NCBI RefSeq assembly: GCF_009914755.1
Contig: NC_060925.1
Length of the DNA: 64,000 nt
Source of the DNA: the human T2T-CHM13v2.0 reference genome, Homo sapiens
Strand: one strand, 5' to 3'
Shown here: positions 1 to 64,000 of the stretch, in pieces
How the letters are laid out: every line of letters starts with the position of its first letter
How positions within the stretch are numbered: position 1 is the stretch's first letter
Position numbers and translations under genes: made by a program
The notes under the pieces: generated by a model
Database searches by the model: none
What the model was told of the DNA's origin: nothing
What the model saw: only the letters and a program-made list of their open reading frames with translations

Positions 1-2453
1 CATTTAGCCCATTTACATTTAAGTTTAATATTGTTATGTGTGAATTTGATCCTGTCCTTATGATGCTAGCTGGTTATTTTGCTCATTAGTTGAGCAGTTT
101 CTTCATAGTGTCAATGGACTTTACATTTTGGTTTGTTTTTGCAGTGGGTGGTACTGGTTTTTCCTTTGTATATTTAGTGCTTCCTTCAGGAGTTCTTGTA
201 AGGCAGGCCTCATGGTGACAAAATCCCTCAGTATTTCCTTCTCTGTAAAGGATTTTATTTCTCCTTCACTTATGAAGCTTAGTTTAGCTAGATATGAAAT
301 TCTGGGTTGAAAATTCTTGTCTTTAAGAATGTTGAATATTGGCCCCCACTCTCTTCTGGCTTGTAGGGTTTCTGCAGAGAGATCCGCCATTAGTCTGATG
401 GGCTTCCCCTTGTGGGTAACCCAACCTTTCTTTCTGGTTGTCCTTAACATTTTTTCCTTCATTTCAACGTCGGTGAATCTGATGATTATGTGTCTTGGGG
501 TTGCTCTTCTCAGGAGTATCTTTGTGATGTTCTCTGTACTTTCTGAATTACAATGTTGGCCTGTCTTGCCAGGTTGGGGAAATTCTCCTGGATAATATCC
601 TGAAGTGTGTTTTCCAACTTGATTCCATTCTCCCCGTCACTTTCAGGTACACCAATCAAATGTAGGTTTGATCTTTGTTCACATAGTCCCATATTTCTTG
701 GAGGCTTTGTTTGTTCCTTTTCATTTTTTTTTCTCTAACCTTGTCTTCATGCTTTATTTCATTAAGTTGATCTTCTATGTCTGACATCCTTTCTTCTGCC
801 CGATCAATTTGGCTATTGATACTTGTGTATGCTTCACGAAGTTTTCGTGCTATGTTTTTCAGCTCCATCAGGTCATTTATGTTTTTCTCTAATCTAGTTA
901 TTCTAGTTAGCAATTCCTGTAACCTTTTTTCAAGGTTCTTAGCTTCCTTGCATTGGCTTGGAACATGCTCCTTTAGATCGGAAGAGTTTATTACCCACCT
1001 TCTGAAGCCCGCCTCTGTCAATTTGACATACTCATTTTCCGTCCAGTTTTGTTCCCTTGCTGGCGAGGAGTTGTGATCTTTTGGAGGAGAAGAGGCATTC
1101 TGGTATTTGGAATTTTCAGCCTTTTTGAGCTGCTTTTTCTTCATCTTTGTGGATTTATCTACCTTTGGTCTTTGCTCTTGGTGACCTTTGTATGGAGTTT
1201 TTGCGTGGTTGTCCTTTTTGTTGATGTTGACGCTATTGCTTTCTGTTTGTTAGTTTTCCTTCTAACAACCAGGCCCGTATTCTGCAGGTCTGCTGGAGTT
1301 TGCTGGGGATCCACTCCAGATTCTGTTTGCATGTGTATTACCAGTGGAGACTGCAGAACAGCAAAGATTGCTGCCTACTCCTTCCTCTGGAAGCTTTGTC
1401 CCAGCAGGGCACCTGCCAGATGCCAGCTGGAGCTCTCTTGTATGAGGTGTCTGTCGATCCCTGTTGGGAGGTGTTTCCTTGTCAGGAGGCATGAGGGTCA
1501 GCGACCCACTTGAGGAGGCCATCTTTCCCTTAGCAGTGCTTGAGCACTGTGCTGGGAGATCTGCTGCTCTCTTCAGAGCCAACAGGTAGGCAGGAATGTT
1601 TAAGTCCGTTGAAGCTGCACCCACAGCCTTTCCTTCTGTAAGCCCCTGACTGGGGCTGCTGCCTTTCTTTCAGAGATGCCCTGCACAGAGAGGAGAAATA
1701 TAGAGAGGCAGTCTGGCCACAGTGGCTTTGTGGTGTTGGAGTGGGCTCAGTCCAGCCCAAATTCCCCTGCGGCTTTGTTTACACTGTGAGGGGAAAACTG
1801 CCTACTCAAGCCTCAGTAATGGCAGATGCCCCTTCCCCCACCAAGCTCGAATGTCCCAGGTCGACTTCAGACTGCTGTGCTGGCAGCAAGAATTTCAAGC
1901 CAGAGGATCTTAGCTTGCTGGGCTCCATGGTGGTGGGACCCACTGAGCAAGACCACTTGGCTCCCTGGCTTCAGCCCCTTTTCCAGGGGAGTAAACAGTT
2001 CTTTCTCATTGGTGTTCCAGGCACCACTGAGGTATGAAAAAAACTCCTGCAGCTAGCTTGGTGTCTGCTCAAATGGCCACTCAGTTTTGTGCTTGAAACC
2101 CAGTTTTATGCTTGAAACCCAGGGCCCTTGTGGTGTAGGCACCCAAAGGAATCTCCTGGTCTGTGGGTTGCAAAGACCGTGGGAAAAGTGTAGTGTCTGG
2201 GCTGGATAGCACTGTCCCTCAAGGTATGGTCCTTCATGGCTTCCCTTGGCTAAGGGAGGGAGTTCCCCAATCCCTTGCACTTCCTGTGTGAGGTGATGCC
2301 CCACCCTGCTTCTGTTCACCCTCTGTGGGCTACACTCACTGTCTAACCAGTCCCAATGAGATGAACTGGGTACCTCAGTTGGAAATGCAGAAATCACCCG
2401 CCTTCTCTATTGGTCTTGCTGGGAGCTGCAGACTGGAGCTGTTCCTATTCAGC
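1..2453 (-). mobile_element. LINE-1 (older L1PA-type) 5' UTR and disrupted ORF1, antisense in the last GCSAML intron; continues left of the window
   Basis: Minus-strand ORF fragments 656-1144, 510-692 and 121-462 match L1 ORF1p (NASSPPKDHNSSPAREQNW, GKPIRLMADLSAETLQARREW). GC-rich 5' UTR ends at 'gactggagctgttcctattc' (2431-2450). Confidence 0.95.
1819..2037 (+). CDS. L1 antisense ORF0-like reading frame, 72 aa (MADAPSPTKLECPRSTSDCCAGS...GVPGTTEV)
   Basis: ATG 1819 (gtaATGG) to TGA 2035-2037, antisense within the L1 5' UTR. The N-terminus resembles L1 ORF0 as I recall it (MAGAPPP...ISDCCAS...VGVGPSE). Translation is unproven. Confidence 0.5.
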   Translation: MADAPSPTKLECPRSTSDCCAGSKNFKPEDLSLLGSMVVGPTEQDHLAPWLQPLFQGSKQFFLIGVPGTTEV

Positions 2454-2835
2454 TTTGTTCTTTTTGCTTAGGATTGTCTTGGCTAAACAGGCTCTTTTTT
2501 GGTTCCATATGGAATTTAAAGTAGTTTTTTCTAGTTCTGCGAAGAAAGTCGGGGAGCTTGATGGAAATAGCATTGAATCTATAAATTACTTTGGGCAGTA
2601 TTTCCATTTTTATGATATTGCTTCTTCCTATCCTTGAACATGGAATATTTTTCCATTTGTTTGTTTCCTCTCTTATTTCCTTGAGCAGTGGTTTTTAATT
2701 CTCCTTGAAGAGGTCCTTCACTTCCCTTGTAAGTTGCATTCCTAGGTATTTTATTCTCTTTGTAGCAATTGTAAATGGGAGTTCACTCATGATTTGGCTC
2801 TCTGCTTGTCTATTATTGGTGTACAGGAATGCTTG
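2451..2835 (-). mobile_element. L1 ORF2 internal fragment abutting the 5' end of the preceding L1
   Basis: 'cagctttgttctttttgcttaggattgtcttggct...' aligns by eye with the L1 ORF2 segment at ~60001-60395 in this window. Confidence 0.9.
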
Positions 2836-2920
2836 GGTTTTGGATACCTTAAGTGTAAGAGCACCATCAGGTGTATAAAGAAGAAGGGAAGGTAGTACAC
2901 TGAGTTCAATTTATGAATGA

Positions 2921-3199
<279 letters not shown>

Positions 3200-3480
3200 A
3201 ATCCTCAAGCTGCTTTATCACCTTCCAGCAATGAAGACAATGCAGAATAGCAGACTCTGGCGAAGTTGTTCACCCTGAGCAGTGCATGAAACATTCCTTT
3301 CTGGCTAAAGTTTAGAAATATTATCTTATTATATATCCTTAGGCAACTCTGATATGTGGCATCTCTGTGGCTTAGGTGAAATCATAGAAATTGACACAAT
3401 GACCTAAAATATTCTATGTGTTTTTGCTTGTAAAGTTTGAGGACATGGAGGTGATAAAAAAAACTTTCTTAGGACAATAA

Positions 3481-4153
3481 TGTAAAATGAAAATAAATTT
3501 CTAATCCCCCTGACTAACTGAATGGACCCTCTTCTAGGCCAAAGAGACCTCAGATGAACCTGAAAGACTGAATTCTGGCCATGATAGGAAGGGAGGTGAG
3601 ACACACCTTGTTATACCCCTTCCCTTTTGGAGTTTATGCACAAGTGACCAGGATGAGTCATAAGACTGATGAAATAGACTGATTGTGGCAATAAGAGTCC
3701 CAATTCCAACCTGACTCTGGTGTAGATCACACACTGTCTGAGGGATTCCATCTATGAGACTTTGTCTACATAACAGAGACCTTGGTTTCCACAACCCCTT
3801 TATTTTAGCTAAAGCATTCTTTTCTACTGACTTCTTAAGTCTTTAGACAAAGCTTAACTCTTTCAACCAATTGCCAATCAGACAAACTTTGAATCTACCT
3901 ATGACCTGTAAGCTCTCTCCTGCTTCAAGATCTTGCCTCTTTAAGCTGAACCGATGTGCACTTTCCATTTAATGATTTATGTCTTTGCTTGTAACTCCTG
4001 TCTCCCTAAAATGTATAAAAGTAAACGGTGACCTGACCACCTCAGGCACACTTTCTCAGGACCTCCTGAGAGTGTATCCCAGGCCATGGTAAGTCATGTT
4101 GGCTCAGAATCAACCTCTTTAAATATTTTACAGAATTTGGGTTTTGGTTACCA
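3481..4153 (+). mobile_element. ERV1 solo LTR, MER4-family-like
   Basis: Starts TGT. Contains 'ccctaaaatgtataaaa...cctgaccacctcaggcac...caggacctcctgag' and 'tggctcagaat..cctctttaaatattttacaga', typical of MER4-group LTR 3' ends. Confidence 0.75.
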
Positions 4154-4785
4154 ATAAGTCTCCACAAATATATGTCCAAGAATCTTCAATTCCAAGCCTG
4201 CTCACCAAATTTCAAATGCCAACATCTCCCCATCCAATTACCTATTTCATCTTTGAGGTGTAATCTACTCAATAAACTGTGTAAGACCAGTGACCAGACC
4301 CTTTGCTAACCTGACATTTACTTCAATTTTTCTTTTTCTATGTACTGGATATTTTTGCATATAAACTTGCAGTAATAGTTCAAAAATTAATAGTTTTTGA
4401 CATTGGCTTTTCTGAGAAGAGAAATTGAAAGTGTCACAAAATAAAAAAAGATGAAATGAAGCATATATAATTGTCAATTTTTTCAATTTTCTAGCCAACA
4501 GAGAATCGAAGGATTCTGTTCAAATATTAGTAAAAATTGAAAATAAACTTGTGCTTATATTTTGTTTGCAACACACTAGTTAATTTAACCTGTGACTAGT
4601 TATCTCTACCGAAGGTGGATGTGTAGTTTCTGGTTTTAAAATTCAAGCAAACTGGAAAATAATCCATCTAATTATGCTTTCTTTCCCAAGAAGTTTTTTA
4701 ATGATATGCCAGCTTCCTAATTTGGAGACAAAAGCCTTAATTGACAATGCATTCATTATATATTTTTTTGTATAGTTACAGTATA

Positions 4786-5425
4786 CGAGTTGAGTATCCC
4801 TTAGATGAGATGCTTGGGACCAGAAGTGTTTTGGATTTCAGATTTATTTTTGGATTTTGGAATATTTCCATACATATAATGAGAGAGTTGGAAAATGGGA
4901 TTCAAGTCTAATCATAAAATTCACTTATGTTTGATATACACCTTATCTGAATAGCCTGAAGGTAATTTTATACAATATTTTAAATAATTTTATGCCTGAA
5001 ACAGAGTTTGCGCACATTGGACCATCAGAAAGCAGAAGTGTCACTATTTCAAGTCAGTGCTCAAAAAGTTTCAGATGTTAAGCTGGTGATGCAGTTCATG
5101 CCAGTGATCCGAGTACTTTGGGAAGCCAAGACAGGTGGATCTCTTGAGCCCAGGAGTTTGAGGCCAGACTGCACAACACAGTGAGACCTCGTTTCTACAA
5201 ATAATTAAAAAATTAGCCAGGTGTGGTGGTGCACACCTGTAGTCCCAGGTACTCAGGAGGCTGAGGTAGTAGGATTGTTTGAGACTGGGAGGTTGAGGCT
5301 GAACTGAGCCAGGATCTTGCCACCACATTCCAGCTTGGGCAACAGAGTGAGACCCTGTCTCAAAAAAAAAAAAAGTTTCAGATTTTGGAGCATTTCAGAT
5401 CTTCAGATTAGGGATTTTCAACCTG
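4786..5425 (+). mobile_element. Tigger4/MER46-type non-autonomous DNA transposon, split by an Alu
   Basis: Terminal inverted repeats 'cgagttgagtatccctta' and 'ttagggattttcaacctg', with TA on both sides (4784-4785, 5426-5427). Confidence 0.85.
5080..5374 (+). mobile_element. Old Alu (AluJ-like) nested in the Tigger4 element
   Basis: Dimeric Alu with A tail. TSD aaaagtttcagat(g/t)tt on both sides. Confidence 0.9.
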
Positions 5426-6465
5426 TACTGACCTTTTAGTCATTGACAAGCATTAATCAATAGGTGGACTCCAGATAACTCATTTGCTGTATACACATTT
5501 TGCCTCTCTATTCAACGAATTCTTATGCCCTCTTGTGGTGATTTTAATGTGCGGAAGGGAAACAATAGAAATTTTGCAATTCTAGAAAAGTCATTCTGTC
5601 AAAATATGTCAGTCCTGTAGATATTAGCCAATTTTAGGAAAATGACAAAATTTTTTACTTTTCGTCTGCCTTTGTAGCTGTTTTATGATATAAATACCTT
5701 ATTTGTAATAAAATTAATTTTAATTTGAGTAACAATCTGGAATTATCAGAGAAGGGGCAAGCAATAGGTTAATAAACAGTATTGATTGGTAGAAGGAACG
5801 TTGAAATCCAAGAGCATCAATGTCTTCTGGTGGTTCACCATAAGCCACAGCAGATGTCTTAATCTTTCCGAGATCTAGTTTTTCAGCAAAGCAGGATTTA
5901 AGAAATGTAACTATCTTATGTGGTTATGAAGAACAATAGAATCATTGCTGTATAAGTGCTTTTTAACCTGTAAATTTTGTGAAGCTTATCTTTTATGCAT
6001 ATAAATATTTGAACATTTTACATTGTTTATATTTTTAATCAGTTTTACTCAAGTGTGATTATATACAAGAAAATGTAACCACTGTAAGGGTAGAGTTATA
6101 AGAATTTTGTCAAATGTATTCACCCATGTAGTCACCTCCTTATGAAGAGACAGAACACGTACATCCTCCCAGAAAGTTCCACAGTGCTCCTTTTCCCTGA
6201 GTTTCACCAGTCCTGGCAACCAATGATCTGCTTCGTATAATTATAACTGTTCTAGATATTTGTAGCAATGTACCCTTTCCATATTTATTTTGTGTGTGTA
6301 AGGCTTCTTTTAGTCATTATAATATTTTTGAGATTCATCTATGTTTAATGTTCTATCAGTAGTTGTACATCTTACTTGTCTCAGCATATCACCATATAGA
6401 TATACTATAATTTGTTAATCTAATCACTGATGGATATGTAGGATATTTAAGTTTTTGACATTATG

Positions 6466-6490
6466 AATAAAGTGGCTATAAATGAATAAA
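6466..6490 (+). terminator. Paired polyadenylation signals, candidate GCSAML distal poly(A) site
   Basis: AATAAA x2 followed by 'ggtgtgttagtttact'. Confidence 0.5.
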
Positions 6491-6514
6491 GCGACTACAA
6501 ATTTGAATATCTAG

Positions 6515-6750
6515 GTGTGTTAGTTTACTGGTGCTACCATAACAAAGGACCACAGAGTGAGTGGCTTAAATAATAAACATTTATTTTCTCACAATTCTGA
6601 AGGTTAGAAGTCCAAGGTCAAGGTGTTGGCAGAGCGGGTCTTTTAAGGGAAAAAGCCTAAAAACTTTGAGTTGGTTTCTCTATGGGAAAATCTTTTCAAT
6701 GCATCTCTCCTAGCTTCTGGGGGTATGCTGACAATCTCTGGCATTTCCAC
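6515..6750 (-). mobile_element. MLT1-type MaLR LTR fragment
   Basis: 'ctaccataacaaaggaccacagagtgagtggcttaaa...tttattttctcacaattctgaaggttagaagtccaaggtcaaggtgttggcag'. Confidence 0.75.
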
Positions 6751-6759
6751 ATTTATTGA

Positions 6760-9470
6760 TAAAATGGATACATGCCAAGGGATGAGAAATACATGTGACA
6801 ATAATCAGGGGTCTTCTACCTCAGTGGAATTTCTAGGGTCAAGTGGTGTAAAGCATGTTGAGATTTCCTTCTGTGATGAAGAATAAATTGTTGTACCTCG
6901 TTTCCTTTATGCCCAGAAAAGCAGCATAATGTCTAGCGGCCCCTTTGGATCTTGGCAGCAGCGTATTCTTCATTTGGGTGTGTTACTCTAGCTCATTGAC
7001 TAAGAAACTTGCTAGCTTTGAGTGGGGACTCAGAATAAGAGCAGGCTCTGCAACAGGTCCAGGCTGCTGTGCAAGCTGTTTTGCTACTTGGGCCGTAGGA
7101 TCCAGCAGCTCTAATGGTTCTTGAGGTGTCAGTGGCAGACAGGGATTCTGTTTAGGGCCAGGCCCTTTGCCAGGGCCCTCTAGGTGAATCACAGCGAAGA
7201 CTCTTAGAATTTTGGAGCAAAGCCCTGCCATTTCTTCAGACACCTAAGCTTCTTTTGAAAACTGCATTGGGCTTGCTCCTGGGCCTTATTAAAGATTGAA
7301 TGCTTAACCATGGGCCACCAAGTTACCATGTGACCTGAGCTGCCCCTCATAAAGGGGATGTAGTCTGACCTGTTAAGCTATAAAACGGGGTATGTGCAGA
7401 GCACTTCATTGTAAAATTGAAAGCATACATATGAGATCAGGCTCAAGCAGGTCCTGAAAACACTAGTAAATTACATAAAGAAGTGACCCAAATGTCCGTG
7501 GTCCCCACTCATGCTACACTACCTTACACTGATGGCCTCATGGTGAGTTTCCTATGGTCAATCAACAGGCCCTACAGAAACCTTGGGCCTGGTTCATAGA
7601 CGGTTTTGCACAATATTCGGGCACTGCCAAAAAATGAACAGCTGCAGCACCACGGCCCTTTCTGGGACATCCATGAATAATAGTGGTGAAGAGAAATCCT
7701 CCCTCAGAGTGGAACTTCAAATAGTACATCTGGTTCCTTGCTTTGCCTGGAAACAGAAATGGCCAAATGTGTGATTTTTTTTAATCAATTCATGGGCTGT
7801 GGCCAGTGGTTTGGTGGATGGTGAGAGACTTGGAATGAATATGGTTGGACAATTGGTGACAAGGAGGTCTGGGGAAGAATTATGTGGATGGACCTCTCTT
7901 AGGCTAAAAACCTGAAGATATTGTGTTATGTGAGTGCTCACCAAAGAGTGACGTCAGCAGAGAAACTAATAGTCAACAGTGTGTGGATATCAGTCAGCCT
8001 CTTTCCCCAGCCACCCCGTCATCACACAGTGGGCTCCTGAACAGGTATGGTGGCAGGGATGGAGATTATGCATAATTTCCATTCTTCAAGGCTGACCTGA
8101 CTATGGTCACTGCTGATTGCCCAATCTGCCAGCAGCAGAGACAAACATTGAGCCCCTGATATGGCAGCATTCCCCAGGGCGATCAGACAGCTACCAGGTG
8201 GCAGGTGGATTACACTGGAACACTTCTGTCACGGAAGGTAGTTCTTACTGAAATAGACACTCTGGATGTGAATTTGCCTTCTCTGCACATTACGGTTCTG
8301 CAAAAGTACCGTCTGTGGACTCACAGAGTGCCTTATCCACCACGATGTTATTTTACACAGCTTTGCTTCTGGTTAAGGAACTCACTTCACAGAAAACAGA
8401 GTGTGCCAATGAGTTCATGCTCATGAATTATGAATTCACTGGCCTTACCATGTTCCCCATGATCCTGAAGCAGCTGGCTTGTAAGAATAGTGGAATAGCC
8501 TTTGGAAGACTCAGTAGCAGTATCAGTTTGGTGGTAAAACCTTGAAGGATTGAGACAGGTTCTCTATAATGCTATATAGGCTTTGAATCAATGTCCAATA
8601 TATGGTGTTTCCAACATAGTGAGGATTCATGGGTCCAGGAACCAAAGGATGGAAATGGGATTTGCATCATTCATTATTACTCTTAGTGATCCACTGACAA
8701 ACAATTTTTGTCCTCACGATCTTAAGCTCTGCTTGCCTAGAGGTCTTGGTTCCAGAGGGAAGAATGCTTAGGTCAGGAGACAAAACAACGTTTCTGTTAA
8801 ACTGGAAATTGAGACGGCCACCTGGCCACTTTGAGCTCTTTGTTCCTCTGGATCAAAAGGTAAAAAGGGAAATTACTATAGTGGTTGGGGTAATTGATAC
8901 TGACCAAAAAGGACAAATTGGACTGCTACTCCAATACTCCACACAGTACTGTCATGCTCTGTGATTAAAGTCAGGGGACAACTACAACAACCCAATTCAG
9001 ACAGGACTATTAATGGCCCAGACCCTTCAGGAATAAAGGTCTGGGTTGACCCACCAGGTAAAGAACTACAACCAAGATGCTTGCAAAGGCAAAGGAACAT
9101 AGAATATAAAAGAAGGCAGCTACAACCATGCGACTAGTTACAGAAATGAGGACTGTATTGTTATATTTCTTCTTTGTTTTGTTGTGAATATGTTTGTATA
9201 AATGCATGTATGTATAGACATATATAAACATTTATATGTATGTTACATAATTATTTTATGTATTACATATACATATATGCATATATATACACACAGTAAG
9301 CAAATATCTTTGATTTCTTTCCTCTTTTATCCTCTTATGATGTAAGATAAGATGTATTACTTTTACATCACAGTATGTAAGTTATAGGATATCAAAGAGA
9401 AAATAGCACTTGTCAGTTTCCTTATTTGAAGATTCAGTATGGTTTGAGGAGTTGTGTATGAGTGTCAAGG
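6760..9470 (+). mobile_element. ERV-L internal pol remnant (RT end, RNase H, integrase, dUTPase), heavily disabled
   Basis: Integrase zinc-finger ADCPICQQ (~8112-8135) and WQVDYTG (~8199-8219). dUTPase-like LNWKLRRPPGHF...GVIDTDQKGQIGLLL (8746-8964) lies downstream of the integrase, the ERV-L arrangement. Confidence 0.85.
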
Positions 9471-9477
9471 ATGAACT

Positions 9478-9662
9478 ATAAGAGTTAATTTTGTGTCAAC
9501 TTTTCTAGGCTATAGTACCCAGCTAGGTCAAACATGAGTCTAGATGTTGCTGTGAAAGTATATTTTAGATGTGATTAGCATTTAAATCTGTAGACCTTGA
9601 GTAAAGCAGATTAATCTCCTTCATAAAATATGTGGGCCTCATCCAAACTGTTGAAGACATTA
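9478..9662 (+). mobile_element. MLT2-type LTR 5' part (3' LTR of the ERV-L), truncated by L1
   Basis: 'gttaattttgtgtcaactt...tcaaacatgagtctagatgttgctgtgaaagtat...tgagtaaagcagatta...gtgggcctcatccaa'. Confidence 0.75.
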
Positions 9663-10149
9663 AACAAAGCAATTATCAGCCAAGAATTTTGTATCCAGTG
9701 AAACTAAGCATCATAAATGAAGGAAAGATGCAATTTTTTTCCAGACAAACAGATGCTGAGAGAATTTGCACTACAAGAACTGCTAAAAGGAAATCTAAAT
9801 CTTGACACAAATCCTCAAAATATACCAAAATAGAACCTCCTTAAAACATAAATGTCACAGGATCTATAAAACTACAACACAATGGAAGAAAAAGGTATTC
9901 AGGCAACAGATAGCACAACACATAGAATAGTACCTCATATCTCAATACTAACATTGAATGTAAATGGCCTAAATGCTCCACTTAAAAGATACAGAATGGT
10001 AGAATGGATAAGAATTCACCAACCAAATTTCTGCTGTCTTCAGGAGACTCATCTAACACATAAAAACCCACATAAACTTAAGGTAAAGGAGTGGAAAAAG
10101 ATATTTCACACAAATGTATACCAAAAGCAAGCAGGAGTAGCTATTCTTA

Positions 10150-10391
<242 letters not shown>

Positions 10392-10832
10392 AAAGGCAAA
10401 GAAGGACATTATATAATGATAAAAGGACTTGTCCAACAGGAAAATTTCACAATTCTAAATATATATGGCCCTAACAGTGGAACTCCCAAATTTATAAAAC
10501 AATTACTAGACCTAAGAAATGAGATACATGGCAACACAATAATAGTGGGGGACCTTAATACTCCACTGACAGCACTAGACAGATCATCAGGATAGAAAGT
10601 CAACAAAGAAGCAATGGACTTAAACTATACCCTACAACAAATGGAGTTAACAGATATTTGCAGAACATTCTACCCAACAACTGTAGAATATGCATTCTAT
10701 TCATCAGCACATGGAACATTCTCCAAGACATACAGTGTGATAGGCCATGAAACAAGCCTCAGCAAATTTAAGAAATTCAAAATTATGTCAAGTATTCTCT
10801 TAGACCACAGTGGAATAAAGCTGGAATTTAAC

Positions 10833-11821
10833 TTTGGGGAAAAGAGAGATCAGATTGTTACTGTGTCTATGTAGAAAAGCAAGACATAAGAAACTCCATT
10901 TTGATCTGTACTAAGAAAAATTGTTCTGCTTTGAGATGCTGTTAATCTGTAACTTTAGCCCCAACCCTGTGCTCACAGAAACATATGCTGTTTTGAATCA
11001 AGGTTTAATGGATTTAGGGCTGTGCGGGATGTGCCTTGTTAACAATATGTTTGCAGGCAGTATGCCTGGTAAAAGTCATCGCCATTCTCCGTTCTTGATT
11101 AACCAGGGACACAATGCACTGTGGAAAGCCACAGGGACCTCTGCCCAAAAAAGCCTGGGTATTGTCCAAGATTTCCCCCCAGTGAGACAGCGTGAGATAT
11201 GGCCTTTTAGGAAAGGAAAGACCTTACAGCCCCCAGACCCACACCTGTGAAGGGTCTGTGCTGAGGAGGAGTAGTGAAAGAGGGAGGCCTCTGTGTGGTT
11301 GAGACAAGAGGAAGGTTTCTATCTCCTGCTCATCCCTGGGAATGGAATGTCTTGGTGTAAAGCCGACCATTTGTTCTATTCTGAGATAGGAGAAACTGCC
11401 CTGTGGCTGGAGGCGAGATATGCTGGCAGCAATACTGCTCTGTTACTCTTTGCTACACTGAAATATTTATGTAAAGTGAAACATAAATCTAGCCTACGTG
11501 CACATCCAGACACAGTACCTTTCCTTGAACTTATTCATGTTACAGATTGCTTTGTTCACATGTTTCCCTGCTGAACTTCTCCCCACCATCACCCTGTTGC
11601 CCTGCCACACTCCGTTCACCAAGATAGTAAAAATAGTGATCAATAAATACTGAGGGAACTGAGAGACCAGTGCCGGTGCAGGTCCTCGTACATTGAGTGC
11701 CGGTCCCCTGGGCTCACTGTTCTTTCTCTATATTTTGTCTCTGTGTCTTATCTCTTTTCTCAGTCTCTTGTCTCCACCTGATGAGAAATACCCACAGATG
11801 TGGAGGGGCAGACCTCCTTCA
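10833..11821 (+). mobile_element. HERV-K (HML-2) solo LTR, LTR5A/LTR5B-like
   Basis: 'tggggaaaagagagatcagattgttactgtgtctatgtagaaa...' to '...gtggaggggcagacctccttca'. Internal AATAAA at 11642. TSD TTAAC(T) at 10828 and 11822. Confidence 0.92.
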
Positions 11822-13342
11822 TTAACTCCAAAAGGAGCTCTCAAAACCATGCAAATATATAAAAATTAAATAACCTGCTCCTGAATGATCATTGGGTCAA
11901 CAACACCGTCAAGACGGAAATTTAAAAAATTCTTTGAACTGAATGATAATAGTGACACAACCTATCAAAACCTCTGGGACAGAGCAAAAGTGGTTCTAAG
12001 AGGAAAGTTCAGAGCATTAAATGCCTACATCAAAAAGTCTGAGAGAGCACATATAGATAATCTAAGTCACACCTCACAGAACTGGAGAAACAAAAACAAT
12101 CCAAACTCAAACTCAGCAGAATAAAAGAAAATAGAAGATGAGAGCAGAACTAAATAAAATTGAAACAAAAAAAGAAAAATACAAAAGATAAATGAGACAA
12201 AAATCTGGTTCTTTGAAAAGATAAATAAAATCGATAGACCATTAGTAAGATTAACCAAGAAAAGAAGAGAAAAGATCCAATTTAGTTCAATTAGAAATGA
12301 AATGGGAGATACTACAACTGATACCACAGAAATACAAAAGACTTTTCAAGGCTACTATGAGCATCTTTACTCATATAAACTAGAAAACCTAGAGGAGATG
12401 GGTAAATTCCTGGAAATATACAACCTCCCAGATTAAACCAGGAAGAAATAGAATCTTGGAACAGACCAGTAACAAGCAGCAAGATTGAAATGGTAATTTA
12501 AAAATTGTCGAAAAAAAAAGTCCAAGACCAGACGAATTCACAGCTGAATTCTATCACACATTCAAAGAATTGGTACCAATCCTATTGACACTATTCCACA
12601 AGATAGAGAAAGAGGGAATCCTCCCTAAATCATTCTATGAAGCCAGTATCACCCTAATAGTAAAACCAGGCAAGGACATAACAAAAAAAGAAAACTACAG
12701 ACCAATATTCCTGATGAACATAGATGCAAAAATCCTGAAAAAAAAAAAAAAACTAACAAACCAAATTCAACAACATGTCAAAAAGATAATCCACCACGAT
12801 CAAGTGGGTTTCATACCAGGGAAGCAGGAATGGTTTAACATATGTAAGTCAGTAAATGTGATATGCCACATAAACAGAATTAAAAACAAAAATCACACGA
12901 TTATCTCGATAGACACAGAAAAAGCATTTGACAAAATCCAGCATCCTTTTATGATTAAAACCCCCAGCAAAATTGGCCTAGAAGGGACATAGCTTAGTTG
13001 TCTAAAAATTGCTTGCCTTTTCATATTTTTGACCTATTTGTATTTCTTCCTTTTCTTTTTTTCTATATCTGTCACATATATATTTACAATACAGGTTTTT
13101 ATTTGTCTCTTACTGATATTTTAAAATGCCATGGTTATTAAATCTTTGCTTTTTGTCTTATAAATATTTCCCACATTTTAAAATTTGTGTTTAATATTTG
13201 AAATACAGTTGAAAATTTGCTTTCGTAGGGGAGGAGAAGTTATTTTTATCTACCTTTCTTAGGTTTACTGGTGGGGCTGACTCCGGTAACAAAAGAAAAA
13301 TTCACAAGAGAAACATGAACAAGTTTATTAAAATGTATACTG

Positions 13343-13415
13343 CAGTATACACGAGAGATGCTCAGTATACACGAGAGATGTATACACGAGAGATGTATAC
13401 ACGAGAGATGCTCAG
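13343..13415. repeat. 15-bp-core minisatellite (gtatacacgagagat), 4 copies
   Basis: Read directly from the sequence; two copies carry an extra 'gctca'. Confidence 0.9.
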
Positions 13416-13499
13416 GGAATGAGTAATTCCCAAAGAGGTAACCTAGGCCTCCAGCTTATGGAGCAGCTTCAAAGAAGAATGGTAAATTTTTAGAGGATA

Positions 13500-13588
13500 A
13501 CAAGACAAAGGAAAAGGACAAGACAAAGGAAAAGGACAAGACAAAGGAAAAGGACAAGACAAAGGAAAAGGACAAGACAAAGGAAAAG
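13500..13588. repeat. 18-bp minisatellite (acaagacaaaggaaaagg), ~5 perfect copies
   Basis: Read directly; produces the LVLFLC repeat in ORF 13490-13678. Confidence 0.95.
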
Positions 13589-13854
13589 TTTCTGGGGACA
13601 GCAAATTGTGGGAAGGCTAATAAATGGCAGATAAAAGCTAGTTGGGAGGGGTTGTTTCATAGATTCCTCTGATGCCATCTCCTGGCTGTTAATTTTTGTC
13701 TTTCTTGGTGTGGGGAGGAGGACACAATTGTCTTTTGTACATCTATCTCCTGCTTTTAGGCAAATTGAGGAAAGGTAGGTAACGTTTTCTTTATCTGCCT
13801 CCTCCCAGTTGCACTCAGTTCAAAACAATTTTTATGTTAAAGAGATATATTTTT

Positions 13855-15083
13855 GTAAGCAATGAGAAAAGGACTCCCTATTTTATAAATGGTGCTGGGA
13901 TAGCTGACTAGCCATGTGTAGAAGAATAAAACTGGACTCCTACATTTCACCATACACAAGAAATTAACTCAAGATGAATTATTTACATGGAAGATGCCAA
14001 ACTGTAAGAATCCTACAAGAAAACCTAGGGAATATTATTCTGGACATCAGCCTTGGGAAGGAATTGATGACTCAGTCCTCCAAAGCAATTGCAACAAAAC
14101 CAAAAATTACCTAATTAAATTAAAGAGCTTCTGTAAAGCAAAAGGAACAATCAACAGAGAAAACAGACAACCTACAAAATGGGAGAAAATGTTCACAAAC
14201 TATGCATCTGACAAAGGTCTAATATCCAGAATCCATAAGAAATTTAACTCAAAAAGCAAAAAACAAATAACCCCATATAAAAATGGGCAAACAACATGAG
14301 CAGCCACTTCTCAAAAGAAAACACACAAGTAGCCAACGAATGTGAAAAAATGCTCATCATCACTAATCATCAGAGAAATGCAAATCAAAATCACAGTGAA
14401 ATACCAGAATGGCTATTATTAAAAAGTAAAAAAAAAAACAAAAAAACCAGATGCTGGCAAGGCTGTGGAGAAAACAGAATGCTGTTGGTGGGAATGTCAA
14501 TTGGTTCTGCCACTGTGAAAAGCAGGTTAGAGATTTCTCAAAGAACTTAAACAGAGCTACCATTTGACCCAGCAATCCCATTGCTGGGTATATATCCAGA
14601 GGAAAAGAAATCATTCTACCAAAAAGATACATGCACTCATATATTCATTGCAGCACTATTCACCATAGCAAAGAAATGGAATGGTAGACTGAATAAAGAA
14701 ACTGTGGTTCCTATATGCCATGGAATACTATGCAGCCATAAAAAATAATGAAGTCATGTTCCTTTGCAGCAAGATGGATGCAACTGGGGGCCTTTAATTA
14801 ATGCAGGCACAGAAAACTAAACACTGCATGTTCTTACTTATAAGTGGGAGCTAAACAATATGTACACATGAACATAAAGATGGGAACAACAGATGCAGGG
14901 ACTGCTAGAGGGCAGAGAAAGGGAGAAGGGAAAGGACTGAAAAACTAACTGCTGGGTACTATGCTGTGTCTGGGTGACAGGATCAATCATACACCAAACC
15001 TCAGCATCATGCAATATACCCAGGTAAGAAACCTGCACATGTACACCCTGAAACTAAAATTAATGTTTAAACTATTTTTAAAA
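13855..15083 (+). mobile_element. 5'-truncated older L1 (late L1PA/L1PB-like) 3' end
   Basis: ORF2 C-terminal peptides ([24 protein letters not shown]) and an L1 3' UTR. Confidence 0.9.
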
Positions 15084-15617
15084 AGAGACTTCTTTTTGGA
15101 TGGCATATTTTGGTTTTTTCCACTTTCAGTTTCTTTTTAAAAAACATGTTTTAATTTTTATGCAATTGGTCCTAACAGTTTTTGATTTACACAATTTGTT
15201 GCCTGCTTGGGACATAACATTTTAGTACATCCATATGTTCATTGTAGATTCAATCTTTAATCAATAAAATTGTCCTGTTTTGTCAGTTTTGTTGTTATCT
15301 CAAAATTAAATTATATTGAATTTTTCTAATTTAATTTTTAAAAATGTTTTCTTTTCTTTCTTTAATTGACTGTATTGTTTGTTTCAAACAGGCTGTATAA
15401 ATTTGAGTTTAGTTTTTTTTTACCCTAGCCTATGACATGCCTTTTTCTATTAATTGGAGCACTCATCCCTTAAGTGATTGATGTATTTATTTCACTCATA
15501 TTTATAATCATCTATGAGCAATCATTGTGTGCCTATACTGACATGATTTGTCTTAATTCTTTAACTTTATTTTCATTATTTTACTATTTATTCCTTTATT
15601 TGTTACTTGAATTTACT

Positions 15618-15882
<265 letters not shown>

Positions 15883-16121
15883 CTTTTATTATTTAAGTGC
15901 CATTGTTGTTCTTTCTTCTTTGCCCTTTTCTTCATAAACTATTTTCTTTTAGCCTTTTAGGGATCCAGTATTTGAGAAGTAATTTAGGCTGCACATTAGT
16001 TCTTTTTTTTTTTTTATCACTGTTAGTAACTGATGGAGTGACATATTTAATACCCATTTTTAAAATTTTGATTCCTTTCCAATGTACACAAATAGGTCTT
16101 GTGATTATTAAAACCTTTTTC

Positions 16122-16838
16122 TTTTTTTAATTATTATTATACTTTAAGTTTTAGGGTACATGTGCACAATGTGCAGGTTCGTTACATTTGTATACATGTG
16201 TCATGTTGGTGTGCTGCACCCATTAACTCGTCACTTAGCGTTAGGTATATCTCCTAATGCTATCCCTCCCCCGTCCCCCCACCCCACAACAGTCCCCGGT
16301 GTGTGATGTTCCCCTTCCTGTGTCCATGTGTTCTCATTGTTCAATTCCCACCTATGAGTGGGAATATGCGGTGTTTGGTTTTTTGTCCTTGAGATAGTTT
16401 GCTGAGAATGATGATTTCCAGCTTCATCCACGTCCCTACAAAGGACATGAACTCATCCTTTTTTATGGCTGCATAGTATTCCATGGTGTCTATGTGCCAC
16501 ATTTTCTTAATCCAGTCTAACATTGTTGGACATTTGGGTTGGTTCCAAGTCTTTGCTATTGTGAATAGTGCCCCAATAAACATACGTGTGCATGTGTCTT
16601 TATAGCAGCATGATTTATAATCCTTTGGGTATATACCCTGTAATGGGATGGCTGGGTCAGATGGTATTTCTAGTTCTAGATCCCTGAGGAATCGCCACAC
16701 CAACTTCCACAATGGTTGAACTAGTTTACAGTCCCACCAACAGTGTAAAAGTGTTCCTATTTCTCCACATCCTTTCCAGCACCTGTTGTTTCCTGACTTT
16801 CAATGATCGCCATTCTAACTGGTGTGAGATGGTATCTC
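16122..16838 (-). mobile_element. Young L1PA 3' end (~0.7 kb), 365 bp upstream of the OR2G2 ATG
   Basis: 'ttattattatactttaagttttagggtacatgtgcacaa' and a near-consensus ORF2 C-terminus (CTRMFIGALFTIAKTWNQPKCP). Confidence 0.95.
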
Positions 16839-17202
16839 GAGACTCCCTTTTTCTGTAACTTGAAATACATTAATATAAAAGGGGAAATTTATTTTAAAGG
16901 AAGGGTCAAATTTATTTCCTGCAAAAGATGATGATGTTTCCTAATGTCTGCTCTTGCTCTTCTCTGCTTCGGAAAGCATTGAAGAACAGCTAAGATATTT
17001 GAAGGATGTGTATTGCATTTATTTATAATGCACATATTCGGAAAATAAATAGATCTAAGTCACTGGATGTAAAGACATAGCTTCTAAGCATTTAACATAC
17101 AATACTTTTTTGGGTAGGCAGGTGACATTGTCACTCATTTAACCCTATGTGATGTGTTATCTTTCTCAGCTATGCCTCAGCCTTGGGGAACACACTTTAC
17201 AT

Positions 17203-18156
17203 ATGGGGATGGTGAGACATACCAATGAGAGCAACCTAGCAGGTTTCATCCTTTTAGGGTTTTCTGATTATCCTCAGTTACAGAAGGTTCTATTTGTGCT
17301 CATATTGATTCTGTATTTACTAACTATTTTGGGGAATACCACCATCATTCTGGTTTCTCGTCTGGAACCCAAGCTTCATATGCCGATGTATTTCTTCCTT
17401 TCTCATCTCTCCTTCCTGTACCGCTGCTTCACCAGCAGTGTTATTCCCCAGCTCCTGGTAAACCTGTGGGAACCCATGAAAACTATCGCCTATGGTGGCT
17501 GTTTGGTTCACCTTTACAACTCCCATGCCCTGGGATCCACTGAGTGCGTCCTCCCGGCTCTGATGTCCTGTGACCGCTATGTGGCTGTCTGCCGTCCTCT
17601 CCATTACACTGTCTTAATGCATATCCATCTCTGCATGGCCTTGGCATCTATGGCATGGCTCAGTGGAATAGCCACCACCCTGGTACAGTCCACCCTCACC
17701 CTGCAGCTGCCCTTCTGTGGGCATCGCCAAGTGGATCATTTCATCTGCGAGGTCCCTGTGCTCATCAAGCTGGCTTGTGTGGGCACCACGTTTAACGAGG
17801 CTGAGCTTTTTGTGGCTAGTATCCTTTTCCTTATAGTGCCTGTCTCATTCATCCTGGTCTCCTCTGGCTACATTGCCCACGCAGTGTTGAGGATTAAGTC
17901 AGCTACCAGGAGACAGAAAGCATTCGGGACCTGCTTCTCCCACCTGACAGTGGTCACCATCTTTTATGGAACCATCATCTTCATGTATCTGCAGCCAGCC
18001 AAGAGTAGATCCAGGGACCAGGGCAAGTTTGTTTCTCTCTTCTACACTGTGGTAACCCGCATGCTTAACCCTCTTATTTATACCTTGAGGATCAAGGAGG
18101 TGAAAGGGGCATTAAAGAAAGTTCTAGCAAAGGCTCTGGGAGTAAATATTTTATGA
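17203..18156 (+). CDS. OR2G2: Olfactory receptor family 2 subfamily G member 2, 317 aa
   Basis: Intact 954-bp ORF from MGMVRHTNES. OR motifs FILLGFS, GN, PMYFFL, DRYVAVCRPLHY, HFICE, KAFGTCFSHL and LNPLIYTLR. Confidence 0.92.
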   Translation: MGMVRHTNESNLAGFILLGFSDYPQLQKVLFVLILILYLLTILGNTTIILVSRLEPKLHMPMYFFLSHLSFLYRCFTSSVIPQLLVNLWEPMKTIAYGGCLVHLYNSHALGSTECVLPALMSCDRYVAVCRPLHYTVLMHIHLCMALASMAWLSGIATTLVQSTLTLQLPFCGHRQVDHFICEVPVLIKLACVGTTFNEAELFVASILFLIVPVSFILVSSGYIAHAVLRIKSATRRQKAFGTCFSHLTVVTIFYGTIIFMYLQPAKSRSRDQGKFVSLFYTVVTRMLNPLIYTLRIKEVKGALKKVLAKALGVNIL

Positions 18157-19419
18157 TTATTAAAAAAAAATTTAAGTGACACTGTGATGAATTTTTTTTT
18201 GGTAAAAAGTAGCATCTTTTAATAAGAGGATTTTTTATGGGCTCTTCTCACATTTTCTTTTGATTAAATATTTGTACGACATTTTGCATTATGTAAAATA
18301 CTATGGAATATATGTCTACATACATACATGAAACATATGTCTATAAAGTCGCAACTTGGCCATTACCCAGTAGCAGTATAAGGTGAGTCCTTTAGTCAAT
18401 CTATGCTTCAGTGCCTTTGCTGCAGAATATATCATTTGTGTAGTACATTTGAAACTACTTTTAAATAAATACTTTACTGGATTAAGATAGGCATGAACAT
18501 ATTCAAGAAATGTTTATGTCAGCCAGCTTTTTTTTTTGGTTGCTAATAACGCATTAATCTCTGAGCCTTCCTGTAGATGGACACATAGCTTATTCCCTTC
18601 CAAGAATGTAGCTGAGATGCATGCGTGTTGATCAAGCTGTAATGAGGCAAATTTTTAAATTGCACCCTATATGCCATCCTCTTAACATGTGGAAGAGATG
18701 TGTAGACATGCAAATACAACACAAAGACAAAGGGCACACTTTAAAGTTGATGTGGAAAGTAGATGAAAGCCCAGTTCTCTGGTTGTGTAGTTGCATCAAG
18801 AAATAGTTTGAACTGCCTAACACTGGAGTCTCAGTCTACAGAAAAAACACAGCTGTAAAATTTTCTATGGCTCGCATGGATACACAAATAATAACACATT
18901 GTTATTATATCTGCATTTCTGTATATGAAACATTTTCATAATTTTGAGATATATCTTCCAGATAAAACCTTAACCAAATTGTTTAAATTATTTGCACTAA
19001 AATACTGAACTTCATTTCCCATGGCTTCACTCTAAATGGCCCATACCATTCTTTTTCTGGAAATAAGGAATTTTTGCATTTTGAGTCTAGAAAACGTTGT
19101 GTGAACTCATGGTATTATACTTCCTATTTCACTGCATTATAGCAGGCATTGGGTTGTATACTCTGTAGTAGGAAACTATGTCCTCTGTTCAAACTTACAT
19201 CAAAATAAATAAATGAATTCAGTGAGATGAGGAAGGATATTGTAGAAGGGTCTTTTAAGTCCAAATGTGGTGATCATTTTAAATATAGTATTAAACGTTA
19301 GAGAATGAGTTGTTGTTTATAACTCTTCAGAAGCAGAGGCATAATTAGTAAGATAATGCACTGTATGTCTTCTGTCCTTTGAGTGTCTATCCTTTCAGTG
19401 TCCCTCAGTTGTTTATTTA

Positions 19420-19976
<557 letters not shown>

Positions 19977-20951
19977 CTAAGGCAATGCTGTCAAGATATC
20001 AGCTGGAGCTTTATCTTGACCTTCCAAATCTGGTTAATATGGTTCTGTATCCAACCAATTATAGTGCCTGCTGTTTTCCAAACTCTCCCAAACTTCCCAA
20101 AATTTTCTGAGGGCTTTTATTTTTAGAGTAACTATGATCTTTTGCTCTTTATAAAACTCTCATGAGTTTAGAACACTTTAAATAAGATTATGTTTTAAGC
20201 AGAGATAACACAGATGTGACAGAGCATGCACTGAAAGCATTTGAATCTTCCTTATCGTTCTTTTTTCTTTATGCTGGCCCTTCAATCCCTTTCCAGGAAC
20301 ACCACATTCTTCTCCAATATTAGAAGCAACAATCTCTCTTCCTGCAATATTTTGACACCAACAAGTACCCTGACTTTGAAAAATCCAATTTGTAAGCTGA
20401 CAAACTTCAAAAATATGCTTACAAACATAGGCAGATTTCTCTTGAGTACTACCAAATGGTACTATGGTACTATGGTACTTTGTCAAGTGACAAAGTTCCT
20501 CCTTATGTTGCCAAAATAAAAATAATGCTCTATCATTGTTTGCTGTGGATTTTTAGTAAATTATGCCTAATGCTTTTAAACTATATTGGATAAAATATTT
20601 GTAGAGTAAGTAGGATCTGTAGCTATAAAAATTTTATATTGGAACTTCACTTTCTAATCAATGATACTTTTTCAAAAGAAGACTTGCATAAAGTGGGATT
20701 TCTATTTATGTTTATTTTGTCACCTTTCATGGAGACATATACTTCATACATTAATAAGTTTGCTTATCAAATGTAAATTAAGCTTGCCCTGGGAACTGGG
20801 ATCGGAATATTGGAATCGTAGATTATAGTGCAACAAGGATGCAATTAAACAGGCACTAACAATAAAATGAGTTAAGACTTGGGTTAGGAAAGGAACAGTG
20901 ATGGTGAAGTACATGCAATATAAGAATATCCCCCATTTTTGGAGATGAAAA

Positions 20952-23900
20952 TTTTTTTTTCTTTTTTTAAAAATTTTACTTTAAGTTCTGGGATAGGTGT
21001 ACAGAACATGCAGGTTTGTTACATAGGTATACATGTGCCATGGTGGTTTGCTGCACGCATCAACCCGTCAGCTAGGTTTTAAGCTTCACATGCATTAGGT
21101 ATTTGTCTTAATGCTCTCCCTCCCCTTTCCCCCAATCCCCTGACAGGCCCTGGTGTATGATGTTCCCCTCCTAGAGTCCATGTGTTCTCACTGTTCAACT
21201 CCCACTTAAGAGTGAGAACATGTGGTGTTCGGTTTTCTGTTCCTGTGTTAGTTTGCTGAGGATGATGGTTTCCAGCTTCATCCATGTCAAAGGACATGAA
21301 CTCATCCTTTTTTATTGCTGCATAGTATTCCATGGTGTATATGTGCGACATTCTCTTTATCCAGTGTTTCATTGATGGGCATTTGGGTTGGTTCCAAGTC
21401 TTTGCTATTGTAAATAGTGCTGCAATAGACATATATGTGCATGTGTCTTTATAGTAGAATGATTTATAATCATTTGGGTATATATCCAGTAATGGGATTG
21501 CTGGGTCGAGTGGTATTTCTGGTTCTAGATCCTTGAGGAATTGCCACACTGTCTTCCACAATGGTTGAAGTAATTTACACTCCCACCAACAGTGCAAAAG
21601 CATTCCTATTTCTTCACATCCTCTCCAGCATCTGCTGTTTCCTTTTTTTTTTTTTATTTTTGAGACAGAGTCTTGCTGTGTCGCCCAGCATGTAGTGCAG
21701 TGGTGCGATCTTGGCTCACTGCAATCTCCACCTCCCGGGTTCACGCCATTCTCCTGCCTCAGCCTCCCAAGTAGCTGGGACTACAGGCACCTGCCACCAC
21801 GCCTGGCTAATGTTTCGTATTTTTAGTAGAGATGGGGTTTCACCGTGTTAGCCAGGATGGTCTTGATCTCCCGACCTCATGATCTGCCTGACTTGGCCTC
21901 CCAAAGTGCTGGGATTACAGGCATGAGCTACCACACCTGGCCTGTTTCCTGACTTTTTAATGATTGTCATTCTAACTGGCATGAGATGGTGTCTCATCGT
22001 GGTTTTGATTTGCATTTCTCTAACGACCAGTGATGATGAACTTTTTTTCCTATGTTTGTTGGCTGCATAAATGTCTTCTTTTGATGGGGTTGTTTGTTTT
22101 TTTCTTGTAAATTTAAGTTCTTTGTAGATTCTGGGTATTAGACCTTTGTCAGATGGATAGATTGCAAAAATTTTCTCCCATTCTGTAGGTTGCCTGTTCA
22201 CTCTGATGATAGTTTCCTTTGCTGTACAGAAGCTCTTTAGTTTAATTAGATTCCATTTGTCAATTTTGGCTTTTCTTGCAATTGCTTTTGGTGTTTTAGT
22301 TATGAAGTCTTTGCCCATGCCTATGTCCTGAATGGTATTGCCTAGGTTTTATTCTAGGGTTTTTATGGTTTTAGGTTTTAGGTTTAACTCTTTAATCCAT
22401 CTTGAGTTAATCTTTGTATAAGATGTAAGGAAGGGGTCCAGTTTCTGTTTTCTGCATATGGTTAAGCCAATTTTCCCAGCACCATTTATTAAATAGGGAA
22501 TCCTTTACTCATTGTTTGTTTTTGTCAGGTTTGTCGAAGATCAGATGGTTGTAGATGTGTGGTGTTAATTCTGAAGCCTCTGTTCTTTTTCACTGGTCTA
22601 TATATCTGTTTTGGTACCAGTACCATGCTGTTTTGGTAACTGTAGCCTTGTAGTATAGTTGGAAGTCAAGTAGCATGATGCCTCCAGCTTTGTTCTTTTG
22701 GCTTAGGATTGTGTTGGCTATATGAACTCTTGTTTGGTTCCATATGAAATTTAACATAGTTTTTTTCTAATTCTGTAAAGAAGTCAATGGTAGCCTGATG
22801 GGAATAGCATTGAATTTATAAATTACTTTGGATAGTATGGCCGTTTTCACAATATTGATTGTTTCTGTACATGAGTATGAAATTTTTTTCCATTTCTTTG
22901 TGTCCTCTCTGATTTCCTTGAGCAGTGGTTTGTAGTTCTCCTTGAAGAAGTCCTTCATGTCCCTTGGAAATTGTATTCCTAGGTATTTCATTCTCTTTGT
23001 ATCAATTTTGAATGGGAGTTCACTCATGATGTGGCTCTCTGCCTGTCTATTGTTGGTGTATAAGAATGCTTGTGATTTTTACACATTGATTTTGTATCCT
23101 GAGACTTTGCTGAAGTTGCTTATCAGCTTAAGGAGTTTTTGGGCTGAGATGATGGGGTTTTCTAAATATACAATCATGTCATCTGCAAATGTAGACAGTT
23201 TAACTTCCTCTCTTCGTATTTGAATATCCCTTATTTTCTTATCTTGCCTGATAACCCTGACCAGAACCTCCAATACCATGCTGAATAGGAGTGGTGAGGG
23301 GGGCATCCTTGTCTTGTGCCAGTTTTCTAGGTGAATGTTTCCAGCTTTTGCCCATTCAGTATGATATTGGCTATGGATTTGTCATAAATAGCTCTTATTA
23401 GTTTGAGATATGTTCCATCAATGCCGAGTTTATTGAGAGTTTTTAGCATGAAGTGGTGTTGAGTTTTATCAAAGTCCTTTTCTGCATCTACTGAGATAAT
23501 CATGTGGTTTTTGTCATTGGTTCTGTTTATGTGATAAATTATGTTTATTGATTTGCATATGTTGAACCAGTCTTGGATCCCAGGGATGAAGCCGACTTGG
23601 TTGTGGTGGATAAGCTTTGTGATGTGCTGCTGTATTTGGTTTGCCAGCATTTTATTGGGGATTTTTGCATCAATGTTCATCAGGGATATTGGCCTGAAAT
23701 TTTCTTTTTATGTTGTGTCTCTGTCAGATTTTAGTACCAGGATGATGCTGGCCTCATAAAATGAATTAGGGAGGAGTCTCTCTTTTTCTGTGGTTTGGAA
23801 TAGTTTCAGCAGGAATGGTACTGGCTCCTCTTTGTACCTCTGGTAGAATTCAGCTGTGAATCTGTCTGGTCCTGGGCTTTTTATGGTTGGTAGGCTATTA

Positions 23901-24112
23901 ATTACTATCTCAATTTCAGAACTCATTATTGGTCTATTCAGGAATTCGACTTCTCCCTGGTTTAGTCCTGGGAAGGTGTATGTGTCCAGGAATTTTTCCA
24001 TTTTTAAAAAATTTTCTAGTTTATTTGCATAGAGGTGTTTATACTATTCTCTGGTGGTAGTTTGTATTTCTGTGGGATCAGTGGTGATATCACCTTTATC
24101 ATTTTTTATTAT
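20952..24112 (-). mobile_element. 5'-truncated L1PA (~2.9 kb of ORF2 plus 3' UTR) with a nested Alu
   Basis: RT motif [12 protein letters not shown] and multiple ORF2 fragments in the ORF track. The 3' end lies at ~20952. Confidence 0.95.
21643..21942 (-). mobile_element. AluY/Sc-like element in the L1
   Basis: Full-length Alu with 'gggttcacgccattctcc'. TSD tgtttcct. Confidence 0.93.
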
Positions 24113-24558
24113 GTCATATTACCTAACTTCAAACTATACTATAAGGCTACAGTAACCAAAATGGCATGGTACTGGTACATAAACAGACACATAGGCCAGT
24201 GGGACAGAATAGAGAACCTAGAAATAAATTCACGAACCTGCAACTATCTGATCTTCAACAAAATCAATAAAAATAAGCAGTGGGAAAAGGACTCCCTAGT
24301 CAATAAATGGTGCTGGTATAACTGGCTAACCACATGCAGAAGAAGGAAACTGTACCCCTACGTTTCACCACATACAAAAATTAAATCAAGATTAAAGACT
24401 TAAATGTAAGTTCAAACTATAGAAATCCTAGAAAAAACCCTAAAGAACACCATTCTGTACATCAGTCTTGGCAAAGAATTTATCACTAAGTTCCCAAGAG
24501 CAATTGCAACAAAACAAAACATTTACAAGCTGAACCTAACTATACTAAAGAGCTTCTG

Positions 24559-24589
<31 letters not shown>

Positions 24590-25815
24590 TTACCAACAGG
24601 GTGAACAGACAATCTACAGAGTGAGAGAAAATATTCACAAACTGTGCATTTGACAAAGGTCTTATATCCAGAATCTACAAGGAACTTAAATCAACAAGCA
24701 AACCACCCCCCCAAAAAAATCCAATTAGAAATGGGCAAAGGACATGAACAGACATGTCTCAAAAGAAGACATATGAGCAGCCAATAAACATGAAAATGTG
24801 GTCAACATTACTAATTATCAGAGAAATGTAAATCAAAACCACAGTGAGGTACCATCTTATACCAGTCAGAATACTGATTATTAAAAAGTCAAAAAACAGC
24901 AGATGCTGGTGAGGCTGTGGAGAAAAGGGAACGCTTATACACTGTTAGTGGGAATGCAAACTAGTTCAGCCACTTCGAAAGCAGTTTGGAGATTTCTCAA
25001 AGAACTTAAAATAGAGCCACTATTTGACCCAGCAATTCCACTCCTGGGTATATACCCAAAGGAAGATAATTCATTCTATCCAAAAGACACATGCACCTGT
25101 ATGTTGCAACGCTATTTATACTAGCAAAGACATGGAATCAACCTAGGTGCTCAAGCAGAGGATTGGATAAAGAAAATGTGGTAGACATGTGATATACAAT
25201 GAAATACTAGGTAGTTACAAAAAATAATAAAAATGTGTACTTTACAGCAACATAGTTGGAGCTAGAGGCCATTATCCTAAGTGAGCTAATGCAAGAACAG
25301 AAAACCAAAGATTGCATGTTCTCACTTATAAGTGGGAGCTAAACACTGAATACACATGAGGTAGGAATTGAACAATGAGAACACATGGACACAGGAAGGG
25401 GAACATCACACTCTGGGGACTGTTGTGGGGTGGGGGGAGGGGGGAGGGATAGCATTGGGAGATATACTTAATGCTAGATGACGAGTTAGAGGGTGCAGCG
25501 CACCAGCATGGCACATGTATACATATGTAACTAACCTGCACATTGTGCACATGTACCCTAAAACTTAAAGTGTAATAATAATAATAAATAAATAAATAAA
25601 TAAAGTTAGGAACAATGGATACTGGGGACCAACAGATGTGGAGGGAGGAAGTGGGCTATTGGCTGAAGAACCACCTGTTGTATATCATGCTCACTTCCTG
25701 GGATGGAATCACTGGGACCCCAAGCCTTAGTGTCATGCATTTTACACGTCATGCCTTTTACCCATGTAACAAACCTGTACTTGTTCCCTTTAATGTATGA
25801 TAAAAGTTGAAATGA
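24113..25815 (+). mobile_element. Older L1 3' portion with a young L1PA 3'-end fragment (~25360-25603) nested in its 3' UTR
   Basis: [15 protein letters not shown]...WYWY peptides. Nested 'gaattgaacaatgagaacacatggacacagg...aaaacttaaagtgtaataataat'. Confidence 0.88.
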
Positions 25816-25899
25816 TTAGTTATTAGAATGGTGAGTTTTTTGTTGTGTATATTTTATCACTTTATATTTTATTTTACATATATGCTTATATACATATAA

Positions 25900-26220
<321 letters not shown>

Positions 26221-26459
26221 TACATATACGTTTTAAAAATTAAAAACAGGCTATGAATTCAGAGGGGAAAGAGTTCAGGAAGGAAGTCTAAAAAATACAG
26301 TGATTATACAAGAGGTTGAACATATGAAAAACTAACAATTTCAATATGTCAAATAACCTCCCAAGTGACTGTAGTACAAAGATCACCAGACTCAGAAGAA
26401 TAGTTTTGAATTTCAGTCCTAACTCTTTTATACCTAGTAGATAAAGTTATTGACAGTTA

Positions 26460-26830
26460 CATCAAAGATGGGCCTAAATTTCTAGCTTGCATAATTGGAT
26501 AATAGTGACATTATTCACTTTTACAGCAAACAAAATGGAGAGAGCAAGGGTTTAGATTTGAACACAGTGCATTTGAGGTGTCTCACCTAGTGGAGATGGT
26601 AGTTTCAAAATAGGATACATGAATCTAGTCCTCAGTAGAGAAATCTACACATAATTAACATAGCAATAAGCATATAGTTTCCGATAAGAGAAAATTTAAT
26701 TTGTTAGAAGATCAGTCCCGCTGGACTGGGACTGATGAATCCAACCATTAAGGGCTTAAGAGAGTAAGAAGAGATTGCAAAAGAGACAGTTATTCTAGGC
26801 ATTTGTTATGATAGCTTTAATATAAAGTAT
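26460..26830 (-). mobile_element. Ancient L2-like fragment
   Basis: Degenerate 'tttctagcttgcataattggataatagtg...tttgaggtgtct..cctagtggagatg' pattern. Confidence 0.5.
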
Positions 26831-29699
26831 CTCAGTTCTAAGAGAATGATGCTCAAGGTTAGAAATCCAAAGTACGGGCAAAGAGATTCTCTTTAAAGGG
26901 GATGACGAAGATCTTCTCTATGGTAACTAGAGTGAAGGAGGAGGGACACAGAAGACTTAAGTGGGTTTTCTTTTCGCTCTTTCACGTTGGACAAGTTTGA
27001 TGGCTTCTATTTCCTATGTGAAGTACGAGGTGCCAGAATAATACTGAAGAAAGGAATACTTCACACTGGGGAAATATGTGTATTATTGTTCCTTGATGAT
27101 CCAAAGAAGCTAGTCAGTTCCTCCACTAATTGCCTACTGGGGATGCAGGTTTTTCCCAGAAGACGTGGTAAAAACAAATCATGGCAATTTTGTAAATTTG
27201 CAAAATTCACTGTTTCTGCTTCCCTTTTTCTCCAAGTTTTCATTGCCACTAACATAATTTCCTCAGGATAAACTCAGGCGAGAAATATAAATCTTGAACA
27301 GATTGTTTTTTGAAGCCAGTTGTCTTGTGGGTCAACAGCAGGCTGGACACAAAATAACAAAGCTAAGAAAATGTTATATGACTTGCATCCTGAAGATGTG
27401 AAAAACACCGACACCTTTAAATATTCCTGAGTGTAAGTAAGAATTCAATCTGGTGTAATCTAAATTGAATGCAATCATTTCTTAAAGAAGTTCATAAAAG
27501 TTAATAGGTAGAAACTTTATTGCTTTCATTACTGTTGGATTTGCTGTATCGTTAAAGTAATAATGTTGCGTGACACAGGTAAACTATCTGGACTTCTGCT
27601 TTCATTTATCGAATATAAAGATAGGGCAATTTCTTGTTAGTCTTCGTAAGTACAAGTTAGTATCATGCAATTAATTAGTATAATTAGCATTTTGGGGATA
27701 AATTTTACTTATAGAAACAACTTAGTTGATAGATTTAGCACACACTCAATTCCACAAAAACACAACTATAACACAAGTGGAACACTCAATTCGAGGTAAT
27801 TTCAGCCTTCTGTAAAAAAATCACTCAAGAGAAGTACTGCAGAGGAAGCTTCCTCAAGTAGTGCACCACTGCTAACCTTTGAAATTGTAAGCTCTTCGCC
27901 AGCTGAAACAGAGGGATAGTTGAATTACAATTTAACCAAAATGATTGAGGGTTTAAATTATTGGGTTGGATTTCATTGAGTAGAAATAAAATGTTTTCCA
28001 GAGGACCACTGTTTCTCGACTCTATTAACACTGCTGTAATTTCTGTGTTTCCTTCTCATGAAGTAATTGTATTTTAGTAAAATTTGATGGTTAGCAAGAA
28101 TATGTATGGGTAGAGGACACTTACTTAAACAGACTGAGTGCTTTACTGATCAGGTGGGCAACTTCCAATCTGGTCTTAAAACACGTGAACAGACACTAGG
28201 AAATCTGTAGCCATTGGTCTCATATTTTCACCAACTGGTCAAGTAACTATGGAAGACCAGAGCATCTGGAAGATGGACTAGACCAGAAACGCATCGGTCT
28301 TAAGTTGGATTCTCCAGATTGAGAGAGGACACGATTATGATTTTTCAGTCGTCTGTCTTAAAGCTTTATTCAGGCAGATGGTTAGAATAATGAACAAGGG
28401 CTGAGTGGCATGGCAGCACACAGGTATTTAAGGGGTTGGCTTGTGGTTAAAAACCTGTTTTGGGGGGAATTGCAAGGACTTGGCATGCAATGGTGCTTGG
28501 TGAAAGCTGAGGTAAATCAGCACAGATGTGAGCTCATATCGCTGTTGAGGGTTCCATGAACAAAAGGCTCCTGCAGTTTTATGGATCCAGGGACCATGAG
28601 AAAGGGTAAGGGCTAGATGTGGAAAAGTACGGATAGGGGAAAGCTGCCTCCCCACCTCAGTGTTCGGCACAGCCAGCGCGTTGAAGACTCTGGAGGGAGT
28701 TGCAGTCAAGGGTTCGCTCTGACCTCTCTGGCTTGTCATGTTCTTTTGCATAATCACATTTATATCTTAAGCGTCTTTATTCCTTGCTCATCTTTATTCC
28801 TTGCACTTTGTCTGGTGCTGTAGGCAGAGCCTTCTTGTAAGGCAGGAGAAGGGGAGAAACTTAAAGACAACTTTCCTATCTTTGACTCAGTATTCAGTAC
28901 TTTACCACATGTAGCCCTTTCCCTTTCTCACGCTCCCTGGTTTGGGGATCCATAAAATTGCAGGGGCCTTTCGTTCATGGAACCCTCGACAGTGACATGA
29001 CCTTCGCATCTGTGCTGATTTACCTTCACCAAGCACCACTGCATGAGAGGTGAGGTAGCGGGATGGGAAGGGATTAGGAGGAGCTGATGCTTCTTCCAGT
29101 GTTATACACTGGAATGCATTATCATAGTCAGTGATTAGAGGCTTCACGGTAACTTTCATTTTGGTTCCTTGCTGCTTTAGGGTCCTCTGACACCTTATAG
29201 CTCAGCTCTCTCCCCAGGTCAGCTGATCCACCAATATTAACCACTTCTTTTCCCAGTATCTTCCGTCCAGGAAGATTCAACAGAGTCTGACTGGGAAATA
29301 GGACACATGAAAAATGCATTCATTTCTTCATCAAGCATTTATTGACACATTAGTATGCATTTGATATCATATAAATTCCATAAAGTATCAGTAGAACATG
29401 ACCCCTCAGTTTAAGAAGTAGGTTATGGTTTAGTAGATACATACGGTCATAAAACATTAGGTCAGTATGGTATTGGAGTTTTTTATTGTAGAGGTAAGTT
29501 TAGGGTACGGAATGAACACAAAATAAGCCTCACCAAGGTTGGGTGGAGGGATGTATGAGAGAGGAGTGCTAATCAGAGTCAAAGAGGACTTTGTATGTTC
29601 GTGAGAAATACTGAGTCTTAAAAGTGTGTAGATAACTGCCTGGTGAAGGGGGTTGGAGAAGATTATCATTGTCATGGGAAGCAGCATAAGAAAAGCCAT

Positions 29700-29988
29700 A
29701 GCTCCATTATGCTTAGCAAACTAACGCAGGAGCAGAAAACCAAATACCACATGTCATCACTTATAAGTGGGAGGTAAATGATGAGAACACATGGACACAT
29801 AGAGGGGAACAACACACACTGGGGCCTCCCAGAGAGTGGAGGGTGAAAGGAGGGAAAGGAACAGGAAAAATATAACTAATTAGTACTAGGCTTGATACCT
29901 GGGTGACAAAATAATATTACAACAAAGCCCCATAACAAAAGTTCACCTATGTAACAAACCTGCACATGTATGCCTGAAATTAAAAGGT

Positions 29989-29990
<2 letters not shown>
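29700..29990 (+). mobile_element. Short L1P 3' end
   Basis: 'ccattatgcttagcaaactaacgcaggagcagaaaaccaaataccacatg...gtaacaaacctgcacatgta'. Confidence 0.88.

Positions 29991-30038
<48 letters not shown>
29991..30038. repeat. (AC)24 microsatellite replacing the L1 tail
   Basis: Read directly from the sequence. Confidence 0.95.
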
Positions 30039-30040
<2 letters not shown>

Positions 30041-30965
30041 CATAGCTGAATGTAAGGGCTCAGCTTGCTTTCTGCCATCTTCTCTAAATGTGTTTGTGAT
30101 CATTCTCTTCTCTATACTTGTACTAATATGTATATTTTTCTATTTATTATTTATTTTGCCATACTTAATGTAAAGATTCTCAATTATAGGGAGAATATAA
30201 ATTAGAAATGTCTAAAATGGTAAAAAAAAAAAGTGTCTGAGTTTAGCACAAACTAACATTTCTACAGGCATTCTGCAAACATTCCATCTGGCTCTGGTGC
30301 GAGGAAAGAACCCACAGCTGGCTCTGAAGGGAATGTAAATATGCACATTAGACACAATCACCTTACTCAAATGTTATGCTAACATTTTACAACAAGCAGG
30401 AAGAATAACCTTGGCTGATGAGATTCTGAAACACATTTTGATTTGGGAGTCTTGGTAAGTTATACAACAATTAGTGAGAATAGGAATTGTCCTGTGATTT
30501 CACGTATCCCTACTTTCCTCATTCTGAAAGAAAAGCACGAAATCATCTTATATCCTCAGTTTACCTCCCTTTCCATTTAAAAGTCAGTATTAGGTTAATT
30601 TTGTCATTTTCATTCCATTAATTTTCTTCCCATTGACTTTCATTCAGTTAATGTTGTCATTTTGGTAATTCTCAGGCTATTCACATGACACGAACCTAGT
30701 TAATATCATGAGAACTATTGAACTATCCCTACCTGAACTCCCTCACATCAATATCTTCCCTACCCATCTTCCTATCAATGCACCAATATTTCCAAAATGG
30801 AAACAGAAAATATTACTCTCTTGTGTGCTCAGAGCCTTTAACAACATCTTACTGCCTGCACAGCAAAGCTAAGAACTTTATTTCACCCAGTGATTTCTAC
30901 AGTTTGACTCCAAGTATTTTATTTTCTAAGCATACCTTCAGCACTCACCTTTTTGAATCTTTTTT

Positions 30966-32217
30966 AAAAAAAAACTATACTTAAATAAAACAGTATTTAT
31001 CGTGTTGTACATGATAAATATATACAATTTTAATTTGTCAGTTAAAAATAAATGAATAAAGAAATAAAAACAAAGTAAGTAAAGAAATAAGAACAAAACA
31101 AACAAAAAACTGTTTTAAAATTTCAATAGCTTTGAGGGTACAAGTTTTGAGGATTATAAATCATGCTACTATAAAGACACATGCACACGTATGTTTATTG
31201 TGGCACTACTCACACTTGGAACCAACCCAAATGTCCATCAACAATAGACTGGATAAAAAAATTGTGGCACATATACACCATAGAATACTAAGCAGCTATA
31301 AAAAAGGATGAGTTCATGTCCTTTGCAGGGACATGGATGAAGCTGGAAACCATCATTCTCAGCAAACTATCACAAGGTCAGAAAACCAAACACCGCATGT
31401 TCTCACTCATAAGTGGGAATTGAACAATGAGAACACATGGACACAGAGAAGGGAACATCACACACAGGGGCCTGTTGTGGGATGGGGGACTGGGGGAGGG
31501 ATAGCGTTAGGAGAAATACCTAATGTAAATGACGAGTTGATAGGTGCAGCAAACCAACATGGCACATGTATACCTATGTAACAAACCTGCACTTTGTGCA
31601 CATGTACCCTAGAACTTAAAGAATAATAAAAAAATCCATAATAATAGTGGTATTATGTGATCAGCTTTTGATTAAATACTGACTCATTCATTCCATAGTA
31701 TTCACTGAGCCCAGCTGTGGGTCAGGCCCTTTGATAGGTCCTGAGGACACAGCAGTAACTTTAGCTGGCTGAAGTGGTGGAAAGACAGTTGGAGTGGCCA
31801 CAGGTAACTCCATTTACCCTTTTGCACAAGAAAATTAAATACACGTGTCCTAGGTGCCAAAGGTGCTTATGGAGTCAAGTATATGAGCTGCCTTTAGGGA
31901 AATATTAAGCCTAACTCTGGGTTGGGCTTTATCCAGCCCCATAAACTTAAAATTGAGTAATTTGGGGCACGTATTTTAAACATTTTTCATCTGTAGAATT
32001 AGAACACTACTACCTACCTCATATTTTGGAGCATATTATGTGAAAAAGGCCCAGAAAAAAACTATATTTTTTTAAAAAACAGTATTTATCTTGTTGTACA
32101 TGATCATTATATACAATTTTAATTTGTCGATTAAAAATAAATGAATAAGTAAAGAAATAAAAACAAAACAAACAAAAAACTATATTTTAAAATTTCAATA
32201 GCTTTGAGGGTACAAGT
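30966..32217. repeat. ~165-180-bp direct repeat pair (30966-31145 and 32055-32217)
   Basis: Both copies read aaaaaactata...cagtatttatc.tgttgtacatgat...tttcaatagctttgagggtacaagt. Confidence 0.9.
31150..31635 (+). mobile_element. L1PA 3' end (~0.5 kb)
   Basis: 'ggattataaatcatgctactataaagacacatgcacacg...ccctagaacttaaagaataataaaaaaa'. Confidence 0.93.
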
Positions 32218-33110
32218 AGTTTTTGGTTACCTGGATGAACTGCCTAGTGGTGAAGTCTGAGATTTTAGCGCACCTATCACCTGAGTAGTGTACACTGCAC
32301 CTAATATGTAGTTTTTTAAATCCCCTACTCCCCTCCCACTCTCTCACCTTTTCAGTTCCCAATGTCCATTATACCACTGTGTGTGCCTGTGCATACCCAT
32401 AGCTTAGCTCCCACCTGTAAGTGAGCACATACAATATTTGCCATTTCTGAGTTACTTCACTTAGAATAGTGACCTCCAGCTCCATCCAAGTTGCTGAGAG
32501 GCATTATTTCATTTTTTTCATGGTTTAGTAGTATTCCATGATGTATAACCCATTTACTTTATCCTCTCATCGGTTTATGGGCACTTAGGTTGGTTACAGA
32601 TCCTTGCAATTGTGAATTGAGCTGCGATAAACATACACATGTGCATGTCTTTTTGATATAATGACTTCTTTTCCTTTGGGTAGATACCCAGTAGTGGGAT
32701 TGCTGGATTGAATTTTAGATCTACTTTTGTTTTTTTGAAAAATCTCCATACTGTTTTCTATAGAGGTTATACTAATTTACATTCCCACCAGCAGTGGATA
32801 AGCATTCCCTTTTTACCACATCCACGCCAACATCTATTGTTTTTTGACTTTATAATAATGGCCATTCTGGCTGGGGTAGGGTAGAATCTCATTGTGGTTT
32901 TAATTTGCATTTCCCTGATTATTAGTGATGTTAAACATTTAAAAAATTTGTTTGTTGGTCATTTGTATATCTTCTTTTGAGAAATGTCTATTCATGTCAT
33001 TTGCCCACTTTTTGATAGGATTATTTGTTTTTTCTTGCTGATTTGCTTGAGTTCCTTGTAGATTCTGGATATTAGTCCTTTGTCAGATGCATAATTTGCA
33101 AAATATTTCT
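32185..33110 (-). mobile_element. L1PB-like 3' end
   Basis: 'tttcaatagctttgagggtacaagtagtttttggttac..gatgaa...gtggtgaagtctgagattttag'. ORF2 peptide [18 protein letters not shown]. Confidence 0.88.
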
Positions 33111-33266
33111 TTTTGAATCTTCTTACAAAGACAAGTGAATCATTCACACATTCTCTTCCGACATTCTCCAGATGACTTTGAGTTTTCTTCAACAGTCTCA
33201 TAAATTACTTTCATTTTTGTTTATAATTTGTTTTGTGTTTTTGACATTTTGAAAGTTAAGGAATTT

Positions 33267-33577
33267 TATTTATTTTTATTTTTATTTTTTGAGATGGAAT
33301 CTCACTCACTTTGTCTCCCAGGCTGGAGTGCAGTGGTGCGATCTTGACTCACTGCAACCGTCCACCTCCCAGGTTCAAGCAATTCTCCTGTCTCGGCCTC
33401 CTGAGTAGCTGGGACTACAGGTGTACACCACCACACTTGGCTAATTTTTGTATTTTATTACAGATGGGGTTTCACCAAGTTGGTCAGGCTGGTCTCGAAC
33501 TCCTGACCTCAAGTGATCCACGTGACTCAGCCTGTCAAAGTGCTGGGATTAAAGGGGTGAGCCACAGCATCTGGCCA
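33267..33577 (-). mobile_element. AluS-like element
   Basis: Full-length Alu with 'ctcctgacctcaagtgatcc'. Confidence 0.92.
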
Positions 33578-34411
33578 AAACGTTAGGGAGTTTTAATATA
33601 TTTATCTCAGGGTTCCTTCAAACAAATTTTATATTTATAAGAATACTGCAATGCATCTTTAACTCTTATAATTATATATATTCCTTTGAGTATATGTATT
33701 TTTCTTCACTAGTAAGGACTATTAGCCAACTTGGTTAAATAATGCCTAAATAAATAAAAAATTTTAAAACTAATTTTTATTTTTTGGCAGTTCAATCATT
33801 GAATAAACTTTTATGAGATGATTTGAATTTATATCATATATTTTGGTTCCTTAAATATGTCTTTTCATTTTCCACCAGTTAGTACCAATGTGACACATAT
33901 CAAAAATGATTTTCTATCTCCTTCATACCAATCATACCCATTTTAAAGGTTTTAAAGTCTTTGTTTTAATTAGTTTTATCTAAAAAGTCTTCCCCATCTG
34001 ATTGTGCTTACAATCAAATCTGAGTAAGGTATTTCATATGCAGATAATTTATTGACAGTTGAAAATCAGGGAGATACTGTTCACCGTATTTTGAGAGAAA
34101 TTTATTTTTAGTGGTAGGTCATTGTGGATTTTTTGATATGCATGTAAATATGCACTTTGATTGGCTTTAATAATCAATCCCCAGACAACTCCAAAGTTGT
34201 AATCATTCATAATTTTTAAAGATGAGCCTTTGAACTGGAATGAAGAAACATGGATTGATGTTCCAAGTCAGCAGCACATTAGTGAAAAATGAATAGTTTG
34301 GGAAAGTTGGTCTCCATGATCCTCTCAGCTCATGTGTTCTGTTATTCTAAATTTAATTGTTTTGGATGTACCCATTCCATTCCTGCCTTAGGTGCGGATC
34401 CCCCTGGAGGG

Positions 34412-35341
34412 ATGGGATTGGGCAATGAGAGTTCCCTAATGGATTTCATCCTTCTAGGCTTCTCAGACCACCCTCGTCTGGAGGCTGTTCTCTTTGTATT
34501 TGTCCTTTTCTTCTACCTCCTGACCCTTGTGGGAAACTTCACCATAATCATCATCTCATATCTGGATCCCCCTCTTCATACCCCAATGTACTTTTTTCTC
34601 AGCAACCTCTCTTTACTGGACATCTGCTTCACTACTAGCCTTGCTCCTCAGACCTTAGTTAACTTGCAAAGACCAAAGAAGACGATCACTTACGGTGGTT
34701 GTGTGGCGCAACTCTATATTTCTCTGGCACTGGGCTCCACTGAATGTATCCTCTTGGCTGACATGGCCTTGGATCGGTACATTGCTGTCTGCAAACCCCT
34801 CCACTATGTAGTCATCATGAACCCACGGCTTTGCCAACAGCTGGCATCTATCTCCTGGCTCAGTGGTTTGGCTAGTTCCCTAATCCATGCAACTTTTACC
34901 TTGCAATTGCCTCTCTGTGGCAACCATAGGCTGGACCATTTTATTTGCGAAGTACCAGCTCTTCTCAAGTTGGCTTGTGTGGACACCACTGTCAATGAAT
35001 TGGTGCTTTTTGTTGTTAGTGTTCTGTTTGTTGTCATTCCACCAGCACTCATCTCCATCTCCTATGGCTTCATAACTCAAGCTGTGCTGAGGATCAAATC
35101 AGTAGAGGCAAGGCATAAAGCCTTCAGCACCTGCTCCTCCCACCTTACAGTGGTGATTATATTCTATGGCACCATAATCTACGTGTACCTGCAACCTAGT
35201 GACAGCTATGCCCAGGACCAAGGGAAGTTTATCTCCCTCTTCTACACCATGGTGACCCCCACTTTAAATCCTATCATCTATACTTTAAGGAACAAGGATA
35301 TGAAAGAGGCTCTGAGGAAACTTCTCTCGGGAAAATTGTGA
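34412..35341 (+). CDS. OR2G3: Olfactory receptor family 2 subfamily G member 3, 309 aa
   Basis: Intact 930-bp ORF from MGLGNESS. Motifs [38 protein letters not shown] and [14 protein letters not shown]. Likely splice acceptor 'cattccattcctgccttag' ends at 34391. Confidence 0.93.
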
Positions 35342-35951
35342 TTCCTATGGACATGATTTGCAAGGAATTCATTATAAGCCAGGTAGCTTATTCAGCTTCT
35401 ATTTAGTCAAACCCATAGTTCTAAATTTCACATGAACTATATTACTGCTCACTTATTTTCTCTTCATAAGGGACTTTTTCCTTTTTTATGTGTAACTAAG
35501 TAAAATGTTTATATGTTTATTTGAGAGCATAAACTATTGAAAAGAGAGCTGTGGATGGTTGTAAATTGTGATCCTCACCACAAAGCCTCTATTTTATGTC
35601 TGATACTTATTCCCAGGGATTCAGAAAAATAAATTATTAAGTATTTACCATGTATTTATCTAGGTTAGGAGACTTTTCTTCAGTTTTAATAAAATGTTCA
35701 GTTTCCTGCCAAACACTTTACATTTACATCGTAATGTCCTTCATTATAGCTTTATGTTGAAAATAAGCAATTCCTGCATGTGCTCGTAGTTCAAATTTAT
35801 TGATCAGTAGGATATTGCATAAGCTATTTTTAAATAACCGTTCCAAATACATTTTAAGAATTTATAAGGGGTAACAAGAACAAAATACGCTAAACACATT
35901 ATTTTTCATAACTTAGAGTGTGCATCTCTTTTTGTGTTCTGAGGCCACTTT

Positions 35952-36025
35952 ATCCTTGTGCAGGAGCCATGCTCATCTTCTCTGTATTATTTCAATGTTA
36001 GTATATGAGTTGCAGAAGTGAGAAC
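35952..36025 (-). pseudogene. U6 snRNA retropseudogene (U6 nt ~1-74, 3'-truncated, no poly(A))
   Basis: The reverse complement matches U6 (gttctcacttctgcaactcatatactaacattgaaataatacagagaagatgagcatggctcctgcacaaggat), including the ACAGAGA box. 13-bp TSD tgagg(c/t)cacttta at 35940 and 36026. Confidence 0.92.
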
Positions 36026-36149
36026 TGAGGTCACTTTATACATGGTAGGTACAAGACTTTTGAAAGAATAAAATAATCAAATAATTTTCTTCTATACCTT
36101 TTCATACATTCAATCAATGAGAATAATTGGACTTCAAAAGACATTATTA

Positions 36150-36970
36150 TTTTCTTTTTTTAAAAATACAGCTTCATTGAGGTATAATTGATATACATAT
36201 TTAATGTATAAAATTTGAGGAGTATGGGCTAGGCGCGGTGGCTCACACCTGTAATCCCAGCACTTTGGGAGGCTGAGGCGGGCGGATCACGAGGTCAGGA
36301 GATCGAGACCATCCTGACTAACACGGTGAAACCCCGTCTCTACTAAAAAAAAAATAAAAAAAAATTAGCTGGGCTTGGTGGCAGGTGCCTGTAGTCCCAG
36401 CTACTCGGGAGGCTGAGACAGAAGAATGGCGTGAACCCGGGATGCAGAGCTTTCAGTAAGCCAAGATCGCGCACTGCACTCCAGCCTGGGCGACAGAGCG
36501 AGACTCTGTCTCAAAAAAAAAAAAAAAAAAGAAAAAAAAAGAAAAAAAATTTGATGAGTATGATATATACATATACCCTTGAAAATATCACCACAAAGTA
36601 ATACACATAACCATTACATCTAGAAGTTTCCTTGTGCTTCTTATTTGTGCTTGTTATAACACAACATATGATCAACACTTTTAACAAATTTTTCAGTGCA
36701 CAATACTGCACTGTAAACTATAAGCACTATGCTTTATAATAGATCTCTTATAACTTATTCATCTTGCATAAATGAAACTTTGTACTTATTGAACAAAAAC
36801 TCCCCATGTTCTTGTCTCTCATCCCCTAGTAACCATCATTCTATTCTCTACTTCTATGATGGTAACTATTTTAAATATTTAATATAAGTGAAACCACACA
36901 CTACTTGCCCTTCTCTGACTAGCTTTTTTATTTAGCATAATGTCCTCCAGGTTCATTCATATTGTTGCAA
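36150..36970 (-). mobile_element. Old L1M 3' end with a nested AluY
   Basis: 'cagcttcattgaggtataattgatatac...accatcattctattctctacttctatga...tccaggttcattcatattgttgcaaa'. Confidence 0.8.
36227..36549 (+). mobile_element. AluY
   Basis: 'ggatcacgaggtcaggagatcgagaccatcctgactaacacggtg'. TSD aaaatttga(g/t)gagtatg. Confidence 0.95.
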
Positions 36971-39900
36971 AGGGGTCAATTCAGCAAGAGTATATAACAA
37001 TTGTAAACATATATGTACCTGACATTGAAGCACACAGATTATATAAAGCAACTATTATTAGAGTTAAAGAGAGAGATAGGTAGGCTCCAATACAACAATA
37101 GCTGGAGACTTCAACACCCCACTTTCAGCATTGGACAGATATTCCAGACAGAAAATCAACAAACAAACATTGGACTTAATCTGCACTACAGACCAAATGT
37201 ACCTAATAGACATTTACAGAACATTTCATCCAAGAGCTGCAGAATACACATGCTTTTCCTCAGCACATGGATCATTCTCAAGGATAGACCATATGTTAGG
37301 TCACAAAACAAGTCTTAAAACACCCCAAAAATTGAAATAATATCAAGCATCTTCTCTGACCACAGTGGAATGAAACTAGAAATTAATAACAAGAGGAATT
37401 TTGGAAACTATAAAAACACATGGAAATTAAATAATATTCTCCTGAATGACCAGTGGATCAATGAAGAAATTAAGATGGAAATTGAAAAGTTTCTTGAAAT
37501 AAATGATAATGAAAACACAACATATCAAAACCTATGGGATACAGCAAAACCAGTACTAAGAGGAAAGTTTATATCCATAAAAGCCTACATCAAAAAAGAG
37601 GAAAACTTTCAAATAAACAATCTAATGATGCATTTTGAAGAACTAGAAAAGCAAGAGCAAACCAAACCTAAAATCTGTAGAAGAAAAGAAATAAAAAGAT
37701 CAGAGCAGAAATAAATGAAATTGAAATTAAAAAGGTCAATAAAAGAAAGTTGGTTTTTTGAAAAGTTAGACAAAATTTATGAAACTTTAGCCAGACTGAG
37801 AAAAAAAGGAGAATGTCTGAATAAACAAAATCAGAATAAAAAGAGACATTATAATTGATGCTGCAGAAATTCAAAGGTTCATTAGTGGCTACAATGAGCA
37901 ACTATATGCTATTAAATTGGAAAATCTAGAAGAAATGAACAAATTTCTAGACACCTAAACAACCTACCAAGATTGAACCCTAAGGAAATTCAAAACCTGA
38001 ACAAGCCAATAACCAGTAACGAGGTCAAAGCTGTAATAAACAGTCTCCCAGTGTAGAAAAGCTTTAGGACCCAGTGGCTTCATTGCTGAATTCTACCAAA
38101 CATTTAAAGAAGGACTAACAGCAATCCTACTCAAACTATTCCAACAAATAGAGGAGGAGGGAGTACTTCCAAACTTATTCCATGAGGCCAGTATTACACT
38201 GATACCAAAACCAGACAAAGACACATCAGAAAAGGAACACCACAGGCCAATATCTCTTATGTTATTGATGCAAAAGTCCTAACAAAATTCTAGCAAACAA
38301 AATTCAACAATACATTAGAAAGAAAGATTATTAATCATGACCAAGTGGGGTTTATCCAAGGGATGCAAGGATGGTTCAGCATATGCAAATAAATCACTGT
38401 GATATATCGTATCAGTAGAATGAAGAACAAAAACCCATGTGATCACTTCAAATGATGCTGAATAAACATTTGATAAAATTCAATAATCCTTCATGGTAAG
38501 AGCCCTCAAAAAACTGGGTATAGCACCATGGAATACTATGTAGCCATAAAAAAGAAGGACTTCATGTCCTTTGCAGGGACAAGGGGGAAGCTGGAAGCCA
38601 TCATTCTCAGCAAACTAACACAGGAACAGAAAACCAAACACCACATGTTCTCACTCATAAGTGGGAGTTGAGCAATGAGAACACATGAACACAGGGAGGG
38701 GAACATCACACAACGGGGCCTGTCGGAGGCATGGAGGGTAAGGGGAAGGAGAGCATTAAGACAAATACATAATGCATGTGGGGCTTAAAACCTAGATGAT
38801 GGGTTGATAGGCACAGCAAACCACCAGGCACATGTATACCTATGTAACAAACCTGCATGCTCTGCACATGTATCTCAGAACTTAATGTAAAATTTAAAAA
38901 AACTGGGTATAGAATGAACATACTTCAACATAATAAAAGTCATGCAAAATGGACCCACAGCTAGTATCATCATGAATGGGGAAAAACTGAAAGCCTTTCT
39001 TCCAAGATCTGGATCACAACACAGATGCCCACCTTCCCCACTGTTATTCAACATAGTAGTGGAAAACCTAGCTAGAGCAATCAGACAAGAGAAAGAAATA
39101 AAGTGTGTCAAATTGGAAAGGGAGAAGTCAAATAATTATCCTTGTTTACAGAAGATATGATCTCATATTTGGAAAAACCTAAAGGCCCCACCAGAAAGCT
39201 ATTAGAACTGATAAACTCAGTAAAGTTGCAGAACACAAGAGTACAAAATAAGTAGCATTCTACATGACAACAGTGAACAATATGGAAAATAAATTTTTAA
39301 AATCCCATTTTATGTGTAGTGTCACATAAAATTAAATACCTAGGAATTAAGCTTAGCCAAAGAAGTGAAAAAGCTCTGTAATGAAAACTGTAAAACACTA
39401 ATGAAGGCAATTAAAGAGGACAACAAAAAGTGGAAAAATATTTCATGTTCATGGATTGGAAGAATCGATATTGTTAAAATGTTCTTACTACTCAGAGGAA
39501 TCTACAGATTCAAAGCAATCCCTATGAAAATACCAATGACATTCTTCACAGAAATAGAAAAAAAATTATAAAACTTATATGGACCCACAAAAGACCCAGA
39601 ATAACCAAAGCTATATTAAGCACAAAGAATAAAACTGGAGGAATCATATTACCTGACTTCAAATTATACTATAGTGCTATAGTAACCAAAACAGCATGGT
39701 ACTGGCACAAAAACTGACACAAAAATCAGTGGAACAGAATAGAGAACACAGAAACAAATTCACACATGTACAGTGAACTCATTTTCAACAAAGATGCCAA
39801 GAACATTCACTGGAAAAAGACAATCTCTTCAATAAATGGCCCTGGGAAAACTGGATATCTACATTCAGAAAATGAAACTAGACCCCCATCTCTCATCATA

Positions 39901-41165
39901 TACAAAAATCAAATCATAATCAAGACTTAAATTTAAGACGTCAAACTATAAAACTACTACAAGAAAACATTGAGGAAAATCTGTAGGACATTTGTTGGGC
40001 AAAGATTTCTCTAGCAGTAACATCCCACAAGCGCAGGCAACCAAAGCAAATGTGGACAAATGGGATCACAGAAAGTCAAAATGCTTCTGCACAGCAAAGG
40101 ATGCAATCAACAAACTAAAGAGACAACCCACAGAATGGGAGAAAATATTTGCAAACTACCCACTGACAAAGGGTTAATAATCAGAATACATAAGAAGCTC
40201 AAACACCCCTATAGGAAAAAATTTAATAATCTGATCAAAAGATGGGCAAAAGATTTCAATAGATATTTCTCAGAAGAAGACATACAAATGGCAGACAGGT
40301 ATATGAAAAGGTGTTCATCAGAGAAATGCAGATCAAACAGGCATATGAAAAGGTGCTTATCAGAGAAATGCAGATCAAAACTGCAATGAGATATCATCTC
40401 ACCCCAGTTAAAATGGCTCATATCCAAAAGTCAGGCAATAACAAATGTTGGTGAGGATGTGGAGAAAAGGGAGCCTTTGTACACTGTTGGTGGGAGTGTC
40501 AATTGCTACAACCACTATGAACAACAGTTTGGAGTTTCCTCAAAAAAACAAAAATTGAGCTACAATATGATCCAGCAATCCTGTTGCTGAGTATATACCC
40601 AAAAGAAAGAAAATCAGTATATCAAAGAGATATCTGCACACCTATGTTTGTTGCAGCTGTCTACAATAGCTAAGATGTGGAAGTCACCTAAATGTCCATC
40701 AACAGACGAATGGATTAAGAAAATGTGGTACATATATATAATGGAGTACTATTCACCCATAGAAAAGAATGAGATCCTGTCATTTGCAACAACATGGATG
40801 GAACTGGAGATCATTATGTTAAGTAAAATAAGTAAGGCACAGAAAGGCAAATTATAGCATGCTCTCACTTAATTTTAGATGTGGAATCTAAAAAATTCCA
40901 GCACATAGAAGCAGAGTGCAGGATTGTGGTTACCTGGAGCTGGGGACTGTGGGGAATGGGCAATGGTGGTAAGAGGATATAATGCTTCAGCTAGACAGGA
41001 AGGATAAATAATAAGTATTTGAGGTGATAGATATGTTAATTAGCTTGATTCAATTATTCCATAATGTGTATATATGTGTATACTACATATATGGTAGCAA
41101 CAATTTTATATTGTATACAATTGTAATTTGTCATTATCTGACAAAAATAAATAAAAATTTAAAAA
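36971..41165 (+). mobile_element. L1MA-like element, most of ORF2 through the 3' UTR, disabled
   Basis: A series of ORF2 fragments in the ORF track ([36 protein letters not shown]-like [22 protein letters not shown]). Confidence 0.92.
38524..38896 (+). mobile_element. L1PA 3'-end fragment nested in the L1MA
   Basis: Perfect 16-bp TSD aaaaaactgggtatag at 38508-38523 and 38897-38912. Confidence 0.93.
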
Positions 41166-43299
41166 GGATAGTGTTAAACTTTGCACTATAACAATAGCTT
41201 AAAACATGAAAAAATTATATAATTGAATGTTGATAAGTCATGTTTACATTATTAAAAAGCAGTGATGTGCAGAGAAAATAACTTCTGGCTCATGTCTGGT
41301 TTGCATTAGATACAAGTTGAATTAACCTGTATTTTCCTTACCATGGAATATCCAGATTTATTGGGTGAACATGGTAAAGACTGAAAAAGTTGCCTTGGGA
41401 TAAGAAGTAAAGGATAAAATAAATCACATAAATTTTGTGTATTTCTGCAAAGTGAAACATAATATGAATAAAATAATTGGAAACGGTGCCATTTTCATTT
41501 TAGTTGAGGAGCAGACAATTCTAAAGACATAATTTTCAAAACTATGATCATGAAGCTGCTTCCAAAATAAAGAAAATAGTAAAACTTGTGGATTTGCCTA
41601 AATCAGAGTCTTAGAAATCTGTCTTTTGAGAATTCAGGGTGAAGACACAAGCTATGTGTACAAGGCACTTAAACAAATTATACCAGCTTTCCATTTAGGA
41701 GAAGAAAACTGAAAACCCAGGGCCATGATCTCCATATAGATGGAGAATTTACATATTTATTAAGATAATCAAATTGTGGAATAAATGGCTTGCTTCCAGT
41801 GATTAAAAATTATCTGCAATATTTTGACCATATTTTTTACGAATTGCAGTGAAGAATTATAAAATATTATTTGACCACTCTATAAATAGCATCTAAACAG
41901 ATATAATCTTTAATACACTATAGGACATGAATAACCTCCTCCAAATTAGTTTTCCAGGATCTCTAAACAGAATATTTCAAACTTCAGGCTTATGATTTAA
42001 AAATTTTAATTCATTTTGCAACTAATGAACTGGAAATAAGAGTCTTCATTGTGAAGCATCTCCATATTTCTAGGTTTCTGATCAATCAGAAGGACAGAAC
42101 TCTCTGGAAAAGTCATTAATACTTTTTCTCATGTCCAACAATCCATACATTTAGGTAAGAGTTTTCTAACTTAGTAAGAAAAATACGCAGGTCTTATTTA
42201 GCTTAGCCCATTCCTGTGAAGCAAGTTGTAGGTACTCTGGTGAAGAAATAATATACTTCTCACTGATACAAAAGCCATTACTATTGGAGTTTCACGATGT
42301 AAGATTGCATGCCAAAAGCACAGATCTTGATAAAGATTAGACAAAAGCAATGTGACATGGGGGCCCTGGGAAAGGAGAATGAGGAGTTCAAGTGACAGTT
42401 TATAGTTCCAGGTAGGACAGAGCAAACACATTTCACCTGGTGGGAAAAGATAAAGCAGCTACCTGAGAATTCTAGGAAATATACAGTAGCAGGTAGATCA
42501 AAGTCCAAAATTTGAAATACTATCAAACCTGTGGTAAGTTTACTATTTTTTTCCTCTTGTCTTCAGGTGACTTAACCTATGATGCAGGCCCAATCATGGA
42601 AGAGCATCTTTATGTAAATCCAAAATTATTCTAAAATAAGAAGTTTATATAAGGACTTTAGCATTTAGAAAGATGGAGTTGAAGTACTGTTTCTTTTTCC
42701 TCCTGCCAAGTTCAATTAAAATCCTTGGACACTGTATATAAAACAAGCATAGGAAGATTCTGGAAGGTGAAGGGAATAAGGCAGACCAGCTAGGGACTGG
42801 CTTGTTGTTTTCTTCCTCCTGTATAGGAAGGAGGTCTAGCCTAGGTCTTGGAAAATCTCACAGTCCAGAAATGCTGAAGGGCACAGATCTAAAGAAAAAG
42901 CCCCTATAACACCCAAGTCTCTCCAGTCAAAGGACACGAAAAGGGAAGGCAGGCAAGACAGAAACTTCTAGACAATACCTTCTCCACTCCAGCCAAACAC
43001 CACAGAAAAGACAGAGTCCTACCTCTAGTCCCACCAGAAACATTAAAATGGGGAGCCTGGGCATCCACTCTTACCTGATTTTGCCTCTCCCGCCCCTTGA
43101 TGGGCTGGAGTCAGCAGAAGCCTGCTGGAGAGTTATCGTTGCCACAGCCCAACGATAACAAGCCCATCCACTATGGTGTCACTGGAATTACGTGGAAGCA
43201 GTAACACAGCACATTTGCCCATTGCATCCACAGTGATATCCCGCAGAGAGCTGGAAATCCCACCCTGCCAACAGCAATGAGGAGTCCTTTCTCCTCATG

Positions 43300-43580
43300 T
43301 AGGAGTCAAAGAGGTGGTGTTTGGAGGGAGCAACACCACTTTGATATTGGGGTGAAGATAAGATATTGGGGTGAGAAATAAGAGGATGTGCAGGAGTGTT
43401 ATTCGCAGCAAGCAAGATCTTGAAAGGTATATTATTCCCCAAACAGTACTTCTCCATTTTGTTGGCATAGCAATTCAGAAGGGCACTTTGGAAGAGGAGC
43501 TGGGTCATTCGTGACTTCTTAGTGCTCCTGTAGAACACAGGCGGTTCGTGCTTGTTGATGTGACTGAAGGCCCTAGAGTT
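43300..43580 (-). mobile_element. Tigger (pogo-family) transposase DDE-domain fragment
   Basis: Peptide MTQLLFQSALLNCYANKMEKYCLGNNIPFKILLAANNTPAHP resembles the Tigger LLxxDNAPxHP motif. Confidence 0.75.
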
Positions 43581-43589
43581 CTCACTGTG

Positions 43590-44520
43590 CCAGATCACAG
43601 GGGCCATCCTGGCACTGAGTGGGCCTGTGGCCTGTGTCCACAGGGAACACCCTGCAGGTTGGGTCCATGGGTACCAGCCTGGTGCTTGTGGCCACGGGGG
43701 AAACTGGCCTGCAGTTGGTGGGCTTAGAGCCTGTATCTGTAGGGCCAGCCTGGATACTGGGTCTGCTGGTGTTGGAATGGTGCCCAAGGCCATGGTGGAC
43801 GGCCTGGTGCTGTGGTCTTCAGGTGCCAATCTGGCACTGGAGTAGGCCTGAAGCCTGGGGTTATAGGGTTGGGTCTGGCACTGAAACAGTCTGGGTCCTG
43901 TGGTCACTGGGGCTGCCCTAGTGGTGGAGCAAGTGATGGAGAACCTCAGGCAGGTCTGGAGTCTGTGTCTACGGGGGCTTCCTTGGCACAGGAATGGGCC
44001 TGGAGGCTGGGTGCATGGGTGCTGACATGGTGATTTGACGTGTTGGGTTAGCCTGTTTACGAGGCAGGCCTAAAGACTATGGTTGTGGGAGCTGGCCTAG
44101 TGCAGGGGGATCTCTGGAGCCCGGGGCTTCTGAGGCTGACCTGGCAGTAGAGCAAGCTTGGGGACTGTGTTTGCAAGGCAGCCTGGAGCCTGGTGATGCA
44201 GGGGCTAGCATGGTGCTGGGTTTTACTGGGGTAAGCCTGGTGTTGGGGTCTGAGGCAAAGCTTGGTGCTCACTTTCCTTTGCCCACACAGAGGTTATCTC
44301 TCTCCATACATTACTGCTTGGCATTGGGAATGAGGCGATGTGGGTAAGATGACACTGTCCTTCCTATCCTCTTCATTGCATGTTTTAAAATTTCTGTGCT
44401 GCAATATCTCATCTGGTTTTCTTAGTTCTTGTGAAGGTCCTTTTGGGCATGAATAATTGTTTGAACTGATGTTTCTGTGAGCAGATGAGAGTTGGAAAGT
44501 CCTATTCCACCATCCTGCCA
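43590..44520 (-). mobile_element. Old L1M 5' region (GC-rich degenerate tandem array), probable
   Basis: Recurrent 'gggccagcctgg/ggagcctg' units; ends in 'cctattccaccatcctgc', resembling an L1 5' terminus. Confidence 0.55.
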
Positions 44521-44595
44521 GTGCCATTTGTAGAAATAATTTCTTCAACAACAAAAGAAAAAACCAAAACAAAAAAATTTTAAAAGTGGAGAATT

Positions 44596-44870
44596 CTGTA
44601 ATCTCAGAACTTTGGGAGTTCGAGGTGGGGCGGATCACCTGAGGTCGGGAGTTTGAGACAAGCCTGATCAACATGGAGAAACCCCATCTCTACTAAAAAT
44701 ACAAAATTAGCCTGGCGTGGTGGCGGGCACCTGTAGTCCCAGCTACTCGGGAAGCTGAGGCAGGAGAATGGCGTGAACCCGGGAGGAGCTTGCAAGTGAG
44801 TGGAGATCATGCCACTGCACTCCAGCCTGGGCGACAGAGAGAGACTCCGTCTCAAAAAAAAAAAAAAAAA
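44596..44870 (+). mobile_element. Alu with an AluSp-like left arm and an AluY-like right arm
   Basis: See findings. TSD aaa(a/g)gtggagaatt at 44582 and 44868. Confidence 0.9.
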
Positions 44871-45241
44871 GGTGGAGAATTAATAGAAAAACAACATTGA
44901 AATTAGTAAGTTCTATTTGTCAAAACACTATAAAGAGAAATATAAAACTACAAACTTGAAAAATATCTACAACTAATTTCATCAATAAAGACTTAGTATC
45001 CATAATGAAAAATAATTCCTGCATACTAATAAAAATAAACTCAATTTTAAATGAGGAAATATTTGAATAGCATTCCACAAAAGAAGCAATCCAGTGACCA
45101 CTCAATCCATGTAGGCGTGAGGAATGACATGAAATGAGACAGAGGATTGGAGCATTCAAGCATATGGGCCAAGTCAATAAATTTTACCTTTAATACCAAA
45201 GAAATGCAGAGAAAGGTCTTAAGACAAGGGTGACAGGTTAG

Positions 45242-45515
<274 letters not shown>

Positions 45516-45759
45516 GATTAGCTTTGTGTTTAAAATTTGCCATTCATATACAAAATTGACTTGGGATAGAAAGGGCTATGAAAAGGCACAAATATACCTA
45601 TTTGGGAAGAATATTAGGATAAAAATATTAAGAATGAAAATCTAGTTCCAGAATCTCTGGTTGGGTTTATACCTATTGTCCAAGCATAAGTATCGATCGT
45701 TTCTTCTTTCACTCTCAGCACAAGCGCTCTATCTAATCGAGCCTCTGGGCGTGTGGAAG

Positions 45760-45960
45760 GTTATATTATGCAATTAATTCGCATTCTTTTATCCCACATC
45801 ACAGAAAAGAATATTTCTCCTTGTTGCTAGTCACTGAATTAATCAAAGCTCTGCTTTTCTTTTTGCTCGCCAAGGACATATTTACAAGAAATCTTGTCTC
45901 CAGAGACCTCCGAATTATAAAGAGTTTCTCTCATTAGGATCTCACTTATTAATCACCATT
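45760..45960 (+). promoter_or_regulatory. Candidate OR promoter for OR14L1 (homeodomain and O/E-like motifs)
   Basis: caattaatt ~45771, TCTCcaGAGA 45897-45906, TATAAA 45916-45921 and CTCATTA 45930-45936, about 250-400 bp before ATG 46188. Confidence 0.35.
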
Positions 45961-46187
45961 TCATTACAAATATTGAATCACAGCTAAATGGAAACCAGAT
46001 GTGGCACTCATCAAGTTTATATTTTTGAATCAGGGAGAAGATAAAGACATTTGCAGTTGCAACTTGGAGGCTACAGCCACATTGTTAGATTAGGGCATTT
46101 TTCAATTTTATCTGATATGTTCAGGTAAACCAAGGCTCCTTCTCAAAGAAACAGAAGTTTGAAATTTTGAATGACTGGAGTTGCTCA

Positions 46188-46224
46188 ATGGCCCAGTTCA
46201 ACAAAAATCAGCTCATAGCATGCA
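46188..46224 (+). CDS. OR14L1: Predicted first coding exon of OR14L1 (MAQFNKNQLIAC plus 1 nt)
   Basis: ATG GCC...TGC A|GTAAGT (consensus donor 46225-46230), phase 1, matching the phase-1 acceptor at 48464. Confidence 0.65.
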
Positions 46225-46469
46225 GTAAGTTCAATACCATAAGTGGAAAATAAAACCATAAATAATGTTATATTATTTTTCAATTAATAGATTGCACTGA
46301 TATATTTCCATACCATCTTCTTATCTGATTTATAGATTAAGCACAACACATTTTAGAATACACAGTTATTTCTTTTTTTGGGGTGATAGCAGTTCTGGAT
46401 CTGGGCATGAGCAATGCACATCCATGAAAGCAGGTAAAAGAAAAGAGGGAGTAGTATAATACGAGTTTT

Positions 46470-46515
46470 GATGTGTGGTGAATTGGATGAGTCTATATTT
46501 CCTTTCAGTGGTGAA

Positions 46516-46555
<40 letters not shown>

Positions 46556-46647
46556 TCTCGATGTATGGTGGGATTGGATGAGTCTATATTTCTTTTCAGT
46601 GGTGAAAGTTCTGTATGTGTGTGTGTTGTGTGTGTGTGTGTTCGATG
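46470..46647. repeat. ~90-bp tandem duplication, each unit ending in a (GT)n tract
   Basis: 'gatgt.tggtg..attggatgagtctatatttc.tttcagtggtgaaag' occurs at ~46470 and ~46560. Confidence 0.9.
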
Positions 46648-48463
46648 AAAAGGATGTGCACATTTAAACATGTTTGCATTGACTGAATTTTAAAAAATTC
46701 ATAATAAAAGAGTCAATTCCAATGCCTGTCAATGCATAATAGTTCTCACTTTAGAGTCCTTGATATTTCTCTTCCTGATTAGTGTCACCACATCATTCCT
46801 TTAAACATTTTGATAAAAGAGATATCAATTAATGGTGCCCTGGTAAACTGTAATCAGAATAGATTCCCAAGATGAAGTTGGTTCTTTTACTTGGTCACAA
46901 GAAGCATTTTTCTTTCTATTTGGTTGTACCTGTCCCTTTAACAACCAGCTATTTAGGCGATCAATGTCAGAAAACTAGAACAAATAGAAACACATTTTCC
47001 AGTAGAGAGACATTCAGTTGACTCCATTTTGGTTTTCTTTCTCGGTTTAACTTTTGATTTACCCAAGAAAGACCAGGAAATCAGTGATTGCCTAGAGTGA
47101 AAACTGCTAGAAGAAGAGATTATATACAAAGAAGGATAAGGAATATTTTGGATATGATGAAAATAGTCTGCCCTGGTTGTGGTGGTGGTTTCATAGGCAT
47201 ATACAACTGCGAAAACTCCTAGAATTGCATACTTTAAATTGATACAGTTTACCCTACATAAATTCCAGCTACATTATTTGATATGGGTGAAAATCCATTT
47301 CAGAGTTTGGCTTAAACACTATAGAAGTCTGGGAATGAGGACTCCCATTTTACTGGACTAGACCAATCCAAAGCAAAATTAAAAAAAAAATAAAGTGAGT
47401 CGCAGATGCTAGGAAAGATCATTGTAGAAATTGCTCAATATTTTTAGGTGTCTTGAATACATAATTGATATTCTTTTTCTTTGAATCTCAACATTGAAGA
47501 CAGATTCTGAAGACCAGCAAAAAGACTAGACTGATGTAAATACACATTTCCTAGCTAATCCATACCCATATCCTAAGCATACGATAAATACTTCTGTACC
47601 TCTGCCTTTTCCTATGTGGCTTTCTTCAAAAATATCAGTCTAAAAATCATTCAGTAAAATAGTTCTCAAAACCTAGCTCAGACACTGTTCTCTGCAACTC
47701 TTCTATAACAACACAAAATAAGACCAATCTCTTTTCTCGATACATCCACTATTACCCTTTCTCAACATGCCTGCTATTGTTTATAATACCAGATTCCACT
47801 TAGTATTTTACCTCCCTACGTTCTCTATTTGATTGTTTAAGTTTTGAATTCAAGAACTGTTTCTTATGAAATCTTTTACTATAAGAGCCAACCATTGTGC
47901 TTTTTACGTGAGGTGTTTACCAAATGTCTCCTGATACTTTTTTGAAAGGCTGTGACTATAACCTCACTAAATAGTTATGACATAAGGAGCCTTTTTTTCA
48001 GATTACTAATACCACTTTGATTTTATTTTCATAAAACTGAAAAGAACTATGACAAACCACTTGCAATGCTGTTCTTTAACACATAACGAGCAAATAAAAT
48101 GCTTCAAAATAAATATGTATATTCAGTTGATGGGAATAACACTCATTTTTTGTCCAAGTATGCACACTTTATTCTTTTGTTAATACTATATATTTTCTTT
48201 GTTGATTATGTCAGTGAGGTTATTCATTCTCCCTTTTTATTTTGCATTTTGGTTGTCGTCTTTTATACACCTCACATACTATGATGTATTTATTGAGAAT
48301 ATGCTTTGTATAAAGCACTATTCTGTGTAATTGAGATTTAGGGTTAGAACGATAGTATCCATGCTGCATATGAGTAACCTTATAATTAATTATCACAAAT
48401 TGAAATATCACTGGGGGTAGCCATATTTGATATTTCTATAATCCATTTTTTTTCTCTCTTTAG

Positions 48464-49404
48464 GAAGAAATGGAACGACCACAAGTGATTTTAACCAAAC
48501 TGAAGTTGCTGAATTTTTCCTCATGGGATTTTCGAATTCCTGGGATATTCAGATTGTACATGCTGCTCTATTCTTCCTAGTTTACCTGGCAGCTGTCATA
48601 GGAAATCTCCTAATCATCATACTTACCACTCTGGATGTTCACCTCCAAACCCCAATGTATTTCTTTTTGAGAAACTTGTCTTTCTTAGATTTTTGTTACA
48701 TCTCTGTCACAATTCCAAAATCTATTGTTAGTTCCTTGACTCATGATACTTCCATTTCTTTCTTTGGGTGTGCTCTGCAAGCCTTCTTTTTCATGGACTT
48801 GGCAACTACGGAGGTAGCCATCCTTACAGTGATGTCCTATGACCGCTATATGGCCATCTGCCGGCCTTTACATTATGAGGTCATCATAAACCAAGGTGTC
48901 TGTCTGAGGATGATGGCCATGTCGTGGCTCAGTGGGGTGATCTGTGGATTCATGCATGTGATAGCAACATTCTCATTACCATTCTGTGGGCGCAATAGAA
49001 TACGTCAATTTTTCTGTAATATTCCACAGCTCCTAAGCCTCTTAGACCCCAAAGTAATTACCATTGAGATTGGAGTCATGGTTTTTGGTACAAGTCTTGT
49101 GATAATCTCCTTTGTTGTAATTACTCTCTCCTACATGTACATTTTTTCTGTCATCATGAGGATTCCTTCTAAGGAGGGTAGATCAAAAACATTTTCTACC
49201 TGCATTCCACATCTTGTGGTTGTAACACTCTTTATGATATCTGGCAGCATTGCCTATGTGAAGCCAATTTCAAATTCTCCCCCCGTTCTGGATGTTTTCC
49301 TGTCTGCGTTCTACACAGTCGTGCCCCCGACCCTGAACCCCGTCATCTATAGTCTGAGGAATAGGGACATGAAGGCAGCCCTGAGAAGGCAGTGTGGTCC
49401 CTGA
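48464..49404 (+). CDS. OR14L1: Olfactory receptor family 14 (OR14L1, historically OR14L1P) main coding exon
   Basis: Acceptor 'tttttttctctctttag' ends at 48463. The frame is open from there: RNGTTTSDFNQTEVAEFFLMGFS...LQTPMYFFL...MSYDRYMAICRPLHY...KTFSTCIPHL...PPTLNPVIYSLRN. Confidence 0.85.
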
Positions 49405-49418
49405 GAAGGCAGTGTGGT
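49379..49418. repeat. Perfect 20-bp tandem duplication spanning the OR14L1 stop codon
   Basis: ccctgagaaggcagtgtggt x2. Confidence 0.97.
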
Positions 49419-50239
49419 ATGCTAGATGAAGAATTTGATTACGGACCAGACTCTTGAACTCTTGCTCTAATCAGGCAATTTGTAAACTCTCTGGGCTTAT
49501 ATTTTCAATTGATTGCTGAGCTCTTTCTTGATTTTTAAATTAAATTCAGCTATAGTTTACCATACTAACCATATTTGGGTGAATTCAACCTTAGAATGCA
49601 CTAAAAGGTACTTCGGGGTGTTCAAAACATTAGAACTTGTGCTTTTATTCATTTTTATGAGTTGTAGATCTCAAAATTTTATAAATTATATTGTACTCAG
49701 TAATACAACATATTAATTAATATAAAAGTGAATTACTAATATAAATGAATTACTACCGTATGTGTATATTAATTACAGCAGAACAAGATCATATGGATTA
49801 AAAACAACCAAATGGAAAATAAACATAAGGTAACAGTGTGTGCTCAGAATTTCTTCAGCATTATAAAGGATGGTCAAATAGGCTAGAGACCAGTGTTCTG
49901 GGAGCATATCTATTGGGTGAGATGAAATATATGCAATAATATCACAAACTATAAAGGTTCACATATGTTTATGGTGCTGTGTATAGGAAGGTTCACAGAG
50001 GAGAAATGTCATTTTCATTAAACACAATATTATGTTAAGCTAACTAAAATCTTCTTCCATTTTTCCTCTGCATAGGAAAGTATGAACTGAAAGTTATTAT
50101 GCATTATTCCCAGAGTGCTTTTATGTGTATTCTATCTATATAAATATTCATCTATAAAATGCATAGCATCATTTTATAAATTAATACTTAAACTATAATA
50201 TAAATAGCATCCTACCTTAGTTATCCTTTTTAAAGTCCT

Positions 50240-50898
50240 TTAAATTGTATTTTTAGTTGACAAATAAAAATAATTATATATGCCTATGGGGTAAAAGTGA
50301 TGTTTTAATACATGTTTGCAATGTGGAATGATTAAATCAGGCAATGTAATATATCACCTGAAACATTTGTCATTCATTTGTGGTGACATTGTTTAAAATC
50401 CTCTTTTAACTGTTTTGAAACACACAATACATTGGTATGAACTAGATTAATCTTGCTGTGCAATAGATCACCAGAGCTTATCCTTCCTGTCTAACTGGAA
50501 CTCTGTGCTCTCCGACCAACATTTCCCCTTTACCAGTCTACCATCACCCTTGCCTCCATCTTCTGGTCAGCACCATTCTACTCTGTATTTTTATGAGTTT
50601 GACTTTTTCAGATTCCACATATAAGTGAGATCCTGTGGTATTTGTCTCTCTGTGACTGGCTTATTTCACGTAACATGATGTCCTCTCTAGGTTCATCCAT
50701 ATTGTCACCAATGACAGAATTTCATGTTTTTTTTCAAGGCTGAATAGTATTCCATTGTGTGTGTATACTACATTTTAAAAATCCATTTGTCCACGGTGGA
50801 CACTTAGATTGATTCCATATTTCGGCTATTGTAATGCCGCAATGCACATGGAAATACAGACATGCCTTTGACCTACTGATTCCAGTTCTTTGGATAGA
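50240..50898 (-). mobile_element. L1MA-like 3' end
   Basis: 'ttttagttgacaaataaaaa...cagattccacatataagtgagatc...ggctgaatagtattccattgtg'. Confidence 0.85.
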
Positions 50899-50900
50899 TG

Positions 50901-51407
50901 CAAGCGTACCTCATTGTATTGCACTTCATTTGCTGAATTTCACAAATATTGCATTTTTTATAAATCAAAGGTTTTTGGTAACTTTGCATTGGGCAAGTCT
51001 ATTGGCACCATTTTTCTGACAGCGTGTGCTCACTTCACGTCTGTGTGTCACCTTTTAGTGATTCTCACAATATTTCAAACTTTTTCATTATTGTTATGTC
51101 TGTTTTGGTGATCTGTGATCAGTGATGTTCAATGTTACTATTGTATTTGTTTCGGGGAGCCATGAACTGTTCTCATATAAGATGATAAACTTAATAAGTG
51201 TGTGTGTTCTGACTCTCCGTTGACTGGCTGTGTCTCCATCTTTTTTTCCTCTCCTTAGGCCTTGCAATTTCCTTAGACACAACAATATGAAAATTAGGTC
51301 GATCAATAATCCTACAAGGCCTCTGAATTTTCAAGTGAAAGGAAGAGTTGCCCGTCTCTCACTTTAAATCGAAAGCTAGAAACTATTAAGCTTAGGGAGG
51401 AAGGTAT
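50901..51407 (+). mobile_element. Tigger1 5' fragment
   Basis: 'cgtacctcattgtattgcacttc...gggcaagtctattggcaccatttt...tcaagtgaaaggaagagt...attaagcttagggaggaagg'. Confidence 0.85.
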
Positions 51408-53372
51408 AGTCACTCAAATTATGAAAAAATGCAACATCTAAAGGAAAACATTGATAATGATAACTATTAAATGTAAGGCTTTATTCTCACCCACAGTCAT
51501 CTTAAAGTGGAAAAAATCCCAAACTACATACCCATAGAACCTAATTGCCAAAGGATTGGCACTCTGAATGTGAAAATGACTTCTTTAAATCAGGATCAGA
51601 TCAAGAACATGTAAAAATATGCATTGTACTTGAAGAGTGCATTATCCTGGAAGTCATCTCACAGCAGAGAAAACATAATTTGTCCAGTAACACAGGCAAG
51701 CTTTCTAAAATATTTGACAGCATCAAGTGTTGGTGGGCTTAGGAACGACTTGGACACACACACTGCTGTTAGTGAACACTTTGATCCATATTTTGTTATT
51801 TATACAGTAATGTTAAACATGGATTGCATTCATCATGGTTCTTAGTTGAAACGTATAAAATTACAAATAGCCTATTGAGGCATATGGAGTTTAAAACGTA
51901 GACTACTGCCATTACATGCACAGTCTACATGTGAGAGCTTGGGCTGTACATTACCAGGAACTGAATATATTTTAAAAAGGCTCTCAAAACACCACAAATG
52001 GTGATGAAACCCAACAGCTGCTGCTGTACTTGTGGGTATAAGTATATTTGAGAAAATCTCTGATTTTCCAGAAGAATCGACCACTTCCACTCCAAGCTTG
52101 CAAGAAACCCAACATTCCTTCACATATGTGACTTCTTCCCACAGAAGCTCCACTACTAGTTTTCTTGATGGAAACTGGGTCATATACAAGCAGGGAGATG
52201 GAGATATGAAAGAACCAGTACAAGATATGCTTCAAATCTATAGCTTCCCTGAAGACTATAATACAGACTGGAAAGAGTTTAAAATAAGGACTGAGTGAGC
52301 TTACTTATAGCATCTATCTCATGCATTACATCTGTGCCTCAGCAATTCCACGTACAGGCATACACCTCGGAAAACTCTTTCATACATGAGAAAGCATTTT
52401 TAAGAATGTTTATTGAAGCACTAATTTGCTTTAGAAAAAAGCAGAGATATAACTGAAATTAACTTTCACTGGAGAATATATTGGTGTAAATTAATTAACC
52501 ATAACTTCAGTATTTACTTTTCAAGATTTAAGAAAACCATTAAACTTGGATGAATGCATCTTCTCCATATCTGTCAATTTCCCCACCACAGTTAGTGTGT
52601 GTGTGTTTGTGTGTGCGTACATGTGTGTATCTGTGTATACACGTGTGCATGTGTGTTTGTGTGTTCATAAGAACTAGAAGACATCTTTAAAATTGGAATA
52701 TATAAAAGTTATAAAGGCCCTCATTTGAGCATTTCCTGAGCTTTTCACTTATCCCTTAGTAGAAATACCATCTCCTTTAACAAGAGTTATTGATTCTAAG
52801 AAAAAAAGAAATTTCGTTTTGTCTACTGCTGATTTATCTTGCAGATATAAAAACTGGCAAAAGTAATTCATTTATTTGTATATCATTGGTTTAATAGAAG
52901 GATAGAAGGAAGTGAACTGGCTAGTATCTTTCATCCAAAAATCTTGACACTGGAAAACAATTTCCTAAATTTGTCTTGAATTTTCTTCCTCAGATGAAAA
53001 AACCATAACTGTATTAGCTTTACAACTTATAATTACTTTGTAAATATATTTGATTATTTTCTGTCGAAGTAGCACGTGTGTGCGTGCTTGGGTGTGTGTG
53101 TGTGTGCACTATGACTCAGAGTCAAAGTGAATGTATTTATACTAAATGGATATGTTCATTCATAGATATTTATTGATTGATAACTGTGCACTAAGCTAAT
53201 CAGGGAGAAAGTTACCGTAGCAGAGAGAAGAAACAATTTTTTCCACTGATGAAATAATAAATAAACCAATTCAAATAATGCATAATTTATTGTCTGGAAT
53301 TGTAGTTAAATGAAGAAGCATAGAGAAAGGTAAGAGGATAGAGAATGAAGTAGTATTGGATTCCAGTTTTTT

Positions 53373-56300
53373 AAATTTTTGATTAATTTTTATTTTTATG
53401 GGTATATAGTAGGTGTATATATATGAGATACATGAGATATCTTGATAAAGGCATGCAATAAATAGTAATCACATCAGGGTAAATGGGGTATCCATGACCT
53501 GAAGCATTTATCTTTTGTGTTACAAACAATCCAGTTATAATATGTTAGTAGTTTTAAAATGTATGATTAAATTATTTTTGACTACAGTCATTCTGTTGTG
53601 TTAACAAACACTAAGTCCTAATAATTATTTCTATTTTTGTACCCATCAACCATCACTATTTCCTCCCCACTTCCCCCAACTACCCTTACCAGACCATGCT
53701 TCTACTCTCTAGCTCCAAGAGTTTGATTATTTTAATTTTTAGCTTCCACAAATAAATGAGAACATGTGAAGTTTGTCTTTTTGTGCTTGGCTCATTTTGC
53801 TTAAAATGATGAACTCCAGTTTCATCCATGTTGTTGCAAATGACAGGATTTCATTCTTCTTATGGTTGACTAGAACCCCATTGTGTATAGTTACCAAATT
53901 TTCTTTATCCATTCATCTGTTGTTGGACACTTGTGTTGCTTCCATTGTGTAACTATTGTGAGCAGAGCTGTAGCAAACATTGTAGTGCAGGCACCTTTTC
54001 AATACACTAATTTCCTTTCTTTTGTGTACATACCTAGGAGTGGGATTGCAGGATTGTATGGTAACTCTATTTTTAATTTTTTGAGGAACTGTCAAACTGT
54101 TGTCCATAGTGATTCTACTAATTTACATTCTAACCCACAGTGTACAAGGGTTCTCTTTGCTTCACATCCTTGCCAGCATTTGTTATAGCCTGACTGACTT
54201 TTGGATAAAAACCATTTTATCTGGGGTGAGGTGATATCTCATTGTAGTTTTGATTTGTATTTCTCTGACAATCAGTGATATTGAGGACCTTTTCATATAC
54301 CTGTTTGCCATTTTTATGTCTTCTTTTGAGAAATGCCTATTCAGATCTTTTGCCCATGTTTAAATCAGATTATTAGATTTGTCCCTAGAGAGTTATTTGT
54401 GCTCTTTATATATTCTGTCAGATGGGTAGTTTTCAAATATTTTCTCTCAGTCTATGGGTTTTGTCTTCACTTTGTTGATTGTTTCCTTTGCTGTGCCAGA
54501 GATTTTTAACTTGATGTGATCATTTGTCCATTTTTGCTTTGGTTGCCTGTGCTTTTGAGGTATTAGTCAATAAATCTTCAACCAGTCCAATGTCTGAGAG
54601 CATTCTCCAATGTTTTCTTTTAGTATTTTCATAGTTTGAGGCCTTACATTTAAGTCTTTAATCCATTTTGATTTGAGTTTTCTATATGGTGAGAGAAAGG
54701 GGTCTAGTTTTATTCTTCTGCATACGAATATCCAGTTTTCCCAGCACCACTTATTGAAAATGGTATTCTTTCCCTAATGTATGATCTTGGCACCTTTGTC
54801 AAAATTGAGTTCACTGTAGATGTATAGATTTATCTCTGGGTTCTCTATTCTGTTCCACTGATCTATGTGTCTGTTTTTATACCAGAACCATGCCGTTTTG
54901 ATTACTAAAGCTCTGTAGTATAACTTAAAGTCAAATAATGTGATTCCTCCAGTTTTGTTCTTTTTACTTAATAAATCTTTGCTATTCTGGGTCTTTTGTG
55001 GTTCCACATAGATTTTAGGACTTTTTTTCCTATTTCTGTGAAAAATGTCGTTGGTATTTTGATAAGGATTGAATTGAATCTGTATATTACTTTAGATAGT
55101 GTGGACATTTTAACAATATTTATTCTCCTAATCCATGAACGTGAAACATCTTTCCAGTATTTTGTGTCTTCTCCAATTTATTGCATCAGCGTTTTATAGT
55201 TTTTATTGTAGAAATCATTCACTTCTGTGGTTAATTCCTTGGTATTTTATTTTATTTGTAGTTATTGTCTGGTCTGGTGTTGATGAAATTCGCCAGCTCT
55301 TGTTTTTCTGGAAAGTCTTCAATTCTTCTTCATATTTAACTAATATTTTCCCTGGATATGGTATTCCAGAATAAAAGTATTTTTCCTTCTGCACTGTAAA
55401 CATGTCATACCATTCTCCTGGTCTGTAAGCTTTCTGTTGAAAAGTCAGTTCCTAGATGTATTTGAGCTTCATGGTATGTTACTTGTTTCTTGTCTCTTGC
55501 TGCTTTTAGGATCCTTTATTTTGACCTTCGGAAGTTTATTAAATGCCTTGAGGTAGTCTTATTTGGGCTAAATCTGATTGGTGTTCTATAACCTTGTACT
55601 TGAATAATGATATAGGTTTGGGAAATTCTATGTTATTACACCTTTGAATAAACTTTCTACTCCTATCTCTTTCTCTACCACCTCTTTAAAGCCAATAACT
55701 TTTAGAGTAGCCCATTTGAGGCTACTTTCTAGATCCTGTAGGCATGCTTCTTTGTTTCTTATAATTTTTCCTTTTGTCCCCGATATGGTTAGGCTTTGCA
55801 TCCCCACCAAAATCTCATCTTGAATTGTAATCCCCACATGTCAAGGGAGAGACAAGGTGGAGGTAATTGAATCATGGGGGCAGATTCCCCCATGCTGTTC
55901 TCATGATAGTGAGTGAGTTCTCATGAGATCTGATGGTTTTATAAAGGGCTCTTCCCCCTTTGCTTGACTCTTCTCCTTCCTGCCATCTTTGAAGAAGGTG
56001 CCTTGCTTCCCCTTCCTCCATGATTGTAAGTTTCTTGAGGCCTCCCCAGCTATGTTGAACTGTGAGTCAATTAAACCTATTTTCTTTATAAATTACTGAG
56101 TCTCAGGCAGCTCTTTATAGCAGTATGAAAATGGAGTAAACTGTCTCCTCTGTTTTCAAATAGCCTGTCTTCAAGCTCACTAATTCTTTTTCCTGCTTAA
56201 TCAATGTGCTATTGGAAAACTCTGATGCATTCGTCAGTAGGTCAATTGCATTTTTCAACTCCAGAATTTCTGCTTGTTTTTATTTCAATCTCTTTGTTAA

Positions 56301-58510
56301 ATTTATTTGACAGAATTCTGAATTCCTTCTCTGTGTTATTCTCAATTTTTTTGAGTTTTTTTCAACACAGCTATTTTGAATTCTCTGTCTGAAAGGTGAC
56401 ATATCTATGTTTCTCCAGAATTGATCTCTGGTGCCTTATTTAGTTCATTTGCTGAGGTAATGTTTTCCTGGATGATGTTGATGCTTGTGGATGGATGTTC
56501 ATTTGTGTCTGGGCATTAAAGAGTTAGTTATTTTTTGTACTGCTCACTGTCTGAGCTTATTTGCACCCATCCTTTTTGGGAAGGCTTTCCAGGTATTAAA
56601 AAAGACTTGGGTGTTGTGATCTAAGCTGTGTTGGCTTTAGGGGGCACCCAAGGCCAGTAATCCTGTGGTTCTTGTAGACTCATAGAGATACCACCTTGAT
56701 CGTCTTAAATGATATCCGGAATAAATCACTGGATTACCAGAAAGAGACTCATGTTTTCTTCGCTTACTTTCTCTCAAACAAATGAAGTCTCTCTCTCTCT
56801 CTACTCTGAACCACCTGGAGCTAGGAATGGGGTGACACAAGCACCCCTGTGGCCACAAGCATCAGAGTGCTCTCGATCAGACCTGAAACCAGCACAGGAC
56901 TGAGCCTGGCTCATGGCCTGCTATAAACACTACCTGGCTACTTCCAATGTTTTCTCAAGGCCTTGGGGCTCTATAACCAGCAGGTGAGAAAGCCAGCCAG
57001 GCCTGTGTCTTTCCCCTCAGGGCACAGACTTCCCACAGGCCCCTGCCAAGTCCAGAGGTGCCATTCAGTAGCCAGGGACTAGAGTAAAATCCTTAGAAGT
57101 CTACCTGGTGTTCTATTGTACTGTGGCTTTGCTGGCATTCAAACCACGAGATGCAGTTCTATCCCCTCTTCCCCCCATTTTCCACAGGCAGAGGAGCCTC
57201 AATCTGTGACCACTACCACCACGGCCCACAGGGAGTATTCCAGGATACTGAAAGTATTTCCTTAAGGCCAAAGGGCTCTTTAGTTACCTTGCGGTAAATG
57301 CTGCCTAGGATAGGACTTATTTTTCAGGGCAGTGGACTCTCGTTTGGCCCAGGATAGATCCAGAAATGCCATCGAAGAGCCAAAGCCTGGACTCAAAGAC
57401 CCCAAGGACCTGCTTGGTTCTCTAGCCCCCTGTGGCTAAACCAGTGACAAAGTCCCCTTTACTTTTTCCTCTGCTTTTCTCAAGTAGAAAGGGTTTTTCT
57501 CCATAGCCCCTATAGCTGGGATGGTGCCGAGTTTTACCTGAAGGTAGCCAGTCTCAGAGTCTCACTGAAGGGCCACAAGATACTACCTGGGTATTTCTCC
57601 TAGTTATTCAGGGTCCAAGGGCTCTTTAGTTAGCAAGTGATGAATCCTGCCAGGACTGGGTAATTTCCTTCAAGGCAGCAGGTTTCCTTCTGGCCTAGGG
57701 TGTGTCTAGAATTGTCATTTTGGAACTAGGGCCTGGAAAGGGGGCCTCACGGCTCTGACTGATGGCCTATCTTACTGTGACTGAGGTGGTATCCAAGATG
57801 TAAGACAGAGTTCTCTTTACTCTCTTCAATCCTCAAGCAGAAGGAAGCAGTCTGTTTTGGAGCCATGAGCTGTGCAGCCTAAGGTTGCGGGGGTGATGTA
57901 AGCACTCCCTTGGCCACCCCAGATGATGTCTCAGTATGTCATATGCCCTCCAAGTTCCCTGGTTCTGAGCCCAGTTCAGCACTAGGACCCACCTAGGAGT
58001 TGCAGTCTTTGCAGTCTATACTGCCTTACAAGTTTTTATAGGATCCCAGAGCACTTTAGCCTACCATAGCGACATTTGCCAGAACTCAAGTTCCAACAGC
58101 TGGCATGTGTTATTCCCTTCTAGCTAGGGCTGATTTATCTGCTTCCTTTGTGGAAAGGTGTTAGCTGAGTTCAGTCCAGTTTTGCTTTCTGCTGTGGCAG
58201 GACAGCACTGAGTTCAATACAACGTCTCACAGTTGCTGTGCTATCCTTCTTACAGCACACAGATTCTCTCTTCACACCACATGGCCACTGCCAAGGGACT
58301 GGAGAGAGGTGATATCAGGGATTTAAGACTTTCTTTCCTACCTTCTTCAGTGTCTCTTTTATTAATGTGAGGTTAAAACCAGGTATTGTGAGTGCTCACT
58401 TGATTTTGGTTCTTATAAAGGTGGTTTGTTTTGTGTAGATGTGAAACTGGTAGAGGCAGGGGAGAAAATTAGTAGAGCCCTTTATTTGGCCATCTTATTC
58501 TTCCCCCTCA
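53373..58510 (-). mobile_element. L1MA-like element: 3' UTR/ORF2 end joined at ~55265 to ORF1 and 5' UTR, with a THE1 insertion
   Basis: ORF2 peptides ([14 protein letters not shown]) on the left, ORF1-like peptides on the right, and the 5' terminus 'tttggccatcttattcttcc' at ~58500. Confidence 0.8.
55781..56142 (+). mobile_element. THE1 (MaLR) solo LTR
   Basis: 'gatatggtt.ggct...aatctcatcttgaattgtaatccccac...gaactgtgagtcaattaaacct...ctttatagcagtatgaaaatgga'. Confidence 0.9.
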
Positions 58511-59052
58511 GTTTCTAGTTTAGATGGCATGCATGGAACTGCTTTTTGGTAATGTATTTGAGCAGAGACTAAAACACATATAAGTAGAGATTGTCCTCCC
58601 CCCGCAGAAAAAACTTACATTTTATCCAATTGTGGATTTTTATGACTAAAATAATCTTAGTATAGATCAGTATACTTTTAAAAACACTGGTAACTATTCA
58701 TTGTAGTCAATACCTAGGGAGATATAACAAACAGAGATGATCTGTGTCCTCAGCAAAGCTTAAAATTTACACTGTGAGTCCACATAAACACTTTCAATTA
58801 ATTTGAACTATGCATTTATTTATTCATCACTTGCATGTATCGAATAAATGCTCTATATATTCTGCAGCACTGGTACTTTAAGTACTGATTGATACCCTTG
58901 TTAATATAAAAATAAATTCCTCTGCTTTCATGGAACTTACTTTCTGGTAGAAGAAGGCAAAATAGTCATATAAGGATATTAATGCAATAAAAGTGCAAAG
59001 AGCTATGAAGTAAATAAAAAAGCTATGAAGTATATAGTAGAATAAAGAATAT

Positions 59053-62000
59053 AAATCCTTTGGGTATGTACCCAGTAATGGGAATGCTGGGTCAAAGGGT
59101 ATTTCTGGTTCTAGATCCTTGAGGAATCACGACACTGTCTTCCATAATGGTTGAATTAATTTACACTCCCACTAACAGTGTAAAGGCATTCCTATTTCTC
59201 CACATCCTCTCCAGCATCTATTGTTTCCTCACTTTTTAATTATCACCATTCTAACTGGCATGAGATGGTATCTCATTGTGGTTTTGATTTGCATTTCTCT
59301 AATGACCAGTGATGATGAGCTTTTTTTTCATATGTTTGTTGGCTGCATAAATGTCTTCTTTTGAGAAGTGTCTGTTCATATCCTTGGTGCACTTTTTGAT
59401 GGGGTTGTTTTTTTTCTTGTAAATTTGTTTAAGTTCTTTGTAGATTTGAGATATTTGCCCTTGGTCAGATGGATAGATTGCAAAAGTTTTCTCCCATTCT
59501 GTAGGTTGCCTGTTCACTCTGATGATAGTTTCATTTGCTGTGCAGAAACTCTTTAGTTTAATTAGATCCCATTTGTCAATTTTGGCTTTTGTTGTCATTG
59601 CTTTTGGTGTATTAGTCATGAAGTCTTTGCCCATGCCTATGTCCTGAATGGTATTGCCTAGGTTTTCTTCTAGGGTTTTTATGGTTTTAGGTCTTATGTT
59701 TAAGTCTTTAATCCATCTAGAGTTATTTTTTTGTATAAGGTGTAAGGAAGGAATCCAGTTTCAGCTTTCTGCATATATCTAGTCATTTGTCCCAACACCA
59801 TTTATTAAATATGGAATCCTTTCCCCATTGCTTGTTCTTGTCAGGTTTGTCAAAGATCGGGTAGTTGTTGATGTGTGGTGTTATTTCTGAGGGCTCTGTT
59901 TTGTTCCATTGGTCTGTATACCTGTTTTGGTAGCAGTGCCATGCTGTTTTGGTTACTGTAGCCTTGTAGTATAGTTTGAAGTCAGGTAGCATGATGCCTC
60001 CAGCTTTGTTCTTTTTGCATAGGATTGTCTTGGCTATGTGGGCTCTTTTTTGGTTCCATATGAAATTTAAGGTAGTTTTTTTTTTTTTTCCAATTCTGTG
60101 AAGAAAGTCAGTGGCAGCTTGATGGGGATAGCATTGGATCTATAAATTACTTTGGGCAGTATGGCCATTTTCATGATCTTGATTTTTCCTATCCATGAGC
60201 ATGGAATGTTTTTCCATTTGTTTGTGTCCTCTCTTATTTCCTTGAGCAGTGGTTTGTAGTTCTCCTTGAAGAGGTCCTTCACATCCCTTGTAAGTTGTGT
60301 TCCTAGGTATTTTATTCTCTTTGTAGCAGTTGTAAATGGGAGTTCACTCATGATTTGGCTCTCTGTTTGTCTGTTATTGGTGTATAAGAATGCTTGTGAT
60401 TTTTGCACATTGATTTTGTGTCCTGAGATTTTGCTGAAGTTGCTTATCAAGCTTAAGGAGATTTTGGGCTGAGATGATGGGGTTTTCTAAATATACAATC
60501 GTATCATCTGCAAACAGAGACAATTTAAATTCCTCTTTTCGTAATTGAATACCATTTATTTCTTTTTCTTGCCTGATTGCCCTGGCCAGAACTTCCAATA
60601 CTATGTTGAATAGGAGTGGAGAGAGAAGGCATCCTTGTCTTGTGCCTGTTTTCAAAAGGAATGCTTCCAGTTTTTGCCCATTCAGTATATTGGCTGTGAG
60701 TTTTTCATTAATAGCTCTTATTATTTTGAGATATGTTCCATCGATACGTCGTTTATTGAGAGTTTTCAGCATGAAGTGTTGTTGAATTTTGCTGAAGGCC
60801 TTTTCTCCATCTATTGAGATAATCAGGTGGTTTTCGTCATTGGTTCTGTTGAAGTGATGGATTACGTTTATTGATTTGCATATGTTGAACCAGCCTTGCA
60901 TCCTAGGGATGAAGCTACTTGATCATGGTGGATAAGCTTTTTGATGTGCTGCTGGATTCAGCTTGCCAGTATTTTATTGAGGATTTTCACATCGATGTTC
61001 ATCAGGGATATTGGCCCGAAATTTTCTTTTTTGTTGTGTCTCTGCCAGGTTTTGGTATCAGGATGATGCTGGCCTCGTAAAATGAGTTAGGGAGGATTCC
61101 CTCTTTTTCTATTGTTTGCAATAGTTTCAGAAGGAATGGTACCACCTCCACTTTGTACCTCTGGTAGAATTCGGCTGTGTATCTGTCTGGTCCTGGACTT
61201 TTTTTGGTTAGTAGGCTATTAATTACTGCCTCAATTTCAGAACTTGTTATTGGTCTATTCAGGGATTTGACTTCTTCCTGGTTTAGTCTTGGGAGGGTGT
61301 ATGTGTCCAGGAATTTATCCATTTCTTCTAGATTTTCTAATGTATTTACATAGAGGTGTTTATAGTATTCTCTGATGGTAGTTTGTATTTCTGTGGGATC
61401 AGTGGTGATAACACTTTTATCATTTTTTTGTGTTGTATTTGATTGTTCTCTTTTTTCTTATTAGTCTGGCTAGTGGTCTATTTATGTTGTTGATCTTTTC
61501 AAAAACCCAGCTCCTGGATTCATTGATTTTTTGAAGGCTTTTTCGTGTCTCTATCTCCTTCGGTTCTGCTCTGACTTTAGTTATTTCTTGTCTTCTGCTA
61601 GCTTTTGAATTTGTTTGTTCTTGCTTCTCTAGTTCTCTTAATTGTGATGTTAGGGTGTTGATTTTAGATCTTTCCTTCTTTCTCTTGTGGGCATTTAGTG
61701 CTATAAATTTTCCTCTACACACTGCTTTAAATGTGTCCCAGATATTCTGGTACATTGTGTCTTTGTTCTCATTGGTCTCAAAGAACATCTGCCTTCATTT
61801 CATTATTTACCCAGTAGTCATTCAGGCACAGGTTGTTCAGTTTCCATGTAGTTATGTGGTTTTGAGTGAGTTTCTTAATATCGAGTTCTAATTTGATTGC
61901 ACTGTGGTCTGAGAGACTGTTTGTTGTGATTTTCGTCCTTTCTCATTTGCTGAAGAGTGTTTTACTTCTAATTATGTGGTCAATTTTAGAATAAGTGCTA

Positions 62001-64000
62001 TGTGGTGCTGAGAAGAATGTATATTCTGTTGATCTGGGGCGTAGAGTTCTGCAGATGTCTATTAAGTCCGCTTGGTCCAGCGCTGAGATCAAGTTCTGGA
62101 TATCCTTGTTAATTTTCTGTCTCATTGATCTGTCTAATATTGACAGTGGGGTATTAAAGTCTCCCACTATTACAGTGTGGGAGTCTAAGTCCCTTTGTAG
62201 GTCTCTAAGAACTTGCTTTATGAATCTGGGTGCTCCTATATTGGGTGCATATACATTTAGGATAGTTAGTTCTTATTGTTGCATTGATCCCTTTACCATT
62301 ACGTGATGCCCTTCTTTGTCTCTTTTGATCTTTGTTGGTTTAAAGTCTGTTTTGTTAGAGATTAGGATTTCAACTCCTGTTTTTTTTGTTTTTTGTTTTT
62401 TTGCTTTCCATTTGCTTGGTAAACATTCCTCCATCCCTTTATTTTGAGCCTATGTGTGTCTTTGCACATGAGATGAGTCTCCTGAATACAGCACACTGAT
62501 GGGTCTCGACTCTTTATCCAATTTGCCAGTCTGTGTCTTTTAATTGGGGCACTTAGCCCATTTACATTTAAGGTTAATATCGTTATGTGTGAATTTGATC
62601 TGCCATTATGATGCTAGCTGGTTATTTTGCCCGTTAGTTGATGCAGTTTTTTCATAGTGTCGATGGTCTTTACATTTTGGCATGATTTTGCAGTGGCTGG
62701 TACCAGTAGTTCCTTTCCATGTTTAGTGCTTCCTTCAGGAGCTCTTGTAAGGCAGGCCTGGTGGTGACAAAACCTCTCAGCATTTGCTTGTCTGTAACGG
62801 ATTTTATTTCTCCTTCGCTTATGAAGCTTAGTTTGGCTGGATATGAAATTCTGGGTAGAAAATTCTTTTCTTTAAGAATGTTGAATATTGGCCCCTACTC
62901 TCTTCTGGCTTGTAGGGTTTCTGCAGAGAGATCTGCTGTTAGTCTAATGGGCTTCCCTTTGTGGGTAACTCGACCTTTCTCTCTGGCTGCCCTTAACATG
63001 TTTTCCTTCATTTCAACCTTGGTGAATGTAATGATTATGTGTCTTGGAGTTGCTCTTCTCGAGGAGTGTCTTTGTGGTGTTCTCTGTATTTCCTGAATTT
63101 GAATGTTGGCCTGTCTTGCTAGGTTGGGGAAGTTCTCCTGGATAATATCCTGAAGAGTGTTTTCCAACTGGGTTCCATTCTCCTCATCACTTTCAGAAAC
63201 ACCAATCAAACCTGGATTTGGTCTTTTCACATAGTACCATATTTCTTGGGGGCTTTGTGCATTTCTTTTCACTCTTTTTTCTCTAATCTTGTCTTTTTGC
63301 TTTATTTCATTGAGTTCATCTTCAATCTCTGATATTCTTTTTTCCGCTTGATCGATTTGGCTATTGATACTGGTGTATGCTTCACGAAGTTCTCATGCTG
63401 TGTTTTTCAGCTCCATCAGGTCACTTATGTTCTTTTCTAAACTGGTTATTCTAGTTAACAATTCATCTAACCTTTTTTCAAGGTTCTTAGCTTCCTTGAA
63501 TTGGGTTAGAACATGCTCCTTTAACTTGGAGGAGTTTGTTACTACCTACTTCTGAAGACTACTTCTGTCAATTCATCACTCATTCTCCATCCAGTTTTGT
63601 TCCCTTGCTGGCGAGGAGTTGTGATCCTTCGCAGGAGAAGAGGTTTTCTAGTTTTTAGAACTTTCAGCCTTTTTGTGCTGGTTTCTCCCCATCTTCATGA
63701 ATTTATCTACCTTTGGTCTTTGATGTTGGTAACCTTCAGATGGCGTCTCTGAGTGGATGCCCTTTTTGTTGATGTTGATACACTCCCTTTCTGTTTGTTA
63801 GTTTTCCTTCTAACAGTCAGGCCCCTCTGCTGCAGGTCTGTTGGAGCTTGTTGGAGGTCCACTCCAGACCCTGTTTGCCTGGGTATTACCAGCGGAGGCT
63901 GAAGAACAGCAAAGACTGCTGCCTGTTCCTTCCTCTGGAAACTTTGTCCCAGAGGGACACCCACCAGATGGCAGCTGGAGCTCTCCTGTATGAGGTGTCT
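59053..64000 (-). mobile_element. Long L1PA (5' UTR part, ORF1, ORF2), disabled and lacking its 3' end; continues right of the window
   Basis: Continuous series of ORF1 and ORF2 fragments ([28 protein letters not shown]). Confidence 0.96.

What the first reader, a model, noticed from the sequence alone, without database searches (positions are those of the whole stretch)
46171..49404. OR14L1 'pseudogene' is rescued by a split CDS: start codon in a micro coding exon 2.2 kb upstream
Seen: the single-exon ORF (48523) begins inside the FxLMGFS motif and lacks the N-terminal sequon, and the ATG at 48470 is out of frame, so it looks pseudogenic. However, the frame is open back to a strong acceptor (48463|48464, phase 1) and encodes two sequons, NGT and NQT. 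At 46188, ATG GCC CAG TTC AAC AAA AAT CAG CTC ATA GCA TGC A|GTAAGT is a consensus phase-1 donor. The join gives MAQFNKNQLIACRRNGTTTSDFNQTEVAEFFLMGFS..., 325 aa, across a 2239-nt intron, with HD, O/E-like and TATA motifs just upstream. Established: most OR CDSs are intronless but a minority are split over two exons, so this locus may already be curated that way.
Basis: partly seen in the sequence, partly recalled or inferred. Interest (0 to 1): 0.75.

Follow-up and report, generated by a model that had tools for sequence, protein, structure and literature searches.

The report
OR14L1 two-exon coding sequence, already curated

Summary
Every coordinate checks. ATG 46188, donor 46224|46225, acceptor 48463|48464, phase 1 and stop 49402-04 give 325 aa across a 2239-nt intron. 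This equals RefSeq NM_001396106.1 in the hub's gene table, so the finding is already known.

HAVANA had the same two exons (258 + 2751 nt) with RNA-seq support in 2020. It still called the locus a transcribed pseudogene and left it out of its 13 human split ORs.

Sequence alone was weak evidence. An in-frame ATG before a pretend exon end occurs at about 19% of window positions. Of 611 upstream GT sites, 103 would also 'rescue' the frame.

Conservation is the stronger support:
- Of 26 orthologue models in one well-supported clade, 9 begin with a homologous 12-residue peptide ending in Cys. They are gorilla, ring-tailed lemur, aye-aye, tarsier, elephant (two copies), tenrec, armadillo and chinchilla.
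- The Asn-Gly codons holding the out-of-frame ATG 48470 are conserved in frame, so no 1-bp deletion is needed.
- The receptor body is intact and is expressed in olfactory mucosa at coding-gene levels.

Whether the 325-aa protein works as a receptor is untested.

The parts
45967..46224 (+). Exon 1 (258 nt): 221 nt of 5' UTR plus the first 37 coding bases
   Evidence: Hub RefSeq table. HAVANA has an exon of the same length with RNA-seq support. The stretch is unique in the genome by DNA search.
45988..46218 (+). Four upstream ATGs (45988, 45999, 46117, 46171) with short uORFs. The last one (46171-46218) overlaps the annotated start in another frame.
46188..46224 (+). Coding micro-part of exon 1: the start ATG (context -3 T, +4 G), 12 codons, and the first base of the split Arg codon
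   Evidence: A homologous 12-residue peptide opens 9 of 26 orthologue models.
46225..48463 (+). Phase-1 intron of 2239 nt: GTAAGT donor, (GT)n arrays at 46518-46553 and 46612-46641, branch-like TTGAT near 48430, pyrimidine tract and TAG acceptor
48464..49404 (+). Coding part of exon 2: residues 13-325, the whole seven-helix receptor body, with stop TGA 49402-04
   Evidence: Pfam 7tm_4 E 1.2e-41. Conserved columns kept.
48470..48472 (+). Out-of-frame ATG (good context, 36-aa ORF), formed by the overlap of the Asn15 and Gly16 codons
   Evidence: NG is conserved in frame in orthologue models.
48475..48477 (+). Codon 17, ACG (Thr). The aligned residue is Met in 7 of 26 orthologue models, where it can start a single-exon ORF.
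48487..48489 (+). Codon 21, GAT (Asp). This is the position where all six human OR14 paralogues have their start Met, and where the old HAVANA pseudogene model began.
48493..48501 (+). Conserved N-terminal glycosylation sequon NQT
48523..48525 (+). First in-frame ATG of exon 2. It starts the 293-aa form, which lacks the sequon.
49379..49418 (+). Perfect 20-nt tandem duplication that brings the TGA stop into frame
49405..51214 (+). 3' UTR of exon 2
   Evidence: Hub RefSeq table. HAVANA exon 2 has the same 2751-nt length.

Best explanation
OR14L1 is a class II olfactory receptor gene of family 14 whose coding sequence is split by a phase-1 intron.

Transcription starts near 45967. Exon 1 supplies the start codon and 12 residues, plus one base of an Arg codon. 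The 2239-nt intron is removed, and exon 2 supplies residues 13-325, which is the whole receptor.

Other OR14 genes start at a Met two residues before the sequon. In this lineage that codon is Asp. A second possible start at residue 17 is Thr in human. So only the exon-1 ATG gives a protein that keeps the N-terminal glycosylation site.

Shown here: the sequence anatomy, the transcript junction (from published annotation), expression in olfactory mucosa, the intact receptor body, and recurrence of the exon-1 peptide in orthologue models.

Inferred: the arrangement dates to early placental mammals, ribosomes reach ATG 46188 past four upstream ATGs, and the protein is a working odorant receptor.
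For: Anatomy. The model is identical to RefSeq NM_001396106.1 (hub table).

Transcript: HAVANA has a two-exon transcript with exons of 258 and 2751 nt, tagged RNA-seq supported (PMC7055050 supplementary file 5).

Expression:
- Normalised counts are above zero in 11 of 12 human olfactory mucosa samples, mean about 31.
- In the same table OR14J1 averages about 54. OR2G2, OR2G3, OR14K1, OR14A2 and OR14I1 are near zero.
- FPKM is 0.06-0.68 in 4 olfactory epithelium samples, 11.9-fold over control tissues (PMC4982115 Table S7).
- That paper gives a median of about 0.1 for intact ORs and a mean of 0.09 for pseudogenes.

Receptor body:
- Pfam 7tm_4 scores 143.8 bits against a cut-off of 27.
- Solved OR structures match at up to E 2.7e-80.
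- There are 0 deviations in 32 columns conserved at 95% or more, and 1 in 49 columns at 90% or more, among 53 other human ORs whose median is 2.
- The single deviation, Asp207, is shared by the orthologue models.

Orthologues:
- A clade of 27 rows has SH-aLRT 99 and excludes the human OR14 paralogues (quick tree only).
- Of its 26 non-human models, 9 begin with a 12-residue peptide with Met1, Gln8 and Cys12 invariant and no length change. They are spread over primates, a rodent, Afrotheria and Xenarthra.
- Models that lack Met17 still have whole ORFs: gorilla, aye-aye, three elephant copies and tenrec. Armadillo also lacks Met17 but is flagged low quality.
- The chinchilla model carries the older 'PREDICTED' label.
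Against: - The same curators who built the transcript left the locus a pseudogene in 2020. Their rule required a conserved start Met and junction.
- An in-frame upstream ATG is common by chance. It occurs in 15.6% of 20000 mononucleotide shuffles, 30.0% of 5000 dinucleotide shuffles, and 18.8% and 19.7% of all window positions on the two strands. Barnes et al. report it in 13.6% of human coding ORs.
- Four upstream ATGs precede the start. One uORF overlaps it, and the start has T at -3.
- The exon-1 peptide is only 5-8 of 12 identical to human outside apes, against 76-85% for the body.
- The orthologue models are gene predictions that may have been guided by the human protein. One of the nine is flagged low quality.
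- 17 of 26 models do not show the peptide.
- I could not see the orthologues' DNA, so the ATG, donor and acceptor were not checked at base level.
- The tail is cut short by a 20-nt duplication.
- No ligand, surface expression or protein evidence was found. The 2015 study that discussed the locus did not assay it.
Confidence: 0.8

Rival explanations
1. Transcribed unitary pseudogene. The working start (Met17, or the older Met at codon 21) was lost in the human lineage. The 5' UTR exon happens to carry an in-frame ATG, so the 325-aa ORF is an annotation convenience and no working receptor is made.
For: - HAVANA's biotype in 2020 was transcribed_unprocessed_pseudogene, even though they knew the junction.
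- The chance rate of an in-frame ATG is about 16-30%, and 103 of 611 upstream GT sites would also give an ATG-open phase-1 join.
- Four uATGs precede the start, which has a weak -3 base.
- A duplication shortens the tail to the shortest of 54 aligned human ORs.
- No counterpart at 70% identity or more was found in mouse, rat or dog (PMC4347425).
Against: - The exon-1 peptide recurs with fixed length in 9 models from four placental orders. A neutral UTR would not be expected to keep that.
- Several lineages without Met17 keep whole ORFs, and elephant has three copies.
- The human body shows no loss of conserved residues.
- Expression is at or above the level of typical intact ORs.
- Strepsirrhine models have tails just as short.
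Confidence: 0.15
2. The protein starts at ATG 48523 and is a 293-aa receptor with a short N-terminus. This is how the locus was read in 2015.
For: - The 293-aa ORF is intact and has the common OR motifs (PMC4347425).
- The ATG has G at +4.
Against: - This form lacks the N-x-S/T sequon that all 53 other aligned human ORs have before the first helix.
- The sequon's role in OR surface delivery is recalled here, not tested.
- In the spliced mRNA this ATG is the eighth. It lies behind ATG 48470, which has the best context of all (G at -3, G at +4) and opens a 36-aa ORF running past it.
- Residues 13-31 upstream of it are conserved in frame in orthologues.
Confidence: 0.04
3. A human 1-bp deletion put an ancestral start at 48470 out of frame.
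For: ATG 48470 has a strong context and lies just inside exon 2.
Against: - The ATG is the overlap of AAT (Asn15) and GGA (Gly16).
- Nine of 26 orthologue models read NG at these two residues in the same frame as human, and two read KG, which has no ATG.
- No model starts there.
Confidence: 0.01

Closest known systems
Split olfactory receptor genes of Barnes et al. 2020 (PMC7055050), first class: former pseudogenes whose start Met lies in the upstream exon, such as OR5D3P/Olfr1177-ps, OR2I1P/Olfr94 and OR4F5
   Same: - The start codon and a few residues lie in a short 5' exon.
- The intron sits in the extracellular N-terminus, as in 12 of the 13 human cases.
- The 2239-nt intron falls inside their human range of 1384-7585 nt.
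- The ORF length of 325 aa is inside their range.
- Expression is like that of coding ORs.

   Different: - OR14L1 is not among their 13 human genes, and their files list it as a pseudogene.
- The intron falls after residue 12. In their table the N-terminal human introns lie after residues 1-9, with one after residue 24, and OR5BS1P has its intron at residue 257.
- The paper lists no mouse orthologue, and a 2015 screen found no counterpart at 70% identity or more in mouse, rat or dog.
Second class of split ORs: genes with both a single-exon and a two-exon isoform, such as OR10AG1, OR7E24 and OR10R2
   Same: In ring-tailed lemur and colugo models the exon-1 peptide and an internal Met17 coexist. 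Both kinds of start would be possible there.
   Different: Human has Thr at residue 17 and Asp at residue 21, so no single-exon form with the sequon exists.
Human OR14 paralogues: OR14A2 and OR14K1 by hub coordinates, and four further loci (L002, L004, L006, L007)
   Same: They share the family at 45-52% identity, the LMGFS-type N-terminal motif and the sequon column.
   Different: All six start at a Met two residues before the sequon within the main exon's open frame. OR14L1 has Asp there.

Membership tests
Olfactory receptor (Pfam 7tm_4, rhodopsin-like GPCR) | Match to the family profile above the curated cut-off | tested here: met
   7tm_4 scores 143.8 bits against a cut-off of 27. 7tm_1 scores 123.6 against 30.5. 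Solved OR structures match at up to E 2.7e-80.
Olfactory receptor (Pfam 7tm_4, rhodopsin-like GPCR) | Family-wide conserved residues and motifs kept (motif names recalled) | tested here: met
   32 of 32 columns conserved at 95% or more are kept, and 48 of 49 at 90% or more. PMYFFL, MSYDRY, KTFSTC and NPVIY are present.
Olfactory receptor (Pfam 7tm_4, rhodopsin-like GPCR) | N-terminal N-x-S/T sequon ahead of helix 1 | tested here: met
   NQT at residues 23-25 sits in the column shared by all 54 aligned sequences. It is present only if translation starts upstream of 48493.
Olfactory receptor (Pfam 7tm_4, rhodopsin-like GPCR) | Response to an odorant | not testable with these tools
   No assay of this receptor was found. 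PMC4347425 selected it but tested nine others.
Split OR gene in the sense of Barnes et al. 2020 | Intact full-length ORF that spans two exons of a transcript | tested here: met
   325 aa from 46188-46224 plus 48464-49404.
Split OR gene in the sense of Barnes et al. 2020 | Exon junction supported by RNA-seq from olfactory mucosa | tested here: met
   Read from their supplementary GTF: the exon lengths are the same and the tag is RNA_Seq_supported_partial. No reads were examined here.
Split OR gene in the sense of Barnes et al. 2020 | Start Met and splice junction conserved in orthologues of other mammals | tested here: inconclusive
   At the level of predicted proteins, 9 of 26 models carry the 12-residue peptide followed by Arg or Lys. 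The orthologues' DNA could not be fetched, so the ATG, GT and AG were not seen.
Split OR gene in the sense of Barnes et al. 2020 | Expression like that of coding ORs and above that of pseudogenes | tested here: met
   These are single-gene values set against the papers' summary figures. No rank within the whole repertoire was computed.

The most novel reading that the evidence does not exclude
The coding micro-exon may be an ancestral feature of the OR14L lineage of placental mammals, not a late rescue.

On this reading the internal Met17 was lost repeatedly, each time by a single-base change: Thr in human, Lys in gorilla, aye-aye and armadillo, Ile in elephant and tenrec. Each loss would have made the exon-1 start obligatory.

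The human form would then be doubly derived. Thr17 creates a new NGT sequon that gorilla lacks. A 20-nt duplication, whose short tail the gorilla model shares, removes the tail still seen in afrotheres, armadillo, tarsier and colugo.

This would add a deeply conserved case to the published list of split human ORs. It would also give a natural series for testing what an OR's N-terminal extension does.
Probability: 0.5. Interest if true: 0.3.

Novelty: already known. Interest (0 to 1): 0.12.

Why it matters
It matters little beyond bookkeeping, because the model is already in RefSeq.

It does show that a careful reading of raw sequence can recover a split OR coding sequence. It also shows that such a reading needs transcript or conservation evidence, because in-frame upstream ATGs are common by chance.

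For people who study human ORs, the practical point concerns expression constructs. A construct amplified from genomic DNA as the 293-aa ORF would lack the native N-terminus and its glycosylation site. The locus was described as a 293-aa ORF in 2015.

Tried and rejected
- A search with the first 40 residues of the elephant model was meant to census the exon-1 peptide across mammals. It returned only 3 candidates, all already known, so the census stays at 9 of 26 models.
- The careful tree search did not finish in 288 s. Only the quick tree with SH-aLRT support is reported, and it warns of long branches among the human paralogues.
- A DNA search of the genome with exon 1 and its flanks found only the locus itself. 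So no homologous 5' exon beside the OR14 paralogues could be shown, and no repeat origin either.
- The donor ranking used a position matrix recalled from memory. It is rough and should not be read as a MaxEnt score.
- A full-text search for OR14L1 gave 7 papers. I opened three. None of them describes the reclassification to protein-coding, and one of them uses the name as a misprint for OR14I1.
- I did not fold the protein or run a complex prediction, because neither bears on the question.
- I did not rank OR14L1 within the whole expression table of PMC7055050, which would have needed about 12 supplement look-ups.

Full report
**1. The observation**

- ATG 46188 is followed by 12 codons and one further base. 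GTAAGT then begins at 46225.
- At 48443-48463 a pyrimidine tract ends in TAG, and exon 2 begins with G at 48464.
- The receptor frame is open from 48442 to the TGA at 49402-04. Its first in-frame ATG is 48523.
- ATG 48470 is out of frame and opens a 36-aa ORF.
- Joining 46188-46224 to 48464-49404 in a script gives 325 aa. The intron is 2239 nt.

**2. Already curated**

The hub's gene table gives RefSeq NM_001396106.1 with exons 45967-46224 and 48464-51214, and coding parts 46188-46224 and 48464-49404.

**3. The published record** (PMC7055050; I read passages, section 7, and supplementary files 3, 4, 5 and 7 in part)
- Barnes et al. 2020 reported 13 human and 41 mouse ORs with a coding sequence split over two exons.
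- Their GTF lists OR14L1P with a two-exon transcript of 258 and 2751 nt, the same lengths as here. It is tagged RNA_Seq_supported_partial, but the biotype is transcribed_unprocessed_pseudogene.
- Their table of split genes does not include it.
- Their older single-exon pseudogene model maps to 48487-49404. It begins at codon 21.
- So the junction was known from RNA in 2020, and the coding reading came later.
- A full-text search for the gene name gave 7 papers. None of the three I opened describes that change.

**4. Is it more than chance?** From sequence alone, only weakly.
- An exon end in phase 1 has an ATG-open frame in:
  - 3120 of 20000 mononucleotide shuffles of exon 1;
  - 1502 of 5000 dinucleotide shuffles;
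  - 11948 of 63700 positions on the + strand of the window;
  - 12557 of 63700 positions on the - strand.
- Barnes et al. report in-frame upstream ATGs in 13.6% of human coding ORs.
- Between 35343 and 48440 there are 611 GT sites, and 103 of them would give an ATG-open phase-1 join. On a rough recalled donor matrix the true site ties for rank 10-11.
- The donor matches the consensus in its six intron bases but in none of its three exon bases.
- The acceptor is outstanding, with 17 of 18 pyrimidines. Only 4 of 4035 AG sites in the window reach that.

**5. Where the old start was**
- I aligned the exon-2 translation with 53 other human ORs: 51 loci from the same genome plus OR2G2 and OR2G3 from the window. 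The sequon N-x-S/T forms one column in all 54.
- All six closest paralogues, at 45-52% identity, have their start Met two residues before that Asn. OR14L1 has Asp there (GAT, 48487-89).
- The 293-aa form would lack the sequon.

**6. The body is intact**
- Pfam 7tm_4 matches at E 1.2e-41. Solved OR structures match at up to E 2.7e-80.
- OR14L1 keeps all 32 columns conserved at 95% or more, and 48 of 49 at 90% or more. The median of the other sequences is 2 deviations.
- The single deviation, Asp207 in place of a loop Cys, is also present in the orthologue models. It is a trait of the clade, not damage.

**7. Orthologues**
- A protein search with the exon-2 translation found mammalian models named OR14L1 at 68-97% identity. 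I fetched 31 and aligned 26 of them with the human protein.
- In a quick maximum-likelihood tree these 26 and human form one clade (SH-aLRT 99). It excludes the six human OR14 paralogues and four '14L1-named' proteins of mole, tree shrew, pangolin and echidna. The careful search did not finish, and the tool warns of long branches.
- Nine of the 26 begin with a 12-residue peptide homologous to the human exon-1 peptide: gorilla, ring-tailed lemur, aye-aye, tarsier, two elephant copies, armadillo (flagged low quality), tenrec and chinchilla.
- In these nine, Met1, Gln8 and Cys12 are invariant, the length never changes, and Arg or Lys follows. Identity to human is 12 of 12 in gorilla and 5-8 of 12 in the rest.
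- Because the peptide occurs on both main branches of the clade, I infer that it was present in their common ancestor.
- Caveats:
  - These are gene predictions, which may have been guided by the human protein.
  - 17 of 26 lack the peptide.
  - I could not see their DNA.

**8. Residue 17 and the 1-bp-deletion idea**
- Residue 17 is Thr (ACG) in human. It is Met in 7 of 26 models: two slow loris copies, bamboo lemur, galago and kangaroo rat as the start, and ring-tailed lemur and colugo internally. It is Ile in 4 and Lys in 3.
- Lineages without Met17 nevertheless keep whole ORFs. This fits use of the exon-1 start.
- Residues 15-16 are NG in 9 models and KG in 2, in the same frame as human. 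The ATG at 48470 is the overlap of those two codons, so the deletion scenario is not supported.

**9. Translation**
- Four upstream ATGs lie in exon 1. The uORF from 46171 ends at 46218 and overlaps the start.
- The start has T at -3 and G at +4.
- Barnes et al. report uORFs in 54.6% of human coding ORs, so this is usual for the family.

**10. Expression**
- Normalised counts are above zero in 11 of 12 samples, mean about 31.
- In the same table OR14J1 averages about 54. OR2G2, OR2G3, OR14K1, OR14A2 and OR14I1 are close to zero.
- In PMC4982115 (passages and Table S7) the four olfactory samples give 0.06-0.68 FPKM, 11.9-fold over controls.
- That paper gives a median near 0.1 for intact ORs and a mean of 0.09 for pseudogenes.

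**11. Verdict**

The finding is correct and already known. The best reading is a real split OR gene (0.8). The main rival is a transcribed pseudogene with a fortuitous ORF (0.15). Function as a receptor is untested: the 2015 study that noted the 293-aa ORF did not assay it.

Noticed in passing
49379-49418: A perfect 20-nt tandem duplication brings TGA 49402-04 into frame. Read in the other frame, the second copy continues for 12 more residues, resembling the longer tails of the afrothere (elephant, tenrec, elephant shrew), armadillo, tarsier and colugo models. The gorilla model ends exactly as human does. The human tail is the shortest of 54 aligned human ORs, but strepsirrhine models are as short.
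   Followed up: partly
48469-48477: The first sequon, NGT, exists only because residue 17 is Thr. Gorilla reads NGK, lemur NGM and elephant NGI. This glycosylation site is therefore a recent human-lineage feature, although hedgehog models also read NGT.
   Followed up: partly
46225-48463: The intron is 2239 nt here but 2221 nt in the GRCh38-based HAVANA model. Both exons have identical lengths. The (GT)n arrays at 46518-46553 and 46612-46641, inside a 91-nt repeat of 1.9 copies, are the likely source of the 18-nt difference. I did not check this.
   Followed up: no
Proteins P0036, P0041, P0070, P0033: Proteins named 'putative olfactory receptor 14L1' in mole, tree shrew, pangolin and echidna fall outside the OR14L1 clade. 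They start like ordinary OR14 genes. The reported 'OR14L1' expansion in pangolins (PMC11616205) is therefore probably naming by best hit.
   Followed up: partly
Literature (PMC9352052): The cytomegalovirus receptor OR14I1 is printed there as 'OR14l1'. Three other of the 7 papers found for the name have virus or vaccine titles and may hold the same slip. I did not open them.
   Followed up: partly
Residue 207, about 49045-49047: A loop cysteine present in 49 of 53 other human ORs is Asp in OR14L1. It is also Asp in its orthologue models, so it is a clade-specific change in the second extracellular loop.
   Followed up: partly
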